Translations under genes and position numbers: made by a program
Shown here: in pieces, positions 1-64,000 of the stretch
Layout: every line of letters starts with the position of its first letter
How positions within the stretch are numbered: position 1 is the stretch's first letter
Assembly: GCA_004431415.1 (NCBI GenBank)
Contig: QPMI01000246.1
Location: 51,295 to 115,294, forward strand
Origin: Cyanophora paradoxa CCMP329
Lineage: Eukaryota > Plantae > Glaucophyta
Direction: 5' to 3'
DNA: 64,000 nucleotides
The notes under the pieces: generated by a model
What the model was told of the DNA's origin: nothing
What the model saw: the letters and a program-made list of their open reading frames with translations, nothing else
Database searches by the model: none

Positions 1-580
1 AAGGTACTACAGTTCATTGTACTACTGTTACCGCCGGCCGCGGGCCTGGAAGCCGCTGAGTCGGCGCTGGCTCGCCGGGCGGCGAGTCGGCGCTGAGCGG
101 AGCGCCGGAGCTCCGGAGGCTGCGGAGCGGCCCGGCGCCGGCGCCGGCGCCGGCCCGGCGGGCCCCCGGCCCCGGCCCAGCGCTAGCGCTACTACCGGTA
201 CTACTTACTAAGTTAGTAAGTAGGCTAGCGGCGGACACCCGCCGCCGGTGACCGTCGGACAGTCACTGAGTGACCGCCTGCCAGGCTGCCCGGGCGGAGC
301 CTGCGGCCTGCCAGGCTGGCCTGGCTGGGATCATCGCGATCGGATATCGATCCGCGCTGGAATCACGGGCATCATCGCCGAGTCGTATAATATATATATC
401 ACCGTGGCACATGTACGTATACAGCTGCAGTTTACTGTTTACGTGAGCATCGCGCGCGCATGCGCATGCGGCAGATCTAGATCTAGATACGTATATACTT
501 GGCCTGAACTCGAAGAAGATCACATCGTTTGGCCTGTAGCTATAGCTATAGCTAGTATACGTATACGCAGCGTCGCAGCC

Positions 581-3500
581 ATGAGGAGCAAAGTCTGCGC
601 TCTTGAGCTTGTATCTAGATCTCTTGTAATCCTCGCCGTGTTAGCGACCGTACTTCCGAGCTGCGACGCCGGGAAACGCGTCCGCGGATTCGTGGACCCT
701 CCTCGGCACGCAGGCCCTGCAGGCCTGCAGAACGAAGTCGAGGACTTCTACCAGCGAGCCGGCGGCCGTCAGCTTGCGAGCAGCCCTCTGTCAGAGCGCT
801 CCAAGTCGACTCCTTTCCGTCTCAAGTCATCCCCTCAGGAATCGTCTTCGCTCCCTCTGCCACGTACGTTCAAGAGTACTTTCGACGGCACCGATCCTTC
901 GGGACGGTGCGCTCGCGATCGCCATCGGAATGCGAATATGCATTAGATAAATGCGTGCATTAAATATAATGTAGTACTCACACGCGCGCACGGACAGGCC
1001 GGTGCGCGCGTCGAGCGAGCTGGAGGGACCCGCTCCGAATTGCATATCTCTGGATGCCCTCTGGCAGGTCTGACCCCGGCCGGGGTCCTGAGCACGCGAG
1101 CCTGAGCTCACGCCGTTGACGTCGCGATCGCCGGCGCCTGTGCATATGCATGCGCACTGCAGGTCGCGTCAGTCGAATGCTCGGCTCAGAGTTCTGCCGA
1201 TGGACGCGTGCGCGTTCGGGTGGGGCTGGACGGGGTCGACGCGTCCACATTCGCGGCGCGTCTGGAGCCGCGTGTGACTATCATCCATGGAGGTGCGTGC
1301 GCATGCGCAGTTCATGACGCGAATCTGTGTTTGCATGCACGTGACGTGCGTACTATCTCGGCTCGACAGGACGAGACTGGAAGTGCGCCAAAACGCCGGA
1401 GGGAACCGACACTTTCTTCACGGTCGTTGTCAGCTCGGTCCGCATTCCAGCGAGCGGCGCCAGCTCGAACATCGTCGAGATCGACGGCAGAGAAGCTAGC
1501 CCTTTGGTGTGTTGCAGTTGCGCGCAGATCTAGACATCCGATCGCTCTTTCTCATTCAGAGTTCCGATTGCGAAGGTCTGCTTCAAGCGGGCCCGGCTCT
1601 CACAAGAGATGGACCTCACAGTCGAGCAAACGGAAAGCGTCCTCCGCAATCGCAATTTGCTCGCGTACTGGAGCACATCAAAGTCTTTGCAAACGGCACA
1701 GCCTTTCACGTTGAAGGACAAAACTATCAAAGAGGAGGGGCCTGTTTCCATCAAGTGCACGTCTTGCTCATTTGCTATTGGGGCGACTTTGTTCTTCGAA
1801 ATCGATGTCTCTCTGGGTGCCCTGACTTGTCGTCTCCGCTTGGCCCTTCCAAGAATATCGATCATGACCCCGCGCTTCTCCCGCAGAGGCACTGCACCTT
1901 ATCAGGCTGAAGATAACCGTTCCAATCGAGGGAGACTTCAACTTCGTCTGTTTCTTTTATTCTGCAGATGCTATTCTTTCTTCACACCGGCTCGCATATA
2001 TGCAGACAATGTCGCTGGCGGCAAGTCAGCCCGGCTTCTTGGAAATGGGTATATATATGTGAACGTCTGGCTTAAAAAACTCGCGTTGATGCCTTCAATT
2101 GCGGGAAAAGATTTGGATAAAGAACTCGGAGACGATGTGCCGCTGGCAAGTGTTGGCGGTCTCGACTTGGCCACTATTGGGCTCAAGAAAGTGCACCGGG
2201 GGATCCTCTGGATGTCTACGGACTTTGCGCTGGATCTTCACTTTCGCTTCCAATTCAAAACGCAGTTGCAATTCTTGGCTGAATACGTGCGCGGCTCCGG
2301 CGCCAGGGTGAGTTTTCTGCAGCTGCTTTTAGATACGCAGAACTATATAGCTACAGCGTCCTTTCAACTCATCGACATCTGCATGCGCAGTTTGACTTCA
2401 GCACTGGAAATGACGGATTTATCAAAACCAATTTCGTCCCGCAACTGAAAAGACCTATGTCCTGTACGGGTTTTCTTGTCTACACTATGATTATTGAATG
2501 CAGGTACCAGCGAAAATATTAATAAATTCATGCAGACGGAAAGTTCTTCATTGGCACGGGCCCTCACTGGTCCGCTTCTATCTTCGTGGGAGCGAAAACG
2601 CGGTCCGGTTTCAGTTTTCTGGATGACTGGCTGCTGCGGGCGGGCTTCGAACTCAAATGGGAGACTGGCCGGTACAAAGGGAACACGTACGCCCTGCAGT
2701 ACTTCGGGGGAGAAGAAGAGAAGTCTGCTGCTGTCGTCGACGAGGACCCGCATCTTCTGCTCGAGCACTATGAAGCTGAGTTCCGCAAGAACGTGTTTTC
2801 TCTTGAAACGTTTTTCAGCGTCTTGTCCGGACCTCAGGCGGTGAGAACAGGCGCTGTCGCATTTGCGCGTTCGCCTCTGATCATGACATGCATATGCATG
2901 ATGCAGAAAGTCGACAAATCTGACTTTGTGTCCGACGCCAAAAGCGAAGGCCGACCCTATGCGAGCCTCAAGATCCCTGGTGAGAGCTCTGGGGCCCTAT
3001 ATAGCTAGAAAGTTCCGCACTGCAGCTCACACCAAGCTAATTAAGCTTCTCGCACGTGTACAGGACCCCGATTCCCGAGCAAACAGATACCTTCTGAAAT
3101 CGTTTTGGATCTCGAGGACAAGGCGACGCGAACCTTGAATCTTGAAGGACAAATGGGCGGCTCCGAATTCTTCATTTTTGGGCGGACCCTCTTCTGTACA
3201 GCCGCGCAGCTGGCTGCGACCACAAACGCGATTGTGAACACCCCAGTTGGGGACATTTTTTGCAAGCTGAACCTCTCCGCGACTGTCTACACTCTCTCCT
3301 CCGCGCCAGGAAGCCGCCGTACACTAGACGGTTTGGACGTCAAGATCTCCCGGGTTGAGGAGGCCGCCCAGAGCGCTAACGTCCAAGATCTCATGAACGC
3401 GCTCGATGGAGTGGCGAAGTTCAAGGTGGAGATCGCTCCAAAGGTCAAGGCCCCAACTTCCTCTGGAATCTACCGGGTCTTTTTGTGCGCGAGAGACATG

Positions 3501-6500
3501 CTTATTATGCGCAACTGCCGAAGCACTCTCGTCAAAATCGGAAAAGGTGCCACTCCTGCCCCCGTCGCCGAATTCGAAGCCCCCCTGCCCCGACGTCGCC
3601 CCAGCTGAGTTTCGCCGTCTTCTCAATGTGCGCTCGCAGCTCCTACGCTCTCGGTAATCCAGGCAGGAGATGGCTACGCGGACCGCCTCATTTTAGCATT
3701 TATCAGTGCCACCGTCGACTCGGCGACCGGGTCCTTCGAACAAGTGAAGTGAGCGATTTGAAATCTGCTAATTATACAAATTAGCCCGTGCTGTTGAGCT
3801 CATTTGCTATCCGCTCCCGCATTAAGAGTAAAGACGACGGGCGCACCCGGCCTTGTAGCATACCGAACGATCTCCGACGGAGTTGTCGTGCTGGCCCTAG
3901 CTCCTTCAACTTCTAGCGGTTCAAGATCGATCACCGTCTCCGTCACAGATTCCATGGGGCTGAATACCTCGCTGTCGGTTCCCTTCAACGTGATGCCGGG
4001 TCTGCATTCCGATATATAGCAATCACGCGCCAGCGAAATCGATTCCTCACCTTCCCCCATCGGGCAGCACTTGCAATTGGAGCGATGCCGAGTGAGAGCT
4101 GCAGCTGGTTTAACGCGCACCGACTGTCGGATTATGACAAACACGAATTCAAGACAGAGATTGCGCTGCAACCCGGAATGCAATGTGTTTGGTGTGCTGC
4201 GGTCTTGTTCACACATTCGGCTTAAAGCTTAGATTGCGTTGGTGTGCTGCAAACTTTCGGGGAAAGACATGACTGGCAAATCCGCGAACAGGCAGTTCCT
4301 GGCGGCTAATTCTTCTCGGATGATGATTCGAATTGAGTTTGCTCCAGATTCAGCGTCTAGCTGCCCTTCCAAAGAGCGGAACGTTACTGTGCGCACGTGC
4401 ACTCGCCGCTACATAGCTGCCATACATTTCCGCGCAACCTTGTCATGATCAATCGCAGATTTACGATGGAATCTCACCTCGAAGTCCGATTCGATCTGCA
4501 GGCGGGCTCGATCACGATCTGACTTCATCCGGTTCGGGGGCGTTCGTCATTTTGCAGACAAAGGCAGGATGCGCCTCTGGCACGGTGACAATGACCGTTC
4601 GGCGTCGTGCGTCGCTCTGTGTCTTGTCGGCATTCAGCGCGATCTCCGCTAATCTGTGATTCTTCCGCGGTTGGCTCTAGTCTGCTCCATTGGAAAGACT
4701 ACAGCATGGTCAATTGCAAGCTCTCATGCAATTCTATCCGATGGAAGTGGAGAATGGTCTTTGCCATCAGGCCGCGACTTAGATACATCGTACTCGGAAT
4801 TCAAGTGCAACTGGTTCATCAAACCCCCGGGGACCGGAAGGATTATTGCGGTTGCAAAAGAATTCGATATTGGCGCGCGCGTCCATCTGTTTTCTTTTTT
4901 CGTCTTCTCGCTTTAGCATCATTCTCTAATCTTTTCGCTTTGAGCTTACATGCGATTGCCGTTTACAGGAAGCGGATTATTCGAAGTCAGTCAAAATCCT
5001 CGCTGGGAACGCCAGGAGATCTACAAGGTATGGAAAGAGTGCTGCAGCACATCTTGGATTTCTCTCGAGTGGTGTTTTTGGCCTGTTGGAGAAGTGACTA
5101 AGTGCGCCGAGCCTGTGTACGGATATGTTTATACAAAGGACGTTTTGTTCAAGTCATCAAACCGGGATCTTTCTCTGGACACACCGAAGCACTTGACCGT
5201 TGCGAACGCTGGTTACATGATTGAATACACTCCTTCCAAGTTTTCCCGCACTCCCGGGTTTGCTGTAGAATACACACAAGGTTTGTGTTTTGTACTGATA
5301 TATATTATTTGCATTGTAATTCTGATATATGATATATATTATTTGCATTGTAATTTTGATGTGATTGCTGATTCGGATGCACTTGCAACGGGGACTCCGG
5401 AACAGTTTGTGACGGGTGGCGAACAGTGCGAGATCCTCTCGAGTTTACGATCTCCGACGGGGCCAGAGGTTACGCGTATCCGTCCACGATGAATTGCGGC
5501 TGGTGCGAACTTTAAATTAGTGGAGCTCGAGCTAGAGCCCGTGAAAGTTTCTAAATAAATTCTTAAAGACGTTCGGATTCGCGCAGGACGGTGCTGAGAC
5601 CTGACAAGAGCTCAACGCAGCCAGTGATGCTTTACTTTGATGCGCTGAATCTTCCTTGGGGAGCAGCGCTTTCCCTCTACGACGCCGAATGTGGAGTCGT
5701 GACCAAACAAGAAACGGGACGCGTGGTTGGCATCGAGAACCCGATGCTGCAGGCATCTTGGAAGATCGGAGAATATTTCTACGGCAGTCAGGCGAACATC
5801 ACCATGGCCAGGTCTCTCTGAGTTTCAAATCAGATAAACATCATTTTTGGTTGCTCATGATCCACCACCGGATTCAGCTTGAACAAAACTCCTCCGAAGG
5901 CATACAAGTGTCTTGTCGCCAAGCTCGTCTATAATTCAAATTCTCGAATTCGTACCCGTGATTTGCTGCAAAGCTCTCCAGTGGATTCAACTTTACGATC
6001 GGGCTTCGAGTTCACCATGTATCAGGGTGCGAATTGCTCGTTTATTTTTCTTCGCGTTGAACTGACGCGTACAGTTTTAGTTTGCAGTGGCCACAAAGAT
6101 GTACTCCTCTCACGTAAGTGATTGCGCCGACCTTCCCACGTGGAATTCCGAGCACGACTGGCTTGCTGTGCAGATGGAGAGATCTCCGACGGCTCTGGCC
6201 CTCTATCCTACAGCGGACAGACAACATGCACCTGGAAGATCTCTGGCCCAGGGATGGGGATCATGAGTTTGACAATTGTATCGCTTTCGTTATCCGGCCA
6301 GGACACCCTGATCATTCGCGACGGCGGCAACACGTTCTCCCGGGTCATGAAGACATTCACGTCAGCTGATGAAGGAACCCTGCCTGACACTGCGACGCCG
6401 TTGAATGCCACAGGTGCTGTTTGTTGCAGACGCGGGTTCCGACTTCTCATGAACTTTGATTTGTCGCCAGGCACTGAAATATTTGTCGAATTTAAGAGCT

Positions 6501-9500
6501 CCGGTGTCGGATCAGCCGAAGGGTTCAGAGCGCGCTTCGCCCAAGGTGAGGTCTAAAGAGTGGTAGCTTTAATCATCACATAAGGCGTGCACGTGCTTAC
6601 TCGTCATATGCAGCCAACGCCAAGCCATTTTGCGAATCGCTTTTCGACGTACCCAAAACCGCCTCTGGTTTTATTGAGGACGGGTCGGGGACTGGACTGT
6701 ACTACCCCAATACGTTCTGCAGATGGCAAGTGCCCGGCCCATGCCACTTGCACCTGAACTCGGGCGTTGTTACGTTTACTGACCTCGAACTGTTCCGAAT
6801 TCAGGATTATCCGCAAGAATTCGCCAGGCTATCTATGGCTCAAATTTGTGGACGCCGATCTCGCTGAAGGAGACAATATTATGGTCTTTGATCGTGCGTC
6901 CGTTTTTCGCAGTTCTTGGTCTCATGATCAGTTGGTCGTGATCAATAAATCGATCCTGCGAACTTTTTCGCAGTCCCAGACTCTAGCGATTGGGACGCAC
7001 CCGGCAATGATGAAGAGCTCCTGGTTGACGCGTCTTTCTACCGTAACACCACGCAACAAGAGCCGGTCATCGGTTCGAAAGGCGCCCTTCTCGTCGTATT
7101 CGATGCCACGAAGTCCGTCATGAAAAGACCGACGCACCGAGGCTTCAACGCGACCTTCGAAACACGTCCGGTGATTTTAAGCGGTATTCCGAGCGAGAAT
7201 AATACCCCCTCCAGGTCAATACTGCAGCGGCGTCCAACGCGTGATTATCGAGGGCTCCGGATCCGGGGGACTTACTCTAACGGACAAGGGCATCGTTTCT
7301 GCCATCGAAAGTCGGCTCCTCGAAGATTTCTACTTACCCAATTCGAACTGCACTTGGTGCGCTGTACATGGCAATCGGGTACATGGACTCGGTCTGATCA
7401 TGATGCATGCACGTTATAAATAGGATCATTCAAGCTGGAGCGAGTAGCATGGTTTCGCTGACCTTGAAGTTGGACTCGGATTCTATCCGTCTCGAAAGCG
7501 GGGACAGCGTGTCTATCTACGATGGAGCTGGCCATGGCATCAATGGAGCGCGTCTCCTGACATTCGGATCACGCGCACAGCTTCAAGACGATCAGATGTT
7601 GAACGACATTGCGGCACAGCAAAAGCTAATTAATACAGATGCGAATACATTTGAGTATTCAAACGCCACCGGTACCGTGAAAGTTGTGTCGAGTACCAGC
7701 TTCTTGACGGTCGTTTTCCAATCCGATGGCGAGCGAGAGAACAGAGGATTCGCTGGCTTTGTTTTGACCGAAAGTGTGTTTACGCTCAACTTATCATGAC
7801 CATGAAGCCTCGCAAAGCGAGTAGCGCTAGCTTTCTGACTCGAGTTCCTGCGCTTGCAGAGCCAATGGATGCGCCGAAATGCAGACCTTCGTCCACGATC
7901 ACTGCTCTATCTTCAACGATCAACGATGGTTCTGGTGCTGAAATGTACTCCCCAAGATCAGACTGCAGCTGGTGCGGGGAAATAATCTTATTAATGTCAT
8001 CTAAATGGATTCCATCTCATTCTGGAATCTATTCGCATGCGCATTTGCAGGCTCATAAAACCCGATACTCCGCCCGGATCTCGCTTGGGGACGATCTCAG
8101 CCATCTTCTCTTCGTTCGAGTTGTCGGCGTCGAAATCTTCTACCGACAACGTCTGCCTCTACAGCTCGACAGACCCGACGGCTGCGGGAGTCTGTTACAG
8201 TTCGAGGATTCCGCCGAGGATGGACACTCCTTATCTCAGCACCACGGGGCTCATCCTGGTCCGCTTCCGCTCGGGTGATGGATACTCCAGCAGGGGCCCG
8301 GGCTTCGAGTTGAAGTACGACACGGATGTGAATCACTGCAAGCAAGAGACTCGCATATCATTGTCAAAGTCCCAGACCGCGGTTCTACAGAGCAACACCA
8401 TAAACGGAATATTTAGCTATCTTCCTTCAGCGGAATGCCAGTGGTGCGTGAGTGATGCGGTTCAAGAGAAGCTGATAATTATATAAGTAAATGTAATTGC
8501 GCGCATTTCTTAGGATTATTTCGGTCGACCGAGGATCCGTCCTTCGTATCAACATGACGCGACTATTCACGGAGTCCCTTGTAGACAATGTGACTGTGCG
8601 TTCGCCGATGCGCGATTGTGGTTTAAAGCTTAAGCTTCCGGATCCGATCGCGCCAACCACGAGCAGATGACTGAGACACTCTCTGCCGCCATGGCACCAG
8701 TCGCAAACGGTACCGCTCGAAAACTGTCGGCAACTGCGGCCGTGCAGACCACAATTAATCTAGACGCAAAGAGTGGCGTCCTACTTGAACCATTTACCGT
8801 CGTCGCTCGCGGCGGAGATGTATCCGTGCGGTTCAAATCCGATTCGCGTGTACAGGGGTACGGGTGGACTGCCCAGGTCACCGCCGGTAAGCTTGTCCCA
8901 TTGATGTCGCCGTTGGGTTCGAGTTCGCTGCCTTCGATCCTGAATTCCAACCTGGCGCAGTTTCCCCGCCTGTGGATCGTTTATCGCTGATGGACCTTGT
9001 CCGAGTGCCATCAACCTCCATCGTTCTTCGAACCCGCATTAATGCCGAATTCACTTCCTGGACAGATTCAAGTGCGTTTGGAATGTATACGTATTTTCTG
9101 GGATACCATTTCGCTAAATATAAAATGCATTCGCAGATTCGGAGCAGGCCCGACAGGACATCGCAACCAGCGGGGGCGTCGGGGCTTCTCGCGTCCGCAA
9201 TATGGGGGTCGAGAAAGGAAGCGTCGTGCTCATTTCAGAAATAGCGGAAGGGACAACTGGGCAGCTCACTCCTGAAGCGGCAGCTATTCGGCTACAAAAA
9301 ACTGCGGCCGAAGGGCTCCTTCTAATAGCAGGTTTCCGTGTGCTGTCCCTTGATTTCGAGAGAGGAACAGGCAACGAAGGTCCGAGGAGTGCAGAGGGCA
9401 GTGCTGCTGTGGCTGAGCTGCGCGTTCCTGTCGCAGGCACGATCGATGTGAGCCGCGCCGAATTCTTCGGGACGTCGACGTCGACGTCGACGTCGACGCC

Positions 9501-9948
9501 GACATCGCAGCCCCGGGGCGTCGATCCCCAGCCGACCTCGAGCGGTTCGAGCAGCTCGAACATCGCTGCGATCGTCGGAGGCTCCGTGGGCGGCGCGGCG
9601 GTGGCGGCGGTGATCCTCGTCGCCCTCGTCGTCTTCATTCGCCGCCGCCGCGACCAAGCGACGGGCGCAACGAGCTCGAGGGAGCACGCGTCGGGCCCGG
9701 AGGCGCCGGTGCAGGTCCAGAGCGGGGCCATGCCAGCGGCTCATGATCAGCTGCAGCCGCCTCCGCCTGCCCATGTACGCATGGAGGAGGTGGTGATCGC
9801 GGAGGAACCGCATGCGCAGCTTCCAGCTAACGCTGCTTCTAATATTCGAATTCATGCGGCCAATATTAATGGCCAGGCCGCGAACGTTAACGTCACGCCT
9901 GCTCGAGCTCCCGATGTAGCCCAAATTGCGACACTGGAGCTCGCGTAA
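581..9948 (+). CDS. Very large multi-exon type I membrane protein: signal peptide, unassigned N-terminal region, Ig/cadherin-like segment, ~8 CUB-like domains, juxtamembrane module, TM helix, short cytoplasmic tail
   Basis: ATG 581 MRSKVCALELVSRSLVILAVLATVLPSCDA is a signal peptide. CUB hallmarks recur: ISDGSG..Y....C.W.I, IYDG and GF...Y/F (e.g. EISDGSGPLSYSGQTTCTWKI at ~6175, INDGSGAEMYSPRSDCSW at ~7920, VSIYDGAG at ~7510, GFELKY at ~8300). TM IAAIVGGSVGGAAVAAVILVALVVFI-RRRR at ~9560-9650; stop 9946-9948. Continuity across 3500-4600 is inferred. Confidence 0.75.
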
Positions 9949-10312
9949 ATCCAGCAATCAATTAAATCTTCGAATTCGAGCGCACGACCTATTTTGATTC
10001 CGTATGTATATATGCGTTTAATTTCGATTTCGCTTCTCAATTCGATCCGATTTAATTTAGAGTTTTCGTTTCGAAGCAGCATATATCTATAGATCTGGCT
10101 TGTCACAGTGTTTTCGAACGGAACATATATGATGTACAGCGTGAATAGTCGTAACTATAATGCACATCGACATCTGGCGAGTGAGAGGGCAGCTGTAGCC
10201 GAGGACGTTTGAATATATGAATATTCTCCAGATGCAATTAGCCTTTAGCTAGAGGTGTATCTTCAGATGTTAGTAAGTATTACGGAGATGGGCTCTTCAG
10301 GGGTCAGGCGGC

Positions 10313-12059
10313 TTGCAGCATGCAGTTGGCCATGGGCTGTGCGTGGCGTCGGCGGCGGGGGTGGGGTGCGCAGAGTGCACGGTTGCATTTGGAGCAGGCG
10401 TCGAGGAGGAAGTCGATTCGGCGACAGGCAAATACATCCCAGGGGTCAGTATGACTGCGAATCTGGACACCGAATTCTCAGCATGGAACGCAAGCCAAGA
10501 GAACGTGTGGGCATCTGGAAAGTAATAAAAACCGGAGACAGGCCAGTAAACGGGCCTGACGACCGGTACAGTCCCATCAGGGTGTCCGTTACAGGCAGCA
10601 GGGTAGCCTCGCGAAGGGGTCGATCAGCAAAGGCCGCCACGCCTGTTGCAGTAACGTTTTCGTTGCTGCAGAATTCGAATGAACCCGGTTCGCCAATCCG
10701 CGCAGCAGCGGTGCTCGATACCGACCAATGCAATGTGCAAGCAGGTATGTGTCCGACTGAGGCGGCGGCACTTCTGAAGAGCCGGTCTGCACTTCTGAAT
10801 TCTGAAGATCACGGGCCTGCAGCAGAAATCCTTCATTTACGCCGGTGTGCATGCTTGCGTGCACTCTGTGTTAATTCATGATCATTTGTAATAACTCACA
10901 ATCGAGGGGCAGGTGTGGTCATGATCACGAGCCCCGGCGGAGGCAACACCAACGCCAACGAACACGCGTGCGCCATCTGGAAAACTCGCTGCGACGCAGT
11001 CATTGCCTGGGAACAGGAGCACGGCATCACGTCAGGCAAAAAGCGCACTAAGCGGGCCAACACCGACGCCCGCTCAGGCCTCGGCCATGCCGGCCCCGGC
11101 ACCAATATTAATTCCTCTCAACCCGACTACCCGATGCCCCTCGCTCGACCGTCCACAAGTCACGGTCACGGAGTACATCGGCGGGGCAGCTCCCGCCCTG
11201 GAAGCCGAGTTGGCGGCGCTCACTTGGAGGAAACCGGCAAAGGCACCCGGTCAGCACCCAGCTCAGCAGCAGGACAGCCAGCCCCCCCGCCGCAGCGCCC
11301 GCCTCCGCGAAATAGAAGCGCGACGCCCTCGCTGCGACACCTGCAGGGCAAGCTTTGCCTCCACCCGCCTGTGCCTACGTCACCTGGCCACGGGCCTCTG
11401 CTTCGATGCCGTGCCAGGCTCACTGCTAGAGGACCGGCGCATATTATGTTCTGGAGGTGACTCGGTAGACTACAGCTAAAGCACCAGCTCGACACGACTA
11501 GTAGCTGTAGCACTCTTGTCATATATCTCCTCCTGCAGTCAGCATCAGCATCCCAGTATCCGGTAGGCGAGGAGCGGGGGACTGTTGTCAAGTGTGTACG
11601 AATGCATGCGCAGCAGACTTTCCAAAAAAAGGCAACACCAACGCTAACTCTGGCTCCCCCTCGAGGCTCGAGCTCCTCCTCCGGGTCCTCAGTCTCCGCC
11701 GGCGCCATCGCAGGCGGAGTCGTCGGCGGTGTCGCGGGGCTCGCCCTCGTCGCCGGCGGCATCTTCCTGTACCTCCGGCGCGGCCGCAGGCGCGAGGCCG
11801 CGGCCACTGCCGGCGCGCTTCCGTCCTACGGCAGTTCCATGCGGACCGCATGCCGAGGAGGTCCGCATGCGGCCCGAAGACGGCCCCGGCGGCGGACAAC
11901 GCGAATTCGAAGCCGGCGTCCGCGTGGGAGGCCGTCCAGCAGCAGCAGCCCGGAGCCGGAGCCGGGCCCGTGGCGACGTCCCACGTGTACGTGGCGATCG
12001 ACGAGGACGGGCGTGATCGCGATCGCGAGCCGGCGGGCAGAGGCCACCTCGTCATCTAA
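10313..12059 (+). pseudogene. Fragmentary, probably degraded paralog of the type I membrane protein family (juxtamembrane module, TM, tail)
   Basis: TM SAGAIAGGVVGGVAGLALVAGGIFLYL-RRGRRR at ~11695-11790 resembles the upstream gene. The plausible tail (PKTAPAADNANSKP...GHLVI*) is in another frame with no usable intron between. No clear signal peptide; interrupted by foreign sequence at ~10915-11480. Confidence 0.45.
10915..11479 (+). mobile_element. Probable 5'-truncated non-LTR retrotransposon (LINE) 3' fragment
   Basis: IWKTRCDAVIAWEQEHGITSGKKR resembles the IWKxRC...WE...GIT C-terminal motif of some LINE ORF2 proteins (recalled, not searched). A CDTC-x12-H-x5-C zinc-finger-like segment follows in a shifted frame. 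The stretch is intron-free, unlike its neighbours. No target-site duplication or polyA identified. Confidence 0.4.
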
Positions 12060-12762
12060 TTCGATGAAACTCCATCGAATGGTCCATTCGCGTTTTTCTC
12101 TTCGTCATTACTAGTACTAGTTAGCATTATCCGGGTTTCACATCAACGGATCCGGATTAGGATCAGAAGTTCAGACTCAACTCTGCATGTCTATGACCGC
12201 ATGCGCACGATCATCGGATTAATTATATTGAGTATGACCTCACGTTCTTGCAATTCAGCTCAACCGATTAGGATCAGAATTAAATATTCAGACTCATAGA
12301 GTGCTTGCTTCACGCATATATAGCGTATATACGAAGAGCAATTGCGACATATATTGCTCCAGCGTTCGAGTCCCGGGATCCGGAAGGGCAGTTGGTGGGG
12401 GCCTTGCGCTTTTATAACTGCCTTTAAAAGCACTTCAGACGTGCTCAGTAGTAGTTCCGCGCCAATTGTTAAATTTGCTGTGCTCCGCTAGAATTTCGGC
12501 TGGACTTGTATGGCGGCGTAGGCGTATAATTAAAAGTGGAGTCCACCAACGACACAGGCGGCCGGGCGGGGTACCTTCCCCCTTCTGGAATGATGTCTAA
12601 ACCCCATCATTCCATTCAATTCTGGAATGCTGGAATCAAATGCAATTTAATTTGGGTCTGGGACGCAGTAATATATGTACTACGGTAACAGCCTGGCAGA
12701 TCTAGCTATAGAATGCTGAGAAACTGAGCTATAGAATCGTGATCGCCGATTGCTCATAACGC

Positions 12763-15700
12763 TCAACCGCCGGCGCCCAGCTGGGCGTCGAGGAGGGCGC
12801 GGCGGGCGGCGGCGAGCTCGAGGGCGCCCTGGAGGCCCTCGAGCTCGAGCTCCGAGCGGCGGCGGGCCGCCCGCGCCGCCTCCGCGCGCCGCGCCGCCGC
12901 CGCGAGCTCGCCCGACAGGGCCGCCACGTCCGCCTCCAGCCGCGCCATCCGCTCCTCGGCGGGGCGGATCCCCCGCGTGAACAGCTGGTAGTACTTCTCC
13001 ATCGCCCGAAGGTACCTCACGACCTGCGCGCGCGCTCGTGCTCGAAGCCCGAGCCTGAGGCCTAGGGGCGGCGGGGGGCCGGAGGCCTTGGCCTAGGCCT
13101 GGGCCGGGCACCTTGACGGCGACGGAGGAGACGGCGGCTAGCCGCGCCTCGTCGAGCTCCGGGTCCGCGAGGTACACTTTCGCGAGGCGCTCCATCGCCG
13201 CCCCGGGCACCGCGCTGCGCATGCATATGCGCCCGGCCGGCCGGTGCATTCCTTCCTCAGCACGGGCCGCCGCTGCAAACAGAAATTTAAAGGGGTCGCA
13301 CCGGGGGTTGAAGCCGTGAAGGGCGGCGAGGAGCCGGGGCCAGCCGTCGCGCCCCCCCCAGAGCTCGCGCTTGAAGAGGGCGTAGGCGGCGTCCGCGTCG
13401 AGCCGCGCCGCGCCGGGCCGCAGGAGCGTCGCCAGTGCCGCCCCCGCTTTGCGCACGCCGGCCGGCGGGCTCGCCAGCGCGACGATCTCCGCCTGCGGGG
13501 GGGCGTCGGGGGGATCCGCGGCCGCGCCGGCGCCGGCGCCGGGGGCCGGGCGCACGAATCCGCCGCGCTCGGCGGGGGTGATGGACGCGGCGTCGGCCTT
13601 GGCGCCGCGCTCCATCGGCTCGTAGGTCGCCAGCTGCTCCCGTACCTTCGCTCGCGCCCGCGTGAGTGCCGGCGGCTTCGAATTCGGCTCGAGCGGGCCG
13701 ACCCGGCCCGCGCGGCCCGCTCGCACCTGCGCCTTCAGGGCCTCTATCTCGCCGCGCCGCGCCTCGAGGACCCTGGCGCCCGCCTCCAGCTGCTCCAGCA
13801 GGCCCTCGATCTGCCCCCCCGGCCGCCCGCGCCGCCAGCGTTGGGCGCAGAAGTGTGCGCGAACGGGCCGGCGGGGTACACCGGTCCCGGCCACTCGGGC
13901 CCCGTACCTGCCGCATCGTCTCCTCCGCAGCCACCCGCTTCCCCTCCGTCGCCCGCACCACCGCCTCGGCCTGCGCTTCGATCTTAGCTTTGGCTCCAGG
14001 GGCGGCGCCGGCGCGGGCGGCGGGGGACGAGGGCGGGGGCGGGGGCGGCGCACGAGGGTCTGCAGCTCGGCCCGCACGCGCGGCACAAGGGGCGCCATCT
14101 CCGGCACGGCCCCCATCGCCCCAGGCACCTCGCTCAGCCGCCGCAGGTTCGGCACCCGCGCAGCGCCGGCGGCCCCGCCCGCCCCGCCGCCGCCGCCGCC
14201 GCCGCCGCCCCCGCGTCGCCGCCGTCGCCGCCGCCGGACCCCTCGAGCCAGAGGGGCTGCGGTGCGAGGCCGCGGTCCGGGTACTTGCCGTGCGCGATCT
14301 CTGCCGCCCGCGCCCGCCGTCAGCTCGCCATCGATGTCGAGGCGACCCAGCGCGGGGCCCGGTCGCGCGCCGAGGAAGTACTCAGCGATGGCGCGGCCGC
14401 AGCGGGCGCGGGCGGCGGCGTCCGGCAGGTAGCGCGCGGCGGCCGCCTCCCAGAACTGGCGGTGGTACCAGAAGAGCGTTGCCTCGCCGTCCGCCCCGCG
14501 CGCCACGAGATACTCCCCCAGCGCGAACCTGCGCCAAGGCAAGGAAGGAAGGGAGGATGCAAGAGGGGAAAGGAAGGAATCGAAGGCGGACCGGAAGAGG
14601 GCGGTGACGAAGGGCGGGAGGCGGCGGCGGGGCGGGCGGTGGAAGCGGAGGACCTCTTCCAGCACCTCCTCGTCCCTGCGCGCGCCTCCTAGGAGCTTAG
14701 ACCGGGGCCGAGGCCGAGGCCGAGGCAGCCGCGCCGGGGCCGGGGCCGGGGACGGGGCCGGGGCGCGCGTGGAGAGGATGTCTTCGAGCTCGCCCTCGCT
14801 CAGGCCGCGAGCCGAGGCGGTGATGAGGCCCAGCGCCCGCGACACCAGCGTCACGCCCAGCGCCCCTGCACGCGCACGCGCCCGGGCCCGCCGCTCGCGA
14901 TCGCGATCGGAGATCGCGATCGATCGCAGGGCTCGGGATCGATCGATCGCGGACCCTCGAGGCGGGCGAAGGAGGCGGCGATGAGGCCCGGGACGCTCGC
15001 GGAGAGGCCGAGCGCCGGGGGCGGCTGCCCGCTCGCGAGGCGCTCGCATTCCTCGGCCAGCAGGCGTAGGTGCAGCGCCGTGCCGGGGGCGCCGGGCCCC
15101 GCGCGCGGCGAGGAGCGCGGCGCGCTGCGGCGGCTGCAGCGCGCGCCGCGCCCGCCGCAGGAAGCCATCCAGGATCGCCTCCGTGTCCTCCTTCCTGCGG
15201 CTTCCTGGACACGGAGGCCCTAGGCCTCCGCCTCACACCCAAGCGCCCGGCGCACACGGAGGATCGCCGTGTCCTCCTTCCTTCGCGCCCGTCCAGGATC
15301 GCCTCCGTGTCCTCGCGCCCCAGCGGCTCCAGCTGCGCGAGCGCCGGGCGCTTGGGTGTGAGGCGGAGGCCTAGGGCAGGCGCGGCGCGGGGCGATCGCG
15401 AGCCTCGAAGAAGTCCGAAGGGGCGAGGGCGGGGCAGGCGGCCAGGGACGGGAGGCAGCCGTGGTCGGGCTCGGGCAGCGTGGAGACGAGGACGGAGACG
15501 TGGGGGACGGGGTCGAGGGGCAGCCAGGCGGCGCAGGCGGCGCGGGCGCCGCCCTCGTCCTCTAGCTGGTCCAGCGAGTCGATGAAGACGTGCAGGGGCC
15601 GCTCCGCCGAGGCGTGCTGCGCGAGGCTGCAGGCGCGCGGACTTAAGCGAACTTGAGCTCGCAGAAAGCTTGAGGGCGCACCGGGCGCGGAGCTCCTCGC

Positions 15701-18065
15701 GGAGGGCGGTCAGCTCGTTGGCGGCCTCGGGCGGGTCGGCCCCCCCGGCCGCGTCGAGCTGGAGCGAGAGGCTGCGGAGCAGCGCGCGGGCCGAGGAGGA
15801 GGCCGGCGTCGTCCCGCAGAAGCGCGCCAGCACGAGGCCGCCGCCGCCGCCGCCGCCCGCGCCCGCGCGGCACGCGCCGCTCGCGTCGGCCGCGAGGCGC
15901 GCGACGAGGGACGTCTTGCCCGCCCCCGAGCGGCCCGCGAGGACCGTGACGCAGCCGCCCCGCGCCCGCGCCCGCAGTGCCTCGTGCAGCGCGCCGCGCC
16001 CGCGGAAGTCGTCCGCCCGCCGCGCCGCAAAGAGCGCGTGCGCCGCCGCCTCCGCCCTGCGCGCGCGGTCGAGCCGGCGCCGCACGATCGCGAGCGGCCG
16101 CGCGCGAGCGGCGCGTACTCGACGGGGAGGAGGGCCGCCGGCCGGCGAGCGCCTCGCGGGCGGCCTGCAAGCAGGCCCCCTCCAGGAACTCGCCCAGCTC
16201 GCGCAGGTAGGCCGCGTGCTCGGGCACGTCGGCCCGCACGCCCCCTGCGCCCGCGCCCGCACCGGAGGACGAGTCGGACCCCAAGCGCGGGGCCGGCTCC
16301 TGGGGGCCCGGGGGGCGGACCCGGGAGCCAGGGTACGGCGAACTTCATGAGGCGGCCGGGCGGGGCGGCGGCCTCGGCCTCCGCGAGGAGCGCCCCCAGC
16401 AGGCGGCGGTCCTCCTCCTCCGCCGAGAAGAAGGCGCCGTCCGAGGCCGCGGCCGGCCTCGCGCCGACGTCGACGCCCGTGAAGCGGCGCAGGAGGACGG
16501 CGCAGGAGGCGGCGCGCTCGGCGGCGGGGCGGGCCAGGAGCCCCTCGACGACCTCGAGCTCCGTGATGGACGCGACGTACCGCCGGCGCGCCTCCGCCGG
16601 AAGGCCCGACCGCGCCACAGCCCCCCGCAGCGCCGCCTGCAGCCGCTCCTGCGCGCCGAGGGTCGGGCCGGGTCGGGGCGGGCCGGGTCGGGTCGGGGCG
16701 GGGCGGGGCGGGGCGGGGCGGACCTGAGCGCCGCCGGGGCCCCAGAAGGGCTCCCCGACGCTCGAGATGGGCTGCAGCACGTACTCCACCGGCACCGCGT
16801 TCTCGTCCCTGCGGCCGGCGGGGTCGGCGGGGGCGGGAGGGGGGGAAGCTTGAGGGGCGGGAGGGGCGGAGTGGGGCCGGGCACCGGCGGTACCAGCGCG
16901 CGAGCAGCTCGAGCTCGTCCTTGCGCTCCACGAGCGCGAGCAGCGCCTCCATCTCCTCGGCGTCGACGGCCTTGGGCAGGGCCCGCCTGCACCCGACGGC
17001 CGGCCGCGCGCGCGCCGCGGCCGCCGCCTTCGATTCGGGGCGGAGGCCTAGGCCTAGCTATAGGGGCGCGAGGGCGCGCGCGGGCGGACCAGCCGTAGCG
17101 CTCAGCGCCGAAGTAGACGAACGAGAGGCCGACGCTCTCGTCCACGCAGCGCCGCATCTCGCGGCGGCACACGTCCCACGCGTCGTGGTTGTCCGTTCCC
17201 GTGTCCGCCACGCCCCAGCGCCTGCCGTCTGCCGTCGGGCGCAGCGGCGGCTTCGGCGGCGCCGGTGCGCGCATGCGCACAGGTCGACGACCGAGAAGCC
17301 CAGGCCCAAGTCACGGAGGGCGCGCCGCAGCCGCGGGAAGACGTGCTCCATTAGATAGTTCCTCTCCTGCGGGGCCGGGGTCGGGGTCAGGCCGGCGCCG
17401 GCAGGCCGGGGGCGCGGCGGGCCGGGGCGCGCGGCGGCCGTGTCTGCGAAAGTAGACGAGAGGAAGAGCGCCGTCCTGCGGTGCCCCTCGTCTTTCGCCG
17501 CTGCGAAGTCGCCCCGCAGCACCGCCCGCACGCGCTCCGCCTCGCGCGCGCCCATCTCCGCTGCGGCGTCCTCCGGCGGAACTATAGCTAGCGCTGAGGC
17601 CGGGGCTGGGCCAGCTCCCGCTGCAGCTGCGACGTCTACCCGAAGCTGCACAGCCACAGGCGCCGCCGGAATACGCGTGGGCTCCGCGGCCGCTGCGACC
17701 AACGCGTGATCAGGACGCTCCACCGCGGGAATTCGAATACGAGACGGCGAGGCGCCGGCTGGCGCGGCCGCCCCAGTTGATCGAGCGGATGCGCTGCCAG
17801 CTGCAGGAACCATGTCAGCATGCGCGTTTGATGCAACTGCAGTCGCAGCGCCGCGCGGACGCCCCAACGAGTTGCCCGCGACGGCCAAGCCCGCGGCCGC
17901 GGGAGATGCGCCTCCACGATTCTGGATCGGACCGGCTGCTGCTGGTCGGACCGGCGACTTCGACTGCCGACGGATGCGGCTCGCAGAGCTCGCGTCTGCT
18001 GCAGCTGCAGGTGGAGCTGCCCGGCCGCGGGGTCCCGGGCCACGACGGAGCACCGATCCCCGCAT
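12763..18065 (-). CDS. DUF4062-NACHT/AAA_16 STAND NTPase (NWD1/NWD2/TEP1-like) with a C-terminal dynein-stalk/microtubule-binding-domain-like region
   Basis: DUF4062: LFLSSTFADTAA|ERNYLMEHVFPRLR, VDL|RWGV, CRREMRRC, ERYGW. Walker A GRSGAGKTS; RFCGTTPASS; Walker B LHVFIDSLDQL. Winged helix ARGLSEGELEDILS and LFWYHRQFWEAA. C-terminus IVALASPPAGVRKAG...LHGFNP...VYLADPELDEARLAAVSSVAVK|VVRYLRAMEKYY...RPAEERMARLEA; stop 12763-12765. Start codon uncertain. Confidence 0.88.
15217..15377. repeat. 37-bp perfect inverted repeat plus local direct duplications inside the NACHT gene
   Basis: 15217-15253 gccctaggcctccgcctcacacccaagcgcccggcgc is the reverse complement of 15341-15377. tccaggatcgcctccgtgtcctc occurs at ~15168 and ~15292. 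Confidence 0.9.
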
Positions 18066-18535
18066 CGATGTGATTGATCGTCAACAACGCATGAGAGCTC
18101 TGGAGACGAAATCCACGCTGCCGGCTGCAGCGCGGGCTGGCCTGATCCGGGATCCAATCGATATCCGGAACTTGTCCTTCTGGTCCGTGCCAAACTTCCG
18201 GACGTCCTCTTAAGCTGCTCTTGCAGCCTGTTGCAAGTTGCAAGTGCTGAATCTCGCGTTCAGTTGCAGGCTGCCGGCGTGCCGCTGCCGGCCCGCCGGC
18301 TTCTCTCGAGCTCGGAGGCCGAGGTCCCAAGTCGACACTGTACCCTCGCCTCTCTTCTGAACCATTTCGGCCTTACTCCGGGCGTCCAAGATCTGGATAA
18401 CGCGCCGCCCGCCGCGCCTCTGGCAATTCGGAAAGCTGTTTAAGTCCGAACCAGAGATCAAATTTGCCCGCGTCAACCCCTCCGGACCCGGGTACGGCCT
18501 TCTTGCGGGCTTCAATCTCGATCAGCAGCTAGGAG

Positions 18536-19186
18536 ATGGCACCGGCGTTCACTGTGGCGTGTGCGGCTCCGGCAGGGGCCGTTGCTACTGTCGTGCCGGC
18601 CCGCAGCGCCGCCTGCCCCGCGCAACGGCTTCGGTGCGTTCCGATCCGCCGCGCGCTGCCCTTGGCCCCCGATCGACGCGACGCGGCGCCCCGCAGGCCT
18701 GCTGGTGCCTCGAGGATCGGCGCTCGGTGGTCTGCCGGGTCCACCCGCGCTCTGGTCGCGCGGGCGCCTCGCCGCTGCGAGTTCGGCATCGTCGCCCAGA
18801 ACCAGAGCAACGCGGGCGCGCGCGAACCCGCCTCGTCGTCATTCCTGTGCCTGATCCGAAACGCTCGCGGGCGCAGACGACCAGGCGCAGCCGGCGGAGG
18901 GCGCCGACCACGACGACGGCGGCCGCGCGGCCGTCTCCGCGACGATGTCGCTCATGTCCGAGCTCTTCGGCAAGCCCAAGGACGGCGCCGAGCAGGGTAC
19001 GAAGCCTCGGATCCGCCTCAGCCACCGCCGGCGCGCGCCCAGCGCTAGCCGAGCTCGAGCGCAGAGAACAAGAAGAAGGGCGGCGAGGAGGCCGAGCCGA
19101 AGCAGTCGGCAGCGCCCTCCTGGAACGCCATCAACAAGCAGAAGTCGGCCGAGGACCTCATGAAGGAGCTCCTGGGCGAGAAGTAG
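18536..19186 (+). CDS. Small plastid-targeted protein of unknown function (4 exons)
   Basis: MAPAFTVACAAPAGAV... is an Ala/Arg/Ser-rich transit-peptide-like leader. The spliced frame continues DDQAQPAEGADHDDGG...MSELFGKPKDGAEQ|ENKKKGG...SAEDLMKELLGEK*, TAG 19184-19186. The second intron has a GC donor at 18816. Confidence 0.7.
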
Positions 19187-19594
19187 GCGGCCGAAAGATA
19201 GCTCGGGCGAGCGTTCCCGACGGGCCAGGTGCCGCCTCCCACAGTCGAAACTCGATCGATCTAATCTGGAGGCCGGGCCGCGACGCTGACGCGGGGCGCG
19301 CAGCGGCACGAGCGGCTCTGCTTGGACCCGCGGCTCGTCGTCTCGCAATCGAGCCATCCCTCCTCTTGCCCTCCGCTTCCGTAGCCTCCGGTCCATCCGC
19401 GCGCCTTCAAGCCTCCGAGCCTCGAGCTCGGCCGCCTGCCTTTCTGCACCCCTAGTTGTAGGCCTCTTCTCTTCGATTTTCCCCTTGTACTTGTACTCTA
19501 GCATGCTCTAAGATCCCCAGCCTTGCCTGCCGCAGCACCTTGCCTCGCGTTCTCAAAGCCGACCACATGCACTAGAGTGCCGTAAAGGGCACAG

Positions 19595-21131
19595 CTAAGA
19601 GGAGGGCTGCTTCGGCTTGAAGGCGTCGAACAGAGTTGCCTGCTTCATCCTCTTGGGCGCCGCCGCCGTTGCCGCCGCCGCCGCCTGTAGTTCGGAGAGA
19701 GACGCGGTGTGTAAGAGGGCCGCTCCGGGCTCGAAGTCGGGCAGAGCCGTGGGTAGGGGGGAGGCAGGGCATGGGGGTACCGCGGATTCCTCGCCCTCCG
19801 CGCACCCCCCCTCCAGCTTCGGTTTCGGCTTGGAGAGAACGCTCTCCTTCCACGCCTCGTACTCCCGTTTGTTCTGCGGAGGGGGCGCTTCGAGAGGGGT
19901 ACAGCATTCTCAGGCTGGGGTACACGAACCTTCTCCCGGTTGGCCTCCCGCGCGACGTTCTCAGCCTCCTTGTTCCGCTCGTACCGTTCCTGGGAGCCCG
20001 GGGCGACGTGTCAGGGGGTACGCCAGGTGGGGGTGGGGGGTACAAGCGCCCGCCTGTCCGACGAAGATTTCGGAGGGGTCCTGCGGCTTGCTGGTGCTGG
20101 CCGGCGCTGCAGCCGAGGATGTAGATCCCGCCGCCGGCTTCGCGCTCCGCCCCTTCGCTGCTCCCTTCAAATCGTCCTCACAGTATTTCTGCATGCTCTT
20201 CAGCCGCTGCGCCGGCCGATCCAGAGGCGCGCGTTAAAAGAGAAATGCAAGGCGAATAATCTCGGATCAGAATTCAGACCTGCTGGAACTCGTCGTCGGG
20301 TACCATAAGCTCCGCGCAGATTCGATCCGCGTTCGGTTTGGCCTGCACCGGGCGAGAAATTTGATCCGGCCCCGGGCCCGGGCGCGCGCGCGAAGGCTCG
20401 CGCCGCACGCGCGAACGAACCTTAAGCTGCCTCGCGCCAAGGAACAGCGCGGCGGCGGCGAATCCGTCGCTGGAGAAATCGACGTTTGAGGCGCGGCCCG
20501 GCGGCAGCCCTTTCAAGAACCGCTCCTCGTACACCTTCAGCAGGTTCTGCGCTGATTCCGCCGTTCGCGGCGGCAGGTTGAGCGTGGCAACGATATGTTT
20601 CATGTCCGCCGGCGGGCTGCGCACCCCCCGTATTGCTCGGGTCAGCCGGCACACCTGCCCGGCGGCCGCGCGTGGGCGGGGCGAGTTGGCGCGGCGTGCG
20701 GCTGTGGGCGCACACGGGGTAGCGATCGCGGACGAGGTTGGCGAGCAGGTAGCAGGTGCTGCGGAATGTCTTCGGGTCGGCCGGCGTAGATACCGAGAGC
20801 TTGGAGCGATCGAGCGCCGACGGAGCGATCCTGCGGCCGCGGGCGAGCGTCATCGCGCTGCGAACTCTCGCGCCGCACGATGGGAAGCACATTCGGCAGG
20901 CGATGTGCATGCAACATGCCACCCTGCACGCGTGAGCCTGCGCCGCCGCCTCAGGGGCGCGCTCAGCGGGCGCTCAAAGTTTGAACGACTGGCCTGCCCG
21001 GCGAGGTTCGGCATCCGCTGCTGCGACAAGCTAGCTAGGTCCAGCGTGCGCTCGAGCAGCTTCTTTTGATCCATGGGATTCGCTGGCCCGAGCCAGCAAT
21101 GCTGCATCAGGCGGTCGGCCTCCTGTTCCAT
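19595..21131 (-). CDS. ORC6: Origin recognition complex subunit 6
   Basis: LLKVYEERFLKGLPPGRASNVDFSSDGFAAAALFLGARQLK matches the plant-type ORC6 core (YKDRFLASLP..RRASADF...FTAAAFYL). C-terminal ORC6 motif REYEAWKESVL at ~19840-19867. Ends KRMKQATLFDAFKPKQPSS*. Confidence 0.9.
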
Positions 21132-21316
21132 TCAAATTCCGCTTGCTCGGGCCGCTGCCTGCGCGGTTGGGCTTGCTAGCTGAAATCCTTCGCGTGCGCG
21201 TACGGCCCCAGAGAGCTCCGGCTATGCGAGCTCCGGCTCAGCCTTGTTTCCACTGTACCCCAAAGCCACCAGCGCATCGGAAATCGTGCGCGGGGAATCG
21301 GCAGCGACAGTGCAGC
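21132..21316. promoter_or_regulatory. Compact bidirectional promoter between ORC6 and the plastid CNNM gene
   Basis: Inferred start codons are head-to-head and 185 bp apart. Confidence 0.55.
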
Positions 21317-26415
<5,099 letters not shown>

Positions 26416-26827
26416 GGTAGTACCCCGGGACGCGTACGTAGTTTCTGCAGGCCAGACATAGTAGCTCAACCATTCCCGATGTATATGCTCAGTTCCAGCT
26501 CTCCCTTCTTTTTTTCATGGCCCATTTCGTTTCACGGCTAGGCTGCAGAGTGCGTCTCTCTTTCGCTTATTCTCCACCACAATATACACACATGCGAGCT
26601 TTGATTTCGAATTCGAGCCGGCGAGGGGTCGAACTTTGAATGCCCCGCGCCGTACGCGTGGCGTTAGCGCTGCGGGAGATGCGGCGTACTCAAGCCTTGA
26701 AGATCGATACACTCTTCGGAATAATTTCATTCGATAACATGATCATAGCCCAAAATAAGCACACGATAGCGGCGAGCTCGAGGGCCGCAACCGGCCCGTC
26801 CGACGGGAATTCGGGCGGGGGTACCCC

Positions 26828-27946
26828 TTAGTCCGAGTCGTAGCCGCGGCCCATGCCTGCAGGAGGGTTCGAGTCAGACGAGGGGAGGGGGGCCGCGCGG
26901 GAGGGGTACGCGGCGCGGACCGGAGCAGCGCTTGCAGGGACCTCCCTTCTTGTGGTTGGCGCCCGACCCGCGGCACTTCTTGCACGGCACGACGCGCCTG
27001 TTCGGCGGGACGGCTGCGCCGAAGGGTGTGAGAAGGGAGGGGTACGTGGTCTCCGGGGTCGGAAGGGGGGTATTGCTTACTGCGAGCGCCCTTGCAGGCC
27101 TTGCACGGCTTGGCCGGGTTGTGAGGCTTCATGCCGGTCCCGCGGCAGACCTGCGCGGGCGCCGGTGAGCGGGCGGGCCCTCGCGGAAAGGGCCGAGGGC
27201 CAGGGGTACCGCACCATGCAGGGCTGCATGCCGCCCATCATCATGGGGTTCTGATGGGGGTACGGGGTCGGCTGGCCCGAGGGGCCGAAGTAGCCCTGCT
27301 GCTGCGGGGGGAAGCCCTGGGGCGGGTACGCGCCGGCTGCGGAGGAGCGGCGGGACGTCAGCGGGAGGGGATCGCTGAATCGATGAGTCTCAAAAGGGGC
27401 GACATGGGAGCGTACGCATTCCTGCGGGGCACACGCATCAGGCGGTGCTCTGCGATGCGAGCGTACGTAGGCGAAAAGACGGCGACTCACCCATCGGAGC
27501 ACCAGGCATGCCGGGCATGCCCATGGGAGCACCGGGCATGCCGGGCATCGGGCCTGCGCGCACACCATTCAGAGGGCCATTGACGACGTGCGCGGAAACG
27601 GAAGGGCGGGACCGGCGGCCCGCCGAGGGCGGACGACGGGCCCGAATGACTTAAAATGACGCTAAACTGTAAGCGGAAGCCGGTCGAGTCGGCCCGGGGC
27701 CGGCGAACTATGGATGACGCTTAACGGTTCTGGAAATGCGCGGATCGAAGCTTACCGAAGTTGCGAGTGCGCGGTGCGTCTGCGTGAGAAGAAGAATCGA
27801 AATTTAAGCGTCAGAGACGCGAATCCTGGCAAGATCGGCGGGCCCCGAGCTCTATCGGCCTCGTCCGGTGACGCGTGGCATGCGCAGGGCCGGCGTCGCA
27901 GCTCACCCACGAGGGACGGGAAGCAGGCGTGAAGCATGTTGCCCAT
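26828..27946 (-). CDS. Small N-myristoylated Pro/Gly/Met-rich protein with a DnaJ-type CxxCxGxG zinc finger and no J domain
   Basis: Spliced: MGNMLHACFPSLV|DAPRTRNF|GPMPGMPGAPMGMPGMPGAPM|GM|PGAYPPQGFPPQQQGY...QPCM|VCRGTG...CKACKGAR|...CKKCRGSG...CKRCS|GMGRGYDSD*. TAA at 26828-26830. Confidence 0.75.
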
Positions 27947-28315
27947 GTTGGAGGTCGGCGAAGGACGAACGAGGAAGGTCGAGGGGCGGCTGCCGACGCG
28001 GTTGCTCGCTTTTTCTGGCTATGACTGATCGGACGCTGTACCCTAGCCTAGTAGCGGCAGTTGCCCTTCCTGGTCCTGCGCGCAATTGCGCCGCTTTGCT
28101 TGGGCTTTCTAAAAGTGCAACCTGTGCATCATGAAAGTAACACCGGACGTCTACGCGAGTGCGCAAGGCTTCTTCATCGGGCAGTTGGGCTCGCTTCGGG
28201 GGGGTACACGACGGAAAGCAAGCAGGTTCAGGCCCAAGATTTGTGAGCAGCCGGCGGCCCTCCAAGGCGCGAGCGTGCTCCCTATATCTTCAATGACCGC
28301 TTTTTCCGCAGTACA

Positions 28316-29091
28316 ATGGTGAAGAAGGTTGAGACGGAGCACGAGTTCGAGCAGACCCTGAAAAGCAACAAAGTGGTCATTGTCGGTGCGCGCGGGACCC
28401 TCCGGCGCGGTCGCGCAGGCGCCTGACCGCGCCGGCGCTCCGCCTCCATTCTCCCTTCAGACTTCTACGCGGACTGGTGCACCCGCTTGCAAAGCTAGCT
28501 GCGCTTGCCTGGCCGCTCATCTCTTCCGTTCATCGTGCGCAGGTGTGGGTGAGCAGGCCTGCCGCGCCGCCGCCATGACGTTCAGTGACGCGTGGGGCAG
28601 CCCGTGCAAGATGATCGCGCCCAGGGTGGAGGAGCTCGCTCAGAAGAACCCCAACGTCTGCTTTATGTGCGTGGCGTCGCTCTCGTTTGCGGGCCTCTCG
28701 CGGGGCTTCCGAGCCGCTCACGGCGGCCCCGGCACGCAGCAAGGTCAACGTCGACGAGCTGGACGTGGGTTCTCCCCTCCCTCTTCCTTTTTCAGCTGCT
28801 AAACACGCGTGCCTGAGCAGAAGCTTGCTGAGAGCCACGGCATCAGCGCTATGCCCACTTTCCTGGTGCGCCTGTCCCTTTGTTCCTCTCCCGCCTGGGG
28901 GCGCATACCAGTTGCTAGGACCCGTGCTGTTATCTCCGTTCCTGGTTTCCTGATAGTTGCGCGGCCTGGCGCGCACCCCGGCAACTGCTGAGGCTCTCCC
29001 GCAGTCTTTCGTCGATGGGAAGAGGAAGGGCGAGGCGGTCGGCGCGGCGCTGCCGAAGATCGAGCAGCTTGTCGCTGACGCCCTCGCGTAA
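28316..29091 (+). CDS. TRX: Thioredoxin (WCGPC), cytosolic type
   Basis: MVKKVETEHEFEQTLKSNKVVIV|DFYADW|CG|PCKMIAPRVEELAQKNPNVCF|IKVNVDELD|KLAESHGISAMPTFL|SFVDGKRKGEAVGAALPKIEQLVADALA*. Confidence 0.93.
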
Positions 29092-29283
29092 GAAGCGGGC
29101 CCTTCCCCCGGCGCTCCGCCCCTTGCTTTCCCTTTAGGGGCTGTTCACTTGCATGTGGTGGCAGTGCCGGCAATCGTAATTAACGAATGGGACTGCTGAA
29201 GGCCGACGCGCGCGCGACGTCGCCATGGGCACTAAATTTGATTCGCTTCTTATATTTACAGCTAAGGGGTGACGCACAAAGGG

Positions 29284-30084
29284 CTAGCGGTTCATGTACC
29301 AGTATAAGACCACGCCGATAACAATGAGAAGCCAGAGATTCCCGTTTGCGGATGGGGGCGCCTGGACCCGCGGTCGTGAGGTCGAGCACGGGAAAAGGAG
29401 AGGAAAGGAAAGGGAGAGCCAGGCACAAACCTGGTGCATAGGCTCCCCCGTTGGCGGTATGACGCCCGTGAGCTGCTGGATCATCGACTCGAGCTTGCCG
29501 GGGTCCGCGCCGGAGAACGAGCCCGCCAGCTTGCCGTCCTGCCAGAAGTGGAACGTCGGCATCTGCGGGAGCGAAAAGAGAGGCGGTTGACGTCAGCGGA
29601 GGCGGCGGGCGGAGGGGCGACCGCGGCCAGACGGATTCGACGCGACGGGCGCATGCGCACCGACCGCACGTTCTGCTGCCCCGCAAGGTCCGCGGCCTCA
29701 TCGACATCAATCTGCCGCGCGGACGCGCTCAGCCGACAGGGCCAGCCCTTGCACAGCACCAGCGTGCCTTCAAGAAGTCGACATCCGTATACTTGGACGC
29801 AAGCTGCTCATAGATGGGAGCGATCCGCTTGCAAGGACCGCACTGCGCAACAGAGGGTCAGCGCCGGCCCGGCCCTGGCGAATGCCCGTGTCGGCGCCGT
29901 CGGCCGGTGGACGAGAGCGCACCCACGTGGCCGTCCAGTCGATCACGCACAGCTGCGGTTGCGTTTTGCGTTATACGCCGCGTACGGAGCCCCGGCAGCG
30001 CGCAGGACTGAAAACCTTTTTGGCGTCCCTGCCCTTCGTGTACTTCGAAAACTCGGCATCCGTACTGACGTGGACGACCGGCAT
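29284..30084 (-). CDS. TRX: Thioredoxin (WCGPC) with a C-terminal transmembrane tail anchor
   Basis: MPVVHVSTDAEFSKYTKGRDAKK|LCVIDWTATW|CGPCKRIAPIYEQLASKYTDVDFLK|IDVDEAADLAGQQNVRS|MPTFHFWQDGKLAGSFSGADPGKLESMIQQL...NLWLLIVIGVVLYWYMNR*. Confidence 0.92.
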
Positions 30085-30214
30085 CGCTGCTCAGCGCGGC
30101 CGCTGCGGCGCTAGTTCAGGGGCTCGAGCCTCGCCCAGGCTCGGGGCCGCGTGGGGGTATAGCGCACAAGTGGCGGGGCGCGAAGGCAGCGATAGCGGGA
30201 AAGCGGCAGCGACG

Positions 30215-33200
30215 ATGCCGGAGGGCGACGTGAGCTCTTCCTCGGCGGAGTCGTTGAATTCGACGGCGGAGACCCAGCTGCTCGAGACTCCCGCGCCACA
30301 AAAGCGCACAACATCCGCGACGAGCGAGTACCGCTCGCCGTCGTCGCGGCATCCGAAGCGGAGGCGGCTTTCGGAGGACGACGCTCCAGGTAAACCATCC
30401 GCGCCGCGTTTTGAATCTCGTCGTTTTGGCGCGAGCTGAGCAGGACGCGCAGGCCTTGCCGCCGACTTCCTTACGGCGTCGGACGTCGATGTCTACCTTC
30501 GACGGTGCGTTCTGTCGCCCCCGGCGCAGCCCGCGGGCCTCTGCCTTGCGAAAACGGTTGCGGCTTTTAGGTACCTCGCGCCAGCGGATCGCGAGACGGC
30601 CGCACGCCTCTGCGAAGCCGGCCTCGTTCTGGCGCTGTGTTCATCCGGAGAAGGAAAATCGCCTGCCGCCCGCCGCGAGATCCGCGGCCTCGTCTCGGGC
30701 ATTGAGACGTCGAGCCCGCGGGTGTCCCTCTCCGGCAACGGCCAGGTCCAGTCTGTCGCGTGCTCTTGCGGCCACGAGCTCCTGTGGTGGTGCGGCCACC
30801 CGCTCCGCCCTCCCGCCGCCGCCCGCCGCCGATCGCCTTTTTTCCCGCGCAGCCCGCACGTCGGCGCCCTGCTCCTCGCGGCGGCCGCGCGCCCGAGCGC
30901 GGCCGTGCAGGACGTCGGAGCGATCTCCTCCTGCATCGCAGCGCTCTCGCGGGAGCAGCTGGAGGCGATGCTCATGACGAGTGTCCTGGAGTGTACCCCC
31001 TACACCCCCCGCCTCCTCTCCGCCCTCGGCTTTGCTGTCCCCGCGGCGCTCTCTCCTCCCAGCCCCGCCCGCAAGCCGCCGGCCGAGGAGGCCGAAGAGG
31101 ACGACTCGCCCGCCGGCGCCGAGGCGTGCCCGTACCCCCTGGCGACCGTCCCGACAAACCGCGAGGCGCCCCCTCGCCTCCTCTTCGCCATCGCGCCGGT
31201 CGTCGCCCGCGTCACGCGCGCAGTCGACGCCTGCCTCGCGAGCCGCGAGCGGTACCGGGCGTGCCCCCTCTGCCCCGTCAGCGAGCTCCCGTCCCCTTCT
31301 TCTTCCGCCCCCGCCGCCGCCGGCGCCAGCCCGCGGTCCCTCGGAAGCTTCGCCGTCCAACCAAGCCTCGTCTCCCCGTCCTCCCCTTCCTCCCCCTCGT
31401 CCCAGTCCCTCCGGCGGCGCCCCTCGGTCCGCTGGGAGCTCCGCTACATCAACAACCGCGCCGTTCCCGCCTGCCCGTCCTGCGGGACTCAGGCGGAGGA
31501 GCGCTGTACCCCCGCTCGCCTCGGCCCGATCGTCTCCTGCGTGGCCGAGCTGCTGGAGGCCTCGGGACGACTCTGGGATGGCGCCGACGCCCACGGCTCG
31601 CTGTCGCTCCTGGAGGCGTGCACCGACACGCTGCTCTCCCGCTGGGCCGAGCTCGGCCCGGCCTCCGGGCACAAGCTCGCGTCCCCTTCCATCCCGGCGG
31701 CCGTGCGCGCCGCCGCGCCGGCGGCGTGCGCCGGGGCCGAGGCCGAGGGGCGGGAAGCCGTCCTGGAGGCGCTCGCTACCACGTGGCAGTCGCGCGTCCT
31801 GGACGTGCGTTCCTTTCCTTCTTCTTCAGCGTACCCCTCCGATGCGATCGATCGTCTGAGGCAGGTTGGACTCGCGCGGCCCGTCCGGCGGCGCTTCGCG
31901 GCGGCGTTGGACTCGTGGGCCGGGGCCGGCGGCGACCCCTTCCGCCTCGCCGCCGCGGCCGCCCGCGCGGGGTGGGACCTGCCCGCCCTCGACGTGCGTA
32001 CCCCCCTTCCAGCCCTCCCCGCCCGATCCCTGCAGCTGATTTCGAAGCAGGCGATCGCGCGGGGCGACAAGGCGGCCGTGCGGGAGCTGGGACCCTCCCT
32101 CCGCCAGGAAGAGGCCCCCGCCCTCCTGGAGCTGCGGGCCCGGTACATGGCGGCCGCTGGAAAGAACCAAGAGGCGCTGTGGCTCGCCAAGTACGGAGGG
32201 CTCCCGGCCCTCGCCGCCCGCGCCCGCTTCGCGCTGGGGAAGGTGCCTCCGTTTCCCCGCGCGGAGGGGTACGCCCGCCCCGTTCTGACTCGCGGGGGTA
32301 CGGCCGCTCAGGTCGAGAGCGCCGTTCTTGGGGCGCTCACGGACGTAGAAGGGCCCCGCGAGCTGCTGCAGGTTCGATCCCCGCCGCGCCCCTTTCTTTC
32401 CTTCTGACGCTTGTGCACTTCCTTCAGCTCGCGGCTCTGGCCCGCCCGCACACGCCGGCGGGTGCGCTCTGGCTCGCGGCGCGGGCGCTGCGGTTCGCGC
32501 GGCCGGCGCCGCCGCGGGGCAACTCGCCGCGGGCACCTACCCCCGTCGAGCACCAGGAGCCATGCCAGGGGGACGCCGCCCGCGCCCTTCTTGACTTCGC
32601 CGTCGTGCGTACCCCCTCCGAACCCGCTCGCTTCGGTACCCCCCCCCGCACCTCACGCGCGCGCGAACGTTAGGCCGAGCTGCGGCGGGCGATGCCGGAG
32701 GGAGTGGACGACACCCCCCTCCGCACGATGGCGGCCGGCTGCGCGGCGCGCGCCGCTTCGCTCTCCGAAAGGGACGCCTTCGTTCTCCACGCGACATTCC
32801 TCGAGCCGCCGGCGGAGGGCGTACCCCCCTCGCCCGAGGAGGAGGCCATGCCGTGGGAGGACGCGGCGGGGTCCCCCTCCCTCTCCGCCTCCGCCCTCGT
32901 CGCCCGTGCGCCCGTACCCCCTGCGCGCCCGTACCCCCTCCGCGGTCGCGCTGACGTACCCCCTCCCGCCTTCCAGAGCGGGTCCGGGGTATGGCGTTGC
33001 TGGGAATCGAGGCAGCTTGCCGGCTGGTGGCGCGGGACACGCGCTCCGTGTTCGACCTCTGGACCTGCGCCTGCATCCTGGTACCCCCGCCCGCGCCTCT
33101 CGCGATGTCGCGTACCCCCCTCACCGCCCGCTCGCAGCAACACACGGACATTCATTTGGCGTGGGCGGCGGCTCGCTCGCTTGTCGCGCGCTGCTCCGCC

Positions 33201-33585
33201 GAGCCCGCCTCGTTCCTCGCTACGTTCGCCACGCAGGACAAGCTCATGCAGGCACGTTGTACCCCCTCCCCTTCCTTGCCGGCCGTACCCCCTCTGGCGG
33301 GCGGCTTACCGCGGCGGCGGCGCGCAGCTGATCGAGTGGTGCATCGTGTCGGGGGGCGGGGAGGCCGGCCTTTCGTATATCGCTGAGGGCCTGTACTCCC
33401 CCTTCGCCTCCGTACCCCCCGCCCGCTCCGCCCTGGTCGCCGCCTTCCGGGCCCGACGCCTTCCCCACTTCGCGGACGGCGTACCCCCCGCCATGGCCCC
33501 CGCCGCCGTCGTGCCCGTCGCAGCGGCCGCGGCCGTCCCTTCGGGCGCCGCCCACGCCGGCACTTCCTCCGTTCCCTCGACTTGA
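30215..33585 (+). CDS. SWIM zinc-finger protein with a helical C-terminal region
   Basis: RVSLSGNGQVQSVACSCGHELLWWC|PHVGALLL...ISSCIAALSREQLEAML gives a CxC..CxH SWIM motif followed by the L-S-R-E-Q-L helix. N-terminal NLS-like PKRRRL. Exons traced to stop 33583-33585. Confidence 0.75.
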
Positions 33586-34588
33586 GTCCTTGAGCCAACT
33601 TCCGAACTCACTTTGTCTCATATTCTCGTTCCTTGGACCGCGCCGAACTCTTTTCGGCCTCGGTTCTTTTTCTGCGATAGATTTGTCGGACCCAAGCAAT
33701 CGTTTGTTTCGCCGCCGCCTTTTCTCGCTTCAAACCACTCCGAACGTCGCACCCAGCAGAGGACGTTTCGTGTTTATTATAAGTCAGCAGCGCCTAGCTG
33801 ACGGGTGTGGCAGAGCATGCTTCATCATGTCTTTCAACGGACCTGGGTTAGATTTATAGGACGCAGTTTCGGGCTTCGAAACCCCCTAGCGGCTTCAGTT
33901 GAAGACCTCTAGGTAGGCGTAGGTGCTAGCAGCTAGGAGACAGCGTCAGATAGTCGTAGTTAGCTAAAGGTCGAGAGGCGCCGTTGGCCTGCCGAACAGC
34001 AGCCCGCGAGCTATGAATTGGGGCAGTCACATGAGCTCTTTTTTTCGCCAGCTGGTGGCCAGCCTGGCAGCCCAGTGGCACGCAGTGGGCGCTGCAGCTG
34101 GCACCGCCTGGCAGATCAGCTCTCTATCCAGATCGCCATTTATGACGCTGATGCAGTGCAGCGCTCTGCTGGCCAGCTAGCGCATAGCGCCGCAAGCTGC
34201 TGAATGCTTCGAACGAAGCGAAGGTCGATTGGGGCGTAGCGCGCCGCGCCGCGCCGGCCCGCGCGCGCCCACGTCTCGCGCTGCAGCTGAGTCGCGCTAG
34301 CGCTTGCCGGCGCCGCAGTTCTAGACTGTGCGCACGCGCTCCGGATCCGGCTCATAGCATCGATCGCTGTTGACCCCAATGTTACCCCATCCAGCTCTAT
34401 TCGGACCGCATGGCCATTTCCCTGTACCTCCCCCCGAACGCGCGCGCGCACGCATATAAGAAGTGGTCGAACTCGCGCTTCTTGCAGAAGTTGCAACCGC
34501 AGCTGAGCCAGCAAGGCACGATGTGATCGCACGGGACCGATGTGACAGCTGCAGCACTTGTAGCAGACGCGCGTACGTCGACTTCAAG

Positions 34589-36491
34589 ATGGGCGCGGGA
34601 GCGGGAAGCAGGGCACGCCAGCAAGCTCTAGAGCAGGTCCAAGTGCTCTCAGGTTTGCAAGCGGTCATCCCGCCGCAGCGGCGGCCGCGCTTGATCATGA
34701 CCGCCCGCGGTGACCTGGCGCGCGCAGACGTCAACGCGTCAAGCACCCGACGCGGCTCGCCATCCCATGCGCCAGAGTCGTGGGCGTACTCTAAGAAGAC
34801 AGAGCGGAGGAGACATTTGGAGGGCGCCGGCCGGAGGGTGGCCAGTGACGGACTCGCAAAGCCGGCACTCCGGGCCCCGGCATCCCACCCTCCTCCCGCC
34901 TCTCCCAAAGGTCCGCAGCGTATGCTGAGTGTCCCAGAGCCTCGAATAAGACGCCCCGCCGAGCCCGGCCCGGCGCACGCGCTCGCTCGAAGTGGTCACG
35001 TACGTATACGCATCTGACGTGTCAGCGCGCGTGCGACCAGGTGGCGCCGCCGGGCCTCTCCGCGTGCCATCTTCGTACTCTTCGGGCCTTCCAGGCTCGC
35101 CTCTGACGCCGGCGCCTTTGAACGCGGTCGCTGGCGTGCACGGGACGCGCCAGCAACCGCACCCGCACCCGCAACCGCAACCGCAGCCGGCATCACGACG
35201 GCCCGCGTCCTCCTCGTCCGTCTCTGAGGACTCGGATGACCCGGACCGAGAGCCTTCGGAGAGTCCGGAGGCGAGGCCGTGGTACCGCCCTCGGCCCCGG
35301 CGCATCACCAGCCACGCCCGACAGGTCAGCCTGCTCCGGATCCCCGCCCCGCCTGATAATGACCGCTAATCGCTTCTTTCCGCAGCAAATCGAAGCGGCC
35401 CTCGCAGCCGCCAGCGTCCTGAACGCGTACGGCGGGCCGCCCGCCCCCGTCCCCGTCGCGGCCGCCCCGGCCCGCCTCGCCCTCCCCCTCCACCGGCCCC
35501 TCCCCGGCTCCGACGACGTCGACGTCGAATCGGACCGCGGAGCCGGCGTCGGCGCCGCCGGCACGCCGTACCCGAGCCTCCGCGCCCGTATCCCGTACCC
35601 CCTGGAGCCGTACCCCGCGCACGACATGCAGGTCGCCAAGTTCAAGTCCGGAGCGCCCGCCGCTGGGGCGGGCGACGGCATCCGCCGCCGTAGCGAGACT
35701 CCGGCCCCTCATATTCGCGTACCCGGCTCGGGCTTGGACGCTGGTAACCCCCTCCGGCGCCCCCTCAGCCTCCCGGCGGCGTCCGGTGCCCTGGGTACCG
35801 CCCCCCGCCTCGCCAACCGTCCCGCTACCCCCGCCGTCCGCCTCTACGGCCCACCGCGTACCCCCCGCCTCCTGCTCACGTCCTTCGACGATCTCCTGGG
35901 TACCCTACACTCCGAACTGCCCCTCTCCCCCGCCGACGACCTCTCTACCCCCTCCACAACGCCGGTGAGCCTCTACCCCCCACCGCCCCCCACACATCAA
36001 ATTTGATCCGGGCGCAGGACCCTCCGGCGAGCGCCCCGCACCTTCTCACGCCTTTGCGACGCGCCTCTGCCCCGGAAGCCGGCGGCGCGGCCGGGCCCGG
36101 CGTGCGTGCACACGTACCCCTCTCCTATACTTTCTCTGATCGGGGCCTCGATTAGCAGCTGTACCCGCCCGCCGAGCGCCGCGCATCGACTCCGCCCAGC
36201 GCCGTTCTGAACGTGCGTTCGCCCGCTACCCCTCCCCCTTCTTTACTCGTTCTTACCGGTACCCCTCCCCCGCAGAACTGGACGCCGAGCCCCCAGAAGG
36301 CGCCGTTCCGGTACCCCGCCTCGGCCGACTCCCTCCTCCGCGGGGGCGGGGGGTACCGCCGCTCCTCCGTGCCCGGGCCCGTCCCGGGTACGCTTGCCGA
36401 GCGCCCGGCCTTGGGCCTTCCCGCGCCGGGCTCGCCCCAGCACCCCTCCCGCGGCCTCTTCGCCCCGCACCGGCTCCAGTTCGACTCCTGA
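34589..36491 (+). CDS. Hypothetical low-complexity Pro/Arg/Ser-rich protein
   Basis: Chain of open exons with GT..CAG introns (e.g. acceptor before QIEAALAAASVLNAYGG at ~35387; last exon NWTPSPQKAPFRYP...LQFDS*). No recognisable domain; start uncertain. Confidence 0.45.
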
Positions 36492-37696
36492 TCGGCTCTT
36501 TACCCCAGCGTTCGATATCAAATCGATTGATGTCGACGACAGGCTAGTTAACGTTTCAAACCCTAGGCCTAGCTATAGGCCTCGCTCCCAACCGAGCATG
36601 CATGCCTTCGAATTCAGATCTAGATAGAAGTCGATAGACGTGGTCAGCTAGAGTGTGCTTCGCCCTTTCGCCCTTTCGCCCTCCTTGGACCGTGGCTCAT
36701 GCCACTTGCACAGCTGCAGCCCCTGCAAGAGGCGCCGGGGCCAGCGCCAGGACTCGCAATTGACGCCGGCCCTCCTTGTACATGTACATTATCATCCTTT
36801 CACAGTGACCTAGCAAAGACGCGCAGTGCCGTTCACAGTACTAGTACTAGTGTATTTTAAAAAAGTATTTGTATCGTATATATACAGTGTTACATACATG
36901 ATACATCGTATACAGTGTTTACGTGGCAAGCCGTTGGAACTTCGGAACGGGTCAACGCGAGTCGACGTCGGCATTTTTGGCTCAGTGGCCCGGACGGCCG
37001 CGGCGGTTTCAATTTCAAGACCACGGCAGTACTACTAGGCTACGCCGGTGATACCGATAATGCCACGTGCACATAATCACAGCGCCACTCAGTGACTGCC
37101 AGCTGCAGGCTGTGGGCCGCTGTGCCAGGCTGCGCCGCCTGCGCGGCCGCTAATCATGATCATATGCATGAGCCAGTGAGCCACTGAGCCTGGCCGCGGG
37201 GGGCTCAGCCTGCGCATGTAGGCTGCAGCCTGGCAGCCTGGCGGCCCTGGCCATGGCCTACTACTAGTAGTACATGCGCAGGCCCACTGGCTCAGCAGCC
37301 GCGCAGCCTGGCCGCGGGGCCGCGCGGGCACAGCCGCACTGCCGCAGTGCGGCAGTGCGGGCTGCACTGCCGCTGCGGCTGCAGTGATCGATGGATTCGA
37401 TGCAGCCTGCAGCCTGCAGCCTGCAGCTGGGCACTGCTGCGGCAGCCGGCCGCGGCGCGGGCGGCCGGCGCCGGCGGGGCATATGCAGTATAACTTGAAT
37501 GCATGCGCAGTCAGCAGCGCAGATCTAGAAGGAAGGCTCGACGAACTTCGAATTCGGATCGGAAGATTCCGAAGTTCGAATTCGGAAGCTTCGATGAACT
37601 TCCGAAGTTCTAGATGCTTTGATCTGCGAAGCTTTGATGAACTTCGATTCGATGAACTTCGATCGCGAGTCGACTTTGGTTTTCTGGTTTTCTGTG

Positions 37697-37751
37697 CACG
37701 TGTTTGGACACGTGAAGGTGAAAGCTCGAACACGTGAAGGTGAAAGCTCGA
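37697..37751. promoter_or_regulatory. Three CACGTG (G-box/E-box) motifs, two within a perfect 22-bp tandem repeat
   Basis: acacgtgaaggtgaaagctcga at 37708-37729 and 37730-37751; another cacgtg at 37697. About 1 kb upstream of the gene at 38732. Confidence 0.4.
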
Positions 37752-38731
37752 GGGCGAACAGGCGTGACGGGAAAAAATGAAGCTTACCAGAAATTATTAT
37801 GCGTGCGTCACGCGCATGTCACGTCTGCCAGCTGGCGAAGGATGAATCTGGATGATTCATGCGCCCGGTGGCTACTAGGAGGCTCGCTATAGTAGGAGCT
37901 TGTCGGAGCGGTATAACGCCGCCGGTATTGCCATAATTTGCCTGTCACTGAGTGGGCTCAGAGTGGCAGTGAGTGCTGCCAGGCTGCCAGCCTGCCACAG
38001 CCTGCCAGCCCGGGCCTGCCAGTGTATATATATACGTAGGCTGCCACTACTAGGCTAGCGCTAGCCTGGCCATGGGCGGGTGGCACCGTGACAACACTAG
38101 TATACTGGCAAGTTGCCGGCAACGCCAAATTACAATTAATATTATCAGTATCAACAGTCGCAAGTTAAGTTCAAGTCTGGGGCCCTGGGCCGGCCGGCGG
38201 CCGCGGGCCGCCGGCCCAGGGCCGGGGTCATGAATTCGAATCAGGCCTAGGATCACCTGACCCCATATATACTGGCATATGCGCATGGCTGGCAGAAGTG
38301 GCCGCCGGGCAGGCTGGCATGGCAATGATGGCAAGTTGGCAACATGCAGCACGATTATAATTATGCACTCATGACTCTGAGTCATCATCTCAGTCATGAG
38401 TCATGATCAGCAGTGCCCGCGCAGAGCTCGAGCCTGTCGCGCATGCGCGCAGCCTGGCCCAGTGGCAGTGCCAGCGCCGCAGTGCGATCGAATTCAGTGA
38501 CTGACCGGACGAGCAATTGCAATTGCATGCGCAAGTCCACCATCAGTGACGGCGTACAATTCCAAGCCTCGATCAACCGTCACGGCGTCGATATATCGCG
38601 AGTCCGTATACGTAGTAGGACGTGAGCTCCCGCGGCCGGAGTCCGTGGTAGCGGTCGGACGCTCAGCGGCGCTTATAATTACGTATCCTTTCATAATCAG
38701 CAGCTCGACGAAAATCCACGACTCAACGACC

Positions 38732-41313
38732 ATGCGCATGAGAACGGAAATTCGACTCCTCGTCATTGCTTTTGGTGCGCACGCGTACGAGATCCTGCAC
38801 ATACCAAAGTTGCTTGCGATATATATCGATCGATATCGTCGCGTGCCCGCAGTGCTCTTTACGGCAGGCGTTGCAAGCGTTCTTGCCGAGACCCGGACGC
38901 ACACGCTTGCGTACGTCAACACCGCCAAGGAGTACGTGAGCTACGCAGGCGACGTGGACATCTTCAACTTTAACGCTCCGTCGACCCTGCGCAAAATCCT
39001 GCGATTCTACATCCAAGACATGGACGTGGTGAACAGCTTTTGATTTGACTTGCAAATTAAAAACAAAAGCGCGGCCTCAGCCGGTCGCTTGCTACTGATC
39101 ATGATTATGATGTGTACATGTACATTCGCAGGGCGATAGATCGGCACTCGATAATAAATTTGAGTACAGCTTGACAATCTATAAACGGGACGGGACACAA
39201 ACGGGAACTACAGCTTCAGGAACCTGCTCTGGGGCGTCCTGTTCGAGCAAGGGACACGTGGCGTCGTCCAACCTGTGTGACGGTAGGTTTATTCTTGATT
39301 CCGAAGTCACCACCCCCCCTTACTCTATATGTAGATATTGATCTGCAACGTTGGCGCGAACGCAGAACGTAACGAACAACTCGGCGATCTCAGGGTTGCA
39401 CTTCGTGTTAAGAATTTGAATTCAAGGATGAACACTGCCACCTTTCAAGTCAAAGTGTCGTACCAAGCCTGTAGTGCGCAAGTCAGCCATCCAATTTAGC
39501 CTAGCGGCGCTGCCCACGACTCGCAGCGGCTGACCATAATCACGGCGCGCAATCAGAATGTCCCACGCGAGCATACCTGCAGGAGCGGAAGAATGACTGG
39601 TGCGCGGGAGGCACTCTGAAGACTTATCAGACTCAACCAGGCGTGTACGTGGAAGACGCGACCGAGTGCAACACATTTAACGGAATTCAAACTTGCAAGG
39701 ACATTGGCACCGTTGGCCAGGAGTGCAACACTGGCGAGCGTTGCCCTCTGGGTGCGCGCATGATGTCGTAAATTAAATGTACATGTTTGATATCAGCCAC
39801 CTGACATACGCATGCGCATGGCACGATTACTATTAGATGACCCGTATATGACACTCGGCAGCGCGAGCTCTGCAAACCCTGGAAGCACCGGTACCGGTGG
39901 CTCTTGTAAGCTGTTAATCCGACAGTGCTCTTGTAAAGATCTTGATCTTGTATTCATTCTTTGCTGCTCTGAACAGATAAGATCCCAAGCAGCGTGAATA
40001 AGAATCCGGCTGCTCAGGCACGTAATCTGCATTAATATTCTCCATTCGCCGCTCGAGATTGAATATATATATATATATAAAACTTACATATCGCCGCACA
40101 GAGAAGCATAAGCTGGCATCTTCCTCTGGCCTCGACATGCGAAGCACTGAAAACACCCGACACCTGCGCGACAAATGCGATCTTTTCGAAAGACTGCAGA
40201 AAAACCGGCACCGGAGAGTTTACCTCGTACTCCGGCACCTGTACTAAAAATGGTGCCAAGTACACTTACTACATACCAGGTAATTATATGCTTACGAAGC
40301 AGATGATCATGACTCGTTCTTTCGGTATCCAACTGCTGATCATGATGCGTGCGATTTCGGCTTGCAGCAATTTCGACAATCGCCATGCCGCTGCTGTACA
40401 CCGACTTTGTGGCTGCATGCGGATCGAAAGAGAAGGCCATGGACATTGTTTACGCCGAGTTCGCCAAGCGGTCCGGCGGGAAGCTCTCCACCTATGAAGT
40501 CTGGAACGTGCGCCAGCATTCATCCGAACATTCAGCTCGTTCGCTTGTCAATAGACTAAGCTATGATGGCGCAATCGCAGGTCGCCGACATCAAGGCATC
40601 TTCGTTGAGCACAATAATCACAATCGCTTCAAATGCATATGACGACAACACCGTAGAGGCAGTTGAGAGCACGACAAAATCCATCGCGGACAACTCCGAT
40701 TTCTTGGGCCTCAAAGCAACAATATTCCTCCCTGACCGCCCCGCCTGGACAGTTCAGAATTCGAAGACGTCGTCTACAGACAGCAGCAACAACAACAACA
40801 ACCCCAGCTCCGGCGCCGGCTCAAGTTCAAGTGCGCCTGGGCTCACTCTTCTTTTCTTTTTCTCTATACATCTCATTTCTCGTGTCTTTAATTTGCAGAT
40901 ACTGTGGCTCTCGCGGCGGGCATCGGGGGCGGAGTTGGAGGGTGCGCCGTCTAGGTGTTTTGTCTCCAACTACAAAGCGTCACAACACACTAACGAAAAC
41001 TCTCTCATCTAGTGCCGTCCTCCTTGCCGCCATCGGAACGACGGTGTACTGCATGAAGCGCAAGCGGAGCGGCGTGTCGACGGGGCGGAAGCTTAAGGCT
41101 GCCGGCGCCGGCCCAGCAACGTACCAATCGCAAGGCAGCGACTTCGTCAAGCCTGCCTCCCTGCAGAGTGTCTCCATCTCCGTCGACAGCAGCGCTAGCT
41201 CGTACGACGACGTCCACAGCTGCAAGCCGGCGCAGTCCAAGCATATGGCCACCGTCGACGTCGACGTCGCGCCGGCGCCGCCACCGGTACCGGCTGTCTC
41301 GGCCCGCGTGTAA
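38732..41313 (+). CDS. Type I membrane protein with a Cys-rich ectodomain, SEA-like juxtamembrane module and TM helix
   Basis: Spliced signal peptide MRMRTEIRLLVIAF|VLFTAGVASVLA; Cys-rich exons 39170-40260; VADIKASSLSTIITI module; TM VALAAGIGGGVGG|AVLLAAIGTTVYC-MKRKR; stop 41311-41313. Confidence 0.72.
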
Positions 41314-42128
41314 TTGTATTCACGATCATGATCATGTGCATGATCAAGACCGACGTCGTTGTGCTTCCGACGTCGACGTCGACGTCGTTGCAATTGTGCT
41401 TCCGAAGTTCTGTCATTTTGTGGCGACGATCGCGCGACGTCCTAGGCCTGCAGCTGTGTACTATATTCGTGTGCGCAGCGTATAACTATATAATTAGCAT
41501 TCCGTAGCTTAGCATGCGGCGCCGGCCCACTGATATTTGTGCTTGCTTTGTTGTCCTTAATATCACTACCTACGGGGGGTTCGCCCCACCGTAGTCTCTC
41601 AAAAAAACCTGATATTTTTCGGATCCGGACGTCTTTTTATATTTCCTCCTATATGGCTAGGCCCGGCCTACGTATACCGCCCTCTCGCGATCGAAGGGCC
41701 CCGTAACCCATTCGAATTCGCATTATTTCCGACTCGGCGAATGTGGCCCAATAAATGCGAATAAATGCATTATTTCAGTCTCTAGCTATAGACACCAGCA
41801 CTGCGCAGGCGGGGGCGCTGGCTGCCAAGGGGGCGCAGATATACGTACAAGCCCTAGCCAGCATGCGCATATCTAAGCAAATTTAGCGGAAGACCACGGC
41901 CGCGGCGGGCTGACCGAATGTGGCCAATATTAACTTCTTATTGTAACGTTAACCTCGGCAAGCAACGGGCTCGCGATCGGGTGCCATTTCGAATTCTGGT
42001 TATAAATTAACGTTGGCAGTGGGCCAGGACGAAGGAGGCCTCTCGATATCGCTCGTACATGCGTATGTATAATAATGACCTATAGCCGCAGACCTATAGC
42101 TAGACTACATCTGCACATCTTCCTTTTT

Positions 42129-45100
42129 CTAAACTCTGGCGGGCTCCGGCGCGAAAGAGACGTCGATGTCGTCGTCGCCGTCCTCCTTCGCGCTCCCCGC
42201 GAAGCTCGCCGCCCGCCCGCGCGCGCCGGCCGCGGCCGGCGTCGAAGTCGACGCCGCCGGCGCCGCTGCGGCCTGCTCCGGGAGGGGTACGCCCAGGCTC
42301 GCGGACTGGGGCCGCGACTGCGGCTGCCTCCCGAGGGCGGCCGACCCCGGGCGCAGGGCGGCCGAGGCCGGCCGGCCCTTCCGCGCGCCCTCCTGGATCG
42401 AGGGCGTGTACCCCGCGACCGCCGAGGGCGCGGGCGAGGGCGAGGGCGAGGCCGCCACGGCCGGCGCTGCGCCGGCGCCGGCACCGACAGCGACGGCGCG
42501 CCGGCCGAAGGTGGGGGCGGAGCCGGGGCGGCCGCCGAGCGGGTCGCCGACAGAGGAGGCGGAGGCTTCTGCCTCCAGCAGCTTCTCGGCGGGGGTCACG
42601 GGCCGCAGCGCGGCCGCCGTCGCGGGGCGCAGCGGCGTCGACGTCGAAGACGCAGCGACCCGAGTACCCAAGCGGCCCAGGACGGACTGCGGGCGGGCGG
42701 GCCCGCCCCCGTCCCCGTCCCGGTCCCCCACTGGACTCATCGAGCGCCGCCCGAAGAGAGGACGCCCACCAGAGTCCCCGGCAGCCGCCGCAGCCGCCGC
42801 CGCGGATCCGGGCGGCGAGCGGGCGCGCATCAGCGACGCCGCGAACCCGAAGCCGACGCCGGCGCCGGCCCCCGCGTCGCCCTCGAGCCCGGGCTCCGGG
42901 TCGGGCTCGGGCACCGGCTCGGCCGTGACCTGCGGAACAGAGGGCGCGCCTCAGTCAGGCAGGGCGCACAAACACAGACACACGCGGTTCAGAGTGCCGT
43001 GCGCTCGTAGCGTCCTATGTCCCCGCTCTTGGGGGGGGGGGATGAGGGGGGAGGGGGGGGGGGGTACCTCCGAGACGGCGGCGTCGAGGGCGGCCAGCAG
43101 CGCCTGCACGCTCGCCTGCCGCACCATCAAAGTCAGACGCGCGCGCCGTGAAGCCAGCTGGGGCAGGCAGGCGCGGGCTCGCTCCTCTGGGGGCGAGCGT
43201 TCAGCTATAGCTAGGGACCAAACGTTAAGGTTCAGGCGCGGAAGGTTTTATTTAAGGGCGGTATGCTGGGGCCGTGAAGACGCGCGCGCCGTGAAGCTGG
43301 GGCCCCCGAGACGAAGAAGAAGCTTAAAGAAGCTCAAGGACGCCTTTAAAGAGCTCTTAAGAAGCTTAAAGAAGCTTAATGAGGCCTATAGAAGCTAAAG
43401 GAAGCTCTTAAGTCAGGCGCCGCGAGACCAGGGCAGGCGGGCGCGGGCTCGCCCCTCTGGGGGCGAGCGTTCGGCTCTAGCTAGGGACCCAAAGTTTAGA
43501 GCTCGGGCGCGGAAGGTTTAGTTGAAGGGCGGGATCGAGCGGCCACGGAGAGCGTTCAGCCGGGGGCCCAACGTCTAAGGCTCGGGCGCGTCTTAGGCTC
43601 ACCGGCGCAGCAGCAGCGGCCTCGGCCTTCGCTGGCCCTTCCTTCGGGGCATCCTCTGCGGCCTTCGCCGCCGCCTCCGCTGCCGCCGCCTCCTCCCGCG
43701 CCCGCGCCTCCGCCAGCGCCGCCTCGGCCGCTGCCTCCGCCTCCATTTCGGCGTCCCGCTCCTGAAGGCGACTCTTCATTAGAAACACCGCAGATCAATG
43801 AGAGAATCGAGATAGGAAATCGAAAACCTTGCGGATCGTCTGCCGGATCGACTGCCGGAGCATGCCCCGCACCGCCTGCGACGAACCGATTTTAGAAAAG
43901 GGGCGAGCCGCTTATTACAACAAATTAAACAGCGCGGCCGACGCGAATTTCACGCGCCTCCTTCGTACGGCCTCGCGCCTCGGAGCCGCCGCCCTTCCCG
44001 AAGTCGTCGGCGCGCCGCCCCGTCGAGCGCTTGGCGAACCCCTTGCCCTTGGCCGAGCCCTTGAAGGTCCCGTTCGCGCTGGACCGGACCCACGAGGAGG
44101 CGATCGCGGCGAAGCCCCCCGGGCGCCGCGGGCGCGCGCCGCGGAGGCCGATCCGCGGCTCGGACCGAGCGACGGCGTCGCGGAGCGTGCGCCACAGCTG
44201 CTGCGGCGTCGGGCGCGGCTGCTGCTTCTTCTTCGTGAACGACTCGCCCGACTCGACGAGCTGGCCCAGCGACAGCTTGAACGACGCGGTCGAGGCGGGC
44301 CTCGGCGCGGCCGCGCCGGCGGCGCGCCCCGCCGGCTTCTCCTCCTCTTTGGACTTCGTCGTCGCCGCCGTCGCCGTCGCGCCGCCTTGTCCTCCTTCTC
44401 CGCCTTCGTCTTCGTTGGCGTCGAAGCCCTTGGCGGAGCCAGAAGCGGACTTGCCGTCCTGAACGCAGCGCAGCGCAGCGCGTGCGTCAGCAGCGCGAAG
44501 AAGAGCTTGGGACTACAAGAAGCCTGCTAGCCTGCTAGAAGAAGAACCGAGAAGAAAGAACCCGAGTAATAATAATACAATGAGAACCTAGAGACTAATT
44601 GCGGCAAAAGCTTAAGGCTGCGAATTCGAACCTTGACGGAGCCAGAGGCGGACTTGGCGTCCTGAAGGCAACAACGCAACGCGTCAGCAGCACCAAGCTT
44701 AAGAAGAGCAGCGCGAGATCTCGAGATCTAGAGATCTAGATCGATCGAGGCTCAGCACAAGGACCAAGAAGAAAGATCCCAGGTAATACTATAATTAGAA
44801 CCTGGAGATCAACTGCGGCAAAAGGCTGCGAATTCGAACCTTGACTTCGATGGAGCCAGAGGCGCCGGACCTCGCCTCCTTTCGCGCCCGAAGGCTCGCC
44901 AGCATCGCCGCGAAGCGGTCGCCCCCGGCCTCGGGCGAGGCGGACGTCGACGGAGCGGCCGCCGGGGCGGATGGAGCGGACGGCTGGGAAAGTGGGAAAG
45001 CGGACGGTGGGCCGGCCATGTCCAGCGTCTCGACGTCGCTGACTTCGGGCGACGCCGCCGCCGGCACCGGCAATGCCCGCCTCGGCGCTGCCGCCGCTCC

Positions 45101-48100
45101 CGCCGCCACGGGCCTCGAATTCGAATCGCCTTTGGCGGCGCCGCCGCCGGCGTCGCCGTCGCTGGGGTCGCCGCCACCGCCGTCGCCAAAGAATGCGATG
45201 CGCCGCCCGCTCTTGGCCGACTTGCCGCTGACGTTTCGCGACGCGCCGGCGCCGTCCTCCCCGCCCCAGCCGGCGGCGGCGCCGGCGGCAGCGCCGTCTT
45301 CGGCCGACGCCTTTTTGAAGCGATCCCACACGGCGCCTTCTCCTCCGCCGCCGCCGCCGCCTCCGTTCACGTTGACGGCCCGCTTCCTCAGCGACGGAGC
45401 CGACGGGTGCAGCGCCGCCGCCGGCGCGACGCCGGCCCCGAACGAGCCCGACTTGCTCCGCTCCGCATCGCGCAGCGTCCGCCGCCAGTCCCCGTCGAGC
45501 GCGTCCGCCGTCTGCGCCCACGAGTCAGGAAGGGAGCCCAGCCTTTCTTTGCTTTAAGCAACGCCGCTTGCAATTGGGCATTCTAAACAGGAGGAGCGTC
45601 GCGAGCAGCGCGCCTTCTCGGACAGGATCAGCTTGCGCTCGATGTTGTCGACGCGGATGTCCATTGTCGAGTACGCCGTCAGCTGCGGGCCGCGGCGCGG
45701 AGGGACGACGAGGAGCGCGTCAGCGAGGCCGCGGCGCGAAAGAAGCAGGCCTAGGCTCTCATCGCGGTTTATCGTTATTCATGGAGCGCAGGTTACAGTT
45801 AGTTATAGTTCATTGCTGTTAACAGATATAGTTTAGAGGCCGCGTTTACAGTTTAATTATGGATATCTATTGCTTTTCACCTTGCCCATCTCGTCCTTGA
45901 TGCCTCCGAGCTCGCGCATGACGACGCCCGTGCGCTCGGCCATCTTCGGGAAGCCCATCTCGGCCACCACGTACTGGTTCGAGCCGGGGCCTGCACAGCG
46001 CGCGCGCGAAGATGGCCGCGTTATATATAGCTTGTACGCAGCGTTTATTGCCAAGATCGTATGCTAGAGATATCTGATTCTGATATGCTAGAGATATCTG
46101 GTTCGAGCCGGGGCCTGTACAGCGCGCGCGCACGCGACCGGCCGAGGCGTGAGCGACCGGCGCCGGAGCCCATCGCGCGCGCGCGCGCCAGCTCCCCGAA
46201 CTAACTACCCGAATAATTTATAGCTCACGAAGTAGACCGTCCAGCGATAGTTACCCCCTATGATTTTATTTGTCGCTAGTTCTAGTTCTAGTTTTAGTTC
46301 TCTCATTGGGACTGGGGCGGCGGAGGATGCGCGCGTGTGTGAAGGACCCGTGCACATAGATGACCGCGACTGCAAACGAACCTTGCGGGTGGAAGAGCAA
46401 GAGGATGTGGAAGATGTCCGAGAGGAGGCGCTGCAGAATCGATCAGAAACTCGAAGACAAGGGCGAGAAAGCAGGGCGACGAGGGACAGAGCTCGCGCGC
46501 CTGCACGATGATGGCCACGATGCCGACAACGATCTGGAAGACGCCGTTGACGTAGAAGAACGTAACGTGCATGCCCTGGCGACATCGAAAGTTAACTGAA
46601 GAAGATTGACGCGAGGTGATCTAAAGCAACACGAAAACCAGTGCAAGAAGCGTTGGCATCCGATTCTCACTCACTCACCCGCGCGGTTTGGAAGAGGAAG
46701 TTGGACCAGGTCGTGATGTGGTTGCCCGTGTAGATGCGTGAGAAGCGGAAGGGCGGCGGGAGGAGCTGGCGGCGACGTAAACGATCGCAAGAAGGAAGCA
46801 GCGAGGGTGGAAGATTGAACCTTGAAGCGGAAGAAAGAGGACATGTCGACGCGGTGCATGGCGCGGACGTTGGTGATGGAGAAGCCGCCGAAGGGGAAGC
46901 AGCCCGGGTTGAAGAGGAAGACCACGATGAAGCAGGACGCTGGCGGGGCGATCCCAACAACAGTAAGAAAACAAATGCGACAGCGTAGAAATAAAGCAGT
47001 GAGAAACCAGAAGCAAGATTTAAAGGTATTAATCAACGACGCGTGGTAAGGAAGCTTAAGAAATCAATCAGAAAGCCTAAGAAATTAATCAAAGCTCAAG
47101 TAAGAAGTCACCGAAGACGAAGAAGGCGGAGACGAGGCCGCCCTTGAAGGCGGCGTCGATGCCCTCCTGGATGAGGGAGAGGAACGTGAAGGCGAAGAGG
47201 AGGAACGCGTAGCGGAAGTGCGAGTCCCAGAAGGCGTCAAGCTGAGCGAGAGGAAGAGTAGTTAGTGGTGCAGAAGAGTAAGAGAGGCGAGGGCGACGAC
47301 GCACGAGGGTGTTGAGGTTCTCGTGGGTGAGGCCGAAGCCGCGCCCGGAGGGGATGTACGCCGCGTTGGACTTGAGGCCGGCGAGGAATCCCGACGCCTT
47401 CGTGATGTGGTGGAAGACCGAGTAGAAGGCGAGCGGGATGAGGGACGTCGCCGCGTACCAGACGCCGTACACGACCCCTTTCTGGGTGGAGAGCTCCAGG
47501 AAGAAGGGCGGGAGCTCGACGATGCCCATCTGGAGGAACCAGCCGAGCTGCCACGTCCACGGGAACGGGAGGAACACCGTCACAGGCGCGTTGATGGAAC
47601 GAATGGCTAGGAAGAGAGAGAGGCGGCAGATGGAGAGGGCGAAGACGGCGAGCTTGACGACGAGGCCGGCGCCAAGGAACGGTCCGATCGTCGTGTTGTA
47701 CAGGAAGGTCCGCTTGATGGGCCCGATGTTGCGGGCGTTGAGCATGTACGCGTACTCGCGCGAGAGGCCCATCTGCGCCGCGCCCTGCGAGATCTTGCTC
47801 TGGAACTTGGTCGTGGCGAGCATGGAGCAGTCGCGGGCTTTGGCGCCTTCCATGAAGTCGACCTGCACGATCCGCTGGCCGTGCAGGTTGACGTTGTAGC
47901 CCTGGAAGATGTCCTCCGACACGTAGTGCGTGTGGGAGAGGCCGCCGAACTGGCGGACGAAGTAGGCGTCGTGGAAGTCGGGGTGGCCGTAGTGGTTGCG
48001 GATGTCGAGGAAGGCGTAGCCGCGCTGCGTGAGCGTGTTGAACATGCGCTCCTGCAGGCCCGACATGATCCCCACGACGTTCCACGACTCGGTGAAGACC

Positions 48101-51100
48101 ACCTCGGGAAAGCCGATGATCTGACGCCGAGAAACGCGTCAAGAACGGCGAAAGAAGCGTCGAGATCGACGGCGTTCGGCGTCGCACCCGGCAGCGGGGG
48201 TCGTTGAAGTGCTGGAGGGCGGCGGGGGTCTTGAAGGACTCCTCGACGAACCAGTCCTGGTTCGAGTCGAGCGTCTGGATGACCTGGTCCATGCAGAACG
48301 AGAGCGTGTGGTTCTGGTTCTCTCCCTTTGGGTACATCAGCAGCACCTCCCCGGGCAGCTGCCGCGCGAGATTAAATCAGAGCCCCGTCAAAAAGCACGT
48401 TTCTAGTTAACGTTGCTTATTGTTCAATTACAACGGCGTATAAGAAGGCATTCAATTAAAAGCACCTTGAGGCGGCCGAGCTCGACGACGTCGGGGAAGG
48501 CGTCCGTGCGCTCGCGGTCCGTCGAGAAGAGCGACTTGCGCTTGCCGCCGGCCCCCGCCCGCGGCGTCCTGGGCGCCAGCGTCTCGCCCTCCTCGCCCAG
48601 GGCGCTCCGGTGCCCGATCATCACCGAGAAGACCGAGCCGCCCTGCAATCAATCAACCGACCAAACAGTTAGGAAGTGAGAAACGAAATCAATTTATGTG
48701 TTATATGTTATGTTATGTTATAGACCGAGCCGCCCTGTAACGCGTCGCGTGCAAGCCAACGAAGTCGACTAAATCTAGATCTGGGGCGCGCCTGCTTCTC
48801 GATGAAGACGCCCACAAGGCATAACGGCGTCAAAGCCACTACTAACTAACATCAAAGAAGGTTCAAGAACGGGCGGGCGCGCCTGCTTCTCGATGTAGAC
48901 GATGCGGAGGGCTGGGAACTCGGTGAGCATGAAGCAGAGGTCCTTGTACTTCTGCGCCGCCTCCTCCATCTTGTCCACGTCCACGCCTGCGGCGCAAGAA
49001 AGTGAGGCGGGCGGGGAAATTTAAAGCTCCCTAGATCTAAGCGTTAAACTTGAAAGCTGCTCGGTTTATCAATTCTTCCATGGAAATATTAATGCGGGGA
49101 CGTTCACGCTCGCTCGAGCCCGCTCGCCTTTGTCCTCGAGCTCGTCGAGCGTGCCGGACTGCTTGGCGGCCTCGAACTTGTAGTGGGACTCCTTGGCCGC
49201 CTGGAAGTTCTGGTACGCGAGGATGATCTGCAGCTTGGAGGAGACCATCGCGTCCACGTCCGCCTCGTCCCACGTCGGGTGCTGCGCCGCGCACATCTCC
49301 GCGAAGGCCTCGACGTAGGTCATCACGCCGTAGACGGTGCGCGAGACCGGCTGGTACTGCAGCGACGCCCACAGCCGGATGTGGTCCCGGATCGTGGGGG
49401 GCGTCCGCTCCCAGAGCATGATGAGGTCGCCCTGCAGGTTCGAGTCCAGCACCTCGCCGAGCTGCTTGAGCGTGCTCTTGTGGTCGGCCGTGACGGCGGT
49501 GGCGGCCTTGTCCTTCAGAAAGGCCTTCCACTCGATGGGCCGCTTGTGGATGATGTGCTCCAGGCAGGAGATGCCCGACGAGTCGAACTGGAGCAGATCC
49601 TTGGTCTGGTACATGACGAACTCCTCGCCGGCGGGTATCAGGACCGTGAGCGACTTCTGCCGCTCGAAGGGGCAGACGCGCGGCAGGTCCATCCGCAGGC
49701 CCGAGAGGTACGAGCAGATGCGGCGGACGGCCTCGCCGCTGGCCGGCCCGTCCTCGGGCAGCTCGTCCACTGCCAGTCCCTTCCGGTTGTACCAAGGCTT
49801 GAGCCGCAGCGACTCCCGCTCCGTGATGAGCGTCCGCTGCCTCAGATTCTCGACGAACAGCTCCCACGACTGCGGCGGGATCGATTTCGACGTCGACATC
49901 GTGTAAGAGAACAACGGGATGGAGGCGGGAGGCGGCGCGGCGCACCCTGCGCCAGAAGAGCTCCTTGTCGCGGTCCAGCATGACGACGCGCTCGGGGCGC
50001 CCCGTCATCGGGTTCTTCTCCCACCGGTACACGGGGCAGATCCGGTCCTTGAACCTGCGCGCGCACGGCCAGTGAGCAACGCGACGGCAGAGCTTTGGAG
50101 CCGCCCCTAGTGGCGAATGTAAAACGTATACGTATAGTTACAATAGTGTATCATAATTATAATGCTAATAATATTCTGATGGAGTTAACAGGAGTTAACG
50201 ATGCTGATAGAGTAACCACCAATCTCGGCCGCTCCGGTCCGGTACGCATCTATGATGTTTCTCGGCGCGCGCACCGGATCTCGGCGAGGAGGAAAAGGCG
50301 GCGAAGCTTTAAAGCCGCTCCGGTCCGCATTAAATATTAATATAGCTTAGAAGCTTTAGGATTTCAGGCAAGCTTTAATAATAAGAGCGCACCGGATCTT
50401 GGCGAGGAGGAAGTGGCGGCGGGCGTCGTCCCACGAGGTCAGGGACGAGTAGCCCTCGACGACGCCGTAGAGCCACGAGCCGACGTTGATCACGAAGTTG
50501 TAGACGGCCATCGAGGAGACCGTGAAGCGTATCACCTCGGGCGTCCACACGCTGCGGTCGAGATCGAGATCGGGATCGCGTGAGAAGAACGCGGAGGCGC
50601 GCACAGGCGAACGCAACTAAACTGTGAATATATTTTAGAGCGTATGGTATATACGAGAATTCGCCGAAAGAAAGATCAAGCAAACAAACGACGGACAACG
50701 CGAAGAAGGCGCCGAGGAGGGCGGCCGCCGACGCGTTCTTGCCGTTGACCTCCGCGCAGAGCCCGTCGAAGCGCGCGAGGATCGTCGCCAGCGCGTCCGC
50801 GTCCTTGGCGAGGTTCGCCGCCGCCGCCTGGCGAGGCCGGGAGGTGAGACGGACAGATGGAGGGGGAGTAGATAGCTATAGATAGGCGGGACCAGAGAAC
50901 TGCTCTGTCTCTTACGGTTCGGCTTCTCGGATTGAGATATATATTGTTCCCTTTCATTATTTTATATTGCGCGCACCTCCGTACAAACGAAGTAGAGGGT
51001 CTGGAGCTGCGAGGGGACCAGGCTGCTGTCGACGGCGTCCGAGCCCGGCGGCCGCTCCTCGATGAACGACTGCAAGGGCCAGCCATTCAGATTTTAAAAA

Positions 51101-54100
51101 TGACATTTAGATCTACAAAACCTCGTGTCAAATCTAATCAAATCGGAGGACCTTGACGGTGGGGTTGTTGAGGACATCGGGGCAGAGGTCGGGGAGGAAT
51201 CGCTCCCGCGTCTCGTAGGGGAAGACGCACGCCACCTGGAACGTCGTCGACGTCTGCGCGGGCGGGCGAGAGACTCTCAGCGTTCGGACGGCCGCGGGAG
51301 GAAGAAGAAGCGGGCGAGGCACTACACGGCCAGGCTCACTCATGATCAGGCAAGGACGGCTTAGCTTAGCTTAGCTGTTGGATCTCGTTGTTGAGAGAAT
51401 GTTAGACGGGAATCGAAGCCGAAGGAAAACTAACTACGCGGCTCCATGGAAACTTAAAGCGGCATCCGGACCTTGAGGCGGTCGAAGATGAGGTACTGGT
51501 CCATGACGACCGTCGTGAACGTCGCCGCCGCCCACGCCACCTGCGCCCCAGGCCCGAGCCGGGCAGCCTTCAGCGCGAGTCGCGCTTGGACGTCGAAATC
51601 GACGCCGCGGGCGGCGCTGGTTGGATGCGGGCGGCGGCGCACGGCGCGGACGAAGGAGCGGCGGGCCGCCTCAAGGTCCAGCGACCGGATCTGCGGAGAA
51701 CGCTCTCGGCTTCAGCTCTGGGCGGACGCGGCCACGGGCCCCGACCAGGGATTTAAGCGAGTAAACGCGCGTAGAGGGATAGCTAAGAGAGATAGCTAAC
51801 GTGGCTAGGGTGTGGCGGCAGAGTTGAGGCTAGGCTGTGCCCGGGCCGGCACGCGCGGCTTGCTTGCACTGGGTGTCCTACATCACCTCTAACCGTCCCG
51901 TCCCGGGCGGCCGGCGCACCTTGGAATCCATGCGGAGGATCGTGTACTTGAAGCGGCTCATGCGGGGCGCGAAGGCCAGCCACCCGACGCACTGGCAAGC
52001 CGCAAGTGAGTTCGGAGATGATCGCGAGCAACAACAACAACAACAACGAGATTCATGTCTAGATCTACGGCTTTAAATGCCCAACCTTACTAAGGAGCTC
52101 TAATATTGGAGCTCTTATTATTCAGAGATCCGTATTTCCGTATTAGAGCTCTAAGGCCGGACCTTGAAAAAGAGGCAGGCGGCCTGGACGGCGCCCAGGA
52201 TGAACCAGTCGAGCCGGAACGTGTAGATCACGTGCAGCGTGAACGTGATGATCCCTGGCGTACGAAAGACGACGTCGGATTTCAGTCCAGTGCGAAAGCT
52301 TCGCGTGCAACTCAAGGAATGCACCGTTGTGTAGGCACGGGAAGACGTTGTAGAGGATGGACCAGAGGCCGGGGATGAACCACCGGTTGCGGGACCGCTC
52401 GCCGAAGGTCTTGAGGCCGATCAGCGGGTGGACGCCCTGAAAAGAGACGAAGGAAAAGAAGAAGCGCGTCAGCGGGGCGGAAGCTTAGACGGGGAGAGCC
52501 AGCGGCGCGCACCTTCTTTGCCAGCTTCGGGTTGCGCCTCCTGGCCTCCTCCGCGATCTCCGAGAGGCGCTTCCAGGCGTGCGGGGCGCACTGGCCGTCG
52601 CCGCCCCACACGATCTCCGGGCACATGTACAGGTCCTGCAGGTCTGAACATAGCAAGCCCCAGTAAGATCTCTTAGTCAGCCTACGTGGTTTAAATTTGC
52701 TCACCAGCGTAAGTGACGTAGTCCTGCTGGGAGGCCTTCGCCTCGCGGAGCCGCTTCGACTCGAGGAAGTTCGTGTGCCAGAAGGCCACCTGCGAACGAA
52801 CGGAAATTTAGAGAACGGTATGATGAATGTTATCGTAATCCGGTGCTGACCTCCTGGGCCACGTAGCTGCCCGCCGTCAGTGCCGCCTTCAGGTTGGACA
52901 TGATCTGTTTGACGTCGACATTAGAAGACGGATTTATGTTTGCTCGAGGGCGGCCGCGGGCGCGCCTTCTCGGTCCGGGAGGTCATGGCCCCCCGGGAGG
53001 TCAGGGCCCCCAGCGTCGCCCGCTTGGACCGCATCGTCCGCGCCGTCATCGCGCCCCCGCCGCCGCCGCCGCCGCCGCCCCCGCCGCCGCCGCCGCCCCG
53101 GTGCGTGATCGCGCCGCCCATGCCCATGTCCATGACCTGCTCGCCCCACGCGCCCGGGTCCTCCCGCAGCAGCTGCGAGCGAACGAAGCAAGACCCGTAA
53201 GAAGCGAGCGGAACGGAGGGACGGCGGGGCGGAGGGGCGGCGGGGCCCGGCTCGCCTTGTGGCAGGTGTGGAACCAGTACGCGAGGACGGAGGACATGCG
53301 GAAGTTGGCGGCGGCGATGTAGATGAGCTCGTAGAGGTAGAGCTCGATGGAGACCTGGAAGAGCCCGCACATGCAGCTCCCGTCCACGCAGTCTGCGCCG
53401 GAAGTCACGGTCACGGCCGCGTGGCGCAAAGCGAGGCCCGAGCTCGAGACGGCGCGAGCGCACGGTTGATCTTGACGACCGTGTGGTCCTCCTCGGTGCA
53501 GACGTAGCAGGGCGGGACCTTCCTTGTGTTCTTGTACCACCGCTCGACGGCGCCGAGGACGGCGGAGACGACGAAGTTGTACGCGTACGAGAAGGCGCTC
53601 ATGCAGACGAAGTCGAGGAGGGCGACCAGGGCGACGAGGAGGCGGCCGAGGGCGCCCCGGCGCTGCCACTGGAGCATCAGGTCGCGCCAGATCGTCGCCG
53701 CCTCGAAGGTGCGCTCGTAGTGGTCGAAGACCGCGCAGAGCGGGTCCATGTCTGCGGGCGCGTCGGCGCGGTCCGGCCGGGGAGGGCGGGGCGGGGCGGG
53801 GCGGGGCGGGCGGGGCGCACGCTCGGCGCGGGCGGCAATGGCGTCCCGCACGCCCTTCATGACCCGCTGCCGCGCGAGGAAGACCTGGTCGTGCGCGAAT
53901 CCTGCGGGGGGGCGCCCGGCCTCAGCGCCGCCGGCGGGAGGGAAAAGGGGCCCGGCGGGACTCGAACCCAGGTCTCCGACGGCCTCCACGTACGCGGCGA
54001 CCTCCTCCGTGATCCCGTCCTCCGATACGATACCCGGCGAGACGCTCGACCGCCTGGCGGGGGTACGGCGATCAGCGTCGGGGGGGGGGGGTACGGGGAG

Positions 54101-55291
54101 CGAGGGGGGTACACCTGTTGTGGATGGCGTCCTGCGCCTGCTGCGTGGTCTTCGCGAGGGGTAGGCGCTCGTGCAGCGGCTCGTAGCGGCCCCGGATCGG
54201 CATACCCGGCTCCGGGTCTTGGAGGGGGGAGGGAAGGCGTCAGGGGTACGCGGCTTCGGCGCGGGGGTAGGCCCACCGAGGTCCTCGGGGTCGATCTCCT
54301 GCTCCTCGGGGCGGGGGGTACTCTGCTCCGACTCTTCGTCGCTGTCCCCCTCCTCGGGCTCGCCCCTCCCCCTGTCCTCCTCTGCCGCACCCGCGTCGGG
54401 CGAGGGGGCGGGGCGGGAGAGCGGAGGGGCCGGCGCACCGATCGCGATGGAGACGTGCCCAGCCTCCGCCCCGCCCCCCCCCGCCGCCGCCGCCCGCTGC
54501 TTGCGCACGTACCCCTCCACGTGGTACCCTGCGCCCGCCCGCCCGTGAGCGCCCTTCGGGAGGGGCGCCGGCGGCGCCGGCGCGGGGCGGGCGGCCGGGC
54601 GCGCCGTCGCCGTAGAAGTTCTGCGCGAGCCGCTCGATGTCCTCGCCGCCTGCAGCCCTGCGCCGCGTCACGCGGCGCGGCGCCCCGCGGCGGGCGCACC
54701 GCGCCGCGCACCGAGTGCAGCGCCTCTGTGACGCGGCGGACGGTCTTCGGGGTCACGGGCGGGAGCGCCGGGTCGCCCTGCGCGGCGCCCCGCGACGCCC
54801 GCGCCGACTTCCACGACGAGTGCGCCGAGCGGCCCTCCAGGTCCTCGAAGCCCGCCGCGCTGAACTCTGCCCCGCCCTCAGCCGCCGCCCGCGGACGCTC
54901 GAGGGGCGGCGGGCCGGGCGGCGGGCACCGGAGGGGGCGTACTGGCGCCACTGCTGCACGCGGCCCTGCCTCACCTCCTCCTCTGCGGGCGGGAACGGGC
55001 CTCAGCTGCGCAGCGCGGCTGCGGGCCTCGGCCGAGCGGGCGGAAGGCGGCACCGTCGTCGTGCAGGAAGTCGGCCGAGGCGGCGACCCGGAAGAACAAG
55101 GCTGCGTCCTGCGGCGCCGGCGTGGCCACGTCTTCCGGGCGGCCTGGCGTCGGCGTCGCGCTGGTCGCCGAGGTGCCATCGACCTGAATTGTCACGGGCG
55201 CGTGTCCGCCCCCGAGGGGCTCCAGCAGCCCGTGCCGCTGCCGATCTGCTGCTTGTTGTGGCGCGCTTGCGCCCGCGCGGCCCGCCCTCAT
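42129..55291 (-). CDS. 1,3-beta-glucan (callose/FKS-type, GT48) synthase with long low-complexity N- and C-terminal extensions
   Basis: IRLWASLQYQPVSRTVYGVMTY; KLQIILAYQ; FPALRIVYIE; PKGENQNHTLSF; IQTLDSNQDWFVEESFK; QERMFNTLTQR; HYGHPDF; VSEDIFQG; KISQGAAQMGLSREY; YIPSGRGF. Multiple TM exons lie on both sides. The tail was traced in frame to DIDVSFAPEPARV* (42129). Start ATG 55291 inferred. Confidence 0.93.
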
Positions 55292-55556
55292 CTCCCGCGC
55301 TCGGAGCCTCAAAGCAAGCGCAGCTGGACCTTTGGTGTGGCAAGGGTGCGGGGCTGTGAGCGGCTGCCTACGCAAGCCGAGCGCGCCCTCGCTGCTCGCC
55401 CGGCATCCTGCTCGGAGGCGCTGGATCTCGGTTGAGCGTACCCCCTTCGAAGTCGCTTGGACTCGCTTCGGCCGCGCCTTCGCTGCAGACCGCACGCACG
55501 GCGGCTTAGATCAGTTCGTTTGCAAGCAGGGACCGTGATCTGGCAGCGGTAGAGCG

Positions 55557-57571
55557 ATGGCGCAGCAGCGGGCGAGGAAGCGCGCACGGACCGAAGCCGC
55601 CGCCAGCTCGTCGACAGAAGCAGGCTCTGTGAGCGCAGCAGTTCCCTCAGCAGTAGCAGTGGAGGCGGAGGCGGGCGTCGCCGGCGAGGGGGACGCGAGC
55701 CAGATCAACCATTTCGAGCGGCTGCCCGACGAGCTCGTTCAGCGAATCTTCATCGAGCTCGAGGCGCTCGAAGCGTACGAGAAGTGTCGGCTGTGGGCCG
55801 TGGACCGGCGCTTCCGGCGGCTTTCGGCGGGCGTTCACTGGCAGCAGCTGCAGATCAAGCCTGGCATATGCATTCTTGAAGGCAACCTCCTGGCACACAT
55901 CGCAGAGTACAGGAGGCGTCTATGTCGTGTCGCAGCCCGCGTTCACAACGGGACGCTTGCGGGCTGCAGGAGGCTCCACGTCGCCCCTGCGTCAGCCTTC
56001 ACATTCCTCTCCAGCGCCACGAAAGAAAGCTTGATGGCAAGCTTCGCCGCCGCCAACGCAATAACAGGTTGGCTCACGATTGCATTGTCGTAGCCGAGCA
56101 GCTGCAGGCACTGACGGGCATTCGCACTCCGCAGAGCTGCTGGGGGCCCTCTCCGTGGCGTCCGCACCGCTGGAGCATGTGCGGTTCATGCTCATCAAAG
56201 AATGGTCGTCGTGGCCTTCCGAAGCCAAACAGCGCGAGCTCGGCATAGGCGCGCCACAGTCGCTGGTGTCCATCGCGCGCGCATTCCAGACAGCTCTGCA
56301 GCCCTCCCGTGTGCGCTCAGTGCGGCTGGAGGGGATTTGGTTCACGGACGCTTTCCTTTCGGCGGCCACTCCAGGATGTCTGCCGCTCGTCCGGGAGCTC
56401 GATATGGACCTTCCAGTGCTTGAATCCGAGCAGACGGTTCGTGCTGAATGATGATGAGAGTAGTCTGCCAATTTGATTCCGGGCCTTCTGACATTGGGCC
56501 TATCCGCAGGCGAAGCTGGCTCGGATCTGGCCCGGCGTGACGAAGCTCTCGTGCAACCTGTGCGACGGGGAGGCGCTCCAGGAGCTCGCCAGTCTCCCGC
56601 TGGAGGAGCTGCGGGTGTCGCTCGGCTCGGATGCTGACCTGGAGGGCGCGCTGAAGGCTCTGAAGGCCGACAGCGTCCGCGCCCTCCGTCTGCCCTGGAA
56701 CGCGGACGAACACAATATGGACGACGAGCCTATCGAGCCCAGCGCCTTCGCCGCCATCCTCTCCCTCCGCCACCTTGAGGAGCTGTCTGGCTGGGTACGC
56801 GTGAGAGCTTTATTCCTCGCTCTTCCTTCAAGGTCGTCGCTGTCCTGACTCGCGTCCCGCGCCCTCCATGGCCAGGTTGGCCTCGGCTCGGCCGACATCC
56901 TCGCGCGTCTGGCCTCTCTGCAGAAGCTGCGTCGCGTCGCCCTGCACCTCGACGTGCGTAGCCTCTGTGAGCTTGTCAACTTCGCGCCCGGTTAACCTGC
57001 GGCGTATGCTTTGCAGGTCTCCGGAGACAGTTCCCCCGAAGATGCCGCCAGACTGCTGCAGGCCGCAGCGTCCGCAGTGGAGGCCGCCCCGCGGCTCGAG
57101 TCGGTTTCCCTGTGGATCATGTCCAGCGGCCGACAGCTGCTGGACTCCGCCGGCCTGGCCCTAGAGTCCCTGATCCGCGCTTCTCAGCCAAATCTAGAGC
57201 TTCTCGCTATCGACGGCGGGCCCCCTTCGCCGAGACTCATGCGGGTAAGCTCAAGATGCAGCGACTGTATTTCATGTTCTTCGAACGACGCCTGATGCTG
57301 CACGCAGGAGGTGGCGCGGGCCGGCCCGAAGCTGGAACGGCTGATTCTCAGACTTGAGCTCACGGATCAAGACGGCATCGACAAGCTCGGCGCCTTCAGT
57401 GAGCTAGCCAGCATGTCGGCCGAGCGGCAAGCCGGCATCGAATTCAGCAGTTCTCTCTCCGTGTGTGTCCCCAGACCACTCCGCGAGCAGGCAGCTAGCA
57501 TCCTCCGCGGCTGGCTCAAAGGACGGACTTTTCCCAACACTGTCTGCGTTAACGGCTGCTCTATACGCTAG
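55557..57571 (+). CDS. F-box/LRR (RNI-like) protein, copy 1
   Basis: F-box INHFERLPDELVQRIFIEL...LWAVDRRFRRLS; degenerate LRRs (LPLEELRVSL, LRHLEELSG, LQKLRRVALHL, PRLESVSLW, PKLERLILRL). Confidence 0.88.
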
Positions 57572-58029
57572 CTGTAGCTTCGACGGTGCACGTGATCGAT
57601 CCCGAAGCTTGAGCTTTAGCCTCGTGCTCTAGATATGTTACCCTTCGATCGATATTGTTTTGAGTTTTCGTGTACATGTCCTAGTGCTGCTTGCAACTGT
57701 GCACTGAGCTCGTAGCTAAAAACTGCAGCGCTAGCGCTAGCTATAGCCTAGGGCTCGCGTTACTTCCGACCTTCTGGGGCGGAGGCATTCGGGTAGGGGG
57801 GGGGGGGGGGGGGGGGCGGAGGAGGAGGAGGAGAGGGGGGCGCACCTTAAAGCTTCAATTCAGTGCTAGTTGATCCGCGCGCACCTTCCCTTGAAGCCAG
57901 TGCTTCAATTCGGGTTAGGTTACTTCCGATGCTCCGGGGCGGGGGGGGAGGGGGAGTGGGAGGGGGGGGGTCGGCAGGTGGAGGGGGGGGGGGGGGGGGG
58001 GCGGCAGGTGGAGGGGGGCGCACCTTCAG

Positions 58030-59926
58030 TTAAGCTAGTTGATCCGGGCGTGAGCAGTTGCAGTTGCGGTGCATGTGCATACGGTTGATCTTGACGACCG
58101 TGTGGTCCTCCTCGGTGCAGACGAAGCAGGGCGGGACCTTCCTTGTGTTCTTGTACCGCCGCTCGACGGCGCCGAGGACGGCGGAGACGACGAAGTTGTA
58201 CGCGTACGAGAAGGCGTTCATGCAGACGAAGTCGAGGAGGGAGACCAGGGCGACGACAAAGCGGCCGAGGGCGCCCCGGCGCTGCCACTGGAGCATCAGG
58301 TCGCGCCAGATCGTCGCCGCCTCGAAGGTGCGCTCGTAGTGGTCGAAGACCGCGCAGAGCGGGTCCATGTCTGCGGGCGCGTCGGCTTGATCCGGCCCGG
58401 GAGGGCGGGCGGGCGGGGCGGGCGGGCGGGCGGGGCGGGGAGGGCGGGGCGCACGCCCGGCGCGGGCGGCGATGGCGTCCCGCACGCCCTTCATGACCCG
58501 CTGCCGCGCGAGGAAGACCTGGTCGTGCGCGAAGCCTGCGGGAGGGCGCGCGGCCTCAGCGCCGCGCGCGAAAGGGAAAAGGGGCCCGGCGGGACTCGAA
58601 CCCAGGTCTCCGACGGCCTCTACGTACGCGGCGACCTCCTCCGTGATCCCGTCCTCCGATACGATACCAGGCGAGACGCTCGACCTCCTGCCGGGGGTAC
58701 GGCGTTCAGCGTCGGGGGGGGGGGGCGACGGGGAGCGAGGGGGGTACACCTGTTGTGGATGGCGTCCTGCGCCTGCTGCGTGGTCTTCGCGAGGAGTAGG
58801 CGCTCGTGCAGCGGCTCGTAACGGCCCCGGATCGGCATACCCGGCTCCGGGTCTGGGGGGGAGAAGGCTTCAGGGGTACGCGGGTTCGGCGCGGGGGTAG
58901 GCCCACCGAGGTCCTCGGGGTCGATCTCCTGCTCCTCGGGGCGGGGGGTACTCTGCTCCGACTCTTCGTCGCTGTCCCCCTCCTCGGGCTCGCCCCTCCC
59001 CCTGTCCTCCTCTGCAGTACCCGGGTCGGGCGGGGCGGGCGGGGCGGGAGAGCGGAGGGGCCGGCGCACCGATCGCGATGGAGACGTGCCCAGCCTCCGC
59101 CCCGCCCCCCCCCGCCGCCGCCGCCCGCTGCTTGCGCACGTACCCCTCCACGTGGTACCCTGCGCACGCCCGCCCGTGAGCGCCCTTCGAAAGGGGCGCC
59201 GGCGGCGCCGGCGCGGGGCGGGCGGCGGGGCGCGCCGTCGCCGTAGAAGTTCTGCGCGAGCCGCTCGATGTCCTCGGCCGCCTGCAGCCCCTGCGCCCCG
59301 TCACGCGGCGGCGCGGCGCCCCGGGCGGGCGCCCCGCGCCGCGCACCGAGTGCAGCGCCTCTGTGACGCGGCGGACGGTCTTCGGGGTCGCGGGCGGGAG
59401 CGCCGGGTCGCCCTGCAGAGCACCCCGCGGCGCCCGCGCCGACTTCCACGACGAGTGCGCCGAGCGGCCCTCCAGGTCCTCGAAGCCCGCCGCGCTGAAC
59501 TCTGCCCCGCCCTCAGCCGCCGCCCGCGGACGCTCGAGGGGCGGCGGGCCGGGCGGCGGGCACCGGAGGGGGCGTACTGGCGCCACTGTTGCACGCGGCC
59601 CTGCCTCACCTCCTCCTCTGCGGGCGGGAACGGGCCTCAGCTGCGCAGCGCGGCTGCGGGCCTCGGCCGAGCGGGCGGAAGGCGGCACCGTCGTCGTGCA
59701 GGAAGTCGGCCGAGGCGGCGACCCGGAAGAACAAGGCTGCGTCCTGCGGCGCCGGCGTGGCCCTGTTTTCCGGGCGCCCAGGCGTCGGCGTCGCGCTGGT
59801 CGCCGAGGTGCCATCGACCTGAATTGTCACGGGCGCGTGTCCGCCCCCGAGGGGCTCCAGCAGCCCGTGCCGCTGCCGATCTGCTGCTTGCTGTGGCGCG
59901 CTTGCGCCCGCGCGGCCCGCCCTCAT
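58030..59926 (-). pseudogene. Truncated duplicate of the glucan synthase 5' exons (no catalytic domain); pseudogene or N-terminal-only product
   Basis: Near-identical to 53462-55291. Homology stops at the donor after ...HTVVKIN; read-through gives RMHMHRNCNCSRPDQLA* at 58030. Confidence 0.8.
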
Positions 59927-60203
59927 CTCCGTGCGCTCGGAGCCTCAAAGCCGGCGGAACTAACCGAGTGGCAGGACAAGGGTGCGGAGCTTTGACCTGC
60001 TGCCTTAAGATGCCAATCTTGCACTTGCAGCTCGCCCGGCATCCTGCTCGGAGGCGCTGGACTCGCTCGAGCGTACCCCCCTTCGAAGTCGCTTACTGTC
60101 GCTAAGCTGTCGCTTGGGCCGCATCCTCGCTGCAGACCGCGCCTACCGTGGCGTAGAGCAGCTCATTTGCAAGCGTTGACCTTGCTCTTGCAGCGGGAGA
60201 GCG

Positions 60204-62213
60204 ATGTCGCAGCAAATTGAGAGGAAGCACGCACGGACCGATGCCGCCGCGGGCTCGTCGACGGAAGCAGGCTCGGTGAGCGCAGCAGGTCCCTCAGCAG
60301 CAGCAACAGTTGAGGCGGAGGCGGGCGGCTCCGGCGAGGTGCACACGAGCCAGATCAACCATTTCGAGCGGCTGCCCGACGAGCTCGTTCAGCGAATCTT
60401 CAGCGAACTCGAGGCGTTCGAAGCGTACGAGAAGTGTCGGCTATGGGCTGTGGACCGGCGCTTCCGGCGGCTTTCGGCGGGCGTTCACTGGCAGCAGCTG
60501 GAGGTCGTGCCTGCAGCTGGACAAGGCGACGACCTGCTGGAAATCATGAAGGATTACAAAAGGCGGCTGTGTCGTGTCGCAGCGCGCGTTCACAACGGGA
60601 CGCTTGCGGGCTGCAGGAGGCTCCACGTCGCCCCTGCGTCCGCCTTCACATTCCCCTCCGGCGCTATCGCTGCTGCCAACATGGCAACAGGCGCGCTCAC
60701 AATTGCATGCATCAGCGACTGCAGCCACTGTGCCGTGGCCGGGCAGGCACTGACGCACGTTCGCAGAGCTGCTGGCGGCCCTGTCCATGGCGCCCGTACC
60801 GCTGGAGCATGTGCGGTTTAGTGGTCAAGAATGGTCAGAATGGCCTTCCGACGCTGAACAGCGCGAGCTCGGCATCGACGAACCGCAGTCGCTGGAGTCC
60901 ATCGCGCGCGCATGTCAGACAGCTCTGCAGCCCGCCCGTGTGCAGTCTGTGCGGCTGGGGGAGTATTCGTTCACGAAGGCCTTCTTTTCCGCGGCTGTTC
61001 CAGGCTGTCTGCCGCACGTCCGGGAGCTCGATCTTCCCGTTGCAGAGCTTGAAACCGAGCTCACGGTTCGTGCTAAATGACGAGCATAGTTTACCGAAAT
61101 CAATCCGGACTCGACCCGCTGACATTGGAACTATGCGCAGGTGAAGCTGGCGCTGGCCTGTCCCGGCGTCAAGAAGCTCTCGTGCAACCTGTGCGACGCG
61201 GCAGCGCTCCAGGAGCTCGCCAGGCTCCCGCTGGAGGAGCTGCGGGCGTCGCTTGACTCGGCTGTCGGCCTGGAGAGCGCATTGAAAGCTCTGAATGCCG
61301 ACAGCGTCCGGGCCCTCCGTCTGCCATGGGACACGGCCGAAGACGACTTGGACGAGCCTATCGAGCCCAGCGTCTTCGCCGCCATTCTCTCCCTCCGCCA
61401 CCTCGAGGAGCTGACGGGCTGGGTAGGCGTGAGAGCTCTATTACTCACTCTTTCTTCAAGGTCGTCGCTGTCCTGACTCGCGTCCCGCGTCCTCCATGGC
61501 CAGGTTGGTCTCGGCTCGGCCGACACCCTCGCGCGTCTGGCGTCTCTGCAGAAGCTGCGGCGCCTCGCCCTGCGCCTCGACGTGCGTAACGTCCGTGAGC
61601 GTGTCCAATTGCGCCAGGCTTACATATGCATGCGGCGTATGCTTTGCAGGTCTCTGGATACAGTACCCCCGGAGATGCCGCCAGACTGCTGCAGGCCGCA
61701 GTGTCCGCAGTGGAGGCCGCCCCGCGGCTCGAGTCGATTTCCCTGTGGGTTGTGTCTAGCGGCCATCAGCTTTTGGACTCCGCCGGCCTGGCCCTAGAGT
61801 CCCTGATCCGCGCATCCCGACCACACCTCGAGTTTCTCAAGATTCGCGGCGGGCCCCCTTCGCCGGGACTAATGCGGGTAAGCTCACGATGCAGCGACTT
61901 TGATTTGTGTTTGTCGACCAATTGCAACGCCTGACGCTGTATGCAGGAGGTCGCGCGGGCCGGCCCGAAGCTCGAACGGCTGATTCTCAGACATAAGCTC
62001 ACGGATCAAGACGGCATCGACAAGCTCGGCGCCTTCAGCGAGCTGGCCAGCATGTCTGCCGAGCGGCGAGCCGGCGACAACTCCAGCAGTTCTCTCGACG
62101 TGCGTGTCCCCAATCCACTTCGCGAGCAGGCGGCCAGCATCCTCCGCGGCTGGCTCACAGGACGGACCCGTCTCGACTCTGTCACCGTTAACTACAATTG
62201 TTTTCTGCTTTAA
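60204..62213 (+). CDS. F-box/LRR (RNI-like) protein, copy 2
   Basis: Same exon structure and F-box (INHFERLPDELVQRIFSEL) as copy 1; stop 62211-62213. Confidence 0.88.
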
Positions 62214-62611
62214 TTAATATCATTTGTTATTTTTAACTTTCATTCTGTCAAAGAAGCGGGCCGGGGGGAACTGGCGGGCGCGCGGGGTTACTGGAGCGGG
62301 CTGCGCGGCGTGCCGCAGCGGGGCTAGCAGCTGGGGGAGATACAGGTGCGCATGCAGATTGCAGGGATCCGCCGCCTGCGCCATCCGGGCCGGCGAGCGG
62401 GCGGGGGCGGAGGGGGGGGGGGGGGGGGGGGGCGGAAGTTGGAGGGGTATGGGAGCGGACTGGCGGAGGGAGACAGATAAGTGGCCTGGCAGAAGGGGGA
62501 GGTGGGGGAGGTGGGGGGGGGGGGGGGGGGGGGATCTGTTCGGCGGGGGAAGGTCGGGAGGAAGGGGCGGTGGGTGGGAGGGAGGGGGGGGGGGGGAGGC
62601 GGTGGCCGCGA

Positions 62612-64000
62612 TCAGCCGCGCAGGTTGGCGAGGAAGAAGAGGCCGGAGGGGTCCCGCCGCAGGGGCCCGGGCCCCCGCGGCCTCCCCGGCTCCGTGCCCC
62701 GCCCCCCGCTCTCGGGCTCGGGCTCGTGCTCCTCCTCGGGGTCGACACCGTGGAGGAGGCTCCAGGGGGCGCGGGAGAGGCCCTGGGCGGAGGAGGCGGA
62801 GCAGGCGGGCCCCGGGCGCTGCGCCTTGGGGGCTCGCCCGCGCATGCCGAGCTCGCGGGCGGCGTCCCGCAGGGCGCGGATGCGGGGGTGCTCCGGGAAG
62901 AAGACGTGCGGGAAGCGCGCGGCGTACTCGTCCGCCGCCGCCCGCAGGTGCGCCGCCGCCTCCGACGAGCGCCCTGCACAACGTCAGCGGAAGCGAGTAG
63001 GAAGAAAGGATGGAGTGCACCGGCGTCGGCGCAGAGGTCGGCGGCGTAGACGTGCGCGTGCGCCAGGAGGGGCGAGACCGCCTGGCCGTCCCAGTCCTGC
63101 GGGGGTACAGTTACATGTACGGACTTCAGTAGCCGGGCGGTAGCGCTAGATCTTGGTGAGCTTCTAGCCGGGCCGGGAGGGCGCGGAGGGCCCCGCCGCG
63201 CCGTTGAGCTCTAGCCGGGCGCGGGCACGCGCTAGATCTGGAGGCGCGGGCCGGCGCGCCTTGAGGAGGAGAAGGAGGATGCGCGTGGCTCCGAGGTGCG
63301 CCAACGGGGACTGCGCACACGCCGCGGTCAGCGGAGCGGTGGGGGGGCGGGCGGGCGGCGGGCGGGCGGGCAGGCGCCGAGCGCGAATCGATTAGAGCCT
63401 CTAAGGAATCCTATAGAATCCTTCTATTAGAAGAATCCTGTAGAATATATTAGAAGCAGAGCGGGGGGCGCGCACGATCCACTTCATGCAGGCGTGCGGG
63501 GAGCAGAGGTCGTGCGCCGGGGACGAAGGGTCCTCCAACTGCGAGGCGAGGCGAAGAAGCGCGGCGTGAGGATATTTAATCGCCGGGACCGAGCGGGCCG
63601 GGCGGGCGCCTGCTTGAGGGCGGCGAGGAAGCGGCGGGTGAGGCCGAGGACGCGGCGCCAGGTGCCCGCCACCTGGTAAGCAAAGGCAAAGGCGATGAGA
63701 AGCGGACCAAGAGTCCTATGAGATGAGATCTACTGGACGCTATTCGAAATCCTAGAATCTGTTGGGACGCGGCGCCGGGTGCCCCTCACCTCGCACGCGA
63801 ATGCCACCTCTTGCAGGGCCGAGGGCAGCAAGTGCCTGCGCGCGATTAGATTTTATTTTTAGAGCCCATTCGAGGATCCTTTTCAAGGAATCTTTGGGGT
63901 TTCTAATGGGCGGACGTTCTAATAGCCTAGGCCTATCAAAAATCCTATTAGAAGCCTAAGGCAGCAGGTCGGGCGGGAGAGAGTCGGTCGGTCGGGCGGG
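62612..64000 (-). CDS. 3' part of an unidentified multi-exon gene entering from the right edge
   Basis: Exons VAGTWRRVLGLTRRFLAALKQ, LEDPSSPAHDLCSPHAC, DWDGQAVSPLLAHAHVYAADLCAD and RSSEAAAHLRAAADEYAARFPHVFFPEHPRIRALRDAARELG...LANLRG* with CAG acceptors. Confidence 0.55.

What the first reader, a model, noticed from the sequence alone, without database searches (positions are those of the whole stretch)
12763..18065. STAND (DUF4062-NACHT) NTPase carrying a dynein stalk and microtubule-binding domain in place of the WD40 sensor
Seen: a complete NWD/TEP1-type DUF4062-NACHT-winged-helix core, then a coiled coil, then AKADAASITPAE|IVALASPPAGVRKAGAALATLL...YALFKREL...LLAALHGFNP|SAVPGAAMERLAKVYLADPELDEARLAAVSSVAVK|VVRYLRAMEKYYQLFTRGIRPAEERMARLEA and a second coiled coil (~13660-12763). 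Known: this follows the order and motifs of the dynein heavy-chain stalk (CC1, L+sl.nPP.aV..v..Av..Ll, l.nfd...i, yl.np.f..e.....S.A...l..Wv.Am..Yy, v.P...l, CC2), whereas NWD-type proteins normally end in WD40 or TPR repeats. No dynein AAA ring is present. Inference: an NLR-like nucleotide switch tethered to, or sensing, microtubules or the axoneme, with possible coupling between NTPase state and CC1/CC2 registry. I do not know of a described protein with this architecture.
Basis: partly seen in the sequence, partly recalled or inferred. Interest (0 to 1): 0.92.

Follow-up and report, generated by a model that had tools for sequence, protein, structure and literature searches.

The report
NADase-STAND protein ending in dynein stalk
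The alga Cyanophora paradoxa has a spliced gene for an immune-receptor-like switch protein with a predicted NAD-destroying domain, whose usual repeat sensor is replaced by the microtubule-gripping stalk of a dynein motor, a combination hidden by a split annotation and not found elsewhere in my searches; its function is untested.

Summary
Confirmed, with corrections. The window is Cyanophora paradoxa. Its annotation splits the locus into g6560 (DUF4062-NACHT-winged helix, 778 aa) and g6559 (284 aa). g6559 is a dynein stalk: Pfam MT above cut-off (E 4e-6), phmmer to DNAH12/DNAH7 (E 1.5e-7), top 22 Foldseek hits all dyneins. The halves are very probably one gene. Spliced RNA contigs join the exon carrying the family's post-winged-helix motif to the MTBD exons with exact lengths. 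The split falls at one of three frame breaks in >80% GC runs; an RNA contig supplies the missing bases at one, the other two are inferred. DUF4062 is now known as a TIR-like NADase (NIR); its catalytic Glu and both Walker motifs are intact. Product: about 1,070-1,090 aa, starting at 17555, not 18065. Best reading: an NLR-like NADase switch docked on, or triggered at, microtubules; a dynein-mimic decoy is the main rival. Registry coupling is doubtful because CC2 ends free. No orthologue and no paper on this architecture were found; the scan has not noted it on other DNA, though unchecked notes describe many NLR-like STANDs in this genome. NADase activity and microtubule binding are untested.

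The parts
17556..18333 (-). 5' untranslated region (open frame from 18065 but no coding signal)
   Evidence: RNA contigs X1-7 and X2-19 run unspliced through it; GC3 0.59, codon score -64 and -48; annotation starts at 17555
16540..17555 (-). Start codon and DUF4062/NIR TIR-like NADase domain (exons 1-6, aa 1-212)
   Evidence: Pfam DUF4062 E 4.7e-5; TEP1 TIR-like domain 11gz E 1.9e-6; 418 homologues
16553..16555 (-). Glu208, predicted catalytic residue (TEP1 E1008 equivalent)
   Evidence: invariant in 108/108 homologues; aligned to the TEP1 residue, numbering checked
15909..15935 (-). Walker A of the NACHT/STAND NTPase, intact
15566..15589 (-). Walker B with both aspartates, intact
   Evidence: D467 107/108, D470 105/108
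14420..15000 (-). NWD1-like winged-helix domain (exons 11-14)
   Evidence: Pfam HTH_NWD1 E 4.6e-10
14120..14155 (-). Conserved post-winged-helix motif of the DUF4062-NACHT family, lying beyond the third frame break and in frame with the stalk
   Evidence: best of 99,771 six-frame sites, 15.5 bits against 2.8 for the next; adjacent to the pre-break motif in homologue P0004
13592..14116 (-). Stalk helix CC1 (exons 15-18) with the conserved kink proline at 13616-13618
   Evidence: alignment to DNAH12/DNAH7; 3.5-residue periodicity; model helix
13021..13591 (-). Dynein-type microtubule-binding domain H1-H6 (exons 18-21)
   Evidence: Pfam MT; PDB 6rza E 2.3e-6; Foldseek; 3wuq Z 10.7, 193 of 221 residues aligned, rmsd 4.5
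12763..13020 (-). Stalk helix CC2 with the conserved proline at 12961-12963, free C-terminus, stop at 12763-12765
12664..12762 (-). 3' untranslated region
   Evidence: RNA contigs X1-1 and X2-16 end at 12664-12670
16119..16130 (-). Frame break 1 (one base short, C run); probable assembly slip, inferred
15095..15105 (-). Frame break 2 (two bases short)
   Evidence: RNA contig X3-22 has 197 letters over 195 bases with 2 gaps, the amount needed; low depth (2.6)
14170..14240 (-). Frame break 3 in a G/GGC run (one base short); the point where the annotation splits the gene; not bridged by any listed contig

Best explanation
One gene encodes a protein of about 1,070-1,090 aa: NIR/DUF4062 NADase, NACHT-type STAND NTPase, winged helix, then a nearly whole dynein stalk (CC1-MTBD-CC2) in the place of the WD40/TPR sensor. 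Shown: the domains, intact key residues, splicing, and one transcript from the end of the STAND core into the MTBD. Inferred from STAND and NIR biology: the protein rests as an inactive monomer, nucleotide exchange lets it oligomerise, and clustering switches on NAD+ hydrolysis or ADP-ribose signalling. Inferred for the stalk: its tip binds microtubules (flagellar axoneme, roots or cortical arrays), probably weakly, and either places the switch there or makes activation depend on microtubule occupancy, for example by concentrating copies on the lattice or by release when microtubules are damaged.
For: NIR and STAND residues; stalk and MTBD homology over residues 23-270 of 284, all six helices and both stalk prolines kept; exact RNA length matches 237, 105 and 86 nt; core motif and coding signal continue across the break; no dynein found as a recent parent, so an old graft that kept its fold; NIR is an oligomerisation-activated NADase, mostly at the N-terminus of NLR-like proteins in eukaryotes; H1, H3, H6 contact tubulin; the H1 glutamate position is Glu102 here and an H3 Lys-Arg pair is present, the mapping partly from my own knowledge.
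Against: No binding or enzyme data. The tip is only mildly basic (14 K/R, 11 D/E) and lacks the basic residue found in H1 and H6 of DNAH12, although real dyneins also vary there. Human NWD1, NWD2 and NPHP3 showed no NADase activity in the cited tests, and two of three TEP1 active-site arginines are not kept here. No single contig bridges 14170-14240. No orthologue to show conservation. Intron 10 is retained in the RNA contigs shown.
Confidence: 0.48

Rival explanations
1. Integrated decoy. The same single protein, but the stalk/MTBD is bait that mimics dynein and is bound by a virus or parasite factor, or by a host MTBD-binding partner; binding triggers the NADase. Microtubule binding is not needed.
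For: The domain sits at the sensor position; it has diverged to roughly 20-25% identity while keeping its fold; some basic contact residues are missing; plant NLRs with integrated domains are a precedent (PMC4759884, listed, abstract only); unchecked scan notes describe many STANDs with swapped C-termini in this genome.
Against: A decoy is expected to track its current target closely, yet no dynein of this alga was retrieved as a close relative; no pathogen or effector is known; no repeat sensor remains.
Confidence: 0.2
2. Non-catalytic scaffold or relaxed graft: the protein is made, but the NIR domain is inactive (as found for NWD1/NWD2) and/or the stalk serves only as a coiled-coil arm.
For: NWD1, NWD2, NPHP3 inactive in vitro; substitutions at otherwise invariant or near-invariant NIR positions such as Ala109; three-residue insertion before H1 and one-residue insertion before the CC2 proline.
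Against: Catalytic Glu, both Walker motifs, all MTBD helices and both prolines are kept in spite of deep divergence.
Confidence: 0.15
3. Two genes or a decaying pseudogene: the frame breaks are real, g6560 ends at the GGC run and g6559 is a separate stalk-only protein starting at Met 14116, as annotated.
For: Published models are split; three breaks exist in the assembly; break 3 is not bridged; stalk-length MT-domain clusters exist in the ESM Atlas, though these may be dynein fragments.
Against: The family motif and coding signal lie upstream of Met 14116 in the stalk frame; there is no room for a promoter or intergenic gap; RNA corrects break 2; all breaks are in 81-84% GC runs and the assembly kept PacBio bases where Illumina coverage was absent (PMC6704402); no in-frame stop elsewhere, GC3 0.88-0.98.
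Confidence: 0.09
4. Dynein-like allosteric coupling: the nucleotide state of the STAND slides CC1 against CC2 and switches microtubule affinity, and binding feeds back on the NTPase.
For: Nearly full-length CC1 and CC2 and both prolines are kept; CC1 grows straight out of the helix that follows the winged helix.
Against: CC2 ends free at the C-terminus and there is no AAA4/AAA5 or buttress to hold it; registry control in dynein needs both ends fixed (and established knowledge).
Confidence: 0.08

Closest known systems
NIR/DUF4062-NACHT STAND proteins (TEP1, NWD1, NWD2, NPHP3; prokaryotic DUF4062-NACHT-WD40/TPR proteins; Avs2 with DUF4062)
   Same: N-terminal DUF4062 with catalytic Glu, NACHT with intact Walker A/B, NWD1-type winged helix, post-winged-helix motif at the usual place
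   Different: No WD40, TPR or LRR sensor; the helical domain after the winged helix is cut short and followed by a dynein stalk; none of the 119 listed homologues carries PF12777 or resembles the C-half
Dynein heavy-chain stalk and MTBD (best scores: inner-arm DNAH7/DNAH12/DNAH3 class; also cytoplasmic dynein structures)
   Same: CC1-H1..H6-CC2 order, both kink prolines, matching motif spacing, predicted fold
   Different: No tail, linker, AAA ring or buttress; CC2 is the free C-terminus; about 20-25% identity; small insertions at H1 and before the CC2 proline; not a motor
NLRs with integrated domains (plants) and APAF-1-like STAND switches
   Same: Effector-STAND-sensor layout with a host-derived domain grafted on
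   Different: NACHT/NWD lineage rather than NB-ARC-LRR; the graft replaces the repeat sensor; no pathogen link shown

Membership tests
NIR/DUF4062 TIR-like NADase domain | Profile match to DUF4062 / similarity to TEP1 TIR-like domain | tested here: met
   Pfam E 4.7e-5 (0.8 bit under cut-off); 11gz E 1.9e-6; 418 homologues, the listed ones nearly all with PF13271
NIR/DUF4062 TIR-like NADase domain | Catalytic glutamate (TEP1 E1008) | tested here: met
   Glu208 invariant in 108/108; aligned
NIR/DUF4062 TIR-like NADase domain | TEP1 active-site arginines R908, R954, R976 | tested here: inconclusive
   only the R976 equivalent (Arg111) is kept; the other two columns vary in homologues
NIR/DUF4062 TIR-like NADase domain | NAD+ hydrolysis | not testable with these tools
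   needs an enzyme assay
NACHT-type STAND NTPase (NWD/TEP1 group) | Walker A and Walker B motifs | tested here: met
NACHT-type STAND NTPase (NWD/TEP1 group) | NWD1-like winged helix after the NTPase | tested here: met
   PF25469 E 4.6e-10
NACHT-type STAND NTPase (NWD/TEP1 group) | Complete helical domain after the winged helix | tested here: not met
   only the first motif is present; block profile gave no further match
NWD1/NWD2/TEP1 proper | C-terminal WD40 propellers | tested here: not met
   no WD40, TPR or LRR match in either half; gene ends at 12763
Dynein stalk/MTBD domain (PF12777) | Profile match above the curated cut-off | tested here: met
   26.5 bits against 24; trimmed 176-aa piece 23.5 bits, E 3.3e-5
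Dynein stalk/MTBD domain (PF12777) | Antiparallel coiled coil tipped by a six-helix domain, with CC1 and CC2 prolines | tested here: met
   model pLDDT 76, tip 52-77; Foldseek; 3wuq 193 aligned; Pro80 and Pro219. VIA Z-scores alone do not separate it from other coiled coils
Dynein stalk/MTBD domain (PF12777) | Tubulin-contact residues in H1, H3, H6 | tested here: inconclusive
   partly kept; positions also vary among real dyneins
Dynein stalk/MTBD domain (PF12777) | Microtubule binding | not testable with these tools
   needs co-sedimentation or cryo-EM
Dynein heavy chain | Six-AAA ring, linker and tail, with both stalk helices anchored in the ring | tested here: not met
NLR with integrated decoy | Integrated domain is bound by a pathogen effector and triggers defence | not testable with these tools
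   no pathogen or partner known

The most novel reading that the evidence does not exclude
A dynein motor's microtubule-binding stalk has been re-used as the sensor of an NLR-like NADase, so that a unicellular alga monitors its microtubules or flagellar axoneme (or an intruder's attack on dynein) and answers by consuming NAD+ or making an ADP-ribose signal, possibly with the CC1/CC2 registry passing the signal to the STAND switch.
Probability: 0.3. Interest if true: 0.92.

Novelty: new variant of a known kind. Interest (0 to 1): 0.74.

Why it matters
The dynein stalk/MTBD is known as a motor part; I found no paper describing it in a signalling or defence enzyme. Here it is joined to a newly characterised NADase family whose eukaryotic activators are unknown (TEP1, NWD1/2). 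Because the sensor is a small, well-studied domain with a known ligand, this protein makes the question 'what switches on a eukaryotic NIR-STAND protein' directly testable with microtubules, and it tests whether the stalk can pass a signal outside the AAA ring. The fusion is invisible to proteome-level surveys because the reference annotation splits it.

Tried and rejected
Single exons and the intron-containing genomic frame gave no MT match in Pfam, PDB, the Atlas or a fold search: the signal is too weak in pieces; it appeared only with the database's spliced protein P0002. Orthologue searches were blank: word-indexed search with the MTBD stretch for 434-1,380 aa proteins, phmmer on 1.84 billion representatives found only the gene's own product (query carried two translated introns, which lowers sensitivity), metagenome and viral contigs. 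A block profile across break 3 gave no significant hit; an ungapped motif score did. VIA wide and Atlas shape searches returned generic coiled coils. PADLOC gave only a P-loop match. TTLL11 'MTBD-like' is unrelated to dynein. Horizontal origin from bacteria was considered because the named top homologues are prokaryotic but is not claimed: the search excluded proteins over 1,361 aa, hence most eukaryotic NWD proteins, and no tree was built.
Full report
Source. A search with the NACHT exon returned one protein, 100% identical, named tig00001041_g6560.t1. A search with the MTBD stretch returned a second, tig00001041_g6559.t1. Both are EukProt entries for Cyanophora paradoxa and are single-member clusters. 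The window is therefore from this flagellated glaucophyte, and the published annotation treats the locus as two genes of 778 and 284 aa.

Gene structure. On the minus strand I map 21 exons between 17555 and 12763, with 20 introns of 55-103 nt, 16 GT-AG and 4 GC-AG. The open frame from 18065 has no coding signal (GC3 0.59; codon score negative) whereas every exon has GC3 0.88-0.98, so Met 17555 is the start. Contigs of runs X1-X3 skip introns while X11 keeps them, so X1-X3 behave as RNA although the tool only guesses this; contigs give no strand or expression level. Lengths fit exactly: X2 record 19 has 86 nt between its pieces (exon 2); X2 record 17 joins 14169-14053 to 13491-13302 with 237 nt between (exons 16+17+18 = 63+84+90); X1 record 1 joins 13302-13491 to the last exon with 105 nt between.

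One gene or two. The assembly has three frame breaks, needing +1, +2 and +1 bases, all in stretches of 81-84% GC. The annotation steps round the first two with false introns and stops at the third, a G/GGC run at 14170-14240. Evidence that these are assembly slips: (a) RNA contig X3-22 has two gaps and 197 letters over 195 bases at break 2, the amount needed (depth only 2.6); (b) the genome paper says PacBio bases were kept where Illumina coverage was zero (PMC6704402); (c) a 12-residue motif that follows the winged helix in the homologues scores best of 99,771 six-frame positions at 14155 (15.5 bits, next 2.8), which is past break 3, upstream of g6559's Met 14116 and in the stalk's frame; in homologue P0004 it directly follows the motif found just before the break; (d) codon usage favours the stalk frame between the run and Met 14116; (e) the exon with that motif is on the same RNA contigs as the MTBD. 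What is not shown: no listed contig bridges the run itself (the tool skipped it as a repeat), and break 1 is inferred. I put a single open frame at about 90%. Predicted length is 1,071-1,092 aa, depending on the intron 10 donor.

N-terminal half. Pfam gives DUF4062 (31-118, E 4.7e-5), AAA_16 (4.6e-11), NACHT (6e-6) and HTH_NWD1 (4.6e-10); the only PDB match is the TEP1 domain 11gz. Walker A and both Walker B aspartates agree with 108 aligned homologues. Two 2026 preprints show that DUF4062 is a TIR-like NADase, renamed NIR, acting in anti-phage systems and in human TEP1, activated by oligomerisation and dependent on E1008 (10.64898/2026.05.01.722283; 10.64898/2026.09.04.749371). With one offset, R908, R954 and E1008 all fall on the right residues of the 11gz chain shown, and E1008 aligns with Glu208 here (that second aligned stretch is not significant alone); Glu208 is invariant in 108/108 homologues. 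Cautions: NWD1, NWD2 and NPHP3 were inactive in those tests, and the R908 and R954 positions are Ala and Asp here. I put NADase activity at about 55-60%.

C-terminal half. P0002 matches Pfam MT above its cut-off (E 4.2e-6); the first 17 PDB hits are all dynein heavy chains, led by DNAH12 (E 1.5e-7, residues 23-270) and DNAH7; language-model neighbours are MT clusters at 0.95 and 0.92. A single-sequence AlphaFold2 model (pLDDT 76; tip 52-77) shows a long antiparallel hairpin with a helical tip. Foldseek's first 22 rows are dyneins (best E 9e-4); VIA aligns 193 of 221 residues to the stalk structure 3wuq (Z 10.7, rmsd 4.5), far more than any other row, though Z alone ties with unrelated coiled coils. 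Both stalk prolines (80 and 219) are kept, with a 3-residue insertion before H1 and a 1-residue insertion before the CC2 proline. Tubulin contacts lie in H1, H3 and H6 (PMC6629372, PMC4298687). Glu102 occupies the H1 glutamate position and Lys141-Arg142 can be read as the H3 pair (mapping partly from my own knowledge; the alignment around the flap is ambiguous); the basic residues of H1 and H6 are Val and Ala, but real dyneins have Gln or Asn there. The tip's net charge is +3. Sequence cannot decide whether it binds microtubules.

Junction and age. Relatives continue at least about 70 residues past the post-winged-helix motif in a helical domain, many then into WD40 or TPR. Here the motif is followed by some 20 residues and a phase-0 intron (14053-13971), after which the coiled coil runs; introns 15-18 and 20 are phase 0, compatible with exon shuffling (inference). 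No dynein, including this alga's own, was retrieved as a close parent, so the graft is old or fast-evolving, yet spliced, codon-biased and structurally intact, which argues for selection.

Distribution. None of the 119 listed homologues of the NIR part carries PF12777 or resembles P0002. Orthologue searches were blank, with the limits noted. Literature searches found no NACHT or NIR protein with a dynein stalk. The scan's own notes have no such architecture elsewhere but list many NLR-like STAND genes with varied C-termini in this genome; I could not check these.

Mechanism. Most likely (0.48) an NLR-like NADase switch that is placed on, or triggered at, microtubules by the stalk tip. Rivals: dynein-mimic decoy (0.20), inactive scaffold (0.15), real split or pseudogene (0.09), dynein-like registry coupling (0.08).

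Left out. The joined, frame-corrected protein was neither searched nor folded, as the operators directed; the two halves were studied through the database proteins and exon references.

Verdict. A real, transcribed and apparently undescribed domain fusion: a new variant of the NIR-NACHT STAND kind, not an NWD protein proper and not a dynein. Seen in one genome, function untested. Interest 0.74.

Noticed in passing
window 15165-15377: Introns 9 and 10 share a 45-nt inverted repeat (93%) around exon 10, and 26 nt of exon 11 are duplicated at 15289-15314. Several in-frame donors exist for intron 10 (15318, 15288, 15255). RNA contigs X1-3 and X2-18 run unspliced through 15151-15332, so this intron may be slow to splice and could limit full-length protein.
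   Followed up: partly
window 17047-17090: RNA contig X2-19 continues into intron 3, another sign of intron retention.
   Followed up: no
window 17556-18333: Long unspliced 5' leader (at least 780 nt) with four upstream ATGs, two of them in frame with the gene without an intervening stop.
   Followed up: partly
P0005-P0121: About a third of the homologues where the motif could be located end roughly 70 aa after it, and another third roughly 135-145 aa after it, with no repeat sensor: a sensor-less DUF4062-NACHT class, apparently prokaryotic.
   Followed up: no
ESM Atlas, rank 1: Nearest cluster to the stalk half is a 324-aa unnamed eukaryotic cluster (83 members, commonest Haptophyta, 25% with PF12777): possibly other stand-alone or fused dynein stalks, or dynein fragments.
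   Followed up: no
L001 6001-9672: The best-scoring homologue (DUF4062-NACHT-WD40) sits between leucine and tryptophan biosynthesis genes in a bacterial-type contig, not in an obvious defence island.
   Followed up: no
window 9202-9948 and 11602-12114: Two plus-strand ORFs downstream of the gene have a Ser/Thr-rich stretch, a hydrophobic segment and a basic cluster, like single-pass membrane proteins.
   Followed up: no
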